The translations under genes and the position numbers were made by a program. This document shows positions 1 through 64,000 of a stretch of 64,000 bases of DNA, one piece after another. This DNA comes from Candidatus Omnitrophota bacterium (lineage in GTDB: Bacteria; Omnitrophota; Gorgyraeia; Gygaellales; Profunditerraquicolaceae), in assembly GCA_018822885.1 (NCBI GenBank), contig JAHJJA010000047.1, forward strand, positions 5,384 to 69,383, in the 5' to 3' direction. Numbering within the stretch: position 1 is the stretch's first letter; each line of letters starts with the position of its first letter. Below the pieces are notes generated by a model. It did no database searches. It had not been told where the DNA came from and worked only from the letters and a program-made list of their open reading frames with translations.

Positions 1-88
1 TATTCTCTCCTGGGGGTTTATTTTATCGTTGTTAATATTTTGTTTTATCAGGGTTTTTTCCAAGAAAAAATTTGACTAGGAGCTCAAG

Positions 89-793
89 ATGATGAATTTC
101 TTTGCGAATTGCCTTACTACTTTAAGCCTTTTGTTCGGGTTTATCTCGATAATCTTTTCTCTTGAGAGCCATTTTACCTTTGCATCCTGGGCGATCATCC
201 TTTCGGTTATCTTTGACGGCCTTGACGGGCATGTCGCGCGTATGAATCCAGTGCCCAGCGAATTCGGCAAGGAGCTTGATTCGCTTGTGGATGTTGTTGC
301 TTTTGGGGTTGCCCCGGTTGTCTTAGGGTATATTTTTGTTTATAGCGAGTTTCATTTCTGGCCTACGGTAGTATTATTTATTTATTTACTTTGTTCTATC
401 CTTCGCCTGGCAAAGTACAATATTACTCCTAAAGAAAAGATGCAAAACTACTTTTACGGTCTGCCTACTACAATGAGCGGGGGCACACTTGCTTCCTTTA
501 TTTTGATCTACAGAAGGTTCACCCAATCCCCTCCTCCGGTACTGTTCTTTTTGTTATTGGCGGCTGTCCTTGCTTTTCTCATGGTTTCCAGGGTCAAATA
601 TGCTAATTTAGACGGCATGAAGCAGATGTTTGGGAAATCGAAGTTTTTGTTATTGCTTGTGCTCTTGATTATCGCGGCCACCTTGTTCTCTTTTTATTGT
701 TTCACGTCGGTATTTTTACCTGAACTGATAGTTCTTGCGATTTTTGCGATTTATTTGATATTTTTCCCTTTCTTTCTGCGGAAATTTGTGTAG
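89..793 (+). CDS. CDP-alcohol phosphatidyltransferase (phosphatidylserine synthase-like)
   Basis: 234-aa multi-TM ORF carrying the CDP-alcohol phosphatidyltransferase signature (DGLDGHVAR...FGKELDSLVD). Exact lipid product not determinable. Confidence 0.65.
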   Translation: MMNFFANCLTTLSLLFGFISIIFSLESHFTFASWAIILSVIFDGLDGHVARMNPVPSEFGKELDSLVDVVAFGVAPVVLGYIFVYSEFHFWPTVVLFIYLLCSILRLAKYNITPKEKMQNYFYGLPTTMSGGTLASFILIYRRFTQSPPPVLFFLLLAAVLAFLMVSRVKYANLDGMKQMFGKSKFLLLLVLLIIAATLFSFYCFTSVFLPELIVLAIFAIYLIFFPFFLRKFV

Positions 794-914
794 AATATTA
801 CAAGTCGCTAGCAATAGCGAACGAGGTGTTTTTAAGTCAAGTTGTTCATAAATTCAAGACCCGATCTTAGGATGAGGTATAGATGGAGTAAGATCGGGTC
901 TTGTAAGCATAGCT

Positions 915-989
915 GCCGAGGTAGCTCAGTGGTAGAGCGCGGCCCTGAAAAGGCCGGCGTGGGAAGTCCGATTCTTCTCCTCGGCACCA
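915..989 (+). tRNA. tRNA-Phe (anticodon GAA)
   Basis: Hand-folded cloverleaf: acceptor GCCGAGG/CCTCGGC, D arm GCTC-AGTGGTA-GAGC, anticodon stem CGGCC/GGCCG with loop CTGAAAA, T arm GGAAG-TCCGATT-CTTCT, discriminator A, CCA encoded. Confidence 0.85.
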
Positions 990-995
990 TTACAT

Positions 996-1030
996 AAAGG
1001 GCAGTCATTATGACTGCCCTTTATGTTTTT
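996..1030 (+). terminator. Rho-independent terminator after tRNA-Phe
   Basis: AAAGGGCAGTCA-tta-TGACTGCCCTTT hairpin followed by ATGTTTTT. Confidence 0.6.
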
Positions 1031-1099
1031 AGTTAAGGGGCGCAGGAAATAAAAAGAAAAAATATCTCTGTTGTGATATAATCAATTACGGAGAAGAAG

Positions 1100-4000
1100 A
1101 TGAAAATAGCTATTCTGACAAATGAATACCCGCCGAATGTATATGGCGGCGCCGGAGTCCATGTTGAATATTTGACCCGCGAACTTTCCAGGCTGGAGAA
1201 CGGCGCGCACGTGGTAAAAGTCTTTTGTTTTGGAGCTCAGAAGGCTGAAAGCGCAAATTTAAGAGTTGAAGGGGTAAGCGCGCAGTATGATTTTCCGGTT
1301 AAAGACGCTCGGCATAAAAAGTTCCTGGATACCATGCTCAAAGACATCATCATTTCAGGTGAGCTTGATGATGTCGATATAGTGCATTGTCATACCTGGT
1401 ACAGCCACTTTGCGGGGCTTATGGTAAAACAGCTGTTAAACATTCCGCTTGTCCTGACAACCCACTCCCTGGAGCCGCACCGGCCGTGGAAAGCCGAACA
1501 GCTCGGTACCGCTTATAACGCGAGTTCCTGGATTGAAAGGACCGCTTATGAAAACGCGGATGGTGTCATAGCGGTCTCTAAAGCAATGAGAAAAGATATC
1601 AAGGACCTCTATAACGTGCCTTCCGAAAGGATCAAAGTAATTTATAACGGCATTGACCTAAATCAATATAAGCCGGTTAAGGACAAGGCAGTCCTTAATA
1701 AATACAAAATAGACCCGAAAATCCCGTATATACTTTTTGTCGGCAGGATCACCAGGCAAAAAGGGATCATCCACCTCGTGAACGCGATCAAGCACATTAA
1801 AGCGGGGCATCAGGTGGTTTTATGCGCGGGCGCTCCTGACACAAAAGAAATAGTGGAGGAAATGAAAGTCAAAGTTGAGAAGGTCAGAAAAGAAACAAAG
1901 AATAAAGTCATCTGGATAGAGGAAATGGTTTCTAAAGAAGATATCATAGCGCTTTATTCACAGGCAGCACTTTTTGTCTGTCCCTCGGTTTATGAGCCTT
2001 TTGGCATAATCAATATTGAGGCAATGGCGTGCGAGACCCCGGTAGTCGCGACAAAAGTAGGAGGCATCCCTGAAATAGTCGTGCCAAATGAAACAGGGTT
2101 ACTGGTGCCGATCCAGCACAAAGGCGCCAATGACTTCGAGCCGGTTGAGCCGGAAAAATTCTCAGAGGATTTAGCTTGCGCGATCAATTCTATCATAGAC
2201 GATGCCGGTAAACTTAGAGATATGGGGCTTAAGTCAAGGCAGCGGGTAGTGGAGCTTTTCAGCTGGAAGAGTATAGCCGAGGAGACCCTTGATTTTTATA
2301 AGCACCTTATTGAAAAGAAGGGTGCGCTAGACGTCAAAGGTAAACAGCGTGTGACTATTGAAAAGGTCCTGCCTGAGGTGGACAATGGAAAATATCCGAT
2401 AAAAAGGGTGCCCGGACAGCGCGTGAAAGTCATGGCCCATATTATTTCAGATGGGCACGATGAGAAGACGGCTTTTCTTCATTATTCTCATGCTTCGGAT
2501 AAGACATGGCAGGAAAAAGAACTGCTCCTGCAATATAACGACGAATATCTCGGGGATTTTGAGATTGAAAAAGAAGGTACCTATTTTTACACGGTGCGTT
2601 CCTGGATCGACCACTTTAAGACCTGGCGCAGCGAACTCGAGAAAAAGATCGCGGTAAAACAGGATGTTGCTGTAGATCTTTTAATAGGCGTTTCTTTGAT
2701 AGAGGAAGCATTGGGAAGGGCAGGGAAGAAAGATGGGGAGAAATTATCCGGATATATTGAAAAAATTAAACGTAAGGGTAAGGATCAGATAAAAGCAGCT
2801 TTGAGTAAAGAGCTCCTTGAGCTTATGAAAAAATATCCTGAAAAGGCCCTTATCTCGCAATATCACAACGAACTTGAAGTGAAAGTGGAGAGGGACAGGG
2901 CATCTTTTAGCAGCTGGTACGAGATGTTTCCTCGTTCAACTTCCAGGGTGATAGGTAAGCATGGGACCTTTAAGGATTGTGAGAAACTGCTTCCGGAAAT
3001 CGCAGGTATGGGTTTTGATGTTCTATATTTTCCACCCATCCACCCAATAGGGGTAAAAAACAGGAAGGGCAAGAATAATTCTATAAAAGCCACAGCTTCA
3101 GATCCGGGTAGCCCTTGGGCAATAGGTGGGAAGGAGGGCGGGCATAAAGCAATACATCCAGAGCTGGGGAGTTTTGAGGATTTTGCTTCGCTGGTTGCCA
3201 AGGCCAAAAAACACGGGATGGAGATAGCTCTTGATATTGCTTTTCAGTGTTCAAATGACCATCCGTATATCAAAGAGCATCCCGAGTGGTTCTCCTGGAG
3301 GCCGGATAGGACTATCCAGCACGCTGAAAACCCACCGAAAAAATATGAAGATATCGTCCCTTTTAATTTTAGAACAGACAACTGGAAAGAGTTGTGGGAA
3401 GAGTTAAAATCAATTTTCATCTTCTGGGCACAAAAGGGGGTAAGGATATTCAGGGTAGACAATCCTCACACAAAGCCGGTCGCCTTCTGGGAATGGCTAA
3501 TAGCCGAGGTAAAAAAAGAATATCCTGACACACTCTTTCTTTCCGAGGCTTTTACCAGGCCGAAGATGATGAACATGCTTGCAAAAGTTGGTTTTTCACA
3601 GTCATATACTTACTTCACCTGGAGAAATACAAAGCATGAGCTTGTCGAATATATTAATGACTTGACCAAGACCGCAGCTGCTGAGTTTTTCAGGCCGAAT
3701 TTCTGGCCGAATACTCCTGATATCCTGCACGAATACCTGCAGAAAGGAGGCAGGCCCGCTTTTATCATACGGCTTGTGCTTGCAGGCACGATTTCTTCTA
3801 ATTACGGGATATATGGGGGCGCCTACATAACCTGCCAGAACGAGCCCTATCCGGGTAAAGAAGAGTATGTAAACAACGAAAAGTATGAATTAAAAAACTG
3901 GAATCTAAACGCGCCGGGCAATATTAAGAAAGAAGTCACCCTAATAAACAAGATCAGGAAGGAAAACCCGGCGTTTCAGGAAACAAACAATATAAGCCTC

Positions 4001-4267
4001 AGGGAAACGAATAACCCCAACATAATTTCTTATGTAAAAGCCACTAGAGATCTGTCCAGCGTAATTTTGACCGTTGTAAATCTTGACCCGCGCAACACGC
4101 ATGCGGGCCTGGTAAGTGTGCCTTTAGGCGAACTTGGCTTGCCGGACGACGAAGATTATGAAGTCGAGGATTTATTGAACAATGAAACTTATATCTGGAA
4201 TGGCGAGTGGAACTATGTTGAACTTGATCCTGCCATAACCCCTGCTCATATATTTCGGATCAAGTGA
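1100..4267 (+). CDS. glgE: Bifunctional GT4 glycosyltransferase (glycogen synthase/GlgM-like) fused to alpha-1,4-glucan:maltose-1-phosphate maltosyltransferase (GlgE)
   Basis: The N-terminal ~400 aa has a GT4/glycogen-synthase fold (KIAILTNEYPP..GGAGVHV..., EPFGIINIEAMACETPVVAT..GGIPEIV). Residues ~410-560 match the GlgE N-terminal domain (VTIEKVLPEVDNGKYPIKRVPGQRVKVMAHIISDGHD). The rest is the GlgE GH13_3 catalytic core (FDVLYFPPIHPIG..., RIFRVDNPHTKP, FLSEAFTRPK). Confidence 0.75.
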   Translation: MKIAILTNEYPPNVYGGAGVHVEYLTRELSRLENGAHVVKVFCFGAQKAESANLRVEGVSAQYDFPVKDARHKKFLDTMLKDIIISGELDDVDIVHCHTWYSHFAGLMVKQLLNIPLVLTTHSLEPHRPWKAEQLGTAYNASSWIERTAYENADGVIAVSKAMRKDIKDLYNVPSERIKVIYNGIDLNQYKPVKDKAVLNKYKIDPKIPYILFVGRITRQKGIIHLVNAIKHIKAGHQVVLCAGAPDTKEIVEEMKVKVEKVRKETKNKVIWIEEMVSKEDIIALYSQAALFVCPSVYEPFGIINIEAMACETPVVATKVGGIPEIVVPNETGLLVPIQHKGANDFEPVEPEKFSEDLACAINSIIDDAGKLRDMGLKSRQRVVELFSWKSIAEETLDFYKHLIEKKGALDVKGKQRVTIEKVLPEVDNGKYPIKRVPGQRVKVMAHIISDGHDEKTAFLHYSHASDKTWQEKELLLQYNDEYLGDFEIEKEGTYFYTVRSWIDHFKTWRSELEKKIAVKQDVAVDLLIGVSLIEEALGRAGKKDGEKLSGYIEKIKRKGKDQIKAALSKELLELMKKYPEKALISQYHNELEVKVERDRASFSSWYEMFPRSTSRVIGKHGTFKDCEKLLPEIAGMGFDVLYFPPIHPIGVKNRKGKNNSIKATASDPGSPWAIGGKEGGHKAIHPELGSFEDFASLVAKAKKHGMEIALDIAFQCSNDHPYIKEHPEWFSWRPDRTIQHAENPPKKYEDIVPFNFRTDNWKELWEELKSIFIFWAQKGVRIFRVDNPHTKPVAFWEWLIAEVKKEYPDTLFLSEAFTRPKMMNMLAKVGFSQSYTYFTWRNTKHELVEYINDLTKTAAAEFFRPNFWPNTPDILHEYLQKGGRPAFIIRLVLAGTISSNYGIYGGAYITCQNEPYPGKEEYVNNEKYELKNWNLNAPGNIKKEVTLINKIRKENPAFQETNNISLRETNNPNIISYVKATRDLSSVILTVVNLDPRNTHAGLVSVPLGELGLPDDEDYEVEDLLNNETYIWNGEWNYVELDPAITPAHIFRIK

Positions 4268-4299
4268 ACAGACAGCTAAATTAGGTATTTTCTGCATCC

Positions 4300-4340
4300 A
4301 AAAAGAAAAACCCCGCAGCCAGATTTCTCTGCGGGGTTTT
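4300..4340. terminator. Bidirectional intrinsic terminator between glgE fusion (+) and csp (-)
   Basis: A-run, then CCCCGCAG-N10-CTGCGGGG, then TTTT. Gives a U-tract on either strand. Confidence 0.7.
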
Positions 4341-4360
4341 GTGTGTCAGAATGCTTTAGC

Positions 4361-4561
4361 TTATATTTTCGAAACGTTGGTTGCCTGGTCGCCCTTAGGC
4401 CCCTGGGTAACTTCGTATTCGACTGCGTCGCCTTCTGCTAAGGATTTATAGCCTTCTGACTTGATCGCGCTGTAGTGTACAAAGACGTCTTTTCCATCCT
4501 CGCCAGTGACAAAGCCGTAACCCTTTTGGTTCGAGAACCACTTTACTTTGCCTTTTGCCAT
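4361..4561 (-). CDS. csp: Cold-shock protein (CspA family)
   Basis: 66 aa, [18 protein letters not shown]...VFVHYSAI with RNP1/RNP2 motifs. Confidence 0.9.
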
Positions 4562-4682
4562 TTATTTCTGTTCACCCCCTTTACAACAAAAAAACCGTAA
4601 AGCGTTTTGTTTAGTTCTTTGCTTTTACGGTTTCGTCCATGTTACTAATCGCTATGCTCCTTTGTTTCTGTAGCTTGAAAAT

Positions 4683-4710
4683 AATATAACACATTTTTTT
4701 ATATTGTCAA
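4683..4710 (-). promoter_or_regulatory. Sigma70-type promoter for csp with ~115-nt 5'UTR
   Basis: Minus strand reads TTGACA-N16-TATATT (plus 4705-4710 and 4683-4688). A long 5'UTR is typical of cspA-like genes. Confidence 0.5.
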
Positions 4711-4752
4711 TCTAAACTTTATGCTATAATTACATAAATATTTTAGCAGTTT

Positions 4753-4985
4753 GCCGATGTAGCTTAAGCCCCGAAAGGCGCTTCGTGCATTCGGGTCCCG
4801 ACTTACGACATTAGATGTCGTTTGGTCGGAACGTCGGGATTGGTAGATTGGTGGTAGGATTATCATATGCCGATGTAGCTCAGCCCCGACGCTCGCTTAC
4901 GCTCGGTCGGGGTCCCGACTTCCGACACTAGATGTCGTTTGGTCGGAACGTCGGGATTGGTAGATTGGTGGTAGGATTATCATAT
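4753..4985 (+). repeat. Two tandem ~116-nt structured repeat units abutting tRNA-Thr, each starting with a copy of the tRNA's first 15 nt
   Basis: Unit 1 is 4753-4868 and unit 2 is 4869-4985. Both begin GCCGATGTAGCT(T/C)A, matching the tRNA-Thr 5' end. Each has a GC-clamped hairpin (CCCGAA-N14-TTCGGG in unit 1, CCCCGAC-GCTCGCTTACGCTCG-GTCGGGG in unit 2) whose stem changes are compensatory. A second hairpin TCCCGAC-N30-GTCGGGA follows in both. Confidence 0.7.
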
Positions 4986-5058
4986 GCCGATGTAGCTCAG
5001 TTGGTAGAGCAGCGCTTTCGTAAAGCGCGGGCCGGAGGTTCGATCCCTCTCATCGGCT
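4986..5058 (+). tRNA. tRNA-Thr (anticodon CGT)
   Basis: Acceptor GCCGATG/CATCGGC, D arm GCTC-AGTTGGTA-GAGC, anticodon stem GCGCT/AGCGC with loop TTCGTAA, T arm GGAGG-TTCGATC-CCTCT. CCA not encoded. Confidence 0.85.
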
Positions 5059-5071
5059 AAATTTTGTCTTT

Positions 5072-6328
5072 ATGCCCAAAATAAGAGAAGTATTAAAGAA
5101 CCGCGATTTCTTTTTGTTGTGGGTCGGCCAGATAATCTCCCAACTTGGTGACAGGTTGGGGTTTATGGCCCTGATCGGTTTTGCCTATTCTAAAAAAGAC
5201 CAAGGTTCGCCCGCCGAAATATTCAAGATCCTCCTGTTTACGATAATCCCGGTTTTTCTTATCGGCCCGATAGCCGGGGCTTATGTGGACAGGTGGGACA
5301 GGCGCAGGACGATGTATCTTTGCGACCTTCTGCGGATGCTCTTGGTTTTGATCATCCCGTTTTTTTTATTTTATCAGAGGAATCTGCCCATAGCTTATTG
5401 TATCATATTCCTGATCTTCTGTCTGGCGCGTTTCTTTGTGCCTGCGAAGTTAGCTATTGTTCCTGATCTGGTGGAGAAGAAACATCTTTTAATGGCTAAT
5501 TCGCTGGTGAATGTGACAGGGATGATCGCTTTTGTCATCGGCTCTGGAGTCGGAGGTGTCTTGGTAGAATGGGTGGGGGCTGAAAAGGGGTTCTATCTGG
5601 ATGCCTTGAGTTTTCTTGTCTCCGCATTGCTAATATTCTCTATTTCGACCCGCTGGGCAGTGAAAATGAACTTTAAGAGGATAAGCGGAGAGATAGTCGA
5701 GGTGATCAAGAAGTCAGTTGCGCAGGAAATAAAAGAGGGGTTTATTTATTTTGTAAGCAAAAAGGATATAAGATTTACTTCCTGGATTCTCTTTGTAGTA
5801 GCTTCTGCTTTAGGCATTCTATCGGTTGTCTCTATCGTATTTATCCAAAATACCCTGCACTCTGCGACTAAAGACCTTGGGCTTTTGATCATGTTTTTAG
5901 GGGCAGGGCTGTTTGTGGGGACGCTTGCTTACGGGAAATTCTGCCAAAGGGTCTCTCATTATAAGGCGATCTTTGTGGCATTTATCTTAAGCGGCGGCCT
6001 GATCATCTGCTTTACCTTAAGTTTAAGCAGGTATCCTCATTTTGGCATTGCCATGGCCCTTGCGTTGATGTTCGGGTTGTTGGTCTCGCCGATCATGTCT
6101 GTGGTCAATACTATTATCCATAAGACCAGCGATAATGATATGCGGGGCAAGATCTTTAGCTCCTTAGAAATCGTAATGCATTTTGGATTTTTATTATTCA
6201 TGTGGATAAGCAGTATCCTCGCGGAGCGTTTTTCAAATTCGCTAATACTTGTAATCGTCGGGTGTGTTTTTATCGCGCTGGGTATTATTAATCTTATTTT
6301 TCATCGTAGGATTCCATGGTTAGATTAG
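5072..6328 (+). CDS. MFS transporter
   Basis: 418 aa, 12 predicted TM segments, MFS-like N-terminus with conserved GxxxDRxGRR-like motif (YVDRWDRRRT). Confidence 0.65.
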   Translation: MPKIREVLKNRDFFLLWVGQIISQLGDRLGFMALIGFAYSKKDQGSPAEIFKILLFTIIPVFLIGPIAGAYVDRWDRRRTMYLCDLLRMLLVLIIPFFLFYQRNLPIAYCIIFLIFCLARFFVPAKLAIVPDLVEKKHLLMANSLVNVTGMIAFVIGSGVGGVLVEWVGAEKGFYLDALSFLVSALLIFSISTRWAVKMNFKRISGEIVEVIKKSVAQEIKEGFIYFVSKKDIRFTSWILFVVASALGILSVVSIVFIQNTLHSATKDLGLLIMFLGAGLFVGTLAYGKFCQRVSHYKAIFVAFILSGGLIICFTLSLSRYPHFGIAMALALMFGLLVSPIMSVVNTIIHKTSDNDMRGKIFSSLEIVMHFGFLLFMWISSILAERFSNSLILVIVGCVFIALGIINLIFHRRIPWLD

Positions 6329-7623
6329 AAGAGCATAAACAGCAAACAGAACATAAGGCGATAGAAAACCTTCCCATGCCGCAGAGGGTCTATATTACTT
6401 TATCCCAGCATCTGGGTAAGGTGTGCGAGCCTTTAGTTAAGGTTGGGGATCCGGTATTTTTGGGGCAGAAGATAGCCGCTGCTCAGGCGCATGTATTTTC
6501 ACTGGTATATTCTTCTGTTTCCGGCAAAGTAGGCGCGATCCAGGAGTGGCCGCATCCTGTGTTGGGGCGCTGCAAAGCAATCGTGATCGAGAATGACGGG
6601 TTAGATAAGTTACAAGTTCAGAAGGTCGCCAGGTCACAAGAAGAAGTAGGCAGATTGACTCCCGAAGTAATACGTAACATCGTATTCGAGGCCGGGATAG
6701 TCGGGATGGGCGGGGCAAGTTTCCCGTCGCATATAAAACTTAATCCTCCGAAGCCTGTGGATATATTAGTTATTAACGGCGCTGAATGCGAGCCGTATTT
6801 GACCAGTGACTCAAGGCTTATGATTGAGAAGGCAAAGGAGATTCTTCTGGGTTCAGAGCTGGTGGCTAAATGCGTCGGGGCCAAGGATGTCTATATAGGT
6901 ATTGAAGATAATAAGCCGGAAGCGATTGAGATTATAACTCACCAGGTCACAAAGTCACCCTCTGACTTCGCAAGAGGTGGGCAAAGTTACAAGTTGAAAG
7001 TGCTAAAATCCGCTTATCCGCAAGGAGGGGAGAAGCAGCTTATAAAGAATGTTTTAGGAAAAGAAGTGCCTTCAGGTAAGCTGCCTTTTGATATCGGGGT
7101 GGTGGTGCAGAATGTGGCTACTTGTTTTGCTATATATGAAGCGGTTTATTTAGGTAAGCCGTTATATGAAAGAGTGGTCACAGTGACAGGGGATTGCCTT
7201 GAAAGCCCCAAGAATCTTCTTGCGCGCATTGGCACGCCGATAAAAGAATTAATAGATTTTTGTGGCCCCCGGAGTAAAGAACCATCAAAGATAATCATGG
7301 GAGGTCCGATGATGGGGTTTGCGCAATTTACTGACCAGGTCCCGGTAATTAAAAGCACAAACGGCGTCCTGGTTTTATCCGACACCGGTTACAAGACAAT
7401 AGAAGACGCTCTTTGCATACGTTGCAGTCGCTGTGTCCAGGAGTGTCCGGTGGGCCTTATGCCTTGCCTTATTGCTATGGCTTCGCAGAAAGAAAGGTGG
7501 GATCTGGCTAATGATCACAGATGCATGGACTGTATGGAGTGTGGTGTATGCAGTTATACCTGTCCGCAGAAGATAAATCTCGTCCAGCTAATAAAGCAGG
7601 CAAAAATGAAGGTGGCAAGATGA
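6316..7623 (+). CDS. rnfC: Rnf electron transport complex subunit C
   Basis: 435 aa with GMGGASFP motif, NGAECEPYLTSD, and two 4Fe-4S CxxCxxCxxxCP motifs. Confidence 0.85.
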   Translation: MVRLEEHKQQTEHKAIENLPMPQRVYITLSQHLGKVCEPLVKVGDPVFLGQKIAAAQAHVFSLVYSSVSGKVGAIQEWPHPVLGRCKAIVIENDGLDKLQVQKVARSQEEVGRLTPEVIRNIVFEAGIVGMGGASFPSHIKLNPPKPVDILVINGAECEPYLTSDSRLMIEKAKEILLGSELVAKCVGAKDVYIGIEDNKPEAIEIITHQVTKSPSDFARGGQSYKLKVLKSAYPQGGEKQLIKNVLGKEVPSGKLPFDIGVVVQNVATCFAIYEAVYLGKPLYERVVTVTGDCLESPKNLLARIGTPIKELIDFCGPRSKEPSKIIMGGPMMGFAQFTDQVPVIKSTNGVLVLSDTGYKTIEDALCIRCSRCVQECPVGLMPCLIAMASQKERWDLANDHRCMDCMECGVCSYTCPQKINLVQLIKQAKMKVAR

Positions 7624-8156
7624 AAGAGATAGTCAGGTACAGTTTGGTGTTAGGGGTGATCTGTTTTATTTCCGGGACGCTTTTGGCTGTGGTCAATAGC
7701 GCTGCACAGCCAAAGATCGCGCTCCAGAAGGAGGAGGCAGAGAAGCTGGCGCTTAAAGAGGTAGTCCCTCAAGCGGATGATTTTAGACCGGTAAAGGAAG
7801 GCGAGAAGTTACTCTATTACAGCGCTTATAATAAATCGGGTAAACTTATGGGTTTTGCTATTAAAACCGAAGCAACAGGATACTCTTCCGACATCCAGGC
7901 CCTGACAGGGCTTGGTCTTGATTTTAATATAATCTGTGTTAAGGTATTATCTCAAAATGAGACCCCCGGGCTTGGCAGCAGGATAGAGGAGACGTCTTTT
8001 CTAGAGCAATTTAAAGGCAAGGATCTTGGGTCATTTGATAAAATAGAGGCGATAAGCGGAGCTACTATTTCTTCCTCGGCCCTGATGGATTCGATTAAAA
8101 AGAAGATCTCCGAGACTAAAGATGAATTACAAAGAGAGATAAAGAATGCAAAATAA
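7620..8156 (+). CDS. rnfG: Rnf subunit G (FMN-binding)
   Basis: Start ATG at 7620 overlaps the rnfC stop (ATGA) and follows an AAGGTGG RBS. N-terminal TM helix, ETPGLG motif and SGATISS FMN-attachment motif. The ORF-track start at 7521 is rejected. Confidence 0.8.
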   Translation: MKEIVRYSLVLGVICFISGTLLAVVNSAAQPKIALQKEEAEKLALKEVVPQADDFRPVKEGEKLLYYSAYNKSGKLMGFAIKTEATGYSSDIQALTGLGLDFNIICVKVLSQNETPGLGSRIEETSFLEQFKGKDLGSFDKIEAISGATISSSALMDSIKKKISETKDELQREIKNAK

Positions 8157-9099
8157 TCTGATAGTAAGTTCTTCGCCTCATATAGCTTCTCATGACGCAA
8201 CGCCAAAGATCATGTGGTCTGTGTTCTTTGCGCTACTTCTTTCAGGGGCCGCAGGGGTGTTTATTTTTGGCATGCGGGCGCTTATGGTGATATTGGTCTC
8301 AATCGCCTCATGTGTTGCGACGGAATACTTGATCCAGAAGTTGCGCCGTAAAAAGATCACTATTAGCGACGGTTCAGCCGCTCTTACCGGGCTTTTGCTT
8401 GCCTATAATCTTTCTTCGACTGTGCCGCTTTGGATGCCGCTTGTTGGAGGATTTTTTGCCATAGCTATCTGTAAGCAGGCCTTTGGCGGGTTGGGAAGGA
8501 ATATATTCAATCCTGCTTTGGCTGCGCGGGCGTTTTTGCTTGCCTCATGGCCAAAACATATGACTGATTTCGCAAGGCCATTTACTTTAGATGCTATTAG
8601 CAGCGCAACGCCCCTTGCCTGTTTTAAACTCGGTAAAGTAAGCGGGATGGATGAGCTGGGGCTGTCTTACTGGGATATGTTTCTTGGTAAGAGAGGGGGA
8701 TGTTTGGGCGAGGTTTGCATAGTGGCTTTGTTGATCGCAGCCGTTTATTTATTATGGAAGAAATATATCTGGTGGCAGACGCCTTTGGGTTTTATACTTA
8801 CCGTCGGAGGCCTGAGTTGGGTCTTCGGGCAACAGGGTTTCTTAAAAGGCGATTTTCTTTTTAGTATACTTTCCGGAGGATTGATCCTGGGCGCATTTTT
8901 CATGGCTACGGATTATGTGACCTCGCCGTTGACAAAGCAAGGGCAGTTGGTATTTGGCGTGGGTTGCGGCCTGATTACATTTGTGATCCGCCGCTTTGGC
9001 GGCTATCCGGAAGGGGTCTCATATTCGATCCTGATAATGAATGCTGTTGTTCCTTTGATCGACAGGTATGTGCGCCCGAGAGTCTACGGAGTAAAATGA
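8146..9099 (+). CDS. rnfD: Rnf subunit D
   Basis: 317-aa polytopic membrane protein with SSPH and NPALAARAF motifs typical of RnfD/NqrB. Confidence 0.85.
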   Translation: MQNNLIVSSSPHIASHDATPKIMWSVFFALLLSGAAGVFIFGMRALMVILVSIASCVATEYLIQKLRRKKITISDGSAALTGLLLAYNLSSTVPLWMPLVGGFFAIAICKQAFGGLGRNIFNPALAARAFLLASWPKHMTDFARPFTLDAISSATPLACFKLGKVSGMDELGLSYWDMFLGKRGGCLGEVCIVALLIAAVYLLWKKYIWWQTPLGFILTVGGLSWVFGQQGFLKGDFLFSILSGGLILGAFFMATDYVTSPLTKQGQLVFGVGCGLITFVIRRFGGYPEGVSYSILIMNAVVPLIDRYVRPRVYGVK

Positions 9100-9722
9100 A
9101 GACGCTGATAAAAGAATTTACTAAAGGCATCACTATCGAGAACCCTACCTTTGGGTTAATATTAGGATTGTGCCCTACGCTTGCGGTTTCTACATCTCTG
9201 ATCAATGCTCTAGGCATGGGGGTGGCAGCTACATTTGTGCTGGTCGGTTCAAATACAATTATTTCTTTGGTGAGGCGTCTTATTCCGGGCCGCATCCGCC
9301 TTCCGGCTTTTATTGTCATAATCGCTACTTTTGTTACCATCTGTGAATTGGCTATGAAGGCTTATTTGCCGGCGCTGGATTCGGCTTTGGGGATATTCGT
9401 TCCCCTGATCGTGGTCAACTGTATAATCCTGGCCCGGGCAGAGGCATTTGCCTCTAAGAATAAAGTCTTACCATCTATCCTCGATGGGTTAGGTATGGGG
9501 GTTGGTTTTACAATCGGTTTAAGTGTAATCGCTTTGATCCGAGAGATCTTAGGGGCTGGCAGTATTGCCGGTATAAAGATACTGCCTGGTTTTGAGCCGG
9601 TGGCCATGATGATCCTTGCTCCTGGAGCATTATTAACTCTGGGTTTATTGATCGGGCTTACTAATTTATTAAGGAATTTACGCGGTAAGCCCAATCTTAG
9701 CAGAAAAGGAGGCTGTTGTTAA
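9096..9722 (+). CDS. rnfE: Rnf subunit E
   Basis: ATG at 9096 overlaps the rnfD stop (ATGA). MKTLIKEFTKGI...NPTFGLILGLCP matches the RnfE/NqrD family. Confidence 0.85.
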   Translation: MKTLIKEFTKGITIENPTFGLILGLCPTLAVSTSLINALGMGVAATFVLVGSNTIISLVRRLIPGRIRLPAFIVIIATFVTICELAMKAYLPALDSALGIFVPLIVVNCIILARAEAFASKNKVLPSILDGLGMGVGFTIGLSVIALIREILGAGSIAGIKILPGFEPVAMMILAPGALLTLGLLIGLTNLLRNLRGKPNLSRKGGCC

Positions 9723-10330
9723 TGGACCTAGGTAAGATTATTGCTATCGCAATAAGCATGATCTTTGTCAATAACTTCATCCTTTCTAAATTTCTCGGGC
9801 TCTGCCCATTCTTAGGGGTTTCAAAGGAAAGTAAGCCAGCGCTTTCAATGGGCGCGGCTGTTATTTTTGTCATGACTTGTTCCTCGATAATGACCTGGCT
9901 GATCTATAATTATCTGCTTCTGCCGTTTAATATAGGATATTTAAGAACAATAACTTTTATCCTTGTAATAGCGGCCTTTGTGCAGTTTATAGAGATGGTC
10001 ATACGCAAATATTCCAATGTTTTATACAGGAGCCTTGGTATTTACCTTCCCCTGATTACCACTAATTGCGCTGTGCTGGGAGTCACCATACTCAATATCA
10101 ATAATTTCTATTCAGGCGGCAAGGCTGTCAAGGCGAGTTTTATTTATTCCACATTCCAGGCATTTTTCGCGGGTGTCGGTTTTCTTGTCGCGCTTATACT
10201 TATGTCAGGTATAAGAGAGCGCCTTGAATTGTCGGATGTGCCTGAAAGCCTTAAAGGAATACCGATAGCTTTTATCGTAGCATCTCTGATGAGTTTGGCG
10301 TTTATGGGATTTAGCGGATTCTCCCGCTAA
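9722..10330 (+). CDS. rnfA: Rnf subunit A
   Basis: ATG at 9722 overlaps the rnfE TAA (TAATG) and follows an AAAGGAGG RBS. RnfA/NqrE-like six-TM protein (FLGLCPFLGVS). Confidence 0.85.
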   Translation: MDLGKIIAIAISMIFVNNFILSKFLGLCPFLGVSKESKPALSMGAAVIFVMTCSSIMTWLIYNYLLLPFNIGYLRTITFILVIAAFVQFIEMVIRKYSNVLYRSLGIYLPLITTNCAVLGVTILNINNFYSGGKAVKASFIYSTFQAFFAGVGFLVALILMSGIRERLELSDVPESLKGIPIAFIVASLMSLAFMGFSGFSR

Positions 10331-10355
10331 TCTAATTAATTAGCTTAGCGGGAGA
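10320..10355 (+). promoter_or_regulatory. Inverted repeat / palindrome at the rnfA-rnfB junction overlapping the rnfB Shine-Dalgarno
   Basis: TCTCCCGCTAA (10320-10330) pairs with TTAGCGGGAGA (10345-10355) around the perfect palindrome CTAATTAATTAG. An alternative pairing TTAGCGG (10311-10317)/CCGCTAA lies inside the rnfA 3' end. The 3' arm contains GGAGA, the rnfB RBS. Confidence 0.35.
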
Positions 10356-10364
10356 ATTTTAAGT

Positions 10365-11156
10365 ATGAACATCTTAATACCGATATTGACTTTGGGTGTT
10401 TTGGGCCTGCTGTTTGGGGTCGGTCTGGCTTTGGCAGCGAAAAAATTCTGCGTTGAGACAGACCCTCGCCTGGATAAAGTCTATGCTAAGCTTCCCGGGG
10501 CTAATTGCGGCGCCTGCGGAATGCCGGGGTGTATGGGTTTTGCCGAAGGCTTGATCCAGGGCTCTTGTTCAGTCGAACACTGCGTTGTATGCAGCGAGGA
10601 GGCCCGGGAGGCGATCGCGAAGATCCTTGGCGCAGGGGCCAAAGCGAATGTAAAAAAAATAGCCGTTCTTTACTGTTACGGTGGCAATAAGAGAGTGAAG
10701 GATAAATTTGTTTACTCTGGAATCAAAAACTGCGCCGCCGCAAATATTATTATGGGGGGCCAGAAGGCATGTTTTTATGGTTGTATTGGTTTGGGCGATT
10801 GCGTCAAGGTTTGTCCTTTTGGGGCGATTACAATGTCAGAAGAGGACTTACCGATCGTAGATGAAGCTAAATGCAAAGCTTGCAATAAATGCGTTTTGAC
10901 TTGCCCAAAGAAATTATTCAGCCTCGTCCCGGTGACTGGTAAGGTTTTTGTCGCCTGCAGCTCGCATGATCCGGGCAAGGATACTAAGGCGGCCTGTTCT
11001 GTAGGATGTATTGCTTGCGGTTTGTGTGTCAAGGCCTGCAAATTTGACGCCATAAAAGTGGTTGATAATTTAGCAGTAATAGATTACCATAAATGTACGT
11101 CATGCGGGGAGTGCGTAAAGGCTTGCCCCATGAAGACAATACGTGTCAGGGCGTAG
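10365..11156 (+). CDS. rnfB: Rnf subunit B (polyferredoxin)
   Basis: N-terminal TM helix, CGACGMPGC motif and multiple CxxCxxCxxxCP ferredoxin motifs. Confidence 0.85.
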   Translation: MNILIPILTLGVLGLLFGVGLALAAKKFCVETDPRLDKVYAKLPGANCGACGMPGCMGFAEGLIQGSCSVEHCVVCSEEAREAIAKILGAGAKANVKKIAVLYCYGGNKRVKDKFVYSGIKNCAAANIIMGGQKACFYGCIGLGDCVKVCPFGAITMSEEDLPIVDEAKCKACNKCVLTCPKKLFSLVPVTGKVFVACSSHDPGKDTKAACSVGCIACGLCVKACKFDAIKVVDNLAVIDYHKCTSCGECVKACPMKTIRVRA

Positions 11157-11189
11157 TTAGCAGGGAGGCGCCCTAAGAGTGGGATAGGC

Positions 11190-11813
11190 ATGGAAAGGAA
11201 GGTCGGGGTGAATATAGCGGTAATGGCTTCAGGCCGCGGCACGAATTTCGCGGCGATTATCAGGGCGGTAAAACAAGGTAAGATCAAAGCTAATTTAGCT
11301 TTGTTAGTTTCTGATCAGCCCGGAGCAGGCGCGATCGCCAAGGCAAAGCGCGCAAATGTTAAAGTCGCGCTGGTAAAAAGAGGTGATTTCGCCGGGAAAA
11401 AAGAGTTTGAAGCCAGGATCATTCAACATTTAGAAGAAAATAAAATCGGTTTGATCGTGATGGCGGGGTTTATGCGCATGCTTAGCCCGGGATTTGTCAG
11501 GCGTTTTAAAAATAAGATCCTCAATATCCATCCGGCGCTACTTCCTTCCTTTAAAGGCGCGCACGCGATAAAGGACGCCTTTGAGTACGGCGTAAAGGCC
11601 ACAGGAGTGACTGTGCATTTTGTCGATGAAGAGATGGATCACGGCCCAATAATCTTACAGTGCCCGCTTGAAATAAAAGAGGATGATTCTTTAGAATCCT
11701 TAGAGGCAAAGATCCATAAGATCGAGCACAGGCTTTATCCGCAAGCTATCCGATTGTTTGTCGAAGGAAGGTTAAAGATATTTAAAAGGAAAGTCAAGAT
11801 CGCTAGTCGCTAG
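11190..11813 (+). CDS. purN: Phosphoribosylglycinamide formyltransferase
   Basis: NIAVMASGRGTNF...NIHPALLPSFKG...HFVDEEMDHGPII match PurN motifs. Confidence 0.85.
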   Translation: MERKVGVNIAVMASGRGTNFAAIIRAVKQGKIKANLALLVSDQPGAGAIAKAKRANVKVALVKRGDFAGKKEFEARIIQHLEENKIGLIVMAGFMRMLSPGFVRRFKNKILNIHPALLPSFKGAHAIKDAFEYGVKATGVTVHFVDEEMDHGPIILQCPLEIKEDDSLESLEAKIHKIEHRLYPQAIRLFVEGRLKIFKRKVKIASR

Positions 11814-12687
11814 ATTTCTCCCAGACTGCCGCGTTGTTTAAGATAAGTGTATTTTTGGTAAGCAGGTTCCTGAATTCAAATTCCCTAAAATCTTTAAAAC
11901 CGTAAGCCCTTATTGTAGAAGAAGCGATATTCAGTATTTCTTTATCCGTTTCCGCGTTATAATCCACTTCTGGTTTCTGAAATTTTAATTTTATCCGGTA
12001 TTCAATCTGACGCGCGATGAATTCCGGCATAGTTATTTCTTTGTAGTCGATCTTGTCGCCCGTAGTATTATCGATAAAATCAGGAGATATTTCTGTCTCT
12101 TGGATAATCCTGTGTTGATATTCGGTCACAGACATAAGAGAGTAGGAAACTTTTTTTAGGTCCTGATAATAGGTCAGTTCTTTTATGGCGAAGCCGTATT
12201 TTATATCAGCGATGATCATACATATGAACTCCGGCTCTGATCCGGGGTTTTTTTGCATACTAAAGAGCACCCGGCGAATGACATTGCGCACCTGATACAT
12301 CTTTTCGGCAGCCTTTTTATCCAGGGTTACATCCTGGGATTGCTCTTTTTCCGGGACCTTTTTGATCAGGTATTCGATAGAAATCTGATAGCCTTTAGGC
12401 GTGGATTTGTTTTCTAAGATCTGAAACTTCTCCGTGAATTTTTCCGGTTTTTCAGCCTTGGTTACGATATTCTCAAGCGGCACGTATACCCACAGAGTGT
12501 TGCCTGTAAGGCGGCAGATCGCGTCGATATTATATTCGTTTTTGCAGATATTTTTTACTGAGAAAGCAATGGAAGTCTTCTGGAAGGATGGGGAAGTAGA
12601 AGATGTGCACCCGCTTAGGATGGCAATGATGAGTAAATTAAGGCTTGCTCTTGCCGAATTCCTTAAAGATAGCCTCAATTTCATCAT
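11803..12687 (-). CDS. Hypothetical lipoprotein
   Basis: Signal peptide with lipobox (LIIAILSGC). No recognisable domain. Confidence 0.5.
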   Translation of the reverse strand: MMKLRLSLRNSARASLNLLIIAILSGCTSSTSPSFQKTSIAFSVKNICKNEYNIDAICRLTGNTLWVYVPLENIVTKAEKPEKFTEKFQILENKSTPKGYQISIEYLIKKVPEKEQSQDVTLDKKAAEKMYQVRNVIRRVLFSMQKNPGSEPEFICMIIADIKYGFAIKELTYYQDLKKVSYSLMSVTEYQHRIIQETEISPDFIDNTTGDKIDYKEITMPEFIARQIEYRIKLKFQKPEVDYNAETDKEILNIASSTIRAYGFKDFREFEFRNLLTKNTLILNNAAVWEKSSD

Positions 12688-14350
12688 AGTTTAGCTCTTC
12701 TTTCAATACGAGTTCATTGGCTAATTTGTCCATCAACGGTATATCTTTTTTTAATAGTTCCGTAACTTCGTCAAGGCAGGTCTTCATTATGTGCTGGACG
12801 TCATTATCAAGGCGCATTTTTGTCTCTTCGGAAATAAGGACATTGCCTCCGAATCGTTTGTAGAAATCTAAAGCGTGAAAATCACCGATTAATCCGGATT
12901 TGCCCATTCCTATGCGCCAAACCATATTGTGAGCCGTATAGAGGGCGTTTGCAAAATCTCCTCCTACGCCGGAAGTGGTGTAGCCGAATTTGATCTTCTC
13001 GGCCGCGTAAGAACCAAGGCTTATTTTAATATCGGTAAGCAACTGGTTTTGATTTTCAATGAAAACCTCCTCTTTTTCCGGCACCCAGGTGACTCCTCCG
13101 GTTTGGCCGCGCGGAGTGATCGTGATTTTAAAAACATCTTTACTTGGGGCTAATAGATATGTGATGATTGCATGCCCCGCTTCGTGATAAGCGATCTGTT
13201 GTTTTTCTTTTTCACTCAATTTTATTCTGCGTTTTATCCCGAGAGCGATTCTTTCGCGCGCGTCATCGATCTCTTTCATGGTCATAAAAGTTTTTCCGTT
13301 ACGCACAGAAATGAGGGCAGCTTCTCTTACAATATTAGAAATATCAGCCGGGCTGTTTCCTACGGTGATCCTTGCCAGGCGGTCTAATTTGACGCTCTCG
13401 GCGTCATATTGTACTTTTCTAAGATAGTAGGCAAACAGCCTCTCGCGTTCTTCCAGGTTTGGTTTATCAACGTAAATCTTGCGATCGAATCTTCCGGGGC
13501 GCAGAAGCGCAGAGTCAAGATAGCTTTCTGCCATGTTTGTAGCCCCGATTATGATAATGTTCAGCTCCTTTTCTTTAAGGCCGTCCATTTCAACAAGCAG
13601 CTGGTTTAAGGTAGTATTTGTTTCTGTTTGCCCGCCGAATCCCACATTAGTACTTCTCTGCGCGCCGACGGCATCGATTTCATCGATAAAGATGATGCAG
13701 CCGCCTTTTAGCTCAGCAAGGTTTCCGGCTCTCTTAAAAAGGCTGCGGATACGCCCGGCTCCTACACCCACGAACATCTCTACAAATTCAGAACCTGACA
13801 TTGAAATAAACGGCAGGCCTGCTTCAGTAGCAATGGCTTTTGCCAGGTAAGTCTTTCCGCATCCCGGGGGACCAAGCATCAATATGCCTCTTAGGATCTT
13901 TCCTCCGATTTTCTGTAGTTCTGCGCGGTCTTTGACCAGGCTTACAACCTCCAGAGCTTCCTGCTTTGCCTCATCCATGCCGATGACATCATTCCATTTA
14001 ATGCCTAATTCTTCCCCGGAAACAGATTTTTTGCTGACTTGGGTAAATGACTGGCCACCTCTTTTGTAGAACATCCAGTACATCATAAAGGTGTAAACTG
14101 CTCCCTGGATGAGCCCGACGATGATCCAGATGAATATTTGCAGGGGGTAGGTGGCTAGCTGTGATTGGCGAAGGTAGGATTCCGATTCGTTCCAGGCGCG
14201 GATGCCGTTTATGATGATGAAAATAAGGCCGATAAAAAGCCCTGAACCAAGGGTGATCAGGATTATGCGGATCCAGTATAGCCGCCAGTAGAACTTGAGA
14301 GTCTTCCAATTCATACTTAAGAAAATATCACAACCTCCCCGATTAGTCAA
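12638..14350 (-). CDS. ftsH: ATP-dependent zinc metalloprotease FtsH
   Basis: Two N-terminal TM segments, AAA+ Walker A GPPGCGKT, SRH region, HEAGHA zinc-binding motif. Confidence 0.85.
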   Translation of the reverse strand: MTNRGGCDIFLSMNWKTLKFYWRLYWIRIILITLGSGLFIGLIFIIINGIRAWNESESYLRQSQLATYPLQIFIWIIVGLIQGAVYTFMMYWMFYKRGGQSFTQVSKKSVSGEELGIKWNDVIGMDEAKQEALEVVSLVKDRAELQKIGGKILRGILMLGPPGCGKTYLAKAIATEAGLPFISMSGSEFVEMFVGVGAGRIRSLFKRAGNLAELKGGCIIFIDEIDAVGAQRSTNVGFGGQTETNTTLNQLLVEMDGLKEKELNIIIIGATNMAESYLDSALLRPGRFDRKIYVDKPNLEERERLFAYYLRKVQYDAESVKLDRLARITVGNSPADISNIVREAALISVRNGKTFMTMKEIDDARERIALGIKRRIKLSEKEKQQIAYHEAGHAIITYLLAPSKDVFKITITPRGQTGGVTWVPEKEEVFIENQNQLLTDIKISLGSYAAEKIKFGYTTSGVGGDFANALYTAHNMVWRIGMGKSGLIGDFHALDFYKRFGGNVLISEETKMRLDNDVQHIMKTCLDEVTELLKKDIPLMDKLANELVLKEELNYDEIEAIFKEFGKSKP

Positions 14351-14703
14351 ACCTTATTTGCTTTCATGCTTTTGTTTCATTTGTTTTAGGTTTTCGCTTC
14401 CGGCACAAAATTTTTTGCCGTCTGCTTCGGTTTACGCACTCGCTCTCGGATAGCCTCTCCCAACATTGGGGACCTTCGCTCGCCGTAATCCCTCGCAGAC
14501 CTGTTCCTAATAAGACGATGGCAAAAAATTCAATGTGCCGTCAGCAAAAGCGCTAAAACAAATCAAAAGAATATACCCAAAAGGCATTTCTAAGAAATAT
14601 ATTGCGACAAATAAGGTTGTTTTTCTTGACTAAATTTTTTTGGCGTGTATAATTGTATCCTATTGTTTAACTACAAATTTAAGCCCCCAATTCTATCGGA
14701 TGA

Positions 14704-15999
<1,296 letters not shown>

Positions 16000-16002
16000 T
16001 GA

Positions 16003-16290
16003 ATGCTATCGATACTAAGAAAAGCATTTTGGCTCTTTGGGATTACCGTACTTCTTCTGATCCTCTTTTTGCCGGGTTATACTAAGCTTCAGGAATTAAG
16101 AGACCGTAACCAAGATTTACAAGGAAGGATCAAGAACCTGCACGTGGAGAATGCCTTGCTGCAGGAGGAGCTCAACCGCATCCAGAATGATCCTGTTTAT
16201 CTGGAGAAACTGGCCCGTGAGAAGATGGGCGTAGTGCGCAAGGGCGAGATCCCGATAAAGATGATACCGGAAAAAAAGAAGAAGAGATAG
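16003..16290 (+). CDS. ftsB: Septum formation initiator FtsB/DivIC-like
   Basis: 95 aa with an N-terminal TM helix followed by a coiled coil (LQELRDRNQDLQGRIKNLHVENALLQEELNRIQ). The position after eno is conserved in many bacteria. Confidence 0.6.
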   Translation: MLSILRKAFWLFGITVLLLILFLPGYTKLQELRDRNQDLQGRIKNLHVENALLQEELNRIQNDPVYLEKLAREKMGVVRKGEIPIKMIPEKKKKR

Positions 16291-16400
16291 TTGAAACCAA
16301 TTGTTCTTTATCAAAATTAGGGTATAATCAGCAATAGCGAATGAAATTTTAGAGGCGAAGCCAAGGGACTGTTATAAGATTTCGCTAAGGAAAATAAATT

Positions 16401-16735
16401 CGCGGGGTGGAGCAGCCTGGTAGCTCGCAAGGCTCAATGTCTCGCCTATACATGTATGGGCGTACGATGGGCTATTCAGCCGGTAACGGCTGAAGGATAG
16501 TCGGTCAAATTCGGTGAAGCCCGAAAGGGTAATACCGAGCCAAGCCTGCGCAGTTTTGCTTTGCAAAACGAAGCAGCACAGGAAGGTGTAGAGACTAAAC
16601 GGCCGAGACCCTTCTTAAGGAAGGGCCAAGATATAGTCCAGACTACGAATTTGCCAGAGTAGCGGCAAAGCGGCGAAAGCCGAAGTAGTATGCATAACCT
16701 TGAGGTCATGCGTTCAAATCGCATCCCCGCAACCA
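16401..16735 (+). tRNA. Initiator tRNA-fMet (CAT) interrupted by a group I intron in the anticodon loop
   Basis: Exon 1 (16401-16434) is CGCGGGGTGGAGCAGCCTGGTAGCTCGCAAGGCT, with C1 mispaired against A72, A11:U24 and the D arm of bacterial initiator tRNA. Exon 2 (16693-16735) supplies CATAA, CCTTG, AGGTC, the T arm ATGCG-TTCAAAT-CGCAT, CCCCGCA, discriminator A and CCA. Mature loop would be CUCAUAA. Confidence 0.8.
16435..16692 (+). ncRNA. Group I intron (IC3-like), 258 nt, no ORF
   Basis: It follows exon U33 and ends in G. It contains P7-P8-P7'-like AGACTAAACGGCC...CCCTTCTTAAGGAAGGG...GGCCAAGATATAGTCC. It also contains GTCAAATTCGGTGAAGCC, CCGAGCCAAGC and GAAGGTGTAGAGACTA, which I recognise from the Azoarcus tRNA-Ile and cyanobacterial tRNA introns. 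Many GNRA-type hairpins are present. Confidence 0.7.
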
Positions 16736-16777
16736 ATTTAGACTCCATTAAAGATAATCAAAGCATGGAGGGGACAC

Positions 16778-17137
16778 ATGAAAATATTACTATCGCTTTT
16801 TGTTTTTTTGTTTTTGGCCGGATGCGCCACAGCTCCCAAAGAAGATAAGGGGTGCGGGGGTGTTGAGGTTAAGAAAGTCCAGGTCCAAGAGAAACGTGTA
16901 ATCGTTATTTCAGAGCAGGATAAAACAGGGCTTAGGGATTCTATTGCGGTATTTACCGAGCAAATAGAAAAAAAGCCTTTGAGCCCCGAAGCTTATTATA
17001 ACCGCGCAAAGGCGTATTTTTTCCTGAAGGAATACGATAAGAGTTGGCAGGATATTGAAAAGTCCAAGTCTTTGGGTTATGTTGTAGAGCCGGGTTTTCT
17101 TGTAAAACTGCAAGAGGCGTCGGGAACCAAGCAGTAA
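16778..17137 (+). CDS. Hypothetical lipoprotein (TPR-like C-terminus)
   Basis: Signal peptide plus lipobox (FLAGC). Short helical repeat region. Confidence 0.5.
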   Translation: MKILLSLFVFLFLAGCATAPKEDKGCGGVEVKKVQVQEKRVIVISEQDKTGLRDSIAVFTEQIEKKPLSPEAYYNRAKAYFFLKEYDKSWQDIEKSKSLGYVVEPGFLVKLQEASGTKQ

Positions 17138-17160
17138 TAATCAAGCCAAATGATTTTATG

Positions 17161-17190
17161 ATCCCGCCAATTCTCTTGGCGGGATTTTTT
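17161..17190 (+). terminator. Rho-independent terminator
   Basis: ATCCCGCCAA-ttctc-TTGGCGGGAT followed by TTTTTT. Confidence 0.75.
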
Positions 17191-17198
17191 CTATCCAT

Positions 17199-19859
17199 AT
17201 GAAAAATCTCTGGAATTTTTCCGATTCTGCCGCAAGTTTTGAGTTTAAAACCGCCCCAAATCTTAATTCGCTGTATCTGCCTTTATGCAATGATCATCTT
17301 ATGTCCTCGATCACCCCCAGTCTGCACGGAGATATTAAAAGCGGACAAAATTCATTCCTGCTTACCCCTGTTTCCCGCATTGATCTGACAGTTTCACGCT
17401 CATCCCGTAATTTCTGGATTTACATTGATAAAAATAAAATATGGTCAGCAACCGGGGTTTCTAAGGATATAAAACAACTGAAGCAGGATAAGGCTGACTT
17501 TTCCGCAGGCCTGCTTTGGCAAAAAGTCACAAGGGCCAACAAAAAAATAGGCCTTAGCGCAGAAATACTTTCTTTTGTCCCCTCGACAGGCGAGCCGGTA
17601 GAAATAATGCGGGTCAGCCTGAAAAATATTTCCTCAAAGAAAATCCAATTGACTCCAACCGCGGCGATCCCGATTTACGCGCGCAGCGCCAATAACATCC
17701 GCGACCACAGGCATGTGTCTTCATTGTTGCAACGGATCTATTTGCATAAATTCGGAGTCATTTCAAAGCCGACTCTTTCTTTTGATGAAGCAGGCCATAA
17801 GCCAAATAAGGAAAATTATTTTGTTTTAGGCTGGGATGAAGATTTTAAGGCGCCGCAATACCTGTATCCGACGCAGGAGATGTTTTGCGGTGAGGGTGGG
17901 GACTTGGAGGCGCCGCTTTCTGTCCTTAATAATCTATCTCCAGATGAAAGCCCTATTCAGGGTAAAGAGGCTATAGGCGCCCTTGGTTTTAAAAGTATCT
18001 GCCTTGCGCCCGGAGCCGCTCATTCTTACATCATTCTGATGGGAATCAGTGATGATACCGCTTCGATAAACAAGATCATCAGAAGATTTAAATCCATTTC
18101 TAAAGTCAACGCGGCATTGGAATCGACAAAAAAATCCTGGGTTAAGGTTTCAGAGAAGATAAGGCTTTCTACGGGCGACGATGATTTTGACCGGTGGTTC
18201 CGTTGGGTGAGTATCCAGCCTACATTAAGAAGGATATTCGGCTGTTCTTTTCTGCCGGACTTTGATTACGGTAAGGGGGGCAGGGGCTGGCGCGATTTAT
18301 GGCAGGATTGCCTTAGCCTTATACTTAATAACCCCAACGAGGTGCGCGCCCTCCTGATCAATAATTTTTCCGGCGTAAGGATCGACGGTTCAAATGCTAC
18401 AATTATCGGCAACAAGCCGGGTGAGTTTATAGCCGACCGTAATGATATCCCCAGGGTTTGGATGGACCATGGGGTCTGGCCGTTGATCACCCTTGATCTA
18501 TATATGAATGAGACAGGGGATTTTGAAATCCTGTTTGAAGAGACGACTTATTTTCGCGACCAGCATATTTTCCGCTCTCAAAAAACAGATAAAGAATGGA
18601 AGCCTTATTTTGAAAACAAATTAAAGACTGCTTCAGGCAAGCTTTATCGTTCGACTATCTTAGAGCATCTGTTAGTGCAGAATCTGGCGCAGTTTTTTAA
18701 TGTCGGTAAACATAACTTTGTCCGTCTTGAGGGCGGCGATTGGAATGATGGGCTTGATATGGCTAAAGATAACGGCGAGAGCGTGGCGTTTAGCGCGATG
18801 TACGCGTATAATCTTTTACGCCTATCAGAGCTCCTGTTTAAGGCCGGAAGAAAGAAGATTTTCTTTGCCAGAGAATTAAAGATCCTCTTGAAGAAGGTCG
18901 ATTACAACAATATTCAGGCAAAACATAAATTGCTGGATGAGTATTTTACGAGGACAAAAGGCACGCTTTCAGGGGCTAAGGTTGAAGTAGATGCGGTTTC
19001 GTTGGCCAAAGACCTGAAATCAAAAGCCGAATGGCTGATGGCGCGTGTGCGCAAGAACGAATGGTTAAAGGATGATTTTTTTAACGGTTATTACGATGAC
19101 AATTGCAGGCGCGTGGAAGGAAAAGTCAATGGCCTTTTAAGGATGAGCCTGACATCGCAGGTGTTTCCGATAATGAGCGGCGCCGCTACTGACAGCCAGA
19201 TAAAAGAGATCTTAAAATGCGCCGATAGATACCTTCTGGATAAAAAGCTCAACGGTTATCATCTAAATACCGATTTCAAAAAGGAACAGCATGACTTGGG
19301 GCGCGCGTTTTCCTTCGCCTATGGCGAGAAGGAGAACGGCTCGTTTTTTAACCATATGATCGTGATGTTTGCCTTTGCGCTTTACAGGCGCGGCTACAAC
19401 TTAGAGGGTTGGCGCGTTTTAAGTTCTATTTATAATATGGTTATGGATAGCGGAAAAAGCAGGATTTATCCTTGTCTGCCGGAATATTTTAATCCGGAGG
19501 GCAGAGGGATGTATTCTTATTTGACCGGCTCCGCAAGCTGGTTTGTGCTGACTATGCTCACACAGGTTTTTGGGGTAAGGGGTGAGGCAGGAGACTTGCT
19601 CATCGAGCCTAAATTATGCGCCAAGCATTTCGGCAAAAATAAGACCTTGAGCATTGAAAGGGTTTTTGCCGGGAAAAATATTAAAGTGAATTTTGTCTGT
19701 CCGCGCAAGGCCTCTAATGCTAAATTACAGATTAAAAGGGCAAGTTTGAACAACCGTAATCTATTGATAAAAGAGGATAACAGAGTTTTGATTCCCCGCA
19801 AAACCGTAATTGCTCTACCGTCTGATAAAATAAATAGTATCGAGGTAGTTTTGGGATAA
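17199..19859 (+). CDS. Putative glycoside phosphorylase/hydrolase of the (alpha/alpha)6-barrel GH94/GH65-like superfamily
   Basis: 886 aa. Motifs GGRGWRDLWQD and EGGDWNDGLDMA resemble the conserved RD..QD and DWND catalytic-region motifs of cellobiose-phosphorylase-like enzymes. Family assignment is tentative. Confidence 0.5.
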   Translation: MKNLWNFSDSAASFEFKTAPNLNSLYLPLCNDHLMSSITPSLHGDIKSGQNSFLLTPVSRIDLTVSRSSRNFWIYIDKNKIWSATGVSKDIKQLKQDKADFSAGLLWQKVTRANKKIGLSAEILSFVPSTGEPVEIMRVSLKNISSKKIQLTPTAAIPIYARSANNIRDHRHVSSLLQRIYLHKFGVISKPTLSFDEAGHKPNKENYFVLGWDEDFKAPQYLYPTQEMFCGEGGDLEAPLSVLNNLSPDESPIQGKEAIGALGFKSICLAPGAAHSYIILMGISDDTASINKIIRRFKSISKVNAALESTKKSWVKVSEKIRLSTGDDDFDRWFRWVSIQPTLRRIFGCSFLPDFDYGKGGRGWRDLWQDCLSLILNNPNEVRALLINNFSGVRIDGSNATIIGNKPGEFIADRNDIPRVWMDHGVWPLITLDLYMNETGDFEILFEETTYFRDQHIFRSQKTDKEWKPYFENKLKTASGKLYRSTILEHLLVQNLAQFFNVGKHNFVRLEGGDWNDGLDMAKDNGESVAFSAMYAYNLLRLSELLFKAGRKKIFFARELKILLKKVDYNNIQAKHKLLDEYFTRTKGTLSGAKVEVDAVSLAKDLKSKAEWLMARVRKNEWLKDDFFNGYYDDNCRRVEGKVNGLLRMSLTSQVFPIMSGAATDSQIKEILKCADRYLLDKKLNGYHLNTDFKKEQHDLGRAFSFAYGEKENGSFFNHMIVMFAFALYRRGYNLEGWRVLSSIYNMVMDSGKSRIYPCLPEYFNPEGRGMYSYLTGSASWFVLTMLTQVFGVRGEAGDLLIEPKLCAKHFGKNKTLSIERVFAGKNIKVNFVCPRKASNAKLQIKRASLNNRNLLIKEDNRVLIPRKTVIALPSDKINSIEVVLG

Positions 19860-19868
19860 TTCTTGCGA

Positions 19869-19918
19869 TCAAGACCCGGTCTTGACTTTCTATCTCAATG
19901 TTAAGACCGGGTCTTGAC
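19869..19918. repeat. Pair of 18-bp near-palindromic sites
   Basis: 19869-19886 is TCAAGACCCGGTCTTGAC and 19901-19918 is TTAAGACCGGGTCTTGAC. They are reverse complements of each other, each self-complementary, and related to the hairpin arms at 856-905. Confidence 0.6.
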
Positions 19919-19939
19919 AGCGTGAGAGGAAAACAAATC

Positions 19940-19968
19940 TTTACAAATCAATAATATATAGGTATAAT
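19940..19968 (+). promoter_or_regulatory. Sigma70-type promoter upstream of hisG
   Basis: TTTACA-N17-TATAAT, with a ~130-nt leader to the hisG ATG. Confidence 0.55.
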
Positions 19969-20100
19969 AACTCCTCGTGTTAAAGAGGCCGGTTAAAATA
20001 AGGAAAACCTGGAAGATAAACCCCCGGACGCGGGTCAAAAAGAGTAAGAAAATCTACTCCCGCAGTAAAACAAAGCTTGAAATAAAAAGGATGATCCAAA

Positions 20101-20985
20101 ATGAAAGAAAAAGTGCTTAAAATAGGTTTACCAAAGGGCAGCCTTCAGGAGGCGACCTTTAAAATATTTAAAAAGGCCGGATTCAATGTTTCGCTTCCTA
20201 ATGAGCGCTCTTATTTTCCGTCGATAAATGACCCCGAAATAAAAGCGGTATTGCTGCGCGCGCAGGAGATGTCCCGTTACGTGCAGGATGAAGCGCTTGA
20301 TTGCGGGATCACCGGCAATGACTGGATTTTAGAAAACAGGTCTGACGTGGTAAGGATCACTGATCTGGCTTACGCCAAGCAGAGCATGAACAAGGTGCGC
20401 TGGGTCCTGGCTGTACCGCAGGATTCCGGAGTAAAGTCGGTGAAGGATCTAGGTGGAAAGCGCATTGCCACGGAATTGGTTAATGTCACCAAAGATTACT
20501 TTAAAAAGCACAATGTCAAGGTCGATGTTGAATTCAGCTGGGGCGCCACAGAAGTCAAGGTAAGCGCCGGGTTAGTCGATGCTATTGTCGAGCTTACCGA
20601 GACCGGTTCAAGCCTAAGGGCAAATAAATTAAGCGAGATCGCCACTCTTTGCGAATCCACTACGCAGTTCATCTGCAATAAAAAAGCGTTTAAAGACCCT
20701 TGGAAGAAGGCGAAGATGGAGGAGATAGCACTTTTATTAAAGGGCGCCATTGCCGCCGAGGCAAAAGTAGGCCTGAAAATGAATGTGCGTAAAGGTGATC
20801 TGAAGAAAGTAACTTCTAAACTCCCCGCGCTTAGAAAACCGACTATCTCCGGACTTTCCGAAGATGGATGGTATGCGGTCGAGACTATAATAGATGAGAG
20901 TGTAGTGCGCGTGCTGATCCCGGAGTTAAAGAAGGCCGGGGCCTCGGGGATCATTGAGTATCCGTTGAATAAAGTAATTTACTAG
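20101..20985 (+). CDS. hisG: ATP phosphoribosyltransferase, long form
   Basis: 294 aa: HisG catalytic domains plus a C-terminal regulatory domain. Confidence 0.85.
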
Positions 20986-21011
20986 TAGCGGGCGATTAAA
21001 AGGAGCAAACG

Positions 21012-21113
21012 ATGCCTTGCGGTAAAAAGAGAAAAAGAAAGAAGATCAGGACTCATAAAAGAAAGAAGTTGCGTCGTCGTCTTCGCCATCTGAAGAAGAG
21101 AGCCTGGGGTTAA
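21012..21113 (+). CDS. 33-aa highly basic protein resembling ribosomal protein bS22
   Basis: MPCGKKRKRKKIRTHKRKKLRRRLRHLKKRAWG follows an AAAGGAG RBS. Composition and KRKR..HKRKKLRRR pattern resemble bS22 ([25 protein letters not shown]...). Below the ORF-track length cutoff. Confidence 0.45.
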   Translation: MPCGKKRKRKKIRTHKRKKLRRRLRHLKKRAWG

Positions 21114-21148
21114 TCCGATAACAAGTAGGTTTAGGGGCTATTCCGATA

Positions 21149-22126
21149 ATGACTTCTAACGCGAAGAAGCGCGCATGGGGCCTGTTTTTGTGCTTTTTGT
21201 TTTGTTTTAGCTTAAGAACAGACATATATTGCCTGGATAAGAAAAGTTCATCCGCACTTTCTCATTATATCATGGGAGTGATGTATGAGGATTTGGGCGA
21301 GATCGATAAGGCTATCCAGGAATATAAGAAGGCTATAGGGTTTGATTCCCAGGTAGTGCTTATGCATTTAAGCCTGGCTGCTAATTACCTGAAGAAAAAT
21401 CAGGCAGCTCAGGCAATAGATGAGCTTAAGACGGCCATCCTATTAGACCCTGATTCGGTCGAGCCGCACGCCATTTTGGCGCTGATATATACCTCTCAGA
21501 ATAAGGGCGAGCTGGCCTCCCAGGAATACGAAACAGCTTTAAAGAACGCTTCAAAACTTGACCCGGGTAATATCAATATCTACAAAGGCCTTGGGGCAGT
21601 ATATTTGAAGCAGAAGAAAACAAAAGAGGCGGAAAGTACTTTTAAGCTTATTCTGGATTTGTCTCCCGGTGATGCCGACGCGCATTTTTTTCTCGGCGGT
21701 ATTTATAACGAGGAAAATAAGTCCGCGCTGGCGGAAAAAGAACTTAAGCGCGCGATAGAGCTTAAGCCTGATTATGCCGAGGCGTTGAATTTCCTCGGCT
21801 ATCTTTATGTGGAGTCCAACAGGAACCTGGATAAAGCCGAGGGCATGATACGTAAGGCTTTAGAGAAGGACAAGGATAATGGCGCCTACATTGATAGCTT
21901 GGGCTGGCTTTATTTTCAAAAAGGGAAGATTAAAGAGGCGCTTAAGGAGCTCGAAAGAGCTAAAACTTTGATCGAAGACCCGGTTGTCTACGAACATCTC
22001 GGAGAGGCCTACTTAAAATTAAAAGATATAGATAATGCCAGGCTTAACTGGGAGAAATCACTAAAGCTTGATCCGAAACAGGAGAAGGTCAGAAAAAAAC
22101 TTGAAAATTTAAAGAATAAAAGATAG
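21149..22126 (+). CDS. Secreted TPR-repeat protein
   Basis: Signal peptide followed by ~8 tetratricopeptide repeats. Confidence 0.6.
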   Translation: MTSNAKKRAWGLFLCFLFCFSLRTDIYCLDKKSSSALSHYIMGVMYEDLGEIDKAIQEYKKAIGFDSQVVLMHLSLAANYLKKNQAAQAIDELKTAILLDPDSVEPHAILALIYTSQNKGELASQEYETALKNASKLDPGNINIYKGLGAVYLKQKKTKEAESTFKLILDLSPGDADAHFFLGGIYNEENKSALAEKELKRAIELKPDYAEALNFLGYLYVESNRNLDKAEGMIRKALEKDKDNGAYIDSLGWLYFQKGKIKEALKELERAKTLIEDPVVYEHLGEAYLKLKDIDNARLNWEKSLKLDPKQEKVRKKLENLKNKR

Positions 22127-22136
22127 AAAGCAAAAA

Positions 22137-22964
22137 TTGAAAATGGATCAATCTCAAGAAAAAATCAAAGAATTAGAAGCTAAAGCAAAAGAGATACGCT
22201 GTCTTATCGTAGAGATGCTTGCTAAGGCTGGTTCCGGGCATCCCGGGGGGAGCCTTTCGGCGACAGACCTGATCACTGCTTTGTATTTTGCGGTATTAAA
22301 GCATGACCCTAAGAATCCGCAGTGGCATGAACGCGACAGGTTTCATATGTCAAAGGGGCATTGTTGTCCGCTTTGGTATGCGGTTTTGGCTGAATCAGGC
22401 TATTTTCCTAAGGAAAAGCTGATGACTTTACGCCAGCTTGGTTCTATGCTTCAGGGGCATCCTGACAGGCGCACTCCCGGAGTAGAGGTACCCTCTGGTT
22501 CTCTGGGGCAGGGGTTGTCAGTCGCGCTGGGAATGAGTTTGGCTGCGCGGGTAGATAAAAATGATTACAGGGTGTACGTCTTGATTGGCGACGGAGAATC
22601 GCAAGAGGGTAATATCTGGGAAGCGGCAATGGCTGCCAGCCACTATAAATGCGACAATATCTGCGCTATCCTTGATTATAACGGATTCCAGATCGACGGA
22701 AAGATCTGTCAGATCATGGCATTAGAGCCTGTAGTGCTCAAGTGGCAGGCTTTCGGTTGGAATACCATAGAGATAAACGGCCACGATATGAAACAGATCC
22801 TGTCCGCATATGAAGAGGCAAAGAAAGTAAAAGAGAAGCCCACGATCATCATCGCGCACACAGTAAAGGGTAAGGGTGTTTCTTTTATGGAGCATGTCTG
22901 CGATTTTCACGGCCGCGCGCCTACGAAAGAAGAAACAGAAAAGGCATTGAAAGAATTACAATGA
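22137..22964 (+). CDS. Transketolase, N-terminal subunit
   Basis: Split-type transketolase TPP-binding half (GHPGGSLSATD, GDGESQEG). Confidence 0.85.
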   Translation: MKMDQSQEKIKELEAKAKEIRCLIVEMLAKAGSGHPGGSLSATDLITALYFAVLKHDPKNPQWHERDRFHMSKGHCCPLWYAVLAESGYFPKEKLMTLRQLGSMLQGHPDRRTPGVEVPSGSLGQGLSVALGMSLAARVDKNDYRVYVLIGDGESQEGNIWEAAMAASHYKCDNICAILDYNGFQIDGKICQIMALEPVVLKWQAFGWNTIEINGHDMKQILSAYEEAKKVKEKPTIIIAHTVKGKGVSFMEHVCDFHGRAPTKEETEKALKELQ

Positions 22965-23896
22965 GCGAACTTTTATATCAAAGGGATATCTACGGAAAGA
23001 CTCTAGTCGAACTTGGCAAGATAAATAAGGATATTATCGTCCTAGACGCGGACCTTTCCAGTTCAACACGCACAAGCCTTTTTGCCAAGGCTTATCCGGA
23101 AAGATTTTTTAACCTCGGAGTAGCAGAACAGAATATGATGGCTACCGCCGCGAGGTTTGCCTCTTGCGGCAAAACTGTGTTTGCCTCTACATTCGCGATA
23201 TTCGCTACCGGCAGGGCATGGGACCAGGTCAGAAATTCCGTCAGCTATAGTAATTTTAATATCAAAATAGTGGCTACTCACGCAGGCATCACCGTAGGCC
23301 CTGACGGGGCAACGCATCAGGCACTCGAAGATATAGCCCTTATGCGCGTGATCCCTAACATGAAGATTATTGTTCCTTGCGACGGCCCCCAGACAGGCGA
23401 AGCTATAATTGCAGCGCTAAATAATAAGGGCCCTTTTTATGTGCGGCTAGGACGGTGTAAGGTTCCTACATTAGAGAATAAGGGAGAGTTTAAATTAGGC
23501 AAGGCACAGGTCTTGACCGAAGGTAATGATGTAGCGGTTCTTGCCTGCGGTATAATGGTCGCGCAGGCGCTGGAAGCAGTCAAAAGCTTAAAAGAAAAGG
23601 GGATAAGTGCTCGGCTGATCAATATGCATACTATAAGGCCCCTTGATAGCGAGGCGATCTTAAAGGCCGCTAAAGAAACCCGCGGCATAGTGGTCTGCGA
23701 AGAACATTCGGTGATCGGAGGGCTGGCCTCCAGCATCGATGAAGTAGTGGCGGAAAATCACCCCACAAAAGTGCTGCGCGTCGGGATAAAAAACAGGTTC
23801 GGCCAATCTGGCGAGCCTGATGAATTGCTTAAAGAGTACAATCTGACGAGCGCGGATATTGAAAAAGCCGTATTAGCCTGCATATCTTCTAAGTAA
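22961..23896 (+). CDS. Transketolase, C-terminal subunit
   Basis: Pyrimidine-binding and C-terminal domains. Overlaps the N-terminal subunit stop. Confidence 0.85.
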   Translation: MSELLYQRDIYGKTLVELGKINKDIIVLDADLSSSTRTSLFAKAYPERFFNLGVAEQNMMATAARFASCGKTVFASTFAIFATGRAWDQVRNSVSYSNFNIKIVATHAGITVGPDGATHQALEDIALMRVIPNMKIIVPCDGPQTGEAIIAALNNKGPFYVRLGRCKVPTLENKGEFKLGKAQVLTEGNDVAVLACGIMVAQALEAVKSLKEKGISARLINMHTIRPLDSEAILKAAKETRGIVVCEEHSVIGGLASSIDEVVAENHPTKVLRVGIKNRFGQSGEPDELLKEYNLTSADIEKAVLACISSK

Positions 23897-23899
23897 AAA

Positions 23900-24820
23900 T
23901 TGGTCCTCAAATCCTACGCTAAATTAAACCTCTATTTAAAAGTCCTGAAGCTTCGTAAGGATAAATACCATAGCCTAAAAAGCCTGTTTGAAAGGATCGA
24001 TCTCGCTGATAGGATAATCATCAGGTCAACCCCGGATAAAAGAATCAGGATAATCTGTAAAGACGCGGCTGTACCTCAAGATAGCGCTAACCTTTGCTAT
24101 AAAAGCGCAAAATTATTGCAGGATGTTTTTGGCATTACTAAAGGCGCGGATATTACGATTGAAAAAAATATTCCTGTGGGAGCCGGGCTCGGAGGCGGTT
24201 CAAGTAACGCTGCCACAGTGCTTTTAGGCTTGAATAAAATTTGGAAACTAAATATTTCCCGGGAAAAACTGGCTAAATTAGGCGCTAAGGTCGGCAGCGA
24301 CGTGCCGTTTTTTATTTACGCTTCTCCTTTTGCCCTTGTTACTGGAAGGGGTGAGAGGATAAAGCCGTTAAAACTCCTTAATAAGGGTACTCTTTGGCAT
24401 ATTATTATTGTGCCGAAATTGCACGTTTCCACGCCTTTGATTTATAAGAAATGGGATGATTTTAGCGGGATTTCCCCTACACCAACTTTTAATAAAACTG
24501 GTTCAAGAAAGTTGGTGTGGGGGTTGACAAAGCCCAAATACGATGTTAAACTACTTCTTTCGGTGATTGAAAAAAAGGGCCTGATTTGGCCGGATGGGGT
24601 TTTATTCAACAGCTTAGAGGCTGTGACAGTAAAGCTTTATCCTGAAGTCAGGCTCATAAAAGAAAAACTCTCCGCTCTGGGTGTAAAATCAATCTTGATG
24701 TCCGGAAGCGGTCCGGCTGTATTTGGAATTGTTTCTTCGCGAAAGGAGGCCGTAGCTTTAAGGGAAAGGCTGACGTATTCTTGCAGCCGGTGGCGTGTTT
24801 TTGCCGCTAAGACTTTTTAA
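23900..24820 (+). CDS. ispE: 4-diphosphocytidyl-2-C-methyl-D-erythritol kinase
   Basis: GHMP kinase motif PVGAGLGGGSSNAA, AKLNLYLKV N-terminus. Confidence 0.8.
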   Translation: MVLKSYAKLNLYLKVLKLRKDKYHSLKSLFERIDLADRIIIRSTPDKRIRIICKDAAVPQDSANLCYKSAKLLQDVFGITKGADITIEKNIPVGAGLGGGSSNAATVLLGLNKIWKLNISREKLAKLGAKVGSDVPFFIYASPFALVTGRGERIKPLKLLNKGTLWHIIIVPKLHVSTPLIYKKWDDFSGISPTPTFNKTGSRKLVWGLTKPKYDVKLLLSVIEKKGLIWPDGVLFNSLEAVTVKLYPEVRLIKEKLSALGVKSILMSGSGPAVFGIVSSRKEAVALRERLTYSCSRWRVFAAKTF

Positions 24821-24838
24821 GCAGAGTAACAGGAGGTA

Positions 24839-25240
24839 ATGGCCATGGAAATCACCGAAGTAAGGGTAACTCTTAAGGATTCTCCCGATAAAAAACTAAA
24901 GGCATACGCGACTGTTACTTTTGACAATGCCTTTGTCGTCAGGAATATAAAAGTAATAGAGGGCTCTACGGGGCTTTTTATCGCAATGCCTTCTAGAAAA
25001 ATAAAACAGCCCTGTCCGAAATGTAATTTTAAGAACGAATTACGCAGTAAATATTGCAACCAGTGCGGCGCGACTTTGCCTGTGACTAGCCGTCCTATGC
25101 CGGAAGAGACTCAAGGTAGTTCGCAGTTGGAGCACAAAGATATAGCTCATCCTATCACCCAGCAGTTCAGGGAGCTTCTGCAGAAGAAAGTCCTGGAAGC
25201 GTATGAGCAGGAAAAGCTAAAGAGCCCAGCCGGTTTTTAA
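24839..25240 (+). CDS. spoVG: SpoVG-family protein with an inserted zinc-ribbon
   Basis: The N-terminus matches SpoVG (ITEVRVTLKDSPDKKLKAYATVTFDNAFVVRNIKVIEGSTGLFIAMPSRK), and the C-terminus has DIAHPI. About 40 aa are inserted containing CPKC-N13-CNQC. Confidence 0.7.
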   Translation: MAMEITEVRVTLKDSPDKKLKAYATVTFDNAFVVRNIKVIEGSTGLFIAMPSRKIKQPCPKCNFKNELRSKYCNQCGATLPVTSRPMPEETQGSSQLEHKDIAHPITQQFRELLQKKVLEAYEQEKLKSPAGF

Positions 25241-25269
25241 GGCAGGATGACCGCAAGTTCATATTTGCC

Positions 25270-25389
25270 CGGTAGTGTCCCGCCGTAGTATTGGGTAGCA
25301 AGCGGGATCCCGACCGAGCGTAAGCGAGCGTCGGGATAATGGTAGCACAGGGCGGCCTCGCAAAGTATGAGGAACTTAGAATTTAGATT
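25270..25389 (+). repeat. tRNA-Gln-flanking structured repeat, copy A (upstream)
   Basis: It contains CCCGC-N18-GCGGG, then a TCCCGAC-CGAGCGTAAGCGAGC-GTCGGGA hairpin. The loop is the reverse complement of the unit-2 loop at 4891-4905. Confidence 0.65.
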
Positions 25390-25460
25390 TGGGATGTCGT
25401 CCAATGGGAGGACACGAGAATTTGGGTCTCGCTATCATGGTTCGAATCCATGCGTCCCAA
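25390..25460 (+). tRNA. tRNA-Gln (anticodon TTG)
   Basis: U1-A72 acceptor TGGGATG/CGTCCCA, D arm GTCC-AATGGGA-GGAC, anticodon stem CGAGA/TCTCG with loop ATTTGGG, T arm CATGG-TTCGAAT-CCATG. G37 is slightly unusual. Confidence 0.75.
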
Positions 25461-25486
25461 TTTGATAAGATGATTGTCAAGGTTCT

Positions 25487-25590
25487 CCCGCCGTAGTATT
25501 AGGTAGCAAGCGGGATCCCAACTGAACGCAATAGAAGTTGGGAATCCTTGCCGGGCAACGGTCGATTTCAGACGTCCCAACTAACACAGA
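25487..25590 (+). repeat. tRNA-Gln-flanking structured repeat, copy B (downstream)
   Basis: Same CCCGCCGTAGTATT(A/G)GGTAGCAAGCGGGAT head as copy A. The hairpin is TCCCAAC-TGAACGCAATAGAA-GTTGGGA, covarying with copy A. It ends GGTCGATTTCAGACGTCCCAA, a degenerate copy of the tRNA-Gln T-arm and acceptor 3' end. Confidence 0.65.
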
Positions 25591-25596
25591 AAAACT

Positions 25597-26850
25597 ATGA
25601 AAAAAAATATCGCGGTTATAATTTTAGCTGCTGGTAAGGGCACGAGGATGAAATCCGACTTGCCTAAAGTTCTTCATCCTGTTTGCGGCAGGCCTATGCT
25701 TGATTATGTGCTTGATCTGGTTAAAGAATTAAAAGTCAAAGAGACGGTTTTAGTGCTGGGGTACAAACACGAGCAGATCGCCAAACACATAGGGCCGGGC
25801 ATAAAGGTGGCAGTCCAGAATAAGCTTCTTGGGACAGCCGATGCCATAAAGGCAGGTCTGTCAAAGCTTAAAAGTTTTAAAGGCACAATACTTGTTCTTT
25901 ACGGGGATATTCCGCTGTTAAAGAAAGACACGGTCAAGAAATTACTTGATCATCAAACAAAGAATGAGATCGATGCGACTATCCTGACCGCGGAATTGGC
26001 CAAGCCCTCGGGTTACGGCAGGATACTTAGGGACAAATGCGCGGCGATACGCGGTATCATCGAAGAGAAGGATGCCGATGATGTGGATAAACAGATAAAG
26101 GAGATCAATACCGGCATCATCTGTTTTGATAAAACAAAGTTAGCCGGCTGTCTGAATTTAGTCAAGCCGAACAACCGCAAAAAAGAATTTTACCTCACCG
26201 ATATAATCGGGATATTCTATAAGAAAGGCTACGTGATAGAGAGCGAGAAGGCGGCGGATATCGATGAGGCCTTAGGTATCAACTCTAGGGTAGACCTTGC
26301 AAGGGCAAATGCGTTTATGCAGAAGAGGATCAATGAAAAATTCATGAATGACGGGGTGAGTATTGTCGATCCCAATTCGGCTATTATAAACTACGGGGTA
26401 AAAATCGGCCGGGAGACCACGATTTATCCCTTTACATTCATCGAAAAAAATGTTAATATTGGCAAGCGCTGCTCAGTCGGCCCTTTTGTACATCTTAGGG
26501 AGGGCACAGAGCTAAAAGACGAAGTTTTAATAGGTAATTTCCTCGAGATTACCCGTTCGAAGATCGGCAGCAAAACAATTGCCAAACATTTTTCATATAT
26601 CGGAGATTCCCGCGTGGGTAAGCTTGTCAACATCGGCGCAGGGACGGTGACCGCTAACTTTGACGGCCAAAACAAGAATGTCACTGTGATCAAAGACGGG
26701 GCATTTATCGGGTCTCACACTGTTTTAGTCGCTCCGGTAAAAATCGGCAAGCGCGCCGTGACAGGCGCTGGCTCGGTCGTGCTTAAAAACAGGGATGTTG
26801 CAGACGCAGAGGTAGTCTGCGGAGTGCCGGCAAGAAGCATAAAAAAATAA
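25597..26850 (+). CDS. glmU: Bifunctional UDP-GlcNAc pyrophosphorylase / GlcN-1-P acetyltransferase
   Basis: LAAGKGTRMKS nucleotidyltransferase N-terminus plus C-terminal left-handed beta-helix hexapeptide repeats. Confidence 0.85.
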   Translation: MKKNIAVIILAAGKGTRMKSDLPKVLHPVCGRPMLDYVLDLVKELKVKETVLVLGYKHEQIAKHIGPGIKVAVQNKLLGTADAIKAGLSKLKSFKGTILVLYGDIPLLKKDTVKKLLDHQTKNEIDATILTAELAKPSGYGRILRDKCAAIRGIIEEKDADDVDKQIKEINTGIICFDKTKLAGCLNLVKPNNRKKEFYLTDIIGIFYKKGYVIESEKAADIDEALGINSRVDLARANAFMQKRINEKFMNDGVSIVDPNSAIINYGVKIGRETTIYPFTFIEKNVNIGKRCSVGPFVHLREGTELKDEVLIGNFLEITRSKIGSKTIAKHFSYIGDSRVGKLVNIGAGTVTANFDGQNKNVTVIKDGAFIGSHTVLVAPVKIGKRAVTGAGSVVLKNRDVADAEVVCGVPARSIKK

Positions 26851-26863
26851 GAGGGCTAAAATT

Positions 26864-27802
26864 ATGGATAAGTTAGCGATTTTCAGCGGAAACGCGCATC
26901 CGGAGTTGGCAAAAAACATAGGTAAATATTTAAGGGTCGGCCTGTCTTCTGCTTTAGTATCCAGATTTAGCGAAGGAGAGATCCGTGTTAAGATCGATGA
27001 TAACGTGCGCGGTAAAGACGTCTTTATAATACAACCTACTTGTCCTCCCACAAACGATAATCTGATGGAGCTTTTGATCATGATCGACGCTGTGCGCAGG
27101 TCTTCTGCCCAGCGTATCACAGCTGTCATCCCATATTTTGGCTATGCGCGCCAGGACAGGAAGGATCAGCCGCGCGTCCCCATCACTGCCAAATTAGTGG
27201 CCAACATCTTGACTACCGCCGGAGCCAGCAGGGTCCTGACCGTAGATCTGCATGCGGGACAGATTCAAGGGTTCTTTGATATTCCGCTCGATCATCTTTT
27301 TTCCGTAGGGGTCTTTTTTGATTATTTTCAGAAACTAAAACTAGAGGATGTGGTGGTGGTCTCCCCCGACGTGGGCGGGATCAAAATGGCGCGCGCCTAC
27401 GCCAAAAGAATGTCTGCGGGGCTGGCGATCATTGATAAGAGGCGGGAGTCTCCTGAAAAAACAGAAGTAATGCATATTTTAGGAAACGTTGAAGGCAAAA
27501 ACGCCATTATCGTGGATGATTTGATCGCCACCGGCAGCTCTCTATTTGAGGCCGTCGAGACTTTGAAGAAGGCAGGCTCAAAGAGGGTCTTTGCCGCGAT
27601 CGCACACGGGGTCTTATCTGGCCCTGCGATAGAGAGGCTTGAAGCGTGCAAGAGCCTTGAGAAGTTATTGATCACAGACAGCATCCCGCTTTCCGAGGAT
27701 AAAAAACATCCCCGGCTTGAAGTATTGACATTATCCAATCTTTTGGGAGAGGCGATAAAGAGGATCCACAACGAAGAATCGGTGAGTTCGTTATTCGATT
27801 AA
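26864..27802 (+). CDS. prs: Ribose-phosphate pyrophosphokinase
   Basis: Canonical PRPP synthetase motifs (DLHAGQIQGFF, VVSPDVGG, DDLIATGSS). Confidence 0.9.
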   Translation: MDKLAIFSGNAHPELAKNIGKYLRVGLSSALVSRFSEGEIRVKIDDNVRGKDVFIIQPTCPPTNDNLMELLIMIDAVRRSSAQRITAVIPYFGYARQDRKDQPRVPITAKLVANILTTAGASRVLTVDLHAGQIQGFFDIPLDHLFSVGVFFDYFQKLKLEDVVVVSPDVGGIKMARAYAKRMSAGLAIIDKRRESPEKTEVMHILGNVEGKNAIIVDDLIATGSSLFEAVETLKKAGSKRVFAAIAHGVLSGPAIERLEACKSLEKLLITDSIPLSEDKKHPRLEVLTLSNLLGEAIKRIHNEESVSSLFD

Positions 27803-27844
27803 AAATAAAAACAGCTAAGCACGATCGGCGAAGGAGCAATTAAA

Positions 27845-28537
27845 ATGGAAGAGATACTGTTAAACGCGGAGTTGAGGGAAGAATTAGGAAGAGGCAAGGT
27901 CAAAGACTTAAAAGATAAAGGGTTTATACCTGCGGTGATCTATTCCGAGGGTAAAAATGCCCAGGCCCTTAAAGTCTCTAAAGGCGAATTGATAAGGTTG
28001 ATCCATCATCATCGCATCGAAGGTGTGGTCATCTCCCTTAAAGTAAAAGAAGACGATAAGGAGAAGGCCAGAAGTTGTCTTATTAAAGAAATACAGTATG
28101 ATCCGGTGCACGATGATATCCTTCATGTTGATTTTAACGAGATCTCCCTGACTAAGGAGATCAAAGTCAATATCCCCATTGAGGCGGTCGGCGAACCTAT
28201 AGGCGTAAAGCAGGAAGGCGGGTCTCTTGAGCATATACTTTGGGAAGTCGAAGTCGAATGTTTGCCTACGAATATACCGAAAAACATACAAATTGATGTC
28301 AGTCAGCTGAAGATGGGCGAAGCTATTCATGTCAAGGATATCCCGTTTCCTGCCGGCGTAAAGGTATTAAATGATTTAGGAGCGATCATCTTACAGGTTG
28401 CCGCACCGATGAAAGAGGAGGTCCCTGTCGAGGCTGTTGAAGGTGAAGAGGCCAAGGAGCCGGAAGTAATCAAGGAAAAGAAAGAAGTCCCGGGTGAAGG
28501 CGAAGCCGAGCCAGAAGAAGGTAAAGAAAAGAAATAA
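27845..28537 (+). CDS. rplY: 50S ribosomal protein L25 / general stress protein Ctc
   Basis: L25/Ctc N-terminal domain plus an extended acidic C-terminal tail. Confidence 0.85.
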   Translation: MEEILLNAELREELGRGKVKDLKDKGFIPAVIYSEGKNAQALKVSKGELIRLIHHHRIEGVVISLKVKEDDKEKARSCLIKEIQYDPVHDDILHVDFNEISLTKEIKVNIPIEAVGEPIGVKQEGGSLEHILWEVEVECLPTNIPKNIQIDVSQLKMGEAIHVKDIPFPAGVKVLNDLGAIILQVAAPMKEEVPVEAVEGEEAKEPEVIKEKKEVPGEGEAEPEEGKEKK

Positions 28538-28546
28538 TCTTTCTAG

Positions 28547-29122
28547 ATGAAGCTCATTGTGGGTTTAGGGAATCCGGGAAGAGATTATGCCGAATCAAGG
28601 CATAACATCGGTTTCTCTGTTGCCAAGGCGCTGATCAAGGAGCGCGGGTTTGTTCTTAAAAAAGATAACGGCACGTTTTCTTTAAGTGCCAAAGGCAGGA
28701 TCTGCGGCCAGGTCGTGATAGTAGCGCTTCCGCTTACTTACATGAACCTGTCCGGAAACGCGGTAGCGGCCCTGGTCAGGAAGTATAAAATAGAGCCCGT
28801 AGACCTGCTTGTGATCATGGATGATCTGGATTTGGAGTTTGGCAGGATCAAGATAAGGCCAAGCGGTTCCTCCGGCGGGCATCGCGGAGCGGAGTCGATA
28901 ATCGAATCGCTGGGCATTCAGGAATTTGCTCGACTGCGAGTCGGGATCGGAAGGCCCCACCAAAAGGCAGATGCGGCGGAATTCGTGTTAAGCGAGTTCA
29001 CAAAAAAAGAAAAAGCGCTCTTCAAAGAAGAGATAGATACAGCAGTCGAGTGTTGCGAGTATTGGGCGGCAAAGGGTATTGTAGAGACTATGAACAAGTT
29101 TAATCGAAAGGACGAAAAATGA
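28547..29122 (+). CDS. pth: Peptidyl-tRNA hydrolase
   Basis: MKLIVGLGNPGRDYAESRHNIGF. Confidence 0.9.
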   Translation: MKLIVGLGNPGRDYAESRHNIGFSVAKALIKERGFVLKKDNGTFSLSAKGRICGQVVIVALPLTYMNLSGNAVAALVRKYKIEPVDLLVIMDDLDLEFGRIKIRPSGSSGGHRGAESIIESLGIQEFARLRVGIGRPHQKADAAEFVLSEFTKKEKALFKEEIDTAVECCEYWAAKGIVETMNKFNRKDEK

Positions 29123-29406
29123 ACAAGTACGAAGCGATGTTTATTGTAAAGCCGGATCTGTCTGAGGAAGAAAGAAAAAATCTTTTTAACCAGATCGCGG
29201 AAGCAGTGACAAAGAACAACGGAGCTATCATAAACTCTTGCGTCTGGGCCGATAGGAGAAAGCTTTATTTCCCTATAAAGAAGCACCACGAAGGTATGTA
29301 TTACCTTTTGAATTTTAATCTCCCCCCTCTGGCGGTAAAGGAAATAAGGAATGTCTATAAACTTAATGAAAATATTTTACGCGTGTTGATTTCAAATCTG
29401 AAATAA
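29119..29406 (+). CDS. rpsF: 30S ribosomal protein S6
   Basis: MNKYEAMFIVKPDLSEEE... Confidence 0.9.
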   Translation: MNKYEAMFIVKPDLSEEERKNLFNQIAEAVTKNNGAIINSCVWADRRKLYFPIKKHHEGMYYLLNFNLPPLAVKEIRNVYKLNENILRVLISNLK

Positions 29407-29415
29407 GGAGAGATC

Positions 29416-29856
29416 ATGGCAAGTTATAATAAAGTTTTGTTAATGGGCAACCTTACCAAGGACCCTGAATTGCGCTATACGCCCCAAGGCGCTGCGGTGG
29501 CGAATCTGCGCATGGCGGTCAACCGGAAGTACCGCAACAAAAATCAGGAATTGAAAGAAGAGGTCTGTTTTATCACTGCCGTAGTCTGGAACAAGCAGGC
29601 TGAGACCTGTAATCAATATCTACATAAAGGAAGCCCGGTCTTTGTCGAAGGAAGGCTGCAATCTCGTTCTTGGGAGGATAACGCCGGGCAGAAGAGAAGC
29701 GTAATAGAAGTAAGGGCAGAGCGTGTGCAGTTTTTAGGAAGCGGCAAGAGCACCGGAGCGGCCGCGGAAGCTACGGCGGAGGGATTACCTCCGGATGAGC
29801 ATACTACTGAAGCAGCATGGTTAGAAGAAAGCGAGGGGGACTCACATGAAGGTTAA
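29416..29856 (+). CDS. ssb: Single-stranded DNA-binding protein
   Basis: OB fold ([21 protein letters not shown]) and acidic C-terminal tail. Confidence 0.9.
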
Positions 29857-30121
29857 GGTAAAGACTTTTGGAAGGTCTAAAACCAAAATAATGAAAAAGA
29901 AGCGTGATACTTTACTGATGAGAAAGAAATTCTGCCGTCTTTGCGTGGATAAATCCAAGACTGTGGATTACAAAGACGTAAAGAGGCTTGAATCATTTAT
30001 AAGGGAGGCCGGCAAAATAGTTACAAGCCGTGTAACCGGGACTTGCGCTAAACATCAGAGAGTAGTGGCTGAAGCGATAAAGAAAGCTAGATTTCTTTCG
30101 TTGATTCCTTATGCCCGCTAA
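29846..30121 (+). CDS. rpsR: 30S ribosomal protein S18
   Basis: KFCRLC...[11 protein letters not shown]...[17 protein letters not shown]. True start may be an internal Met. Confidence 0.8.
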
Positions 30122-30139
30122 AATAAGGGGGGTGTTGTT

Positions 30140-30583
30140 ATGGAAGTCATATTAAAGCAGGATGTGAAAAATATAGGTAAGGCAGGCAGCGTAGTCAAGG
30201 TAAAAGACGGATACGCGCGTAATTTCCTTGTACCTAACGGCCTTGCTGTGCTTTCAAGCTCCGGTAATCTTAAGAAGCTAGAGCAGGAGAAGCAAAAGAA
30301 AGCCGAGGTGCAGGAAAAGATCAAGGCAGAGGCAGAGGCCTTTAAAGAGAGATTAAGCGCGGTTTCTTTGACTATATCGGCTTTGTCTAAAGAAGAAGAT
30401 GAGTTATACGGCAGTATCGGACCGCATGATATTTCGGCGGCATTAAAGGATGAGGGGATAGAGCTGGATAAGGCTTTTATCTTGCTTGATGAGCCGATAA
30501 AAACCCTCGGTATTTATGAAGTCCCGATCAAGCTGCACCCGGAAGTCACTACAAAGATCAAGGTTTGGATAGTTAAAAAATAA
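30140..30583 (+). CDS. rplI: 50S ribosomal protein L9
   Basis: MEVILKQDVKNIGKAGSVVKVKDGYARNFLVP. Confidence 0.9.
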   Translation: MEVILKQDVKNIGKAGSVVKVKDGYARNFLVPNGLAVLSSSGNLKKLEQEKQKKAEVQEKIKAEAEAFKERLSAVSLTISALSKEEDELYGSIGPHDISAALKDEGIELDKAFILLDEPIKTLGIYEVPIKLHPEVTTKIKVWIVKK

Positions 30584-31923
30584 TGGCTAACGCTTTAGCG
30601 ATAGAAAAGATCCCCCCGCAGAATCTTGAGGCGGAAATGGCTGTTTTAGGTTCTATGCTTTTGGATGAAGAGGCTATTTCTGTTGCCATCGAGAAGCTCG
30701 ATGAAGATTCATTTTATAAAGACTCCCACCGAAAGATCTTTCAGGCTGTATCCGGGCTTTTTGCCGCAAATAAGGCAGTCGACCTGATCACTCTTACCGA
30801 CGAGTTAAAGAGAAGTGAAATGCTGGGTAATATCGGAGGGGTCAGCTATCTTACGGCCCTGGTCAATTCTGTGCCTTCGGCTGCCAATATCAATCATTAT
30901 GTCTCGATAGTCAAAGAAAAATACATCCTAAGGACGCTAATCAACAGCGCCAGTAAAATAATCGCTCTTAGTTATGAAAGCGAAGGCAATGTCGATGAAG
31001 TCGTAGATAACGCTGAAAAATTCATCTTTGAAGTAAGCGACAGGAAGGCACACGGCGCTTCCTATATACATTTGAAGGAGATAGTAAAAAGCAGTATTGA
31101 GACTATCGATAAGCTGTATCAGAAGAAGGCGCATGTCACCGGCATACCTACCGGTTACATTGATTTTGATATCAAGACCGCGGGGTTGCAGCCGTCGGAT
31201 CTGATCATTATTGCGGGAAGGCCATCGATGGGGAAAAGTGCTTTTGCCTTAGGCATGGCGGAGTACGCCGGAGTCGTGGAGAAGATCCCGACCGCGCTTT
31301 TTAGCCTTGAGATGTCTAAAGAGCAGTTGGTGCAGAGGATGCTCTGTTCTCATGCTAAAGTCGATGCGCACAAGGTCAGGACCGGTTATCTTGCTACCTC
31401 TGACTGGCCGAAACTTACCGCTGCCGCGGGTAAACTTTCTGAGGCCCCGATCTTTATCGATGACACACCGGGCATTTCGGTAATGGAGCTTCGGGCAAAG
31501 GCGCGCAGGCTCAAGGCGCATCATGATATCAAACTGATAATCTTAGATTACCTTCAGTTGATGCGGGGGAACCTTGGTTCAGAAAGTCGTCAACAGGAGA
31601 TCTCAGAGATCTCGCGGTCTTTGAAGGCCCTGGCCCGTGAGCTAAGCGTTCCGGTGATAGGGATCAGCCAGTTGTCCCGCGCGGTTGAATCGCGTAATGA
31701 CCATCGCCCGCAGCTTTCTGATCTAAGAGAGTCCGGGGCGATCGAACAGGATGCCGATGTAGTGGTACTTATATTAAGGGAAGAGTATTATAACCGTACT
31801 TCCGATAACGAGGGTGTAGCGGAGATAATTATTGCTAAACAGCGTAATGGCCCGGTCGGCTCTTTAAATCTCGCCTTTATTAAAGAATATACGCGATTTG
31901 AAAATATTGCCAGAGTCGAATAA
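30583..31923 (+). CDS. dnaB: Replicative DNA helicase
   Basis: DnaB N-terminal domain plus RecA-like core (GRPSMGKS Walker A, ISQLSR). Confidence 0.9.
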   Translation: MANALAIEKIPPQNLEAEMAVLGSMLLDEEAISVAIEKLDEDSFYKDSHRKIFQAVSGLFAANKAVDLITLTDELKRSEMLGNIGGVSYLTALVNSVPSAANINHYVSIVKEKYILRTLINSASKIIALSYESEGNVDEVVDNAEKFIFEVSDRKAHGASYIHLKEIVKSSIETIDKLYQKKAHVTGIPTGYIDFDIKTAGLQPSDLIIIAGRPSMGKSAFALGMAEYAGVVEKIPTALFSLEMSKEQLVQRMLCSHAKVDAHKVRTGYLATSDWPKLTAAAGKLSEAPIFIDDTPGISVMELRAKARRLKAHHDIKLIILDYLQLMRGNLGSESRQQEISEISRSLKALARELSVPVIGISQLSRAVESRNDHRPQLSDLRESGAIEQDADVVVLILREEYYNRTSDNEGVAEIIIAKQRNGPVGSLNLAFIKEYTRFENIARVE

Positions 31924-31974
31924 AATTAATAAAATTTATTGATTTTTTAATTAACTCTTGTATAATAACTAAAA

Positions 31975-34530
31975 ATGCGCATAAAACTTTTTTTCACTAT
32001 AGCCGCTTTTCTTTTCTGTAGTTTTTTCGGGGCCTTGCTTGCCGAAGAAGCCCAAATAATTTCTAACACCACTCAATCTCAAGTAGAAGAGATTCCTGCA
32101 GCAGAGACAAAAGACTTTTCGCAAGAAACAGTTACGATAAGCGAAGAAGCCGCGCCCTTGGAATCGCCAGTATCTTCTGAGGAAACCACGACTTCTGAGG
32201 AGGTCTCGGTCCCTGATCAACCGATTAATAATACTGCAAACGATACTATTGAATCCAGCCAACTAAAGCTAGAAGAGACAGGATTAGGAGAGCTGGAGGC
32301 TGCCGAACCACCTCAAAAAATAATAAAGGCTATAGAAGTAAAAGGCAATAAAGCTATCAGCACTAATACTGTAGTCTCAAAATTGAAGACCCGCATTGGC
32401 AGTCCTTATCAGGAAACAGTGATCAGCGATGATCTGAAACGCCTTTATCTTTTAGGTTTCTTTAGCGATATAAAGATCGACTCCGAGGATTACAAAGACG
32501 GCGTCAAGGTGATAATAACTGTTATCGAAAGGCCCTTGATCGAGAAGATCGCATTTACCGGCACGATGCATCTGACAATGAAGGAAGAGAAAATCAAGGA
32601 GCAGTTAAAATCAAAGGAATCACAGTACCTTGATTACCCAAATCTGTCGGAAGATGTGCGCATAATCAATAAGATCTACGAAAAGATCGGTTACAACCAG
32701 GCAAAGATCGAATATAAGGTAAATATCAACAAAGATACAAATAAGGCTACGATAGAGTTTGTCATAGATGAAGGCAAAAAAGTCAAGATCAAAGAGGTGC
32801 TTTTTGAAGGCAACAAGGCTTTTTCAGGAAAGCGCATCATCAGATTAATGAAGACGCGCCCTGCCTGGTTGTTTAATGCCGGGCTTCTTAAAGAGGAAGT
32901 CTTAAAAGAGGACATGGAGCGTATAAAAGCGTTTTACCGCAAGAACGGCTACGCTGACGCCAAAGCGGATTATCAGGTATCGCCGTATCCCAAGAAAGCC
33001 TTTTTCTTGGTCGTCACCGTCAAGATCCAGGAGGGAAAGAAATTCTTAGTGGGTAACGTGACTATCCAAGGGAATAAAGATATCCCGGAAAAAGATATTC
33101 TAAACAAGATAACTGAATGCGTCCCGGGAAAAGTCTTTAGCCAGGATGCGTTAAAACAGGACATCTCAAGTATTCAGGGCCTTTATTTTGACCGTGGCTA
33201 TATCTCTTGTCAGGTCCAGGAAACGACCTCGGTAAATAACTCGACCGGCCGGGTAGACATTACTTACAGCATCGTTGAGAATGAAGTCGCTTATGTGAAT
33301 AAAATAAAGATGCGCGGCAATGTAAAGACCAAGGATGTGGTCATCCGCAGGGAAGTCAGGATCCATCCCGGAGATAGATTTGACGGAGACAAGCTTCGCC
33401 GCAGCAAAGAGCGTCTGCAGAATTTAGGGTTTTTTGATGAGGTAAGTTATGACACCGAAGACACGGATGTACCTAATAAAAAAGACCTGATTGTAGAAGT
33501 CAAGGAATCTAAGACAGGTGCGTTCAGTTTCGGCGGCGGCTACAGCACGGTCGATCAGTTTGTGGGTTTTGTAGAGGTAGAACAGAAGAATTTTGACTGG
33601 AGGAATTGGCCTTATTTTACCGGCGGCGGGCAGGATCTAAGGTTCAGGGGTTCATTTGGAACCGTGACTTCCGGTTTTGAAATGAGTTTTACAGAACCAT
33701 GGCTTTTTGATTATCCTATTTCTTTTGGCTTTGATGCCTATCAGCGCCAGCACCAGAGGGATAGCGATGTGGGTTATGGTTATGATGAAAAGATAAATGG
33801 CGGCGACCTGCGCCTGGGGAGAGAGCTTAATGAATACTTAAGAGGCGACCTGATGTATAGGTATGATAGTATCAAGATCTCTAATATTACTGATAACGCT
33901 ACTAATGATCTTCTCCAGGAAGCAGGGACAAACAATATCAGCAGTATTACCCCCAGCCTTACCTTTGACAGCCGCGATAACGTATTTGATACAAGAAAAG
34001 GAAATTACCTGACCACTTCTTATGAGTACGCGGGCGGGCCATTAGGAGGGGATAAGGATTACTGGAAATCTTTTAACCGGGTTTCTCATTATTTCCCCAT
34101 GCCCCGCGGCGCGGTCCTTGAGGCGAGGGTGAGAGTCGGGGTGGGGCAATCGAATATTCCTATTTACGAAAGGTTCTTCGCCGGAGGTGCCAGCACCATC
34201 AGAGGTTATAAAGAAAGGCGCATCGGCCCGATTGATCCGGTATCAAAGGATCCGCTCGGAGGAAATGCCCTGTTTATCGGCAATATGGAATACACATATC
34301 CTTTGTTTAGTTTTTTAAAAGTCGCAGGGTTCTACGATTCGGGTAACGTTTGGGACAAGCTCGGTAATTTCTTTGACGGAGGTTTCAAATCAGGTTTTGG
34401 CTTAGGCGTAAGGATCAAGACGCCTATCGGCCCGATTAGCCTTGATTATGGTATTCCTATGAGTAAGGCTCCGGGCGAAGAGAAGAAGACAGGCGGCAGG
34501 TTTCATTTCAGCGCAAGCCACGGTTTCTAA
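31975..34530 (+). CDS. bamA: Outer membrane protein assembly factor BamA
   Basis: Signal peptide, low-complexity E/T/S-rich spacer, POTRA repeats and a C-terminal Omp85 beta-barrel ending ...FHFSASHGF. Confidence 0.85.
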   Translation: MRIKLFFTIAAFLFCSFFGALLAEEAQIISNTTQSQVEEIPAAETKDFSQETVTISEEAAPLESPVSSEETTTSEEVSVPDQPINNTANDTIESSQLKLEETGLGELEAAEPPQKIIKAIEVKGNKAISTNTVVSKLKTRIGSPYQETVISDDLKRLYLLGFFSDIKIDSEDYKDGVKVIITVIERPLIEKIAFTGTMHLTMKEEKIKEQLKSKESQYLDYPNLSEDVRIINKIYEKIGYNQAKIEYKVNINKDTNKATIEFVIDEGKKVKIKEVLFEGNKAFSGKRIIRLMKTRPAWLFNAGLLKEEVLKEDMERIKAFYRKNGYADAKADYQVSPYPKKAFFLVVTVKIQEGKKFLVGNVTIQGNKDIPEKDILNKITECVPGKVFSQDALKQDISSIQGLYFDRGYISCQVQETTSVNNSTGRVDITYSIVENEVAYVNKIKMRGNVKTKDVVIRREVRIHPGDRFDGDKLRRSKERLQNLGFFDEVSYDTEDTDVPNKKDLIVEVKESKTGAFSFGGGYSTVDQFVGFVEVEQKNFDWRNWPYFTGGGQDLRFRGSFGTVTSGFEMSFTEPWLFDYPISFGFDAYQRQHQRDSDVGYGYDEKINGGDLRLGRELNEYLRGDLMYRYDSIKISNITDNATNDLLQEAGTNNISSITPSLTFDSRDNVFDTRKGNYLTTSYEYAGGPLGGDKDYWKSFNRVSHYFPMPRGAVLEARVRVGVGQSNIPIYERFFAGGASTIRGYKERRIGPIDPVSKDPLGGNALFIGNMEYTYPLFSFLKVAGFYDSGNVWDKLGNFFDGGFKSGFGLGVRIKTPIGPISLDYGIPMSKAPGEEKKTGGRFHFSASHGF

Positions 34531-34638
34531 GTCTGCCCCCGCACTAATTGGAAAATCAATATTAGAGAAACCAATCGGAGCGGGGGTTTAATTCAAATAT
34601 TAACATTATAAGCAAAAACGGACAAAACAGGAGGAGAA

Positions 34639-35145
34639 ATGAAAAGGGCAGCGATAGTCTTATTTGGAGTGATTTTTGGTCTGACCATTGCCGGCAGGTG
34701 CGCGTTTGCGGCGGATAAGCTCGCATACGTCGACCTAAGCCGTCTTTTTAGCGAATACGGCAAGACAAAGGATTATGACAAGACCTTAAGCGACAAAGAA
34801 GGCTCTTACGTCAGCGAAAGAGATAAGAAGATAAACGATATTAAGAGTTTCCAGGACAAGCTGAATATCATGTCCGATCAACAAAAGGAAACCAAGAAGA
34901 GCGAACTGGAAACAAAGATCAAGAGCCTGCAGAATTTCCAGAACCAGAAAGAAACTGATCTTCGTAAAGAGCAGGATGAGAAATTAAAAGAGATCATGAA
35001 AGATATCGAAGAGGCAGTCAAGAAATTTTCGGAAAAAGAAGGATACACCCTTGTTTTTAATGACAGGGTATTGATCTATCAGACTAAGAGTTACGACATT
35101 ACAGAGAAGGTCCTTGATATTCTTAATAAGGGCTACAAGAAGTAA
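34639..35145 (+). CDS. skp: Periplasmic chaperone Skp (OmpH)
   Basis: Signal peptide plus a coiled-coil OmpH-like protein, immediately downstream of bamA as in proteobacteria. Confidence 0.75.
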   Translation: MKRAAIVLFGVIFGLTIAGRCAFAADKLAYVDLSRLFSEYGKTKDYDKTLSDKEGSYVSERDKKINDIKSFQDKLNIMSDQQKETKKSELETKIKSLQNFQNQKETDLRKEQDEKLKEIMKDIEEAVKKFSEKEGYTLVFNDRVLIYQTKSYDITEKVLDILNKGYKK

Positions 35146-35150
35146 AGCTT

Positions 35151-36188
35151 TTGATGCAAAAGACCCTCAAAGAAATAGCTAAGCTTATAGGCGGTGAGGT
35201 TGTAGGAGAGGATAACGTTGTTATAACGGGGGTTTCCGGGATCAAGGAAGCCTCAAGCGGCGACATAACATTTTTAGCAAACCCAAAGTATTTTCCTCTT
35301 ATAGATAAGACCCGGGCAGCTGCGATCATAACTTCTAAGGACGTTACCGTTTCCTCTAAGCCTATCATCCGCACAGAAAATCCATCTTTAGCTTTTATCA
35401 AAGTGGTCGAGAGTTTTTCTGCTTACGAAGTAATCCATCCTAAGGGAATACACAAGACAGCAATAATAGGCAATAATGTTTCTTTGGGCAGTGCTGTTGC
35501 GCTCGGACCTTATGCGGTCATAGGGGACAATGCGTCTATAGGAGATAACTCTGTAATTTATTCCAATAGTTTTATCGGCCATGACACAAAAATCGGAAAG
35601 AATTGCCTGGTATATCCTAATGTCTCTGTCCGCGAGCGTATATTGATCGGAAACCGCGTCATTATACATAGCGGTGCGGTCATCGGCTCTGATGGTTTTG
35701 GCTACATAAATATAGAAGGAAAATACCACAAGATCCCTCAAATTGGGACGGTTGAAATAGGGGATGATGTGGAGATAGGCGCTAATACTTGTATTGACAG
35801 GGCGCGTTTTGACAAGACTATTATAGCAAAAGGCACAAAGATAGATAATCTGGTGCATTTGGCCCACAATGTCATCGTCGGAGAGAATACGATCATCGTC
35901 GCTCAAGCCGGGATTTCAGGAAGCACGGTCATCGGCAAGAATGTCACTATCGCAGGCCAGGCCGGGCTCGTAGGCCACATCACTATAGGCGATGGCGCAG
36001 TGCTTGCGGCGCAGGCAGGTATCACAAAGTCAGTCCCCGCGAATACGATTGTTTCGGGGTATCCGGCGCGCCAGCATGATAAGGCAAAGCAGGTAAATGC
36101 CTGCGTGCAGAACCTGCCGAAACTCTATGAAACCATAGATGGGCTAAAGAAAAAAATCGCTGAATTAGAGAATAAGTTAAAGGACTAA
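35151..36188 (+). CDS. lpxD: UDP-3-O-acylglucosamine N-acyltransferase
   Basis: LpxD N-terminal domain plus hexapeptide LbH repeats, followed by lpxC/fabZ and lpxA. Confidence 0.85.
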   Translation: MMQKTLKEIAKLIGGEVVGEDNVVITGVSGIKEASSGDITFLANPKYFPLIDKTRAAAIITSKDVTVSSKPIIRTENPSLAFIKVVESFSAYEVIHPKGIHKTAIIGNNVSLGSAVALGPYAVIGDNASIGDNSVIYSNSFIGHDTKIGKNCLVYPNVSVRERILIGNRVIIHSGAVIGSDGFGYINIEGKYHKIPQIGTVEIGDDVEIGANTCIDRARFDKTIIAKGTKIDNLVHLAHNVIVGENTIIVAQAGISGSTVIGKNVTIAGQAGLVGHITIGDGAVLAAQAGITKSVPANTIVSGYPARQHDKAKQVNACVQNLPKLYETIDGLKKKIAELENKLKD

Positions 36189-36197
36189 GAGCCAAAA

Positions 36198-37511
36198 ATG
36201 AGTAAACAGCAAACGATTGCAAAAGAGATCTCTTTGAGCGGGGTGGGGTTGCACACCGCTAATAAAGTAAATGTGACCTTTAAACCCGCGCCTGTTGATT
36301 CGGGGATTAATTTTATACGGGTCGATTCTCCGGCAAAGGCTTTGATAAAGGCTTCTACGGAGAACCTATTGTCCCCTTCGCTATATCCGCGCCGCACATC
36401 CATAGGAAAAGACGGCGCAGAGATCCAGACTATCGAGCATCTTATGGCTGTGTTTTCCGGGCTTGGCATAGATAATATTATCGTAGAGGCCGACGCCAGC
36501 GAGCTCCCCGGGATGGACGGAAGCGGCCTGCTTTTTTCGCAGGAATTAAGCCGCGCCGGGATAAAAGAGCAGGAAAAAGAGCGCAAGGTTTTTAGCGTGA
36601 AGGAACCGATTTTTATTGAGCACGAAGGTTCGTCATTGATCGCGTTACCCTGCGCGGATTTTAAAGTCTCTTATACCCTGAATTATAATCACCCTTATTT
36701 AAAATCGCAGTTTTTGGAGGCCACTATAAATGCGGATTTATTTCAAAAAGAGATCTCCGGGGCAAGGACATTTTGTCTTGAGCAGGAGGTGGAATTAAAG
36801 CGCGAGGGCTTTGGGCACGGGGCAAATTATGAGAATACCCTTGTCGTCGGCAAAGACGGGGTTATTAAAAACAAGCTTCGTTTTTCAGATGAGTTCATCC
36901 GGCATAAGGTATTGGACCTGATCGGTGATCTATATTTGGCTGGGCCGATCAAAGCGCATATCATCGCGATCAAAAGCGGCCACGCGCATAATCTTGAGCT
37001 TGCGCGTAAGATCAGCCAGCAGGATCAAACTCCTTCTGCGGCTTCCGCGGGAGGCTTTGGTTACAAGCTGCAGGCAGGAGCGGTAATGGATGTGTCTACG
37101 ATAAAAGAGATCCTTCCTCACCGCGAGCCTTTTCTCTTTGTCGACAGGATCATTGAGATGGAGTACGGTAAACGCGCTCTCGGGATCAAGAATGTCACTA
37201 TTAACGATTATTTTTTTAAAGGCCATTTTCCGAACAGGCCGGTCATGCCCGGAGTTATAATCATCGAGGCCATGGCGCAGGTCGGAGGAGTCATGATGCT
37301 TGCCCCGGAAGAAAACCGTGGGAAGCTGGCGTTTTTTATGGCGATAAATAATGTCAAGTTCAGAAAACCCGTTGTTCCCGGGGATCAGTTATTTTTAGAG
37401 GTAGTTGCGGGCAAGATGAAGTCAAAGACAGGCATAGTCCACGGCAGGGCGTTGGTCGACGGCAAGGTCGTGGCAGAGGCGGACCTGATGTTTGCCATTA
37501 TTGAGAATTGA
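36198..37511 (+). CDS. lpxC: Bifunctional UDP-3-O-acyl-GlcNAc deacetylase / 3-hydroxyacyl-ACP dehydratase (LpxC-FabZ fusion)
   Basis: ~280-aa N-terminal LpxC (GVGLHTA..., HxxH zinc region), then a linker, then a FabZ hotdog domain (REPFLFVDRIIE..., HFPNRPVMPGV). Confidence 0.85.
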   Translation: MSKQQTIAKEISLSGVGLHTANKVNVTFKPAPVDSGINFIRVDSPAKALIKASTENLLSPSLYPRRTSIGKDGAEIQTIEHLMAVFSGLGIDNIIVEADASELPGMDGSGLLFSQELSRAGIKEQEKERKVFSVKEPIFIEHEGSSLIALPCADFKVSYTLNYNHPYLKSQFLEATINADLFQKEISGARTFCLEQEVELKREGFGHGANYENTLVVGKDGVIKNKLRFSDEFIRHKVLDLIGDLYLAGPIKAHIIAIKSGHAHNLELARKISQQDQTPSAASAGGFGYKLQAGAVMDVSTIKEILPHREPFLFVDRIIEMEYGKRALGIKNVTINDYFFKGHFPNRPVMPGVIIIEAMAQVGGVMMLAPEENRGKLAFFMAINNVKFRKPVVPGDQLFLEVVAGKMKSKTGIVHGRALVDGKVVAEADLMFAIIEN

Positions 37512-37529
37512 TATCTAAATAGATAAAAG

Positions 37530-38321
37530 ATGGATATACATAAGACAGCGATAGTTTCCGGTAAAGCGAAATTAGCAGTGGGCGTATCAGTCGGCCCATA
37601 TTCTGTCATTTCAGATAATGTTTGTATCGGGTCAGGGACAAAAATAGGCACGCATTGCCTGATCGAAGGCTATACGACTATCGGAAAGAATTGCGAGATA
37701 TTCACAGGGGCTGTAGTCGGCAGCAAGCCGCAAGATTTAAAATTCAGTGGAGAAAAAAGCTTTTTAGAAATAGGGGATAATAATGTCATCCGAGAATATT
37801 GTACCCTTAATCCCGGGACAGGGGAAGGGGGCAAGACTGCTGTAGGCAGCAACTGTTTGCTTATGGCTTATTCGCATGTCGCCCACGACTGCCTGATTGG
37901 TAACAAGTGCATTTTCGCGAATTGCGCTACACTTGCGGGCCACGTTACGATCGAAGATATGGCCATCATCGGCGGAATTGTCGCGGTCCATCAGTTTGTG
38001 CGCGTCGGTAAGCTTTCCATAATCGGAGGCTGCTCTAAAGTCGTCCAGGATATTCCACCGTATTCTACATGCGACGGGCATCCCGCGCGGATATATGGGC
38101 TTAATCTGCTCGGCTTAAGAAGGCATAATGTCTCAAAAGATTCCATAGGGTTACTTGATAGCGCGTTTAAGATCCTATTTAATTCTGGGGTTTCCGCGAA
38201 ACGCTCGCTCGAAAAAATAGAAAAAGAATTTATTCGCACCGAAGAAATATCCTATCTCGCAGATTTTATAAAAAAGTCAGAGCGCGGCCTATCTCGTTCA
38301 TGCCGCAAAGATAAAGTATAA
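37530..38321 (+). CDS. lpxA: Acyl-ACP:UDP-GlcNAc O-acyltransferase
   Basis: LbH hexapeptide repeats plus the LpxA C-terminal helical domain. Confidence 0.85.
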   Translation: MDIHKTAIVSGKAKLAVGVSVGPYSVISDNVCIGSGTKIGTHCLIEGYTTIGKNCEIFTGAVVGSKPQDLKFSGEKSFLEIGDNNVIREYCTLNPGTGEGGKTAVGSNCLLMAYSHVAHDCLIGNKCIFANCATLAGHVTIEDMAIIGGIVAVHQFVRVGKLSIIGGCSKVVQDIPPYSTCDGHPARIYGLNLLGLRRHNVSKDSIGLLDSAFKILFNSGVSAKRSLEKIEKEFIRTEEISYLADFIKKSERGLSRSCRKDKV

Positions 38322-38334
38322 AAACAATCGACTT

Positions 38335-39138
38335 ATGGAAAAGATCGGCCTTATCGCCGGAAACAGGAAATTTCCTATCCTTTTTTGCGAAGCAGCGAAA
38401 GATAAAGGTTATCATATCGTAGCCGTCGCTATTAAGGGCGATACTTCTTCTGCAATAAATAGATCGGCAGGTAAGACCTACTGGATCGGCCTCAATGAGT
38501 TTAGCAAGATGTTTGAGATATTTAAAGGCGAGAGGATCACTAAGGTGGTCATGGCCGGACAAGTCAGCCCTCATCGTCTTTTCAGTAAAGAGATAAATAA
38601 AGACGAAGCCCTAAGGGGCCTGCTTGAGAATATAAGAGATAAGAAGGCCGATACAATATTCGGCGCGGTAGCGGCAAAGCTTAAAGATAATGGTTTTGAG
38701 CTTTTGGATTCTACGATCTTTATAGAAGAACACCTGCCGAAAAAAGGGACGCTGACTAAATCAGAGCCGGATCAGTTTTTGCGGGAGGATATTGATTTTG
38801 GTTTTGGCCTCGCAAAGGCGATCGGGGGACTTGATATAGGCCAGACAGTAGCGGTAAAATCCAAGGCGGTTATCGCGGTAGAGGCCCTTGAGGGAACAGA
38901 TAATCTTATAAGGCGGGCCGGAAGAATAAGCCGCGGCGGATTTACTTTGATCAAGGCCAGCAAGCCTAAACAGGATATGCGTTTTGATATACCGGTAGTA
39001 GGCCTGAATACTATAAGAAATTTAGTCAGGGCAAAAGCCAGATGCCTCGCTATCGAGGCTGATAAGACGCTTTTTATCGATAGGCAGGAGAGCGTGAGGC
39101 TTGCGGATAAAAAGGGTATTGTTATTGTAGCCGTATAA
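38335..39138 (+). CDS. lpxI: UDP-2,3-diacylglucosamine hydrolase LpxI-like (DUF1009)
   Basis: MEKIGLIAGNRKFP N-terminus typical of LpxI. Position after lpxA mirrors Caulobacter-type lpx clusters. Confidence 0.6.
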   Translation: MEKIGLIAGNRKFPILFCEAAKDKGYHIVAVAIKGDTSSAINRSAGKTYWIGLNEFSKMFEIFKGERITKVVMAGQVSPHRLFSKEINKDEALRGLLENIRDKKADTIFGAVAAKLKDNGFELLDSTIFIEEHLPKKGTLTKSEPDQFLREDIDFGFGLAKAIGGLDIGQTVAVKSKAVIAVEALEGTDNLIRRAGRISRGGFTLIKASKPKQDMRFDIPVVGLNTIRNLVRAKARCLAIEADKTLFIDRQESVRLADKKGIVIVAV

Positions 39139-39152
39139 AGGAGGAGCTGACT

Positions 39153-39617
39153 ATGAGAAAGATATCGGCTTTATTGATTTTTCCCGTTTTACTTGCAGGA
39201 TGTGTTTCTACGAGGAGTCTGAATGATATCCAGTCGCGCGTAGATTCTCTGGAATCTAAAAGCCAGCAGACAGAAAGCGCCATTGTTTCATTGCGTCAGG
39301 GGCAGGAGAAGCTGCAGGCAAATTACGCGGAGCAGGCGCAGTTAGTGCAGAAGATACAGGATGAGCAGAAAAAGGCCAAAGACCTCCTTATGAAAGCCGC
39401 GCAAGCTAGGCCTAAGGCAAATATGCCGGATGCCAAAGAGATCCAGAGCGCGCTTAAGAACGCCGGTTTTTACAAGGGAGAGATTGATGGGGCTATCGGG
39501 GAAAAGACAAAAGAGGCGATCAGGAGTTTCCAGAGCGCAAATGATCTTAATCCCGACGGAGTCGTAGGCAGCAGGACATGGTCAGCCTTGACTAAGTACC
39601 TTGAGGAGAGGAACTAA
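39153..39617 (+). CDS. Lipoprotein with C-terminal peptidoglycan-binding domain
   Basis: Lipobox LLAGC, central coiled coil, and a C-terminal PG_binding_1-like repeat (LKNAGFYKGEIDGAIGEKTKEAIRSFQ). Confidence 0.6.
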   Translation: MRKISALLIFPVLLAGCVSTRSLNDIQSRVDSLESKSQQTESAIVSLRQGQEKLQANYAEQAQLVQKIQDEQKKAKDLLMKAAQARPKANMPDAKEIQSALKNAGFYKGEIDGAIGEKTKEAIRSFQSANDLNPDGVVGSRTWSALTKYLEERN

Positions 39618-39630
39618 AGAGTAATTTTTC

Positions 39631-39658
39631 TTGACACAGATTAATATTAGGGTATAAA
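39631..39658 (+). promoter_or_regulatory. Sigma70-type promoter
   Basis: TTGACA-N16-TATAAA upstream of the CBM48 gene. Confidence 0.5.
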
Positions 39659-39683
39659 ATAAGTCAAACAAGGAGGAGGATTT

Positions 39684-39962
39684 ATGGCAAGGACAGCAGC
39701 AGCAGGAAAAGCGATTCAACTTAAAATCAACGCACCTAAAGCAAAGAGGGTGAGTGTTGCCGGATCTTTTAATAATTGGGATGATAAATCTTTTAGCGCT
39801 AAGAAGAACACTAAAGGTGAGTGGGCAGTGAAATTAAATTTAAAGCCGGGAAAGTACGAATATAAGTTTGTTGTGGATGGTTCCTGGGTAACTGATCCTA
39901 AATCAAAGTGCCAGATTTTCAATTCCATGGGGACACAAAACAGCATATTGGAAGTAAAATAA
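39684..39962 (+). CDS. Stand-alone CBM48 / AMPK-beta-type glycogen-binding module protein
   Basis: 92 aa. ...KRVSVAGSFNNWDDKSFSAKKNTKGEWAVKLNLKPGKYEYKFVVDGSWVTDP matches isoamylase-N/CBM48 modules. Confidence 0.6.
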   Translation: MARTAAAGKAIQLKINAPKAKRVSVAGSFNNWDDKSFSAKKNTKGEWAVKLNLKPGKYEYKFVVDGSWVTDPKSKCQIFNSMGTQNSILEVK

Positions 39963-39994
39963 GGGTCTTTGTTTAAGATCTGATCGATTAATTT

Positions 39995-40027
39995 GGGCGC
40001 CACTGGTACTAGGGGCGCCCTTTTTAT
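39995..40027 (+). terminator. Rho-independent terminator
   Basis: GGGCGCC-N12-GGCGCCC followed by TTTTT. Confidence 0.7.
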
Positions 40028-40049
40028 TAAGAAGGGGGAGCATCAAGGT

Positions 40050-40769
40050 ATGAGGTTTGTATATGGGCCAGTAATTTCACGCAGAATCGGCGTTTCTTTG
40101 GGCATCAGCCTCACTCCTTATAAGATCTGTAATTTCGACTGTATTTATTGCCAGCTGGGCAGGACCAGAGAAAAAACAAATGTAAGGAAGGAATATATTG
40201 CATCCGGGGAGATCATCGACGAGGTAAGGGCATGGATCTCGGCTAATAAGCAGGAGGAGGCCAAGTTAAATTATCTTACTATCTCCGGTTTGGGTGAGCC
40301 TACTTTGAATACAGGGATCGGCCGGATAATCTCCGAAATAAAAAAGATCTCCGGTGTGCCTCTGGCAGTGATTACAAACGCCTCTTATTTAAACGACAAG
40401 GAGGTGCGCAGCTGCCTTTTATCCGCTGATCTGATCGTTCCTTCTTTAGATGCGGCAAGCCAAGAGGTCTTTGAGAAGATCGACCGCCCGTCGGCGGAAG
40501 TAAAATTAAATGATATAATCGAAGGGCTGGTTGATTTAAGAAAAGAATATAGTGGAAAGATCTGGCTTGAGGTGATGTTGGTTTCCGGAGTCAATGATGA
40601 TATCAGGCATATTAAGAAGCTTAAAGAAACCATCGACAGGATCGAGCCTGATAAGATCCAGCTTAATTCACCTGTACGCACGACTAGCGAGGAGAATGTT
40701 TTGCCGGTAGAGAGGGCTAAATTAGAAAAGATCAAAGAGATACTGGGAGATAGGTGTGAGATAGTCTAG
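40050..40769 (+). CDS. Radical SAM domain protein
   Basis: CNFDCIYCQ (CxxxCxxC) near the N-terminus. Start moved to the ATG at 40050 downstream of the terminator. Confidence 0.65.
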   Translation: MRFVYGPVISRRIGVSLGISLTPYKICNFDCIYCQLGRTREKTNVRKEYIASGEIIDEVRAWISANKQEEAKLNYLTISGLGEPTLNTGIGRIISEIKKISGVPLAVITNASYLNDKEVRSCLLSADLIVPSLDAASQEVFEKIDRPSAEVKLNDIIEGLVDLRKEYSGKIWLEVMLVSGVNDDIRHIKKLKETIDRIEPDKIQLNSPVRTTSEENVLPVERAKLEKIKEILGDRCEIV

Positions 40770-40773
40770 CTGC

Positions 40774-40952
40774 TGATTTGGTGCGGGACAAGCGCATCGA
40801 TTATTCGCGCCTGTAGCTTTAGTGAAGCCATAACTTATGGAGCGTAAGCGAACATAAGTTATATGGCTGAACTAATCCCGCACCAATAGGCATTAAACAT
40901 ACTTTATTGATTTGGTGCGGGACAAGCGCATCGATTATTCGCGCCTGTAGCT
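40774..40952 (+). repeat. 134-nt structured repeat unit plus partial second copy fused to the 5' end of tRNA-Arg
   Basis: TGATTTGGTGCGGGACAAGCGCATCGATTATTCGCGCCTGTAGCT occurs at 40774 and again at 40908, where it runs into the tRNA. Inside the unit, TTGGTGCGGGA (40777-40787) and TCCCGCACCAA (40876-40886) flank a hairpin GCCATAACTTATG-GAGCGTAAGCGAA-CATAAGTTATATGGC. Confidence 0.65.
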
Positions 40953-41013
40953 CAATGGATAGAGCGCTAGCCTTCGGAGCTAGGCGTTGGAGGTTCGACT
41001 CCTCCCAGGCGCA
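40941..41013 (+). tRNA. tRNA-Arg (anticodon TCG)
   Basis: Acceptor GCGCCTG/CAGGCGC, D arm GCTC-AATGGATA-GAGC, anticodon stem CTAGC/GCTAG with loop CTTCGGA, T arm GGAGG-TTCGACT-CCTCC. Confidence 0.85.
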
Positions 41014-41028
41014 AGAGGAATTCAAAAA

Positions 41029-41343
41029 ATGAAAAAGTGCCCGTTTTGCGCGGAAGAAATTCAGGATGAAGCGATAAAATGCAGGTATTGCGGCGAGTTG
41101 ATTAACGCCAAAGCCAAGACGCCGTGGTATTTAAAGACTTCTACTTTAATAGTGGCTCTGTTGTGCGTCGGGCCGCTGGCCTTGCCTTTGGTCTGGCTTA
41201 ATCCGCGCTTTTCCAAGAACCTAAAAATAATCATCACATTGATCATAATCATTATAACTTATTATTTCGCTGCCTTGACTATAAATTCAGTCAAGAAGAT
41301 CTCTGATTATTATCAGAAAATGCAGCAGCTTAACTTGTATTGA
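41029..41343 (+). CDS. Zinc-ribbon membrane protein
   Basis: N-terminal CPFC-N14-CRYC zinc ribbon followed by two TM helices. Start moved to the ATG at 41029. Confidence 0.5.
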
Positions 41344-41382
41344 TATTTTTGTGGTTTTTAAAAGCGAGGAAGGAGGGCTAAT

Positions 41383-41859
41383 ATGAGAAAAGCCGGATAT
41401 TATTTATTTTTGAGTGTTTGTCTTATATTGTTAGCTTCTATGGCATATTCCGATGACCAGGGAGACAAGAGTTTTCTTAGCCCGGACAGGATATATGGTG
41501 TTGATAAGCCAAATGCGCCGCCCTCTTTTGGGGCAAGTTCCGGTACCGGAGCTTTTTTAACCCCGGACAGGGTTTACGGTGTTGACAAACAAAGAGCGCT
41601 CTCTTATGAAGCCGGGAATCTCCGTTTTAAGACAAAGCCGACCACGGATGCGGCAAAACCTAAAATACCCAGAAAAAGCGGTTGTCAGTATGATTCTGAT
41701 TGCTCCGGAGGAAAGGTCTGCGTGAAAACAAGGTTTAGCAGTGATGGCATCTGCGCCTCAAGGGATGAAAAACAGAGCTATATCGACGGGAGTTATAAAA
41801 AGAAGAAGAAAGCCAAAGAAGATATCCATAATAAGACCTGGCAAGACTTTGATTACTAA
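41383..41859 (+). CDS. Secreted hypothetical protein with internal repeat and Cys-rich C-terminal module
   Basis: Signal peptide. Repeats LSPDRIYGVDKPNAPPSFGASSG and LTPDRVYGVDKQRA. Four-Cys motif CQYDSDCSGGKVCV...GICAS. Confidence 0.5.
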   Translation: MRKAGYYLFLSVCLILLASMAYSDDQGDKSFLSPDRIYGVDKPNAPPSFGASSGTGAFLTPDRVYGVDKQRALSYEAGNLRFKTKPTTDAAKPKIPRKSGCQYDSDCSGGKVCVKTRFSSDGICASRDEKQSYIDGSYKKKKKAKEDIHNKTWQDFDY

Positions 41860-41879
41860 AGGACAAAAGATTAATTTTC

Positions 41880-41909
41880 TTTACAATTTTGGAATGAAAG
41901 TGTTATAAT
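41880..41909 (+). promoter_or_regulatory. Sigma70-type promoter upstream of pilin gene
   Basis: TTTACA-N18-TATAAT. Confidence 0.45.
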
Positions 41910-41980
41910 TGAGGGAAGAAAAAAGTAAGCTGGTATATTAAAGAGAATTCCAGCAAAACATAGAATAAAGGAGGAGGGAA

Positions 41981-42346
41981 ATGTTCAATAGGAAAGGTTT
42001 TACGCTTATCGAGTTGGTCATGGTCATTGTCATCTTAGCTATCCTTGCTATTGTGGCGATCCCGAAGTATTTTGACCTTCAGAATGACGCCAAGGCATCG
42101 GCAGAAAAAGGCGTAGTCGGCGGTGTCAGGTCCGGTGTTTATTCTTACTATGCCCAGTACAAGACATTCCCTGCTGCTCTTGATAACGCTACCGTGGCAG
42201 CTTGTACTTCCACGAATCCGTGTTTTACCAATGTCTTAGGCCAGGGCGGCCTTTATCCGGACTGGACCAAATCAAGCTCTAACACCTATGTCGGTCCTAC
42301 AAACACTACCTATACTTACACCGCGGGTACAGGCGAGTTTAATTAA
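41981..42346 (+). CDS. Type IV pilin / pseudopilin
   Basis: Prepilin N-terminal cleavage/methylation motif GFTLIELVMVIVILAIL. Confidence 0.75.
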   Translation: MFNRKGFTLIELVMVIVILAILAIVAIPKYFDLQNDAKASAEKGVVGGVRSGVYSYYAQYKTFPAALDNATVAACTSTNPCFTNVLGQGGLYPDWTKSSSNTYVGPTNTTYTYTAGTGEFN

Positions 42347-42493
42347 AGGAGGGATGAATGCGACGCGCGCATAAACACAGAAGGCTAAAGAAGCATCATC
42401 ATAAAAAACATATGAGTCTTCTACAGGCGATCAGAATGTACGCCGGTATGCCGGTGGGTTCCTAGGAGCTTAAGGCACGACTCTAAAGCTGGA

Positions 42494-42519
42494 GTAGGGC
42501 ACACTTAAGTGTGCCCTAC
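42494..42519 (+). other. Perfect 11-bp stem / 4-nt loop hairpin downstream of pilin gene
   Basis: GTAGGGCACAC-TTAA-GTGTGCCCTAC. No U-tract follows. Confidence 0.5.
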
Positions 42520-42557
42520 CGGAAACAAGGGTTCGGGCCTTGGAGGGGGGATAAATC

Positions 42558-43037
42558 ATGAAAGCACTATTAATGTTTATTGCGTTTATTGCTGTTTTGT
42601 CGATGATTGCGATAGCCTATGGGCAGGGACCGGCTCCGTCTATGATAAATTTTCTCAACAGTTATAACAACCCGAGATTTGAAGCTGAACACCAGCAGGA
42701 CGCCGATAGCGCTTTTATAAAAAGTATGAATGCCCAGACTTACCGCTATTATTATGATTCTCCGGTCAGCAAGGCAAGCGACGGGTTTATTAACACCACG
42801 ACTTCTTGGGCGGATATATTTTATGAGGTCGGCAAGACTTCCGCTGATGATAATATCTTAAGCGGGATAACCTTTGGGTTAGGTAAAGGGCTTGCATCGA
42901 GCATTACGCGCGGGGTTGCTGGAGTTGCCGATATAACGACTTCGGCGTTTCCTCCTTATGATAAACCTTTAGTCGCTACAGAGTATAAGGTCGTCGCTCC
43001 GCAGAAGGAGTTTAAAGTAAATATACTCGAGTGGTAG
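42558..43037 (+). CDS. Secreted hypothetical protein
   Basis: Signal peptide. No recognisable domain. Confidence 0.5.
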   Translation: MKALLMFIAFIAVLSMIAIAYGQGPAPSMINFLNSYNNPRFEAEHQQDADSAFIKSMNAQTYRYYYDSPVSKASDGFINTTTSWADIFYEVGKTSADDNILSGITFGLGKGLASSITRGVAGVADITTSAFPPYDKPLVATEYKVVAPQKEFKVNILEW

Positions 43038-43047
43038 AGGTACAGGG

Positions 43048-44928
43048 TTAGTTTTCCCTGAGTTGTTTTTCCGCGTCGACCACATCGCGGTTTATAACGC
43101 GTATGGTCTCGCGGATTTTGTCTTTTAAGAGATAGGAAGCCACTCTGGCATCGGATATTTCACGCAGGGTTTGAATGCTCATGCGAAAATAGCGCACTAC
43201 CTCACCTTCATCGACATCTGTAAAGCGTAACATTTTCTCAAAATTAGTTCCGCGCAGCCATGCTTCCATGGCGACACTTAAATGAAAATAAGGGAGCTTG
43301 CTGAAAGGATATATTCTGTAGCGTTCTTCTTTATGCTTGATGCGGTCGTAAGTTTCTTCGCAGACGCGTTTAATACTTCTGGTACCTTTTGAAATCCCCA
43401 CAGGCATGCGTTGGTTTTTGCGCGGTTCAAATACTACTCCGGCAGCAATCACGCCTAAACCAAATTCATCTAATTGTTCCAGAACATTATCTTCGTAAAG
43501 TTCGGATAAGATCAATTCATAGCCGTAAACGCTTTTTGCGAACTGTCCCTTTTGGCTTAATACTCCGTCATGGATATATCCAAGTTCTTTCAGGAGCCTT
43601 AATTTTGCATCAATAAGGCGCAGGGCTTCTTTCTGCTCATTTTTGCGCGACTGAAAATAGTGCAAAGAGAGTGGGTAAACCTTAAAAAGTTCCTCTTGGT
43701 ATTTTTCGTAAAGATTGAGTATTGTGGCATAAGAAGTATTTAGTTGGCTTCTGACTTCTTCAGGTTTTCCGAATATTACGCGTTTTGCGTCTTCTAACTC
43801 TATTCGGTGTAAATTCACTCTGCAATAAACAAAACCTTCTTTATCAATTCCGCGCCTGCCTGCGCGTCCTGCCATTTGATAAAAATCGCGCGTTTTTAAA
43901 TTACGCACATATTTACCGTAGAATTTACGCAGGTCATCAAACATCACTGAACGGCTAGGCATATTTATGCCAAGGGCAAAAGTCTCGGTAGTAAAAATGA
44001 CTTTGAGCAGACGGCTGGTAAAAAGGCGCTCAATCACTTCTTTTAAAGTGGGAAGCATTCCTGCGTGATGATAGGCAATTCCGCGCTGGATCAAGGGAAA
44101 CATATCTTGTGCGGTGCGGTCGGTTTTGACATCAAAACGCTCGCACAGATTATTGTATATTTCAACGATTTGCTGTTTTTCTTTGCCATTAAGAAAATTA
44201 TGGTGCATGGACTCAAAGGCAAGCTCTTCTGCGCGCCTCCTGCCAAAGACAAAGTAAATCGCAGGCAGACCGTCTTTTTGATTAAGGTAGCTGATCAGGG
44301 TGCTTAGTTTATTAGGCCTGCCGTATTTAAGGCGCTTTAAGTGGTCGATCTTATCTACGATTTCATTGCCGCACTGGAAAAAGAAATGTAAGGGCACAGG
44401 GCGCTTATCTTCAATGACCACTTGGACCGGTTTATTGTGGATGGATTCGATCCAGGCTGCAAATTGTTTGATATTAGGAATAGTCGCGGACAGGCCCAGG
44501 ATTTTCATATGTTTGGGCAGGAAAATCAGTGACTCTTCCCAGACAGTTCCGCGTTCAGGATTATCTATGTAGTGGATCTCATCGAAAATGATCCATGTAT
44601 ATTTGTCCAAGCTGGTAGGTTCATCAAGGATTTTATTGCGGAAAATCTCTGTGGTCATGATCAGCACAGGTGCTGCCGGATTAATAGATACGTCTCCGGT
44701 AAGAATGCCGATCTGGTCGCCGAATTGACTTTGGAAATCGCGGAACTTCTGGTTAGAAAGGGCTTTAATAGGGGCGGTGTAGATGACCCCGAATCGATTC
44801 TGGATAGAAGTGGAGAGGATGTGCTCTGCTATCGCGGTCTTTCCGGCTCCGGTGGGAGCCGAAACAATCACCGAATGCCCCTGATTGATGTGGCCTATGG
44901 CTTCTTGTTGGAATTTGTCGTAAACCAT
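43048..44928 (-). CDS. Ski2-like DEAD/DEAH-box helicase
   Basis: Walker A APTGAGKT, DEIH box, helicase C domain. ATG at 44928 preferred over the track's GTG at 44967. Confidence 0.75.
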   Translation of the reverse strand: MVYDKFQQEAIGHINQGHSVIVSAPTGAGKTAIAEHILSTSIQNRFGVIYTAPIKALSNQKFRDFQSQFGDQIGILTGDVSINPAAPVLIMTTEIFRNKILDEPTSLDKYTWIIFDEIHYIDNPERGTVWEESLIFLPKHMKILGLSATIPNIKQFAAWIESIHNKPVQVVIEDKRPVPLHFFFQCGNEIVDKIDHLKRLKYGRPNKLSTLISYLNQKDGLPAIYFVFGRRRAEELAFESMHHNFLNGKEKQQIVEIYNNLCERFDVKTDRTAQDMFPLIQRGIAYHHAGMLPTLKEVIERLFTSRLLKVIFTTETFALGINMPSRSVMFDDLRKFYGKYVRNLKTRDFYQMAGRAGRRGIDKEGFVYCRVNLHRIELEDAKRVIFGKPEEVRSQLNTSYATILNLYEKYQEELFKVYPLSLHYFQSRKNEQKEALRLIDAKLRLLKELGYIHDGVLSQKGQFAKSVYGYELILSELYEDNVLEQLDEFGLGVIAAGVVFEPRKNQRMPVGISKGTRSIKRVCEETYDRIKHKEERYRIYPFSKLPYFHLSVAMEAWLRGTNFEKMLRFTDVDEGEVVRYFRMSIQTLREISDARVASYLLKDKIRETIRVINRDVVDAEKQLREN

Positions 44929-44957
44929 TGATGAACTCCGTTTTTGCTTAGAAACGT

Positions 44958-45083
44958 CACCCCGCACCTTTTAATTATTCATGTTTTTAAGATTAATAAA
45001 TGAATATTAAAAAGGTGCGGGGTAAGTTCGCACAATAAGTTATGTCGCTTAGATTCTCAAATAGCTGCTCCATAACTTATGTG
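44958..45083. repeat. Long perfect inverted repeat plus a CATAACTTATG-stem hairpin related to the tRNA-Arg-proximal element
   Basis: 44958-45022 is CACCCCGCACCTTTTAATTATTCAT-N16-ATGAATATTAAAAAGGTGCGGGGT. 45031-45083 is CACAATAAGTTATG-TCGCTTAGATTCTCAAATAGCTGCTC-CATAACTTATGTG, whose stem and TCGCTTA loop match the 40828-40865 hairpin in the opposite orientation. Confidence 0.6.
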
Positions 45084-45107
45084 CTCACTTATTATAATCT
45101 AATTTTG

Positions 45108-45135
45108 TTGATTTATCTAATAAAAATAGTACAAT
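45108..45135 (+). promoter_or_regulatory. Sigma70-type promoter, possibly giving a leaderless mRNA
   Basis: TTGATT-N16-TACAAT ends 6 nt before the ATG at 45142. No RBS is visible. Confidence 0.35.
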
Positions 45136-45141
45136 GATGGC

Positions 45142-45693
45142 ATGAGTTATAGCGTGGCAATTAATAAGGCCTGGGAGGAGTTTGTAAAGTTAAATCCCCC
45201 AAAGGAACTGGCTGTAAAATTCCTTGCCGATGAATATTCTGTTAATATTATAGGTAAGCAGGTGCTTTCACTTTCCTGCAATGTCCCGGCCAAGGAGTAT
45301 GTAGCGATAATTATTTTGCATTTTTTGGCTAAAAAACTAAAGGGCTTGCCTGCTTTGACAGGCGAGTGGTTGCCCTTTCGTGAATTCTCCGGGATTGAGG
45401 GCTATTTTGATGCCTTTAAGAAACGCTCTATTGAGCCGATCCTAAGAAAATACGGTAAAAATCCTGAGGCGATCTTAGCCGGCCTTGATAAGCTGCCTGT
45501 GAAAAAAGCTGAAGGCGGCGATGTAGGGATTGTCGTGCAGGCATTTGAACAGGTGCCGGTTTTAGTCAAGCTCTGGAAGGCGGATGAGGAATTTGGCCCA
45601 GACGCTAACATTTATTTTGATAGAAGCGTTACGTCCATATTTTGCACCGAAGATATCGTTGTCCTGGCAGGTATAGTCGCAAGTCAATTATAG
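45142..45693 (+). CDS. Hypothetical protein
   Basis: 183 aa, no signal peptide, no recognised motif. Confidence 0.5.
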   Translation: MSYSVAINKAWEEFVKLNPPKELAVKFLADEYSVNIIGKQVLSLSCNVPAKEYVAIIILHFLAKKLKGLPALTGEWLPFREFSGIEGYFDAFKKRSIEPILRKYGKNPEAILAGLDKLPVKKAEGGDVGIVVQAFEQVPVLVKLWKADEEFGPDANIYFDRSVTSIFCTEDIVVLAGIVASQL

Positions 45694-45703
45694 GAGGGTT
45701 AAA

Positions 45704-46273
45704 ATGAGAAAGCTGTATTTGTTTCTGTCTTTATTTTGTTTCTTGATGATTTCGCTGGTTTCCCTGCACGCAATTGATACAGATAACCAGGGTAAGGCCT
45801 CGGAAGATTTTAAGTTCAGTATCCCCTTTGGCAGAAGCTATGATTACTCCGATATTTTGGTGAAGAGGGCTGTTGACGGGGATACGCTGGTGTTAGCAAA
45901 TGGAGAGAGGGTGCGTTTGATCGGTATTGATACTCCGGAGATGCATGAGTCCAGTAAACTTAACCGAGATGCTAGTCGCTCTAATCAGGATGTCGAATCA
46001 ATTAAGGCGATGGGAAGAGAGTCATATGAATTTACAAAGGGCCTGGTGGAAGGCAAGCGCGTGAGTTTAGAGTTTGATGTTGAGCGCAAGGATAGGTATG
46101 ATAGGCTGCTCGCTTATGTTTATTTGAAAGACAGCGGGTTATTCGTGAATGCGGAGATAGTCAAGCAGGGCTACGCTTCTTTGATGACAATCCCCCCGAA
46201 TGTCAAATACGCGGATCTATTTAAGGAATTATATACAGAGGCTAGGGAGAATAACCGAGGTCTTTGGAAATAG
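45704..46273 (+). CDS. Secreted thermonuclease (staphylococcal nuclease-like)
   Basis: Signal peptide. SNase fold motifs VKRAVDGDTLVL...RVRLIGIDTPE...RYDRLLAYVY... Confidence 0.75.
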   Translation: MRKLYLFLSLFCFLMISLVSLHAIDTDNQGKASEDFKFSIPFGRSYDYSDILVKRAVDGDTLVLANGERVRLIGIDTPEMHESSKLNRDASRSNQDVESIKAMGRESYEFTKGLVEGKRVSLEFDVERKDRYDRLLAYVYLKDSGLFVNAEIVKQGYASLMTIPPNVKYADLFKELYTEARENNRGLWK

Positions 46274-46274
46274 C

Positions 46275-46601
46275 ATGAGTGATTTGTGGTATTGGAATAA
46301 AGAGCGCTTTATTTCCCTGATTATTGTTTGTGCATATTTAGTTATAGCGCTATTTTTTATTAAGTTTTCATTAATAGCTACTTGGATAAGTATTTTACTT
46401 TATTTAGGGCTTGCACTTTTATGCATATGGTTTCCTGAGGGGATGGGTAGTTTAGAGTATCCCAGTGGACCGGAATGGGTAAGACAGGGATTGTCTAGGT
46501 GTTTAAGGCCAACCCCATGCTTTTTTGTAAGAATCGGAGGCTGGGTTTTGTTGCTGTTACCCATTGTTATGGGGGTAGTAAATTTCTTAACAAATATATA
46601 G
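46275..46601 (+). CDS. Small membrane protein
   Basis: Start placed at the ATG at 46275. Three predicted TM segments. Confidence 0.4.
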   Translation: MSDLWYWNKERFISLIIVCAYLVIALFFIKFSLIATWISILLYLGLALLCIWFPEGMGSLEYPSGPEWVRQGLSRCLRPTPCFFVRIGGWVLLLLPIVMGVVNFLTNI

Positions 46602-46615
46602 AGTGGAGGTTTATT

Positions 46616-47656
46616 ATGTTGCGTTATTTAACTGCAGGTGAATCGCACGGAAAGGCGTTGGTCGCTATCTTAGAAGGGATGCCGGCCGGATTAAAATTGG
46701 ATGTGCGTAAGATAAATTACGAGTTAAAGCGCAGGCAGTCTGGTTTTGGCCGCGGCGCGCGCATGCAAATTGAGAAGGATACTGTACAGATAGTTTCCGG
46801 AATGAGAAAAGGTGTGAGTCTGGGGAGTCCGATTGCGCTTTTGATTGAAAATAAAGATTGCAGTATTGAAAGTAAGCCGAGTGTGTTGAGTCCTCGCCCG
46901 GGCCACGCAGATTTATCAGGCATATTAAAATACGGATTTAAGGATGCGCGGGATGTTTTAGAGCGCGCTTCGGCAAGAGAGACAGCTTCGCGCGTCGCAG
47001 TGGGCGCGGTTTGTAAATTATTTTTGGATGAGTTTGATATTGATATATCAAGTAAGGTCTTAATGATTGGCGGGGAATGTTCCCCTCAATCCATGATGAA
47101 GAAGATCATGGGGGCAAAAGAAAATAAGGATACCGTGGGAGGTATTTTTGAGGTATTAGCTGAAGGTGTACCTGCCGGGCTCGGCAGCTATGTCCAGGCT
47201 GACAGGCGGTTGGATGCACGTTTGGCGAAAAGCATAATTTCGATTCCGGGTATTAAGGCAATTGGTTTTGGACTTGGGTTTGGATATGCCTACAGATTTG
47301 GTTCGCAAAGCCACGATGCGATTTATTATGCAAAAGACAAAGGGTATTTTCGTAAGACTAATAACGCAGGCGGAATAGAGGGGGGAGTTTCTAACGGAGA
47401 GGATATAATAATCCATGCCTCTATGAAGCCGATCTGCACATTAATGAAGCCGCTAGATTCAGTAAGCATCAATTCAAAGAAGAAATCCAAGGCAAGCACT
47501 GAGCGCTCTGATATCTGTGTGGTTGAGGCCGCAGGTGTTGTGGGAGAGAATGCCTGCGCTTTTGTTTTGGCGGACGCGATTTTGGAGAAATTCGGCTCAG
47601 ATAATCTCATTGATATTAAGAAGTCATTTCAGCAATACGTAAAAAGAATTAAGTAA
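46616..47656 (+). CDS. aroC: Chorismate synthase
   Basis: MLRYLTAGESHGKALVAILEGMPAGL follows a GGAGG RBS. The track start at 46499 is rejected. Confidence 0.85.
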   Translation: MLRYLTAGESHGKALVAILEGMPAGLKLDVRKINYELKRRQSGFGRGARMQIEKDTVQIVSGMRKGVSLGSPIALLIENKDCSIESKPSVLSPRPGHADLSGILKYGFKDARDVLERASARETASRVAVGAVCKLFLDEFDIDISSKVLMIGGECSPQSMMKKIMGAKENKDTVGGIFEVLAEGVPAGLGSYVQADRRLDARLAKSIISIPGIKAIGFGLGFGYAYRFGSQSHDAIYYAKDKGYFRKTNNAGGIEGGVSNGEDIIIHASMKPICTLMKPLDSVSINSKKKSKASTERSDICVVEAAGVVGENACAFVLADAILEKFGSDNLIDIKKSFQQYVKRIK

Positions 47657-47673
47657 GTCAGGAGGGTTTTAAA

Positions 47674-47961
47674 ATGTCAATGCTTGATTTCTATAATATC
47701 ACTTTTGAAAAAGCGGATAATTCAAAGCAGATGGTGATTAAAGGAGAAGTAAAAAATAACTCCGGAAGAAATTATAATGCCGTTGCGATCAGGGTGGTCC
47801 TGTTTAACAAAAATATTCCTGTTGTAAGTACTGTCGTTGTGGTAAATGGAGTACCTAATGGTTCGACCAAAAGTTTTGAGAAGTTCGTCGAGGAAATCGA
47901 ATATGAAGAGGTAGCTAAGTCAATAAACAGGCAGGAAGCTTATATTGAGAGCGCCTATTAA
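47674..47961 (+). CDS. Hypothetical small protein
   Basis: 95 aa, no recognisable domain. Confidence 0.4.
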   Translation: MSMLDFYNITFEKADNSKQMVIKGEVKNNSGRNYNAVAIRVVLFNKNIPVVSTVVVVNGVPNGSTKSFEKFVEEIEYEEVAKSINRQEAYIESAY

Positions 47962-47987
47962 TCGCCTTTTTAGAAAATATTTGTGTT

Positions 47988-48032
47988 AGAAAATCACCTC
48001 CTTTACGTCAATTAATATTAGAGGAGGTGATT
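47988..48032 (+). promoter_or_regulatory. 13-bp hairpin pairing an anti-SD (16S 3'-end mimic) with the spoVG Shine-Dalgarno
   Basis: AAAATCACCTCCT (47988-48000), then a 19-nt loop, then AGGAGGTGATTTT (48020-48032), ending 2 nt before the ATG at 48035. Confidence 0.6.
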
Positions 48033-48034
48033 TT

Positions 48035-48292
48035 ATGGATAACGGTTTAGAAGTAAAGGTAGTGCGGCTGCATCGCTTTGAAGGTGATTCGAAACTGAAG
48101 GCCTTTGTGGATATCGCGATAGGCGATTTCGTGATCAAGGGTTTTCGGATTGTCGAGGGCAAGAATGGCCTGTTTTTAGGCCTGCCGCGGGAAAAGGCAA
48201 AGGATGGAAAGTATTACGGCGCCTTTTTCCCAGTGACTGACGAAGCGCGCAAAAGTTTAAGCGATGTGGTTTTAGCGGCGTATCAGGAGTAA
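48035..48292 (+). CDS. spoVG: Septation protein SpoVG (canonical)
   Basis: MDNGLEVKVVRLHRFEGDSKLKAFVDIAIGDFVIKGFRIVEGKNGLFLGLPREKAKDGKYYGAFFPV. Confidence 0.85.
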   Translation: MDNGLEVKVVRLHRFEGDSKLKAFVDIAIGDFVIKGFRIVEGKNGLFLGLPREKAKDGKYYGAFFPVTDEARKSLSDVVLAAYQE

Positions 48293-48300
48293 AACACGGA

Positions 48301-48373
48301 GGGACGTTTTCGAATCCAAAGCTAAGAGTGTCCCCGGTGGGGACACTCTCCCGATTGGGTTTGAAAGCGTCCC
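48301..48373 (+). other. Nested stem-loop between spoVG and aroK
   Basis: Outer GGGACGTTTTCGAA / TTTGAAAGCGTCCC arms enclose a perfect AGAGTGTCCCC-GGT-GGGGACACTCT hairpin. Only a weak U-tract follows. Confidence 0.45.
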
Positions 48374-48398
48374 TGCTAAACTGCTAAAAGAGAGCAAC

Positions 48399-48896
48399 AT
48401 GGCTAATATTTATTTAGTGGGATTTATGGGTACGGGTAAAAGCGCGGTAGGCCAGGAGCTGGCTAAAAAGAAGAAGTGGAAGTTTGTGGATTTAGACCAG
48501 TTGATCGAGTTTAAAGAAAAAATGCTTATTGCGGATATCTTTGTCAATAAAGGAGAGCCGTATTTTCGTAGGTCAGAAAAGAAAACCCTTAAAGAAGTAG
48601 CGCGTGAGAAAAAATTCGTCGTTGCCTGCGGCGGCGGTATTGTTATGGATGAAGAGAATATCAAGCTGATGAAAGAAAGCGGTTCAATAGTCTGCCTTTG
48701 CGCTTCTCCTGAATCGATACTCAAAAGGACATCCGGGTATTCCCATCGTCCGCTGTTGAATGTCAAGGACCCTAAAAAGCAGATTGAATTTTTACTCAAA
48801 ATGCGCGCACCTTTTTATGCCAAGGCTGACAAGACAATCGATACCTCAAAACTTTGCGTAAAAGAGGTGGTTTCCAGGATCTTAAAATTAGTTTAA
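48399..48896 (+). CDS. aroK: Shikimate kinase
   Basis: MANIYLVGFMGTGKSAVG P-loop. Confidence 0.85.
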   Translation: MANIYLVGFMGTGKSAVGQELAKKKKWKFVDLDQLIEFKEKMLIADIFVNKGEPYFRRSEKKTLKEVAREKKFVVACGGGIVMDEENIKLMKESGSIVCLCASPESILKRTSGYSHRPLLNVKDPKKQIEFLLKMRAPFYAKADKTIDTSKLCVKEVVSRILKLV

Positions 48897-49789
48897 TGTT
48901 AAAGAAAACCTCCATCATTTTCCTGTTGGTTTTTTTCTCTCAAGGTATCGCTTTAACTAAACAGCCAAGCCGAAAAGAAATAGCATCTTTTACTAAATCT
49001 ACCCTTAAAGAGAGGAACGAAGAGGCAGCAAGGAAATATTTTGACCTCGCAAACGATCTTTCTAATAAACAAGATAGTGAGCAGGCGATCTTCAATCTTA
49101 GCGAAGCTATCAGACTCAATCCTCAATATGCAGAAGCTTACAATAACCGCGGTTTGCTTTATTCAGCCAAGGGAGAATTCGAAAAAGCAATTTCAGATTT
49201 TAACCGGGCAATAGAGTTAAAGTCAGATTACGCCATTGCCTATGATAACAGGGGGTTTGTTTATGCTTCAAAAGCTGACCCTACGCGCGCGATCTCAGAT
49301 TTTACCAGGGCAGCTCAGATAAACCCGAAGTTCTCGGAAGCATACAATAATAGGGGCTGCGCTTATCTCAATATTAATGATTGCGACATGGCGATAAAGG
49401 ATTTTGATAAAGCTATAGATATCGAACCTAAATACTCTTCTGCTTACTATAATCGCGGGCTAGCCTTTGCCATTAAGAATGATTTAGACAAAGCGATCGC
49501 TGACTTTACAAAATCTATAGAATTCAACCCTCTTACCGCAACCTTTGTAAACAGGGGCACAGCCTACAGCCATAAAGGGGATCTTGATAAAGCCATTAAT
49601 GATTTTAGCAAGGCATTAGAGCTTGAGCCTGCCTCGGCAGAGGTGCTTTATAATCGCGCCATTGTTTATTGTGATAAAAGAGATTATGATCTAGCTTGGA
49701 ATGATCTGCATAAGGCGGCCGCATTAGGTTGTAAAATCGACCCCGCGTTCTTAGAACAGTTAAAGAGGGAGTCCGGGAGAGAGGGATGA
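48896..49789 (+). CDS. TPR-repeat lipoprotein/secreted protein
   Basis: Start at the ATG at 48896 (TAATG overlap with aroK). Signal peptide and seven or more TPR units. Confidence 0.6.
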   Translation: MLKKTSIIFLLVFFSQGIALTKQPSRKEIASFTKSTLKERNEEAARKYFDLANDLSNKQDSEQAIFNLSEAIRLNPQYAEAYNNRGLLYSAKGEFEKAISDFNRAIELKSDYAIAYDNRGFVYASKADPTRAISDFTRAAQINPKFSEAYNNRGCAYLNINDCDMAIKDFDKAIDIEPKYSSAYYNRGLAFAIKNDLDKAIADFTKSIEFNPLTATFVNRGTAYSHKGDLDKAINDFSKALELEPASAEVLYNRAIVYCDKRDYDLAWNDLHKAAALGCKIDPAFLEQLKRESGREG

Positions 49790-50901
49790 CAGATTTAGAG
49801 GCATTGGTCAGCTTAAACCTGGTTCAGGATCTCGGCACGATACGCCTTAAAAAACTGCTTGAGATCTTTGGAAAACCGCAAAATATCCTGAGAGCTTCTT
49901 CGCAAGATTTGATGCGCGCCTCCGGCATAGGGCAAAAAATATCCTTGAATATCCGGTCTTTTAAAAAAGAAGACCTGGAGCGTGAACTTGCCTTGTCAAA
50001 TAAGCTAGGGCTTAAGATTGTCACCTTTGAGGATCAGGATTACCCCGAGATTCTAAAACAGATCTCCGATCCTCCGATTGTGCTTTATATAAAAGGCAGT
50101 ATCATCAAAGAAGATAAACTTAGTATTGGTATTGTCGGTTCGCGTCGTGCTTCTTTGTATGGCCTGAATAACGCTGAGACTTTTGCAGCGGATTTATCGG
50201 AAAAGGGATTTACTGTGATTTCCGGGATGGCCCGCGGAATAGATACATCTGCGCATCGCGGAGCTATCAGGGCGGGCGGACGTACGATTGCAGTTATAGG
50301 CAGCGGTTTTAATCGGTTGTATCCTCCTGAAAATAAGGAGTTAGCCGAAGAGATCGCTAATTGTGGGGCTGTTGTTTCGGAGTTTCCGGTTGATATGGAG
50401 CCCTTTAAGCAGAATTTTCCCCGCAGGAACCGCCTGATCAGCGGTTTGAGCCTTGGGGTGTTAGTGGTCGAGGCGGCGCGCAACAGCGGCGCGCTTATTA
50501 CTGCCGATTTTGCGTTAGAGCAAGGAAGGGACGTTTTTGCTATCCCTGGGAAGATTGATTCTTCCAGCTCTTTCGGCACAAATGAGCTGATTAAGCAAGG
50601 AGCGAAGCTGGTTTGTTGCGCTGAAGATATTTTGGAGGAGTTTGATTCTGCCGGATTTGACGCAAGGGATAAAAGAGGAAAGAAAAAATTAGATAAGGAT
50701 CCTGATAACGCTTTGTCGGACTCCGAAGAGAGGCGCATTTTTAGTTTTATTACCGAAGATTCTATTCAGCTCGATGATCTAGTCAGAAAATCAAGCCTGG
50801 ACGTTTCCAGATTATCTGGTATACTTTTGAAGTTGCAGCTTAGGGATTTGATCAGGCAGTTGCCGGGAAAACAATTTGTAAGGAGAGTCAATGAAAGATA
50901 A
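49786..50901 (+). CDS. dprA: DNA processing protein DprA (Smf)
   Basis: Rossmann-like DprA core (GMARGIDTSAHRGAI...) upstream of topA, as in many bacteria. Confidence 0.85.
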   Translation: MTDLEALVSLNLVQDLGTIRLKKLLEIFGKPQNILRASSQDLMRASGIGQKISLNIRSFKKEDLERELALSNKLGLKIVTFEDQDYPEILKQISDPPIVLYIKGSIIKEDKLSIGIVGSRRASLYGLNNAETFAADLSEKGFTVISGMARGIDTSAHRGAIRAGGRTIAVIGSGFNRLYPPENKELAEEIANCGAVVSEFPVDMEPFKQNFPRRNRLISGLSLGVLVVEAARNSGALITADFALEQGRDVFAIPGKIDSSSSFGTNELIKQGAKLVCCAEDILEEFDSAGFDARDKRGKKKLDKDPDNALSDSEERRIFSFITEDSIQLDDLVRKSSLDVSRLSGILLKLQLRDLIRQLPGKQFVRRVNER

Positions 50902-52849
50902 AAGTTTGGTAATAGTTGAGTCACCGACAAAGGCAAAGACGATCAGCAAGATATTGGGAAGCGAATTTACTGTGGTTTCTTCTATGGGGCATTTGATAGA
51001 CCTCCCGCAAAAAAAACTGGGAGTGGATATTGAGAAGGATTTTGATCCGGATTACGTGATCATCCCCGGAAGGCAGAAGATCCTGGCTGCGATAAAAAAA
51101 GAGGCCAAGGGCAAAAGCGCGATTTACATCGCAACCGACCCTGACCGCGAAGGTGAGGCGATTGGCTGGCAGATAAAGGAACGTTTGCTCAAAGGCAAGA
51201 ATGTCTTGCGTGTTACATTCCACGAGATCACTCCCGCGGCTGTGAGCGTTGCTTTTAAGAATGCGCGTGATTTTGATAAGAATATGGTCGAGGCCCAGAC
51301 AAGCAGGCGTGTCCTGGATAGGATCGTGGGTTATTTCTTAAGCCCATTACTATGGAAGAAGATCGTGCGCGGCTTAAGCGCCGGCAGGGTGCAATCAGTA
51401 GCCCTTAGGTTGGTAATTGATAGAGAGAGGGAGATCCAGAAATTCGTGCCTAAGGAGTACTGGGAGATCGAGGCGGAACTTAAGAAATCCGCAAGTCAGT
51501 TCACGGCAAAATTAGATAAAATTGAGGAAGTAAAAGCTGAGATAAAGAATAAGGAGCAGGCCGAGAAGATAGTAGCTGATTTAAATGGAAGGCAGTTTAA
51601 GGTTTCTCAGGTTAAGGAGTCTGAGAAGAAGCGTTACTCCGACGCCCCTTTTATCACCAGTACTTTACAGCAGGAGGCATTCAATAAGTTGCGATATAAT
51701 GCCAATAAGACTATGATCGTGGCACAGCAGCTTTATGAAGGCATTGATATTGGCGAAGAGGCCCCGGCCGGGCTTATTACATACATGCGTACGGATTCTC
51801 CGCGCGTGGCTCCAGAGGCGATACAAGAAGTAAGAAGCTGTATTGCCAAGAATTTCGGTAAAGATTACCTGCCTGCTGAACCGAATGTCTTCAAGGTGAA
51901 GAAGCAGGCCCAGGAGGCCCACGAGGCCATAAGGCCGACGCTTATTTCTCGTCCTCCGGAGAGCCTTGAGAAGTTTTTGACTCCGGAGCAGTATAAATTA
52001 TACGAGCTTATTTATAAGCGTTTTCTGGCAAGCCAGATGTCTCCTGCCCGCTATAAAGCCGTATCCGTCACCATCAATGCGGATAAATATCAATTTGGCG
52101 CTTCAGGAAGCACATTGATCTTCGATGGATTCACAGCTGTTTATAGTAAGGGTGAAGATGATAAGGAAAAAAATAAAATCCCAGCAATGAAGAAGGATGA
52201 GGTTTTAGAGCTGTTGAAGTTGCTACCGTCGCAACATTTCACCAAGCCTCCGGCAAGATTCTCTGATAGCTCTCTGGTAAAGGCGCTGGAGGAGGAGGGT
52301 ATCGGTAGGCCATCAACATACGCCCCGATCATCCAGACTTTGATTTTACGCGATTACATACGAAGGCTTAAAGGGTATTTAAATCCTACGGAATTAGGGT
52401 TTAAAGTCTGCGACATGCTGGTTGAATATTTTCCCAAGATCATGGACGTAAAATTCACTGCCGCCATGGAAGAGGAACTTGATGAAGTAGAAGAGGGCAG
52501 GCTCAAAAGAAAAAAGGTTTTGGAAGATTTTTACGCCCCTTTTAAGGTGAACCTTGATTTTGCCCAGGCTAATATCAAGAAGGAAGTCATTACTTCTAAT
52601 GAGGTTTGCGAGCTTTGCGGTAAACCTATGATCGTCAAATGGGGCAGGCGCGGCAAGTTTTTGAGCTGTTCAGGTTTTCCCGCGTGTAAAAGCTCCAAAT
52701 CCATCACTAGCGGCGTCAAGTGTCCGCAGGAGGGCTGCGGCGGGGAATTGATCGAGCGCCGCTCCAGCCGCGGATTCTTTTATGGTTGCTCCAATTTTCC
52801 TAAGTGTACATTTACTTCCCGGACACTACCGGAAGATAAAGAGGAGTAA
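50891..52849 (+). CDS. topA: DNA topoisomerase I
   Basis: TOPRIM (VIVESPTKAKTI), catalytic Tyr region, two C-terminal Cys4 zinc ribbons. Confidence 0.9.
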   Translation: MKDKSLVIVESPTKAKTISKILGSEFTVVSSMGHLIDLPQKKLGVDIEKDFDPDYVIIPGRQKILAAIKKEAKGKSAIYIATDPDREGEAIGWQIKERLLKGKNVLRVTFHEITPAAVSVAFKNARDFDKNMVEAQTSRRVLDRIVGYFLSPLLWKKIVRGLSAGRVQSVALRLVIDREREIQKFVPKEYWEIEAELKKSASQFTAKLDKIEEVKAEIKNKEQAEKIVADLNGRQFKVSQVKESEKKRYSDAPFITSTLQQEAFNKLRYNANKTMIVAQQLYEGIDIGEEAPAGLITYMRTDSPRVAPEAIQEVRSCIAKNFGKDYLPAEPNVFKVKKQAQEAHEAIRPTLISRPPESLEKFLTPEQYKLYELIYKRFLASQMSPARYKAVSVTINADKYQFGASGSTLIFDGFTAVYSKGEDDKEKNKIPAMKKDEVLELLKLLPSQHFTKPPARFSDSSLVKALEEEGIGRPSTYAPIIQTLILRDYIRRLKGYLNPTELGFKVCDMLVEYFPKIMDVKFTAAMEEELDEVEEGRLKRKKVLEDFYAPFKVNLDFAQANIKKEVITSNEVCELCGKPMIVKWGRRGKFLSCSGFPACKSSKSITSGVKCPQEGCGGELIERRSSRGFFYGCSNFPKCTFTSRTLPEDKEE

Positions 52850-53718
52850 TGCAGCGCCATATCGAGAAGTTTATACGTTATCTTGAGATCGAGAAGAATT
52901 ATTCCCCTCATACTATTCTGAATTATAAACTTGATCTGGAAGATTTTAGCAAATTCCTCGCAGATACAGAGGTCGAGAAAGTAGATTATCTGACTCTAAG
53001 GAAGTATCTGGCCGCATTAAAAGAAAAGACCCTCGGCAACCGCAGTATCGGCCGCAGGCTTTCTGCCTTGCGCAGTTTTTTCAAGTTTCTTACCCGTGAA
53101 GGACTTTTAAAAACAAATCCGATCTTGATCCTTTCCAGCCCGAAACTGGATAAGCACCTGCCAAGTTTTATGACAGAGGATGAAACGGGCTCGCTTATTG
53201 AGTCTGCGCATGCCTTGGATGAGGATGATGAGCGCGGGTTGAGGGATAGGGCAATCCTTGAGACTTTTTATTCCGCAGGCCTTAGAATCTCTGAGTTGGT
53301 CGGTCTAGACGCGGATGATATTGATTTTATAGGCTGTATTTTAAAGGTAAGGGGAAAGGGTAAAAAGGAGCGCATCGTGCCGATAGGCGATACCGCGCTT
53401 GTTGCGATACGCAAATATTTGGATAAGAGAAAGAAGAAATCAGAGGCGGTATTTTTGAATAAAAACGGCCGCCGCATCACTACCCGCGGCGTGCGCGGGA
53501 TCGTTGAAAAGTACCTGAAATTAGCGGGTATAAAACACGGTGTTTCTCCGCATACCCTAAGGCATTCCTTTGCGACGCATTTATTAAACCGCGGGGCGGA
53601 TCTTAGGACAGTGCAGGAACTTTTAGGCCATGCGAATTTATCGACTACGCAGATCTATACGCATTTAACCACAGAAAGATTGAAGAATATCTACGACAAG
53701 GCGCACCCGAGGGCTTAA
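52849..53718 (+). CDS. xerC: Tyrosine recombinase XerC/XerD family
   Basis: Phage-integrase-family catalytic residues in RHSFATHLL...LGHANLSTTQIYTH. Confidence 0.85.
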   Translation: MQRHIEKFIRYLEIEKNYSPHTILNYKLDLEDFSKFLADTEVEKVDYLTLRKYLAALKEKTLGNRSIGRRLSALRSFFKFLTREGLLKTNPILILSSPKLDKHLPSFMTEDETGSLIESAHALDEDDERGLRDRAILETFYSAGLRISELVGLDADDIDFIGCILKVRGKGKKERIVPIGDTALVAIRKYLDKRKKKSEAVFLNKNGRRITTRGVRGIVEKYLKLAGIKHGVSPHTLRHSFATHLLNRGADLRTVQELLGHANLSTTQIYTHLTTERLKNIYDKAHPRA

Positions 53719-53720
53719 TT

Positions 53721-55013
53721 ATGTTTATATTCTACGATTTAATATTTTTATTGGTTGCAATTATCCTTTTACCTAAGTATTTATTGAAAAGGAAATTCCG
53801 CAGCGCTTTTCTTTCGCGGCTTGGGCAGCTGCCTGAAGGATTGTCATTAGATAGGCCGATATGGATCCATGCGGTAAGCGTTGGGGAAGTGATGGCGGTG
53901 CGGGGGCTTATCGATGAACTTAGAAAGGCTTACCCTCAAAAGAAATTTGTGATTTCCACGGTGACTGCGACCGGCAATAAGATCGCAAACAGCCTTGCAA
54001 AGCCGGGTGACCTTGTGACTTATCTGCCTCTTGATTTAAGTTTTATCGTAAAAGGCCTGATCAATAAGATAGATCCGATTGCCTTTGTGGTAGTTGAGAC
54101 GGAGATCTGGCCAAATCTGTTCAGCTGTCTATATAAAAAAGGAATCCCGGTAGTAACTGTAAACGGGAGGATCTCCGATTCCTCCTTTAGGGGCTATTCC
54201 AGGATAAAATTTTTGCTTAAGCCTATTTTAAACAGGGTGAGCGTTTTTTGCGTACAAACAACAGCTGATGCCCAAAGGCTTAAGAGTTTAGGGGTAGCTG
54301 AAGATAAGATCCGCGTTACAGGAAACGTAAAATTTGATATACGGCCTTATTCCGGGGTCGATTCTTCAAGCGTAAGAAAAAGACTGGGGATTACCGTTGG
54401 ATATAAACTTTTGGTTGCAGGAAGCACACATCAGGGGGAAGAGGAAATAATCTTAGCTGTTTACAAGCAGCTGTTAAAGGTGCATCCGGATCTAAGGCTT
54501 TTACTTGCGCCTCGCCATCCGGAACGCGCGCAGGAGGTGGGGAGGCTGGTTCTATCTTGTGGTTTTGAGCCGGTTTTTATCTCTAAATTATCCCAGTTGC
54601 CTAACACTTATCGTTTGCCTCCTGTATTTATTCTTGATACTATCGGCCAATTAATGGATTATTATGCTGCCGCTGATATTGTTTTTGTGGGGGGCAGCCT
54701 TATTGAGAAAGGCGGGCATAATATTCTTGAGCCGGCCAGCCTTAATAAACCGATTCTCTTTGGGCCGCATATGTTCAACTTCCGTGAGATCACAGAGCTG
54801 TTTCTTGAGAATAAATCCGCTGTTATGGTGCGTAATGGCCAGGAGTTAAGTGGTCAATTAGAGGTTTTGTTGGTGGATCCTTTTAAGCGGGAGGATCTTG
54901 GCAGCCGTTCAAGCCGGCTTTTGCGCCAAAATCAGGGCGCAACCAAACGTAACCTGGAGTTTATAAAAAGCGCATTAACCATAAATCAAGATATAAAGGG
55001 CAAAAAAGGATAA
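53721..55013 (+). CDS. waaA: 3-deoxy-D-manno-octulosonic acid (Kdo) transferase
   Basis: N-terminal TM anchor plus the KdtA glycosyltransferase family pattern. Confidence 0.8.
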   Translation: MFIFYDLIFLLVAIILLPKYLLKRKFRSAFLSRLGQLPEGLSLDRPIWIHAVSVGEVMAVRGLIDELRKAYPQKKFVISTVTATGNKIANSLAKPGDLVTYLPLDLSFIVKGLINKIDPIAFVVVETEIWPNLFSCLYKKGIPVVTVNGRISDSSFRGYSRIKFLLKPILNRVSVFCVQTTADAQRLKSLGVAEDKIRVTGNVKFDIRPYSGVDSSSVRKRLGITVGYKLLVAGSTHQGEEEIILAVYKQLLKVHPDLRLLLAPRHPERAQEVGRLVLSCGFEPVFISKLSQLPNTYRLPPVFILDTIGQLMDYYAAADIVFVGGSLIEKGGHNILEPASLNKPILFGPHMFNFREITELFLENKSAVMVRNGQELSGQLEVLLVDPFKREDLGSRSSRLLRQNQGATKRNLEFIKSALTINQDIKGKKG

Positions 55014-55019
55014 TTCCGG

Positions 55020-55047
55020 TTGACAAAAAGGAAATTAGTGTTATACT
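55020..55047 (+). promoter_or_regulatory. Sigma70-type promoter in the csp leader region
   Basis: TTGACA-N16-TATACT. Confidence 0.5.
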
Positions 55048-55082
55048 TAAATCCGTAGTAAATGAAGATTAGAAATCTTGGA

Positions 55083-55117
55083 CCGAAAGGTAAAGAACAC
55101 TATCTTTCGGTTTTTTT
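55083..55117 (+). terminator. Intrinsic terminator (terminator of waaA and/or attenuator in the csp leader)
   Basis: CCGAAAG-N14-CTTTCGG followed by TTTTTTT. Confidence 0.6.
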
Positions 55118-55221
55118 GTGTATGTCATTGTTTACCCCGTTAGAAAAACTAGTGTGCGGTAAAGGTGATAAAGGTTTCTAACGGGATTTACTATAATTTT
55201 AGTGAGAGGAGGTAGTAAACA

Positions 55222-55422
55222 ATGGCAAGAGGCAAAGTAAAGTGGTTCTCTAATCAGAAAGGTTATGGTTTTATCACACCTGAATCCGGTAGCGATGTAT
55301 TTGTTCATCACAGCGCTATACAGGGTGAAGGTTATAAAACCTTGACTGATGGGCAGGAAGTAGAGTTTGATATTGAGAAAGGCCCAAAGGGAGATCAGGC
55401 AGTTAACGTGGTTAAGCTTTAA
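55222..55422 (+). CDS. csp: Cold-shock protein (CspA family)
   Basis: [33 protein letters not shown]. Confidence 0.9.
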
Positions 55423-55435
55423 CCCGTAAAAACAA

Positions 55436-55472
55436 GAGCCCGGCTTTCCTTCCGGAAAAGCCGGGCTTTTTT
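55436..55472 (+). terminator. Rho-independent terminator
   Basis: GAGCCCGGCTTT-N9-AAAGCCGGGCT followed by TTTTTT. Confidence 0.8.
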
Positions 55473-55506
55473 GTTTGTAGGCTTAGAAAACAAAAAGGAG
55501 CATTAA

Positions 55507-55713
55507 ATGCATACAGGTAAAATCAAGAAGTTAGTTCGTGAAAGAGGATTTGGTTTCATTAGCGATACAGACGGAAGAGAAGTGTTTTTTCACCAGTCGA
55601 GCTTGATTGATGTGAAATTTGATTCATTGAATGAAGAAGCAAATGTGGAATTTGACATTGAGAAATCAGATAAAGGCCCGCGTGCAGTCAATGTGAAGGT
55701 TATGGCTGCCTAA
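55507..55713 (+). CDS. Cold-shock domain protein (divergent)
   Basis: 68 aa. RNP1-like RGFGFI and RNP2-like VFFHQ. Confidence 0.75.
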   Translation: MHTGKIKKLVRERGFGFISDTDGREVFFHQSSLIDVKFDSLNEEANVEFDIEKSDKGPRAVNVKVMAA

Positions 55714-55727
55714 CAAAGCAGGTAATT

Positions 55728-57020
55728 ATGAAAATAGTCCTGATAGAGCCGGCTTGCTCCGAGGCAAATGTCTATAGCAGGTTGCATATGCCCTTATTGG
55801 GGCCGGTATACCTTGGAACGATTTTAAGGGATAGAGGGCATGAGGTAGAGGTTTATAATGAGGATATCCTCCGGCCTGACTATTCTGGACTTGATGCCGA
55901 TATTATAGGCATCTCGATCCTGACTTCCACTGCCAAGCGCGGGTATGAGATCGCCCGCAGGTTCCCTAAAGAAAAAGTGATTATGGGGGGTGTGCACGCA
56001 AGCCTCCTGCCGGAAGAGGCACTTGAGGTTTGCCGGCAGGTGGTTGTCGGCGAGGCCGAAGAGGTGATTGCCGGGATAGTCGAAGGGACTATAACAGAAA
56101 GGATCGTTCAAGGTAAGGCAGTGCAAAATCTGGACAGCCTGCCGTATCCTGATTTCTCTTTGATCAAAGGCTATAAGCAGAGTTCTTTTATCTCGCCTAT
56201 TTCGACTTCCCGCGGATGCCCTTTTGATTGCACATTTTGTTCTGTGACAAAGATGTTTGGCCGCAAATACCGTTTTCGCAGCGCCCAGAATGTAATGAAA
56301 GAACTGACTTCCCGCAACGCCGGAACGCTTTTTTTCGTGGATGATAATTTTACAGCCAGCCCTTCGCGCACGCGCACTCTTTTAGAGATGATGTTAGAAC
56401 ATAAGCTTCCCACTAAATGGAGTTGTCAGGTGCGCTGTGATGTGACAAATAACGAGCACCTGCTTTCTTTAATGTCACGTGCAGGATGCACTGTTGCTTG
56501 CGTAGGTTTTGAGTCGGTAAACCAAAAAACCCTCGAGGCCTTTGACAAAAAGCAGGGGTTAGAGGATATTATCAGGGCAATAAAGTGTTTTCATAAAAAG
56601 AAGATCAAGGTCCACGGCATGTTTGTTTTGGGCGGAGATGATGACAGCGAGCATACAGTGTGGGAGACTCTTAAATTCGCTCTTAAGCAGAAAATAGATA
56701 CTATTCAGATGTCTATCCTTACTCCTTTTCCCGGCACCAAGGTCCATGATGATTTAAAGAAGGAAGGCAGGATCTTTAGCCGCGATTGGAGCCTTTATGA
56801 CGGCCAGCATATAGTTTTTAAGCCAAAAATGCTTTCTTCAAAGCAGCTGCAGTTAAGCGTATTGCAAGCCTACCGCAAGTTTTATTCACTTTCCAGGTCA
56901 GTTTCACTCTTAATCAGGCTGAAATTCCACAATGCAATGTTCCGCCTGATGGGTTATAAGATCGTCAGGGAGTGGATCGGGCATAATCGTAAATTGCACT
57001 GGATCCCGCAGGGGCAATAA
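55728..57020 (+). CDS. B12-binding domain radical SAM protein
   Basis: N-terminal cobalamin-binding-like Rossmann domain, then CPFDCTFC (CxxxCxxC) radical SAM core. Confidence 0.7.
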   Translation: MKIVLIEPACSEANVYSRLHMPLLGPVYLGTILRDRGHEVEVYNEDILRPDYSGLDADIIGISILTSTAKRGYEIARRFPKEKVIMGGVHASLLPEEALEVCRQVVVGEAEEVIAGIVEGTITERIVQGKAVQNLDSLPYPDFSLIKGYKQSSFISPISTSRGCPFDCTFCSVTKMFGRKYRFRSAQNVMKELTSRNAGTLFFVDDNFTASPSRTRTLLEMMLEHKLPTKWSCQVRCDVTNNEHLLSLMSRAGCTVACVGFESVNQKTLEAFDKKQGLEDIIRAIKCFHKKKIKVHGMFVLGGDDDSEHTVWETLKFALKQKIDTIQMSILTPFPGTKVHDDLKKEGRIFSRDWSLYDGQHIVFKPKMLSSKQLQLSVLQAYRKFYSLSRSVSLLIRLKFHNAMFRLMGYKIVREWIGHNRKLHWIPQGQ

Positions 57021-57114
57021 CTTCCCAATATTTTCTAAATTAATTCCATTTTCTTTAATATATGATAAGATATATCTATCAGTTATGAAGGATATATTCT
57101 ATCTTATGAGGATT

Positions 57115-57172
57115 AAAAGACGTTTCTAGTTTTTTAGCTAAAGTGTTAAAAACTTAGATGCGTCTTTTTTTT
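57115..57172 (+). terminator. Stem-loop with 8-nt U-tract
   Basis: AAAAGACG-N38-CGTCTTTT followed by TTTT. Confidence 0.4.
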
Positions 57173-57188
57173 AAGAAAGGGGGCCACT

Positions 57189-58310
57189 ATGGCAAAGAAA
57201 GTCACTGTTTTAGGTGCGGGAAACGCAGGGCATGCGGCTGCTTTTGAGATTTCACTAAACGGCCAGGAGGTCATGCTTTTTGAACACCCTAATTTTGCCA
57301 AAAGTTTAGACGGGATCAGGCAGAAAGGCGGTATCGAGGCGGTCAAAGAGTTGACTACAGAAGGAAAGATCGTCCCCGCTATGATGTCTGGGTTTGCTAA
57401 GATAACCGGCTTGACTACAGACCCTAAAGAGGCGATGGATTTTGCTGATATAGTAGTGATGCTTGTGCCGCAATTCGCGCAGGAGACGATCTTTAAATTA
57501 ATGATGCCCTATCTTCGCGACGGACAGATTTTTGTGGTACTGCCGGGTAACTTCGGTTCAATGATCTTTAGAAAATTGATGAAAGAAGGGGGGATCAACA
57601 AAAAAGTCACCTTTGTTGAGACGACCTCGATCCCTTACGCGGTTAGAGTCATCGCTCCGGGGACAATTTATATAGAAGGAAAAAAGTCGGCTTTCTCGGC
57701 GGCTTCTTTGCCTGCTTCAGAGATCAATAATGTGATAGAAGCGCTTAAGGATGTTTTATTTTTAAAGATCATCCCTCTTAAAAATGTGCTGGAGGTCTGG
57801 TTGTCAAACCCCAATATGATCATGCATGTGGCTACCGCCACTCTTGGGATGGGGCCGATGGAATCGAGGCAGGGAAAGATCCAGTTTTACGCGGAAGGAT
57901 GCTCGCCTTCAGTAGCAAAGGTCCTGGAAAAAGAGGATGAGGAAAGGCTTGCCGTAGGCAAGGCCTATGGTTTAGACTTGATGTCATTTGTGGATGTTGT
58001 TAATAATTTTTACGAGCTGAACATGAAGAGCATCCGTGATTTTGCCGAGCATACCCCGATTCATAACCGCATGCCTAATGATTCTCCGAAGAGCCCAAAG
58101 GAAAGATACATCAGTGAAGACTGTCCTTGCGGGCTGGTGCCTGTTTATGATTTCGGTAAGGCAGCGGGTGTAGCCTGTCCTACTATGGAGGCGATCATCA
58201 GAATAGATAATATTTACAACGATGCCGACTATTTTAAAAGCGGCATCACTTTGCAGAAACTCGGGTTATCGGGAATGAGCAAGGAGCAGATACTGGATGT
58301 TTTAAAGTGA
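57189..58310 (+). CDS. NAD(P)-dependent opine (octopine/nopaline-type) dehydrogenase family protein
   Basis: VTVLGAGNAGHAAAFE Rossmann N-terminus and a helical C-terminal domain. Family assignment by pattern recall. Confidence 0.55.
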   Translation: MAKKVTVLGAGNAGHAAAFEISLNGQEVMLFEHPNFAKSLDGIRQKGGIEAVKELTTEGKIVPAMMSGFAKITGLTTDPKEAMDFADIVVMLVPQFAQETIFKLMMPYLRDGQIFVVLPGNFGSMIFRKLMKEGGINKKVTFVETTSIPYAVRVIAPGTIYIEGKKSAFSAASLPASEINNVIEALKDVLFLKIIPLKNVLEVWLSNPNMIMHVATATLGMGPMESRQGKIQFYAEGCSPSVAKVLEKEDEERLAVGKAYGLDLMSFVDVVNNFYELNMKSIRDFAEHTPIHNRMPNDSPKSPKERYISEDCPCGLVPVYDFGKAAGVACPTMEAIIRIDNIYNDADYFKSGITLQKLGLSGMSKEQILDVLK

Positions 58311-58325
58311 AAATCGGGAGGAACG

Positions 58326-59342
58326 ATGAAGGCGGCATTTTTTGATTTAGAAGGGTGGGAGTTACCAGTAATCACGGAAGTTTTTAAGGGCAAGGGGATA
58401 GAAATAATCAGGGCAGAGAATGATCTGTTGAATAAGAATACTCTTCCTCAAATAAAAGAAGCAGAGGTTCTTTCAATCGCTTATTCCTTAGCTGATAGGG
58501 CAGTGATCGAGGCATTGCCGAATTTAAAATTGATAAGCACGCGCACTACCGGTTTTGACAATGTGGACACTGTTTTTGCCAAAGAGAAGGGGATCGGGGT
58601 TATAAATGTTCCTTCTTACGGAGAAGAGACGGTGGCAGAATATGCTATGGCTTTGATCCTGAATTTATCCCGCAGAATGAGCATGACCTTTTTAAGAAGC
58701 CTGTTCGGAGTATTCGACCAGAAAATGGTGCGCGGTAATGACCTGGAAGGAAAAACTTTAGGAGTAATCGGAACCGGCAAAATAGGCAGGAAACTGATCA
58801 AAATGGCCAGCGGTTTTGATATGAATATTATCTGTTATGATGTCTATCCGAATCAGGAGGTGGTTGATAAATATAAGGCCAAGTATGTCAGCCTCGAAGA
58901 GTTATTTAAGGCCTCGGATGTGATCTCGATCCACTCTCCTTATACGAAAGAGACGCACCACTTGATTAATTTCGATACATTAAAATCATTAAAGAAGGGT
59001 GTGCTTTTGGTGAATACCGCGCGCGGCCCGATTGTGGATACTTCGGCTATCTTGCAGGGGGTCAAAGACGGTATTTTTGGCGGTGTGGCTTTGGATACTT
59101 TTGAAGGAGAGCAGGTCTGGGTAAAAGAAGAAAGTATCATCGGTAATAAGGCCGAGCTTCCGGCGGGCGAGGTCTTTAAAAAAGGCCTGGAGTCATTCTA
59201 TCTTTTGCGCTTTAGAAATGTCATCCTTACTCCGCATAATGCATTTAACAGTCATGAGGCAGTAAGAAGGATACTTGATACCTCTGTTTCTGATATCGGC
59301 GCTTTTTGCCAAAAGGGCAATTGCGAGCATCGCGTAGTTTAA
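58326..59342 (+). CDS. D-isomer-specific 2-hydroxyacid dehydrogenase
   Basis: GxGxxG NAD site (GVIGTGKIGR) and catalytic R/E/H in the conserved order. Confidence 0.8.
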   Translation: MKAAFFDLEGWELPVITEVFKGKGIEIIRAENDLLNKNTLPQIKEAEVLSIAYSLADRAVIEALPNLKLISTRTTGFDNVDTVFAKEKGIGVINVPSYGEETVAEYAMALILNLSRRMSMTFLRSLFGVFDQKMVRGNDLEGKTLGVIGTGKIGRKLIKMASGFDMNIICYDVYPNQEVVDKYKAKYVSLEELFKASDVISIHSPYTKETHHLINFDTLKSLKKGVLLVNTARGPIVDTSAILQGVKDGIFGGVALDTFEGEQVWVKEESIIGNKAELPAGEVFKKGLESFYLLRFRNVILTPHNAFNSHEAVRRILDTSVSDIGAFCQKGNCEHRVV

Positions 59343-59353
59343 GAGGGCAGTTT

Positions 59354-60781
59354 ATGGAAGAGTTTGTTATAAAGGAAAAAGCAAGGCAAAGGTGGTTGAT
59401 CGCGCTTACTTGTGCGGTATCTCTGATGATCACCTTTGATTATAGCAGTTTGAATATTTCTATTTCTGCTATCGCGCAATATTTTGGAGTAAAAGTCGGC
59501 GTTGCAGCTTGGCTTCCGACAGTCTACCTCTTGATTATCACAAGTTCGCTTCTTGGGTTCGGAAAGCTCGGGGATATTATAGGGTATAAGAAAGTCTATG
59601 TTATGGGTTTGAGCGTATTCTGTTTAGGGGGCTTTTTATGCGCGGTCTCCCCGAGTTTTAATTTGCTTTTAGCCGCTCGTTCATTACAGTCTTTTGGCCA
59701 GGCTATGTACAGCCCGATTTGCATTGCCATGCTTACTACTTTCCTGCCCGCGGATATGAAAGGAAAGGCCCTTGGCCTTTATGCTACTTTTCAAGGGTTA
59801 GGGCTTGCCATAGGTCCTGCGGCAGGCGGTTTTATCAACAGTTATTTTAGCTGGCGAGGTAATTTTCTTATTGCTGTGCCGGTTTCCCTGTTGATCATCT
59901 TCGGGGCGGCCAAGATCATTCCATCAAGGCAGGCTAAGGCCGAGGATAAGCGTTTTGATTTTTTTGGAGCAGTTTTATTATTTATCGCTTTAGCGGCTTT
60001 GCTTTATGCTGTCAATTCCGGGGTTAAAATGGGGTGGAGCAACCCTTTGATCATTTCTTGCGGAGTCATTTCTCTGGCATCTTTCATAATATTTTTTCTT
60101 CTTGAGAAGAGGATCAGCTATCCTTTACTTGACTTGAAGTTATTTCAGAACCGCGATTTTACTTTTTCTGTCAGCGCTTCTTTTCTCGGGCTTCTTTTAA
60201 ACATGGGCATGATTTTTCTTTTTCCTTTTTACCTGCAGATGTTAAAGGGGCTGGATATTACAAAGGCAGGGCTTGTGATGGTTTGTCCTTCGATAATGAT
60301 GATGCTTTTGGCTCCTTTCTCCGGCAGTCTTTCTGACCGTATTGGCTCGCGCAAGGTGTGTTCATTCGGGATGGTCTTGGTGATTGTTGCATTTGGGCTT
60401 TTTTCTTTTTTGACGCTTAATTCAAGCCTGCTGTTTATTGTTTTGGCTTTGTTGTGTTTGGGCACCGGAATGGGTTTTTTTATAGCGCCCAATAATAAAC
60501 AGGTCATGGTGCATGCCCCTCAAGGTAAGCAGGGGGTTGCTTCCGGTGTTTATAAGATTTGTTTGAATGCCGGCTCATCGATCGGCATCGCGGTATTTAT
60601 GCTGGTGCTTGCCCAAGTCGTGCTTTTTGACGTGGCAAAAATGAATCTGATGCTTAGTGATGTGCGTAGCCATTCGGATGTTATAATGTCTGGTTTTCGC
60701 GGCGCTTTTATCTTCGGTCTCATTATTGCGGTGATAAATCTGATATTCTGCGTCCTCTCGAAGGATAAGAGGTTGGAATAG
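59354..60781 (+). CDS. MFS transporter (14-TM, DHA2-like exporter)
   Basis: Start at the ATG at 59354. About 14 TM segments and MFS motif A-like loops. Confidence 0.7.
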   Translation: MEEFVIKEKARQRWLIALTCAVSLMITFDYSSLNISISAIAQYFGVKVGVAAWLPTVYLLIITSSLLGFGKLGDIIGYKKVYVMGLSVFCLGGFLCAVSPSFNLLLAARSLQSFGQAMYSPICIAMLTTFLPADMKGKALGLYATFQGLGLAIGPAAGGFINSYFSWRGNFLIAVPVSLLIIFGAAKIIPSRQAKAEDKRFDFFGAVLLFIALAALLYAVNSGVKMGWSNPLIISCGVISLASFIIFFLLEKRISYPLLDLKLFQNRDFTFSVSASFLGLLLNMGMIFLFPFYLQMLKGLDITKAGLVMVCPSIMMMLLAPFSGSLSDRIGSRKVCSFGMVLVIVAFGLFSFLTLNSSLLFIVLALLCLGTGMGFFIAPNNKQVMVHAPQGKQGVASGVYKICLNAGSSIGIAVFMLVLAQVVLFDVAKMNLMLSDVRSHSDVIMSGFRGAFIFGLIIAVINLIFCVLSKDKRLE

Positions 60782-60871
60782 GATTTGCGTTTAGAGGAGA
60801 GATTAAAAGCTGTTGCCCGTAAAAGGAAACTGTGATAGTATCAACAATACACTGTAATTAAAGGGAATAAT

Positions 60872-61591
60872 ATGGAGATAAAAGGCAGACAAAGAGAAAG
60901 TGTTATAATCCTTGATTTGGCCGGTAAGATCGATGTAAATTCCGGCCCGTTTGTCGAAGCAGTAGGCCAGTGCCTGCGCGACGGCTACACCGATATCCTT
61001 TGTAATTTTGAAGAGGTGGATCTGGTGGATTACATGGGTATCTCTGTAATCGTGATCGCCTATAAAGAAGTGGTCAATTATCACGGCAGGATGAAGTTTG
61101 TGAATGTGCCGGCTCATGTCAGGAGTGCTCTTTCTATATGCGGCCTTGATAAAGCCATTGAGATATACGCCGATGAGGATATGGCGGTAAACACCTTTAA
61201 AGAAGACAAGATCATAGAAGATATTAAGAAAATGCAGCTTCGCCGCAGGTTTAAGCGCCTGCCTATAGATATAAAGATCGAGTTAAAGGCTAAGCGCCCA
61301 AGGGCCCCGGAGTGCTATAAATTAGACATACTTGATTTAAGCGCGATAGGCGCCTATATTTATGGCTGCGATAAATTCAAACTGGGAGATGAAGTTCTGA
61401 TAAAAATGAAACTGCCTCCCGAAAATGAAGAGATGGAGCTTGATGCTAAGGTAGTCTGGCTTCCCGATAAACAGGTCCAGCATCAGGTATATCCGGGGAT
61501 GGGGGTTGAATTTTATAATATCTCGACTTCTGCCCAAGCCAAACTCCTTAAGTTTATCGAAAGAAACCTTTCTTCTTCCCTCGCAGAGTAA
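60872..61591 (+). CDS. STAS (anti-sigma antagonist-like) domain fused to a PilZ c-di-GMP-binding domain
   Basis: N-terminal SpoIIAA-like STAS. C-terminal PilZ signatures RRRFKR (RxxxR) and DLSAIGAYIYG (DxSxxG). Confidence 0.55.
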   Translation: MEIKGRQRESVIILDLAGKIDVNSGPFVEAVGQCLRDGYTDILCNFEEVDLVDYMGISVIVIAYKEVVNYHGRMKFVNVPAHVRSALSICGLDKAIEIYADEDMAVNTFKEDKIIEDIKKMQLRRRFKRLPIDIKIELKAKRPRAPECYKLDILDLSAIGAYIYGCDKFKLGDEVLIKMKLPPENEEMELDAKVVWLPDKQVQHQVYPGMGVEFYNISTSAQAKLLKFIERNLSSSLAE

Positions 61592-61713
61592 TCTTCTTAC
61601 CTGTTTTGATTTTTACCTATCCTTTTGTGTTTCTTAGGCTTGTTTGCCTGATAAAACGATTGCGCTAGTTTAGCGATTGTGATAAAATATTAGTTTAAAA
61701 TAGGGGGTGATCC

Positions 61714-61986
61714 ATGGATTGGAAGGTGTTTTTTATGACTTTCGGGGCGGTGTTTTTTGCGGAGCTGGCGGATAAGACCCAGCTGGTAGGAATAGGCATG
61801 ACTTCTAAGACCGGTAAACCTCTATCTGTCTGGTTTGGTTCAGTTTGCGCGTATATGATAGTAACCCTTTTGTCGGTATTAATAGGAATGGTTTTAAGTA
61901 AGCACCTTAATCCCGATCTTATTAGATACTCCGGGGCAGCGCTTTTTATAATCATCGGGGTGTTGATGATTTTTAAAATATTGTAA
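61714..61986 (+). CDS. Single-repeat UPF0016 (GDT1/TMEM165-type) membrane protein
   Basis: 90 aa, 3 TM. FFAELADKTQL resembles the E-x-G-D-(K/R)-(T/S) family motif, with A replacing G. Confidence 0.5.
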   Translation: MDWKVFFMTFGAVFFAELADKTQLVGIGMTSKTGKPLSVWFGSVCAYMIVTLLSVLIGMVLSKHLNPDLIRYSGAALFIIIGVLMIFKIL

Positions 61987-61999
61987 CTAGGAGGGATCA

Positions 62000-62590
62000 A
62001 TGAAAAGAATTGAACGCTATCTAATAACGGGTTTAGCTGTTGTAGGGCCGGTTTTCTTAAGCGTTTATCTTTTGATTGTTGTTTTCCAGTTTATTGACGG
62101 CATATTGGGCAGGCTAGTAAACTCCTTATTGAAAAATCACCTGGGGTTTACTATTCCCGGGCTTGGTTTTGTGCTGTTTTTCTTGGTGTTAATCTTTGTA
62201 GGCTTTTTGGCAAATCGTTTTCTTGGCCGCAGGATGGGACAGCAGATTGAGAAATGGTTTTCCGGCCTTCCTTTGATCAATTTGGTATATCCGACTATAA
62301 AGCAGATCATCCTATTTATCTCTGCCCAAAAGGAGTTTGGTTTTAAAAGAGTTGTTTTAGTGGAGTACCCCTCTAAAGGAATCTGGTCTTTAGGTTTTAT
62401 AACTAATGAGCAATTCTATAAGATAAATACAGCTTTAAGCAGGGACATGATCGCAGTTTTTATCCCTAGTACTCCCGGGCCCTTATCCGGGTTTTTTATC
62501 TTTGTGCCCAGAGAGGAGCTTAAGTTTCCCGATATTTCCGTGGGGGAAGCCCTGAAAATAATTATTTCCGGGGGGGTATTTAAACCTTAA
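62000..62590 (+). CDS. DUF502-family membrane protein
   Basis: Two N-terminal TM helices plus a conserved C-terminal domain. Confidence 0.5.
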   Translation: MKRIERYLITGLAVVGPVFLSVYLLIVVFQFIDGILGRLVNSLLKNHLGFTIPGLGFVLFFLVLIFVGFLANRFLGRRMGQQIEKWFSGLPLINLVYPTIKQIILFISAQKEFGFKRVVLVEYPSKGIWSLGFITNEQFYKINTALSRDMIAVFIPSTPGPLSGFFIFVPREELKFPDISVGEALKIIISGGVFKP

Positions 62591-62594
62591 CGGT

Positions 62595-63641
62595 ATGAAA
62601 AACTATCTTTTTAGTCTAGCTACTGACAAGAACAAAAACGTTATAGCCGGGGTTTTGAAGTTTCTTTTATTCTTGCTGTCTGTTGCCTATGGCGGTATAG
62701 TCCGGATCCTGATTTACGTTAATCAAAAAAGAGCAGTTACCTTAAATTGTAAAGTAATCAGCGTTGGGAATATAACTTTAGGAGGCACCGGAAAGACTTC
62801 TTTAGTAGAATTTATTGCCCGGTTTTTAAAGCAAAAAGGGAAAAAAATAGCGGTTCTAAGCAGGGGGTATAAGAGGGTTATGATGTCGCAGGATGGGGAT
62901 TGTCGCCAGATGGGGGATGAGCCTTATATGCTGCAGCGTAACTTAAAGGATGTCCCGGTCATTGTGGATGCTGACAGAGTTCGTGGAGCTGCCAAGGCGA
63001 TAAAGGATTTCGGCGCAGACACTGTTATTCTTGATGATGGTTTTCAGCAGTGGAAAATCAGAAAAGATCTGGAGATCGTCTCTATCGACGCTACCTGCCC
63101 CTTTGGCAATAGAAACATGCTTCCGCGGGGGATTTTGCGTGAGCCGTTATCCTCGCTAAGGCGCGCAGACATTTTTGTTTTAACCAAATCCAATCTTAAG
63201 CGGGATGTCGGCGGTATTAAATCTGTCTTAAATAAACTTAATCCTAAGGCTTTGATTTTTGAATCTGTCCATGAGCCGGTAGGCTTTTACGAGGCTAATG
63301 ATCTAGGCAAGGGGCTTGCTCTTGATTCTTTTAGGGGAAAAAGAGTAATTTTATTTTCCGGTATAGGCGATCCGGATTCTTTTGAGAATCTGGTCAGAAG
63401 TTTAGAGATAAAAGTCGTATCACACTTTAGATTTGGCGACCACCACTATTATTCGCAGGAAGATTTGAATAATATCACTAAGGCCGCTCAAGAGAATGGG
63501 GCAGAAGCGGTTATAACTACGGAAAAGGATGCAGTGAGATTAGGGGCAGGTAAGTCGCAAGTGCTAGTGTTTAAGATAGAGGTAAAGATAAAAGATGAAG
63601 AAAGATTTTTTAATAGATTACTCAAGTTATATTCTGTTTAG
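62595..63641 (+). CDS. lpxK: Tetraacyldisaccharide 4'-kinase
   Basis: VISVGNITLGGTGKTSLV P-loop after an N-terminal TM anchor. Confidence 0.8.
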   Translation: MKNYLFSLATDKNKNVIAGVLKFLLFLLSVAYGGIVRILIYVNQKRAVTLNCKVISVGNITLGGTGKTSLVEFIARFLKQKGKKIAVLSRGYKRVMMSQDGDCRQMGDEPYMLQRNLKDVPVIVDADRVRGAAKAIKDFGADTVILDDGFQQWKIRKDLEIVSIDATCPFGNRNMLPRGILREPLSSLRRADIFVLTKSNLKRDVGGIKSVLNKLNPKALIFESVHEPVGFYEANDLGKGLALDSFRGKRVILFSGIGDPDSFENLVRSLEIKVVSHFRFGDHHYYSQEDLNNITKAAQENGAEAVITTEKDAVRLGAGKSQVLVFKIEVKIKDEERFFNRLLKLYSV

Positions 63642-64000
63642 GGCGGTTGCTTTTATCATCGGTTTTCTTCCTATCAGAGTAGGTCTTTTTCTTGGAGAGC
63701 GCATAGGGGACCTTCTTTACGCCTTGGATGTAAAACATAAGGCGATTGTTTACGCTAATCTAAAAGTCGCTTTCGGCAAGTCGAGGTCTCCTTCGCAATT
63801 AAAGAAGCTGGCAAGGGGGTTTTATCGTAATTTCGGCCAAAGCCTTGTCGAGATCTTTTTTATTCCCTTTGCCGACGAGAAATATATTAAAAAATATGTT
63901 TCTTTTGAAGGTTATGGACATATCGATGAGGCGTTTAAAAAGGGAAGAGGCGTAATCCTGCTTGGAGTGCATGCCGGAAGCTGGGAATTGTCTAATATTA
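63595..64000 (+). CDS. lpxL: Lipid A biosynthesis acyltransferase (LpxL/HtrB family), 5' partial at window end
   Basis: Open frame from ATG 63595 to the window end (MKKDFLIDYSSYILFRAVAFIIGFLPIRVG...GVHAGSWELSNI). Overlaps the lpxK 3' end. Not in the ORF track because no stop is reached. Confidence 0.6.
   Translation, partial: MKKDFLIDYSSYILFRAVAFIIGFLPIRVGLFLGERIGDLLYALDVKHKAIVYANLKVAFGKSRSPSQLKKLARGFYRNFGQSLVEIFFIPFADEKYIKKYVSFEGYGHIDEAFKKGRGVILLGVHAGSWELSNI

Follow-up and report, generated by a model that had tools for sequence, protein, structure and literature searches.

Our results show that the genes of an opine dehydrogenase (ODH), a D-2-hydroxyacid dehydrogenase of the D-lactate dehydrogenase (D-LDH) type and a DHA2-family MFS exporter form a small operon that appears to be undescribed so far and is found repeatedly across several uncultured phyla of anaerobic bacteria. 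The operon lies in the window, a 64,000-nucleotide stretch of DNA from a Candidatus Omnitrophota MAG, where it had originally been predicted to form, with a B12-binding radical SAM gene, a four-gene locus preceded by tandem cold-shock genes. All four ORFs and both cold-shock genes are present on the forward strand with the expected domains (ORF check and Pfam; Table 1). On the best reading, neighbourhood comparison splits the region at 55020-60781 into two unrelated units: a module of csp1, csp2 and the radical SAM gene (about 55020-57176), conserved across Omnitrophota, and the three-gene operon (57189-60781). We tentatively propose, at somewhat less than an even chance, that the product of this cassette is an opine derived from pyruvate, that it is exported and that the process may serve as a redox sink in fermentation, with the 2-oxo acid shared by both dehydrogenases.

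Table 1. Features of the region, with their positions in the window.
Feature	Position	Strand	Basis or remark
Promoter-like site, TTGACA-16-TATACT (with TG)	55020..55047	+	Upstream of csp1; start of the csp-csp-radical SAM unit, outside the ODH cassette
csp1, cold-shock-domain protein, 66 aa	55222..55422	+	Pfam CSD 1.1e-29
csp2, divergent cold-shock-domain protein, 68 aa	55507..55713	+	Pfam CSD 3.4e-20
B12-binding radical SAM enzyme, 430 aa	55728..57020	+	CPFDCTFC; Pfam B12-binding 7.8e-11, Radical_SAM 3.5e-21
AT-rich imperfect 22-nt inverted repeat	57060..57107	+	Arms 57060-57081 / 57086-57107, 77% complementary
Terminator-like hairpin + U8	57115..57176	+	Arms 57115-57136 / 57147-57168
ODH, CENDH/ArODH type, 373 aa	57189..58310	+	Octopine_DH PF02317 6.1e-40, 137 bits vs cut-off 30
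D-2-hydroxyacid dehydrogenase, D-LDH subgroup, 338 aa	58326..59342	+	2-Hacid_dh_C 7.1e-49, 2-Hacid_dh 2e-26
DHA2-family MFS efflux permease	59354..60781	+	MFS_1 4e-55; TIGR00711 (DHA2/EmrB) 241.7 vs cut-off 230.2

The three proteins of the operon

The identification of the first enzyme as an opine dehydrogenase was upheld by profile comparison, in which its clade scored 262 bits on the N-(1-D-carboxyethyl)-L-norvaline dehydrogenase of Arthrobacter sp. 1C (CENDH or ArODH, 1bg6) and 86 on octopine dehydrogenase, compared with 25 for G3PDH and 20 for ketopantoate reductase; it does not fall in a glycerol-3-phosphate or ketopantoate reductase clade. The same check gave only 34 bits to CntM structures, and there was no match to the CntM family profile (PF10100). 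CENDH is the closest solved relative (3.5e-47 with the single sequence, 6.7e-77 with the clade profile). The two enzymes are homologous over their full length and are both built of two domains, with a Rossmann motif of the form GxGxxG/A (GAGNAG in the window), and the predicted catalytic residues H213, R306 and D311 align with H202, R292 and D297 of CENDH. Residues H213, R306, Y307, E310 and D311 are invariant in 25 homologues. At the position that discriminates for NADH both enzymes carry an acidic residue, E32 aligning with D34 of CENDH, and NADH is the cofactor predicted from it. They differ in that the aligned residues are about 35-40% identical, as estimated by eye, in that no operon joining ArODH to a D-LDH and an MFS exporter has been described, and in the host of ArODH, an aerobic actinobacterium with a catabolic use for the enzyme. 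The ArODH specificity pair A111/N198 is N121/N209 in the window enzyme, which fits neither characterised class. The metagenomic hot-spring enzymes (mODHs) are likewise PF02317 members from uncultured bacteria that are related to ArODH, characterised as reductive aminases of amino acids with pyruvate; their preference is for acidic amino acids, and their residues at the places of ArODH 111 and 198 are Arg and Gly, whereas the window enzyme has Asn at both (PMC10787698). Their genomic context is not reported, a text search of that paper finding no mention of gene clusters.

The second enzyme keeps the R233/E262/H304 triad, and its best solved relative is the Aquifex D-LDH 3kb6 (1.9e-60), matched over its full length (residues 10-334). 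The longest ORF for the exporter begins at TTG 59306; the ATG at 59354 is the more likely start, since it is preceded by a ribosome-binding site, AAGAGGG, and is separated from the previous stop codon by 11 nt. The gap between the two dehydrogenase genes is 15 nt. Membership of the DHA2 family is consistent with the 14 transmembrane segments originally predicted, a crude hydropathy count giving no fixed number.

Conservation of the cassette

The neighbourhood comparison bore out one half of the proposed association, that of ODH with the D-2-hydroxyacid dehydrogenase and the exporter, across genomes and phyla, and not the link to the radical SAM gene. A survey that started from ODH, at an identity of at least 47% within its clade, yielded 17 informative contexts. 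The DHA2 exporter adjoins ODH in nine of them (the window and related loci L083/84, L082, L101, L102, L006, L001, L094 and L007) and a D-LDH-type dehydrogenase in six, the genes always being co-directional with gaps of 0-97 nt. The exporters in seven contexts other than the window are orthologues (50-65% identical), and L007 carries a 35% homologue. Reciprocally, of the six homologues most similar to the dehydrogenase, five (64-75% identity) sit in clusters of the order ODH, an optional TPP enzyme, dehydrogenase and MFS. L082 and L101 are the relatives with the inserted TPP enzyme, for which bacterial pyruvate decarboxylases gave the highest scores (391 and 352 bits). All pairings of the three enzymes are seen: ODH with the dehydrogenase, ODH with the TPP enzyme (L092/93) and the TPP enzyme with the dehydrogenase (L104).

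The cassette is found in Omnitrophota, Margulisiibacteriota and Syntrophales, its distribution is sporadic and the flanking genes are different in every genome. As a control, the loci of more distant ODH paralogues (31-42% identity) showed no homologue of either partner; the genes met there instead, in an analysis of 69 such loci, are those of DcuC or TRAP importers, of GntR regulators and of ornithine cyclodeaminase. It counts against the cassette reading that neither partner accompanies the nearest ODH orthologues (L081/87/88, 83% identical), and ODH can therefore work without them.

Possible roles of the cassette

What could the three proteins do together? ODH would form an opine, an N-(1-carboxyalkyl)-amino acid, by reductive condensation of a 2-oxo acid with an amino acid; the D-LDH-type enzyme would interconvert the 2-oxo acid and a D-2-hydroxy acid; and the MFS pump would send the acidic product or products out. 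Both dehydrogenases would draw on a single NADH pool and a single 2-oxo acid, which is most probably pyruvate, and in some relatives they would be joined by the pyruvate-decarboxylase-like enzyme. A shared 2-oxo acid is suggested because ODH is nearest to CENDH, which is known to use pyruvate, because its partners resemble D-LDH and pyruvate decarboxylase, and because all pairings occur. The most likely role would be a redox sink or overflow at the pyruvate branch in these anaerobes. ODH orthologues are accompanied in L092/93 by a plasma-membrane H+-ATPase; in L087/88 their companions are an APC permease and a PLP-dependent decarboxylase. Both contexts agree with a fermentation or acid-stress setting. 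Anaerobic glycolysis in invertebrates ends in lactate, ethanol or opines, and such a cassette would be its bacterial equivalent. The octopine, strombine and alanopine dehydrogenases of invertebrates belong to the same superfamily (the octopine dehydrogenase scored above is that of Pecten, 3c7a) and with LDH offer alternative NADH-consuming fates for pyruvate, which here would correspond to clustered ODH, D-LDH-type and, in relatives, pyruvate-decarboxylase-type genes; the invertebrate enzymes differ in being eukaryotic, cytosolic, unclustered and without an exporter, and the parallel in role is one that we infer. The literature searched held no description of bacterial opine fermentation.

Some points count against the proposed export operon. 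DHA2 pumps are known mostly for the export of drugs and amphiphiles, not of lactate or opines, and a promoter scan found no sigma-70-like promoter between the terminator and the ODH start codon. Naming the substrate is made difficult by the specificity of ODHs, which is not predictable from sequence (PMC7669893).

The cassette could instead run in the catabolic direction, which we consider unlikely. An N-(1-carboxyalkyl)-amino acid would then be imported and split oxidatively by ODH, yielding an amino acid and a 2-oxo acid. This 2-oxo acid would either be reduced by the D-LDH-type enzyme, which would thereby re-oxidise the NADH and form a D-2-hydroxy acid, or be decarboxylated by the TPP enzyme; the waste acid would leave through the MFS pump, the net result being redox-neutral with release of the amino acid. 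We keep this direction as a rival because the ODH reaction is reversible and CENDH was first found in an opine-degrading Arthrobacter, isolated on opine-type compounds. Two paired NAD-linked enzymes would close a redox loop in either direction, ODHs of the same clade stand beside an Opp/Nik-type ABC importer (L004, L095) or an SSS symporter (L091), and the distant paralogues occupy uptake-type clusters. These importer-linked contexts are, however, a minority of the clade; the conserved transporter is of an efflux family, not an importer, and the six cassettes contain neither an uptake system nor a regulator that would respond to the substrate.

Still less probable, in our view, is that the cassette is dedicated to a specialised metabolite of opine type, secreted to serve for example as a metallophore, osmolyte or signal, whose synthesis would need neither a nicotianamine-synthase step nor the radical SAM enzyme. 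An ODH conserved with an exporter in nine contexts follows the logic of CntM plus CntE, and the patchy occurrence over phyla at varying genomic sites resembles that of accessory gene clusters. Like the Cnt systems (staphylopine, pseudopaline, yersinopine), the cassette encodes an opine-forming dehydrogenase beside a dedicated exporter, and its product would be a secondary-amine polycarboxylate. The analogy with staphylopine fails on the defining features: no nicotianamine-synthase-like gene (CntL, the core enzyme) and no metallophore importer, CntK or metal regulator were found in the window or in the Pfam-annotated cassettes, the window having no importer of Opp/Nik type or dependent on TonB, and ODH lies outside the CntM/StaphDH family. 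The partner enzymes are of central-metabolism type (D-LDH, pyruvate decarboxylase) rather than tailoring enzymes, and ODH orthologues of 72-83% identity occur without the exporter. CntM homologues have been mapped in four phyla, and the hosts of the cassette lie outside them (PMC7438024).

Detoxification or resistance is a doubtful reading at best. ODH would in that case couple pyruvate to a toxic amino acid or amine analogue, or else a reactive 2-oxo compound would be reduced by the dehydrogenases, and the product would be expelled through the DHA2 pump. DHA2 pumps are typical resistance exporters, the distribution resembles that left by horizontal transfer, and CENDH-type enzymes favour non-proteinogenic hydrophobic amino acids such as norvaline, as the enzyme name reflects (PMC10787698). 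Against this, no TetR- or MarR-type regulator adjoins any cassette, and the association with pyruvate decarboxylase and D-LDH is left unexplained. We know of no precedent for ODH-based detoxification.

The upstream cold-shock and radical SAM unit

The radical SAM gene is a member of the csp unit and lies outside the ODH cassette. One or two cold-shock genes precede it in all five contexts examined, the downstream genes being different in each; a gene for a 67-69-aa cold-shock-domain protein lies 9-22 nt ahead of the orthologue (L098, L099, L100, L105-108), and in the window the csp2 stop codon is 14 nt upstream of its start codon. No orthologue stands beside ODH in about 25 related ODH loci, and the only B12-radical SAM genes near ODH, in two contexts, are unrelated (24-30% identity) and 6-8 kb off. 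These neighbourhood data largely refute a four-gene, staphylopine-like system in which the radical SAM enzyme, in the position of CntL, would supply or tailor a building block for ODH, a highly improbable arrangement in favour of which speaks only that the genes are neighbours with the same orientation in this single genome, and that is opposed further by the far greater abundance of the radical SAM family (at least 6504 matches against 189 for the ODH clade) and by the hairpin between the two genes; a radical SAM substitute for the nicotianamine-synthase step is likewise without support.

This stem-loop with its U8 tract, noted in the original prediction together with the caveat of two transcription units, is real: it was recovered by the inverted-repeat finder and folds at -23 kcal/mol (z = -4.45), a stability that none of 200 shuffles reached. 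It ends about 12 nt ahead of the ODH start codon and, resembling an intrinsic terminator, probably terminates the csp2-radical SAM unit. The caveat proved correct. The 20-bp direct repeats reported at 57073-57110 match only with an indel, and a gapless finder returned the inverted repeat of Table 1 instead, which forms a hairpin when the whole spacer is folded (z = -5.23) and could act as an operator or as a hairpin in the leader.

The radical SAM enzyme reached no NCBIfam equivalog (the best, HpnJ, 140 bits against a cut-off of 577). The 120 matches listed are all 69-77% identical, apart from the self-match at 100%, and those named among them come from Omnitrophota. A terminator scan placed a terminator-like hairpin just after csp1 (55437-55467), and 55135-55469 matched the Rfam cspA thermoregulator weakly, its 35.7 bits falling below the gathering score of 78. 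The hexamer pair of the promoter-like site is also present upstream of csp1 in the related loci L099 (4007-4034) and L100 (4289-4316).

Conservation of the ODH-dehydrogenase-MFS cassette

In this work, we have found that the genes for the opine dehydrogenase (ODH), the D-2-hydroxyacid dehydrogenase and the MFS permease form a real conserved unit, as established by an ODH-first survey, a reciprocal test and a set of control paralogue loci. The original prediction had placed these genes together with a B12-radical SAM gene in one small-molecule locus, and the four co-directional ORFs are present exactly as it had described them, directly after two cold-shock-domain genes, csp1 and csp2. Database proteins with 100% identity bear the label Candidatus Omnitrophica MAG. 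The gene order in the window is dprA, topA, xerC, waaA, (csp1, csp2, radical SAM), (ODH, dehydrogenase, MFS), STAS-PilZ, GDT1, DUF502 and lpxK.

Features of the locus and of the relatives' loci compared with it (L handles)
Feature	Location	Strand	Description
B12-radical SAM enzyme	window 55728-57020	+	430 aa; B12-binding domain and radical SAM core, CPFDCTFC
ODH	window 57189-58310	+	373 aa; Octopine_DH domain
D-isomer 2-hydroxyacid dehydrogenase	window 58326-59342	+	338 aa
MFS permease	window 59306/59354-60781	+	passes the curated DHA2/EmrB subfamily cut-off
csp1-(terminator)-csp2-B12-radical SAM module	window 55020-57176; L098 4782-6287; L099 4007-6287; L100 4289-6296; L105 314-2126		
Radical SAM-ODH spacer	window 57021-57188		168 nt
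Inverted repeat	window 57060-57107		AT-rich, imperfect, 22 nt; candidate operator
Terminator-like hairpin	window 57115-57176		followed by U8; -23 kcal/mol
Weak cspA thermoregulator match	window 55135-55469		Rfam, sub-threshold
STAS-PilZ fusion	window 60872-61591		
waaA	window 53721-55013		Kdo transferase
lpxK	window 62595-63641		
AmmeMemoRadiSam-type trio	L105 2159-4817		also in L106 and L107
ODH-TPP enzyme-P-type ATPase	L092 8180-13514; L093 5546-10880		
Cluster of the closest ODH orthologues	L081 8001-13768; L087 568-9204; L088 2092-10712		
Radical SAM/SPASM genes next to a TPP enzyme-dehydrogenase pair	L104 8478-12159		Vulcanimicrobiota

The loci of relatives came from species-representative genomes (80 loci) and metagenome contigs (11), plus exact-protein look-ups, and the ODH clade was delimited at an identity of at least 47%, with 17 informative contexts. 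An orthologous DHA2 MFS adjoins the ODH in nine of them (window, L083/84, L082, L101, L102, L006, L001, L094 and L007), and an orthologous dehydrogenase of the D-lactate dehydrogenase (D-LDH) type does so in six. Thus the pairing of an opine dehydrogenase with an exporter holds, and the gene-neighbourhood check that had been proposed finds the three genes co-localised in relatives. The cassette genes are co-directional in every case, with gaps of 0-97 nt; their flanking genes are different in each genome, and the hosts include Omnitrophota, Margulisiibacteriota and one Syntrophales MAG. Two ODH subtypes occur (373 aa and 395-400 aa, about 50% identical to each other), each with its partner dehydrogenase, and the partners of one subtype share 67-71% identity with those of the other. 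Reciprocally, of the six homologues closest to the dehydrogenase (64-75% identity), five lie within ODH-(TPP)-dehydrogenase-MFS clusters, L103 being the exception. The control loci, 69 with distant ODH paralogues (31-42% identity), hold no homologue of the dehydrogenase or the MFS; they carry DcuC/TRAP importers, GntR regulators, two-component systems and ornithine cyclodeaminase.

Distant ODH paralogues (L009-L080) were seen in Synergistota, Clostridia, Chloroflexota and Thermotogota, often as two copies per locus, with DcuC/TRAP dicarboxylate importers, GntR/FCD regulators, ornithine cyclodeaminase/mu-crystallin and enolase-superfamily genes as neighbours. From their gene content these loci look like systems for uptake and catabolism, unlike the exporter-linked clade.

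Two relatives, L082 and L101, have a TPP enzyme gene inserted between those of the ODH and the dehydrogenase. Among solved structures, this enzyme scores highest with bacterial pyruvate decarboxylases (PDC; 391 and 352 bits), with branched-chain and indolepyruvate decarboxylases just behind. The ODH and the TPP enzyme also occur without the dehydrogenase, in L092/93, and the TPP enzyme and the dehydrogenase without the ODH, in L104. In L092/93 the ODH orthologue (68% identity) and the PDC-like decarboxylase are followed by a plasma-membrane-type H+-ATPase, a proton-efflux P-type ATPase (TIGR01647, 1007 bits) that is an unusual pump for bacteria. In L104, two radical SAM/SPASM-type genes, each with a Nif11-type small ORF, lie beside the TPP-dehydrogenase pair and are likely a RiPP locus unrelated to the cassette. 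The closest ODH orthologues (82-83% identity; L081, L087 and L088) belong to a separate conserved cluster of ODH, AtuA (PF07287), DUF4387, an OprB porin, a GATase/discoidin protein, a PLP-dependent decarboxylase and an APC amino-acid permease. None of the accessory genes of the relatives (PDC-like enzyme, AtuA, DUF4387, GATase/discoidin protein, PLP decarboxylase, APC permease, H+-ATPase) has a match in the window, from which the OprB porin is also absent.

The LPS genes waaA and lpxK lie about 7.5 kb apart in the window, with the csp-radical SAM unit, the ODH cassette and three small genes between them. This arrangement would fit an insertion of the cassette into a housekeeping region; no mobile-element signature was seen. 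One of the small genes, 90 nt downstream of the MFS gene, codes for a fusion of an N-terminal, anti-sigma-antagonist-like STAS domain and a C-terminal, c-di-GMP-binding PilZ domain; its adjacency to the cassette is not kept elsewhere.

Assignment of the cassette proteins

The C-terminal helical domain of the ODH (residues 197-341) matches Octopine_DH (PF02317) with 137.1 bits against a gathering score of 30, and its N-terminus bears the Rossmann motif GxGxxG/A as G9-A-G-N-A-G14, of which G9, A10, G11, N12 and G14 are invariant across 25 homologues. H213 and the motif R306-Y307-x-x-E310-D311 are also invariant in the clade. In the alignment, H213, R306 and D311 correspond to H202, R292 and D297 of Arthrobacter sp. 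1C N-(1-D-carboxyethyl)-L-norvaline dehydrogenase (CENDH or ArODH; PDB 1bg6), and also to the RYxxED motif of octopine DH, so that the catalytic His-Asp dyad (H213, D311) and the carboxylate-binding Arg (R306) are in place. The single sequence aligns over its full length with CENDH (3.5e-47) and with scallop octopine DH at 6e-13. When a profile of 25 clade members was searched against the PDB, CENDH scored 262 bits, octopine DH 86, CntM structures 30-35 (over a partial region), G3PDH 25 and ketopantoate reductase 20. These scores rule out a mis-called G3PDH or ketopantoate reductase, the outcome that the original prediction had named as fatal to it. Judged by its sequence, the protein is a genuine opine dehydrogenase of the CENDH/octopine DH type, and from its family it is predicted to condense an amino acid reductively with a 2-oxo acid at the expense of NAD(P)H. 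Since E32 aligns with D34 of the NADH-dependent CENDH, the cofactor is probably NADH. In ArODH, A111 and N198 (R and G in metagenomic ODHs) have been shown experimentally to switch between hydrophobic and acidic amino-acid substrates (PMC10787698). The window ODH has N121 and N209 at these positions, so its amino-acid substrate cannot be assigned; the specificity of opine dehydrogenases is not predictable from sequence (PMC7669893).

The dehydrogenase contains the 2-Hacid_dh catalytic and NAD-binding domains (Pfam, 166 and 92.7 bits), and its Arg-Glu-His triad R233/E262/H304 matches the equivalents in Aquifex D-LDH. That enzyme (3kb6) aligns with residues 10-334 at 1.9e-60, and the alignment takes in the stretch that joins the catalytic Glu to the catalytic His, while phosphoglycerate dehydrogenase, which has no such stretch, aligns only up to residue 263 (1wwk). 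Phosphoglycerate dehydrogenase and glyoxylate reductase gave comparable partial model scores, but the full-length alignment is with D-LDHs only, and both were rejected. D-lactate/pyruvate is the leading guess for the substrate of this D-LDH-type enzyme, and the assignment stops at this type since no curated equivalog cut-off was reached (D-LDH models, 165-170 bits against cut-offs of 356-579). The permease scores 241.7 bits with TIGR00711 (DHA2, EmrB/QacA-type MFS efflux permeases; cut-off 230.2). Its hydrophobic peaks numbered about 12-14 in a crude Kyte-Doolittle scan, varying with the merging of peaks; 14 TM segments had been predicted.

Possible roles of the cassette

What could be the role of the cassette? 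The ODH, the TPP enzyme and the D-LDH-type dehydrogenase are linked in each pairwise combination and share only a 2-oxo acid substrate, from which we infer that all three draw on one pool of 2-oxo acid, most simply pyruvate. The ODH and the D-LDH-type enzyme, both NADH-linked, would then work either side by side, each as an NADH sink, or together as a redox-neutral couple (D-hydroxy acid + amino acid <-> opine + water), and the opine would be synthesized and then exported. Inferring substrates, direction and role alike, we favour opine synthesis and export as a redox sink or overflow of the pyruvate branch, because the conserved transporter is of the efflux type, the hosts are anaerobic, and other ODH contexts contain a proton pump or a PLP decarboxylase with an APC permease.

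The proposed pathway would be a counterpart of invertebrate anaerobiosis with its lactate, ethanol and opine termini, in which opine dehydrogenases serve as terminal dehydrogenases (PMC7669893). We tentatively propose, as a doubtful extension, that the cassette, with the PDC-like enzyme in some relatives, might be a horizontally mobile opine fermentation module of Omnitrophota, Margulisiibacteriota and Syntrophales, in which pyruvate and an amino acid regenerate NAD+ and the opine is excreted. If true, this would be the first case of a prokaryotic counterpart to the opine pathway of invertebrates, and anoxic sediments and groundwater would have a source of opine-type secondary amines not recognized before. 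Opines excreted by these widespread nanobacteria would be a new class of end product in anaerobic carbon and nitrogen cycling, and with these new, naturally paired enzymes, hydroxy acids could be turned into chiral secondary amines in a redox-neutral way.

Opine catabolism is a possible alternative, since the ODH reaction is reversible, CENDH is itself catabolic, and a few members of the clade adjoin Opp/Nik-like ABC importers or an SSS symporter. However, the transporter of the cassette is an exporter, and neither a regulator nor an uptake system is present.

It is also possible that the product is a dedicated secreted metabolite, such as an osmolyte or the metallophore suggested by the original analogy with staphylopine. 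The likeness to the Cnt system is that an exporter, here a DHA2 MFS in nine contexts, is encoded beside biosynthetic genes. CntL and CntM are the core of the known opine zincophore pathways (PMC7438024). No NAS domain, as in CntL, was found in the Pfam-scanned window genes from dprA to lpxK or in the Pfam-annotated genes of L081-L086 and L101-L104, and no NAS-like family is among the neighbours recurring around the ODH. The ODH has no match to PF10100 (CntM/staphylopine DH) at E <= 0.01. A metallophore importer (Opp/Nik-type ABC system or TonB-dependent receptor) is missing from the scanned window genes, and none is listed in the Pfam-annotated cassettes L082, L083/84, L101 and L102; a NikA/Opp-like ABC system was seen only in two non-cassette relatives (L004 and L095). 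With these Cnt hallmarks missing (CntL-like gene in the annotated neighbourhoods, CntM-type ODH, importer in the window), a Cnt-like metallophore system is rejected and the staphylopine analogy falls. Detoxification, as a role for the same exporter-linked genes, is a weak alternative to opine synthesis and export.

The cassette is thus unlike both known bacterial opine systems, Agrobacterium opine synthesis/catabolism and the Cnt metallophores. To our knowledge, almost no physiology has been assigned to bacterial opine dehydrogenases outside these two. The four proteins each add a new member to a known family, and we found no description in the literature of the cassette or of opine dehydrogenases in Omnitrophota or fermenting MAGs. 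What is apparently undescribed is the combination of ODH, D-LDH-type dehydrogenase and DHA2 exporter, with or without the PDC-like enzyme, its linkage solid and its chemistry putative. A well-defined ODH subclade is hereby tied by conserved synteny to D-LDH-type and pyruvate-decarboxylase-type enzymes and an efflux pump in uncultured anaerobes, and the three or four genes make a concrete, cheaply testable hypothesis.

The radical SAM gene and the spacer before the ODH gene

A four-gene model that includes the radical SAM enzyme is essentially refuted. The protein has the N-terminal B12-binding domain (PF02310, 42.3 bits) and the CxxxCxxC radical SAM core (PF04055, 76.5 bits; C-PFD-C-TF-C) of the class B, cobalamin-binding enzymes. 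It cannot be placed in a characterised subfamily (HpnJ, BchE, PhpK and others), since every NCBIfam match falls well short of its cut-off (140 bits for the best, where 577 are required), and its best PDB relative covers only the core (2.6e-17). The family has at least 6504 homologues; the 120 listed are all 69-77% identical, bar the 100% self-match, and the named entries among them are Omnitrophota. The gene follows a csp gene of 67-69 aa by 9-22 nt in five of five contexts (window, L098, L099, L100 and L105-108), usually with a second csp upstream and with unrelated genes downstream. In the window, as in L099 and L100, the same promoter-like site, TTGACA-16-TATACT, lies ahead of csp1. No orthologue lies near any related ODH locus, where only unrelated B12-radical SAM genes (24-30% identity) were seen, 6-8 kb from the ODH in two contexts. 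The csp synteny, the promoter-like site and the terminator-like hairpin thus assign the gene to the csp unit, bearing out the caveat of the original prediction that there might be two transcription units and a coincidental association. Of the original idea, the more exotic elements, namely the radical SAM enzyme and the metallophore, fail.

The spacer before the ODH gene folds into two adjacent hairpins (z = -5.23 for the whole spacer). The terminator-like hairpin with U8 is real (z = -4.45 against shuffled sequence), as predicted; the repeat also exists, but it is better described as an inverted repeat, a candidate operator, than as the 20-bp direct repeats reported. No sigma-70-like promoter was detected in the spacer, including downstream of the terminator, and transcription of the ODH operon would depend either on an unrecognized promoter or on polymerase reading through from the csp units. 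Since only about 12 nt separate the U-tract from the ODH start codon and no promoter was detected after it, the layout suggests control by read-through or attenuation. Csp proteins are antiterminators in E. coli, so a cold-dependent read-through into the ODH operon is conceivable, particular to the gene order of this genome. No riboswitch or known RNA leader was matched in the spacer (Rfam, E <= 1). A conserved leader is ruled out because, in other cassettes, the ODH gene starts only 16-20 nt after the upstream gene (L083, L101) or follows an unrelated intergenic region.

By its recurrent gene order, csp1-csp2-radical SAM is a conserved Omnitrophota module, and the gene is better studied with its cold-shock partners than with the ODH cassette; the csp2 product could be an RNA-chaperone partner or even a protein substrate of the enzyme. 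The long csp1 5' UTR and the csp1 gene together give a weak match to the Rfam cspA thermoregulator, with E = 1.5e-06 and 35.7 bits where the gathering score is 78. In one Omnitrophota lineage (L105, L106 and L107), csp-csp-radical SAM is followed by an AmmeMemoRadiSam-type trio, with a second radical SAM gene and a Memo/AMMECR1 fusion.
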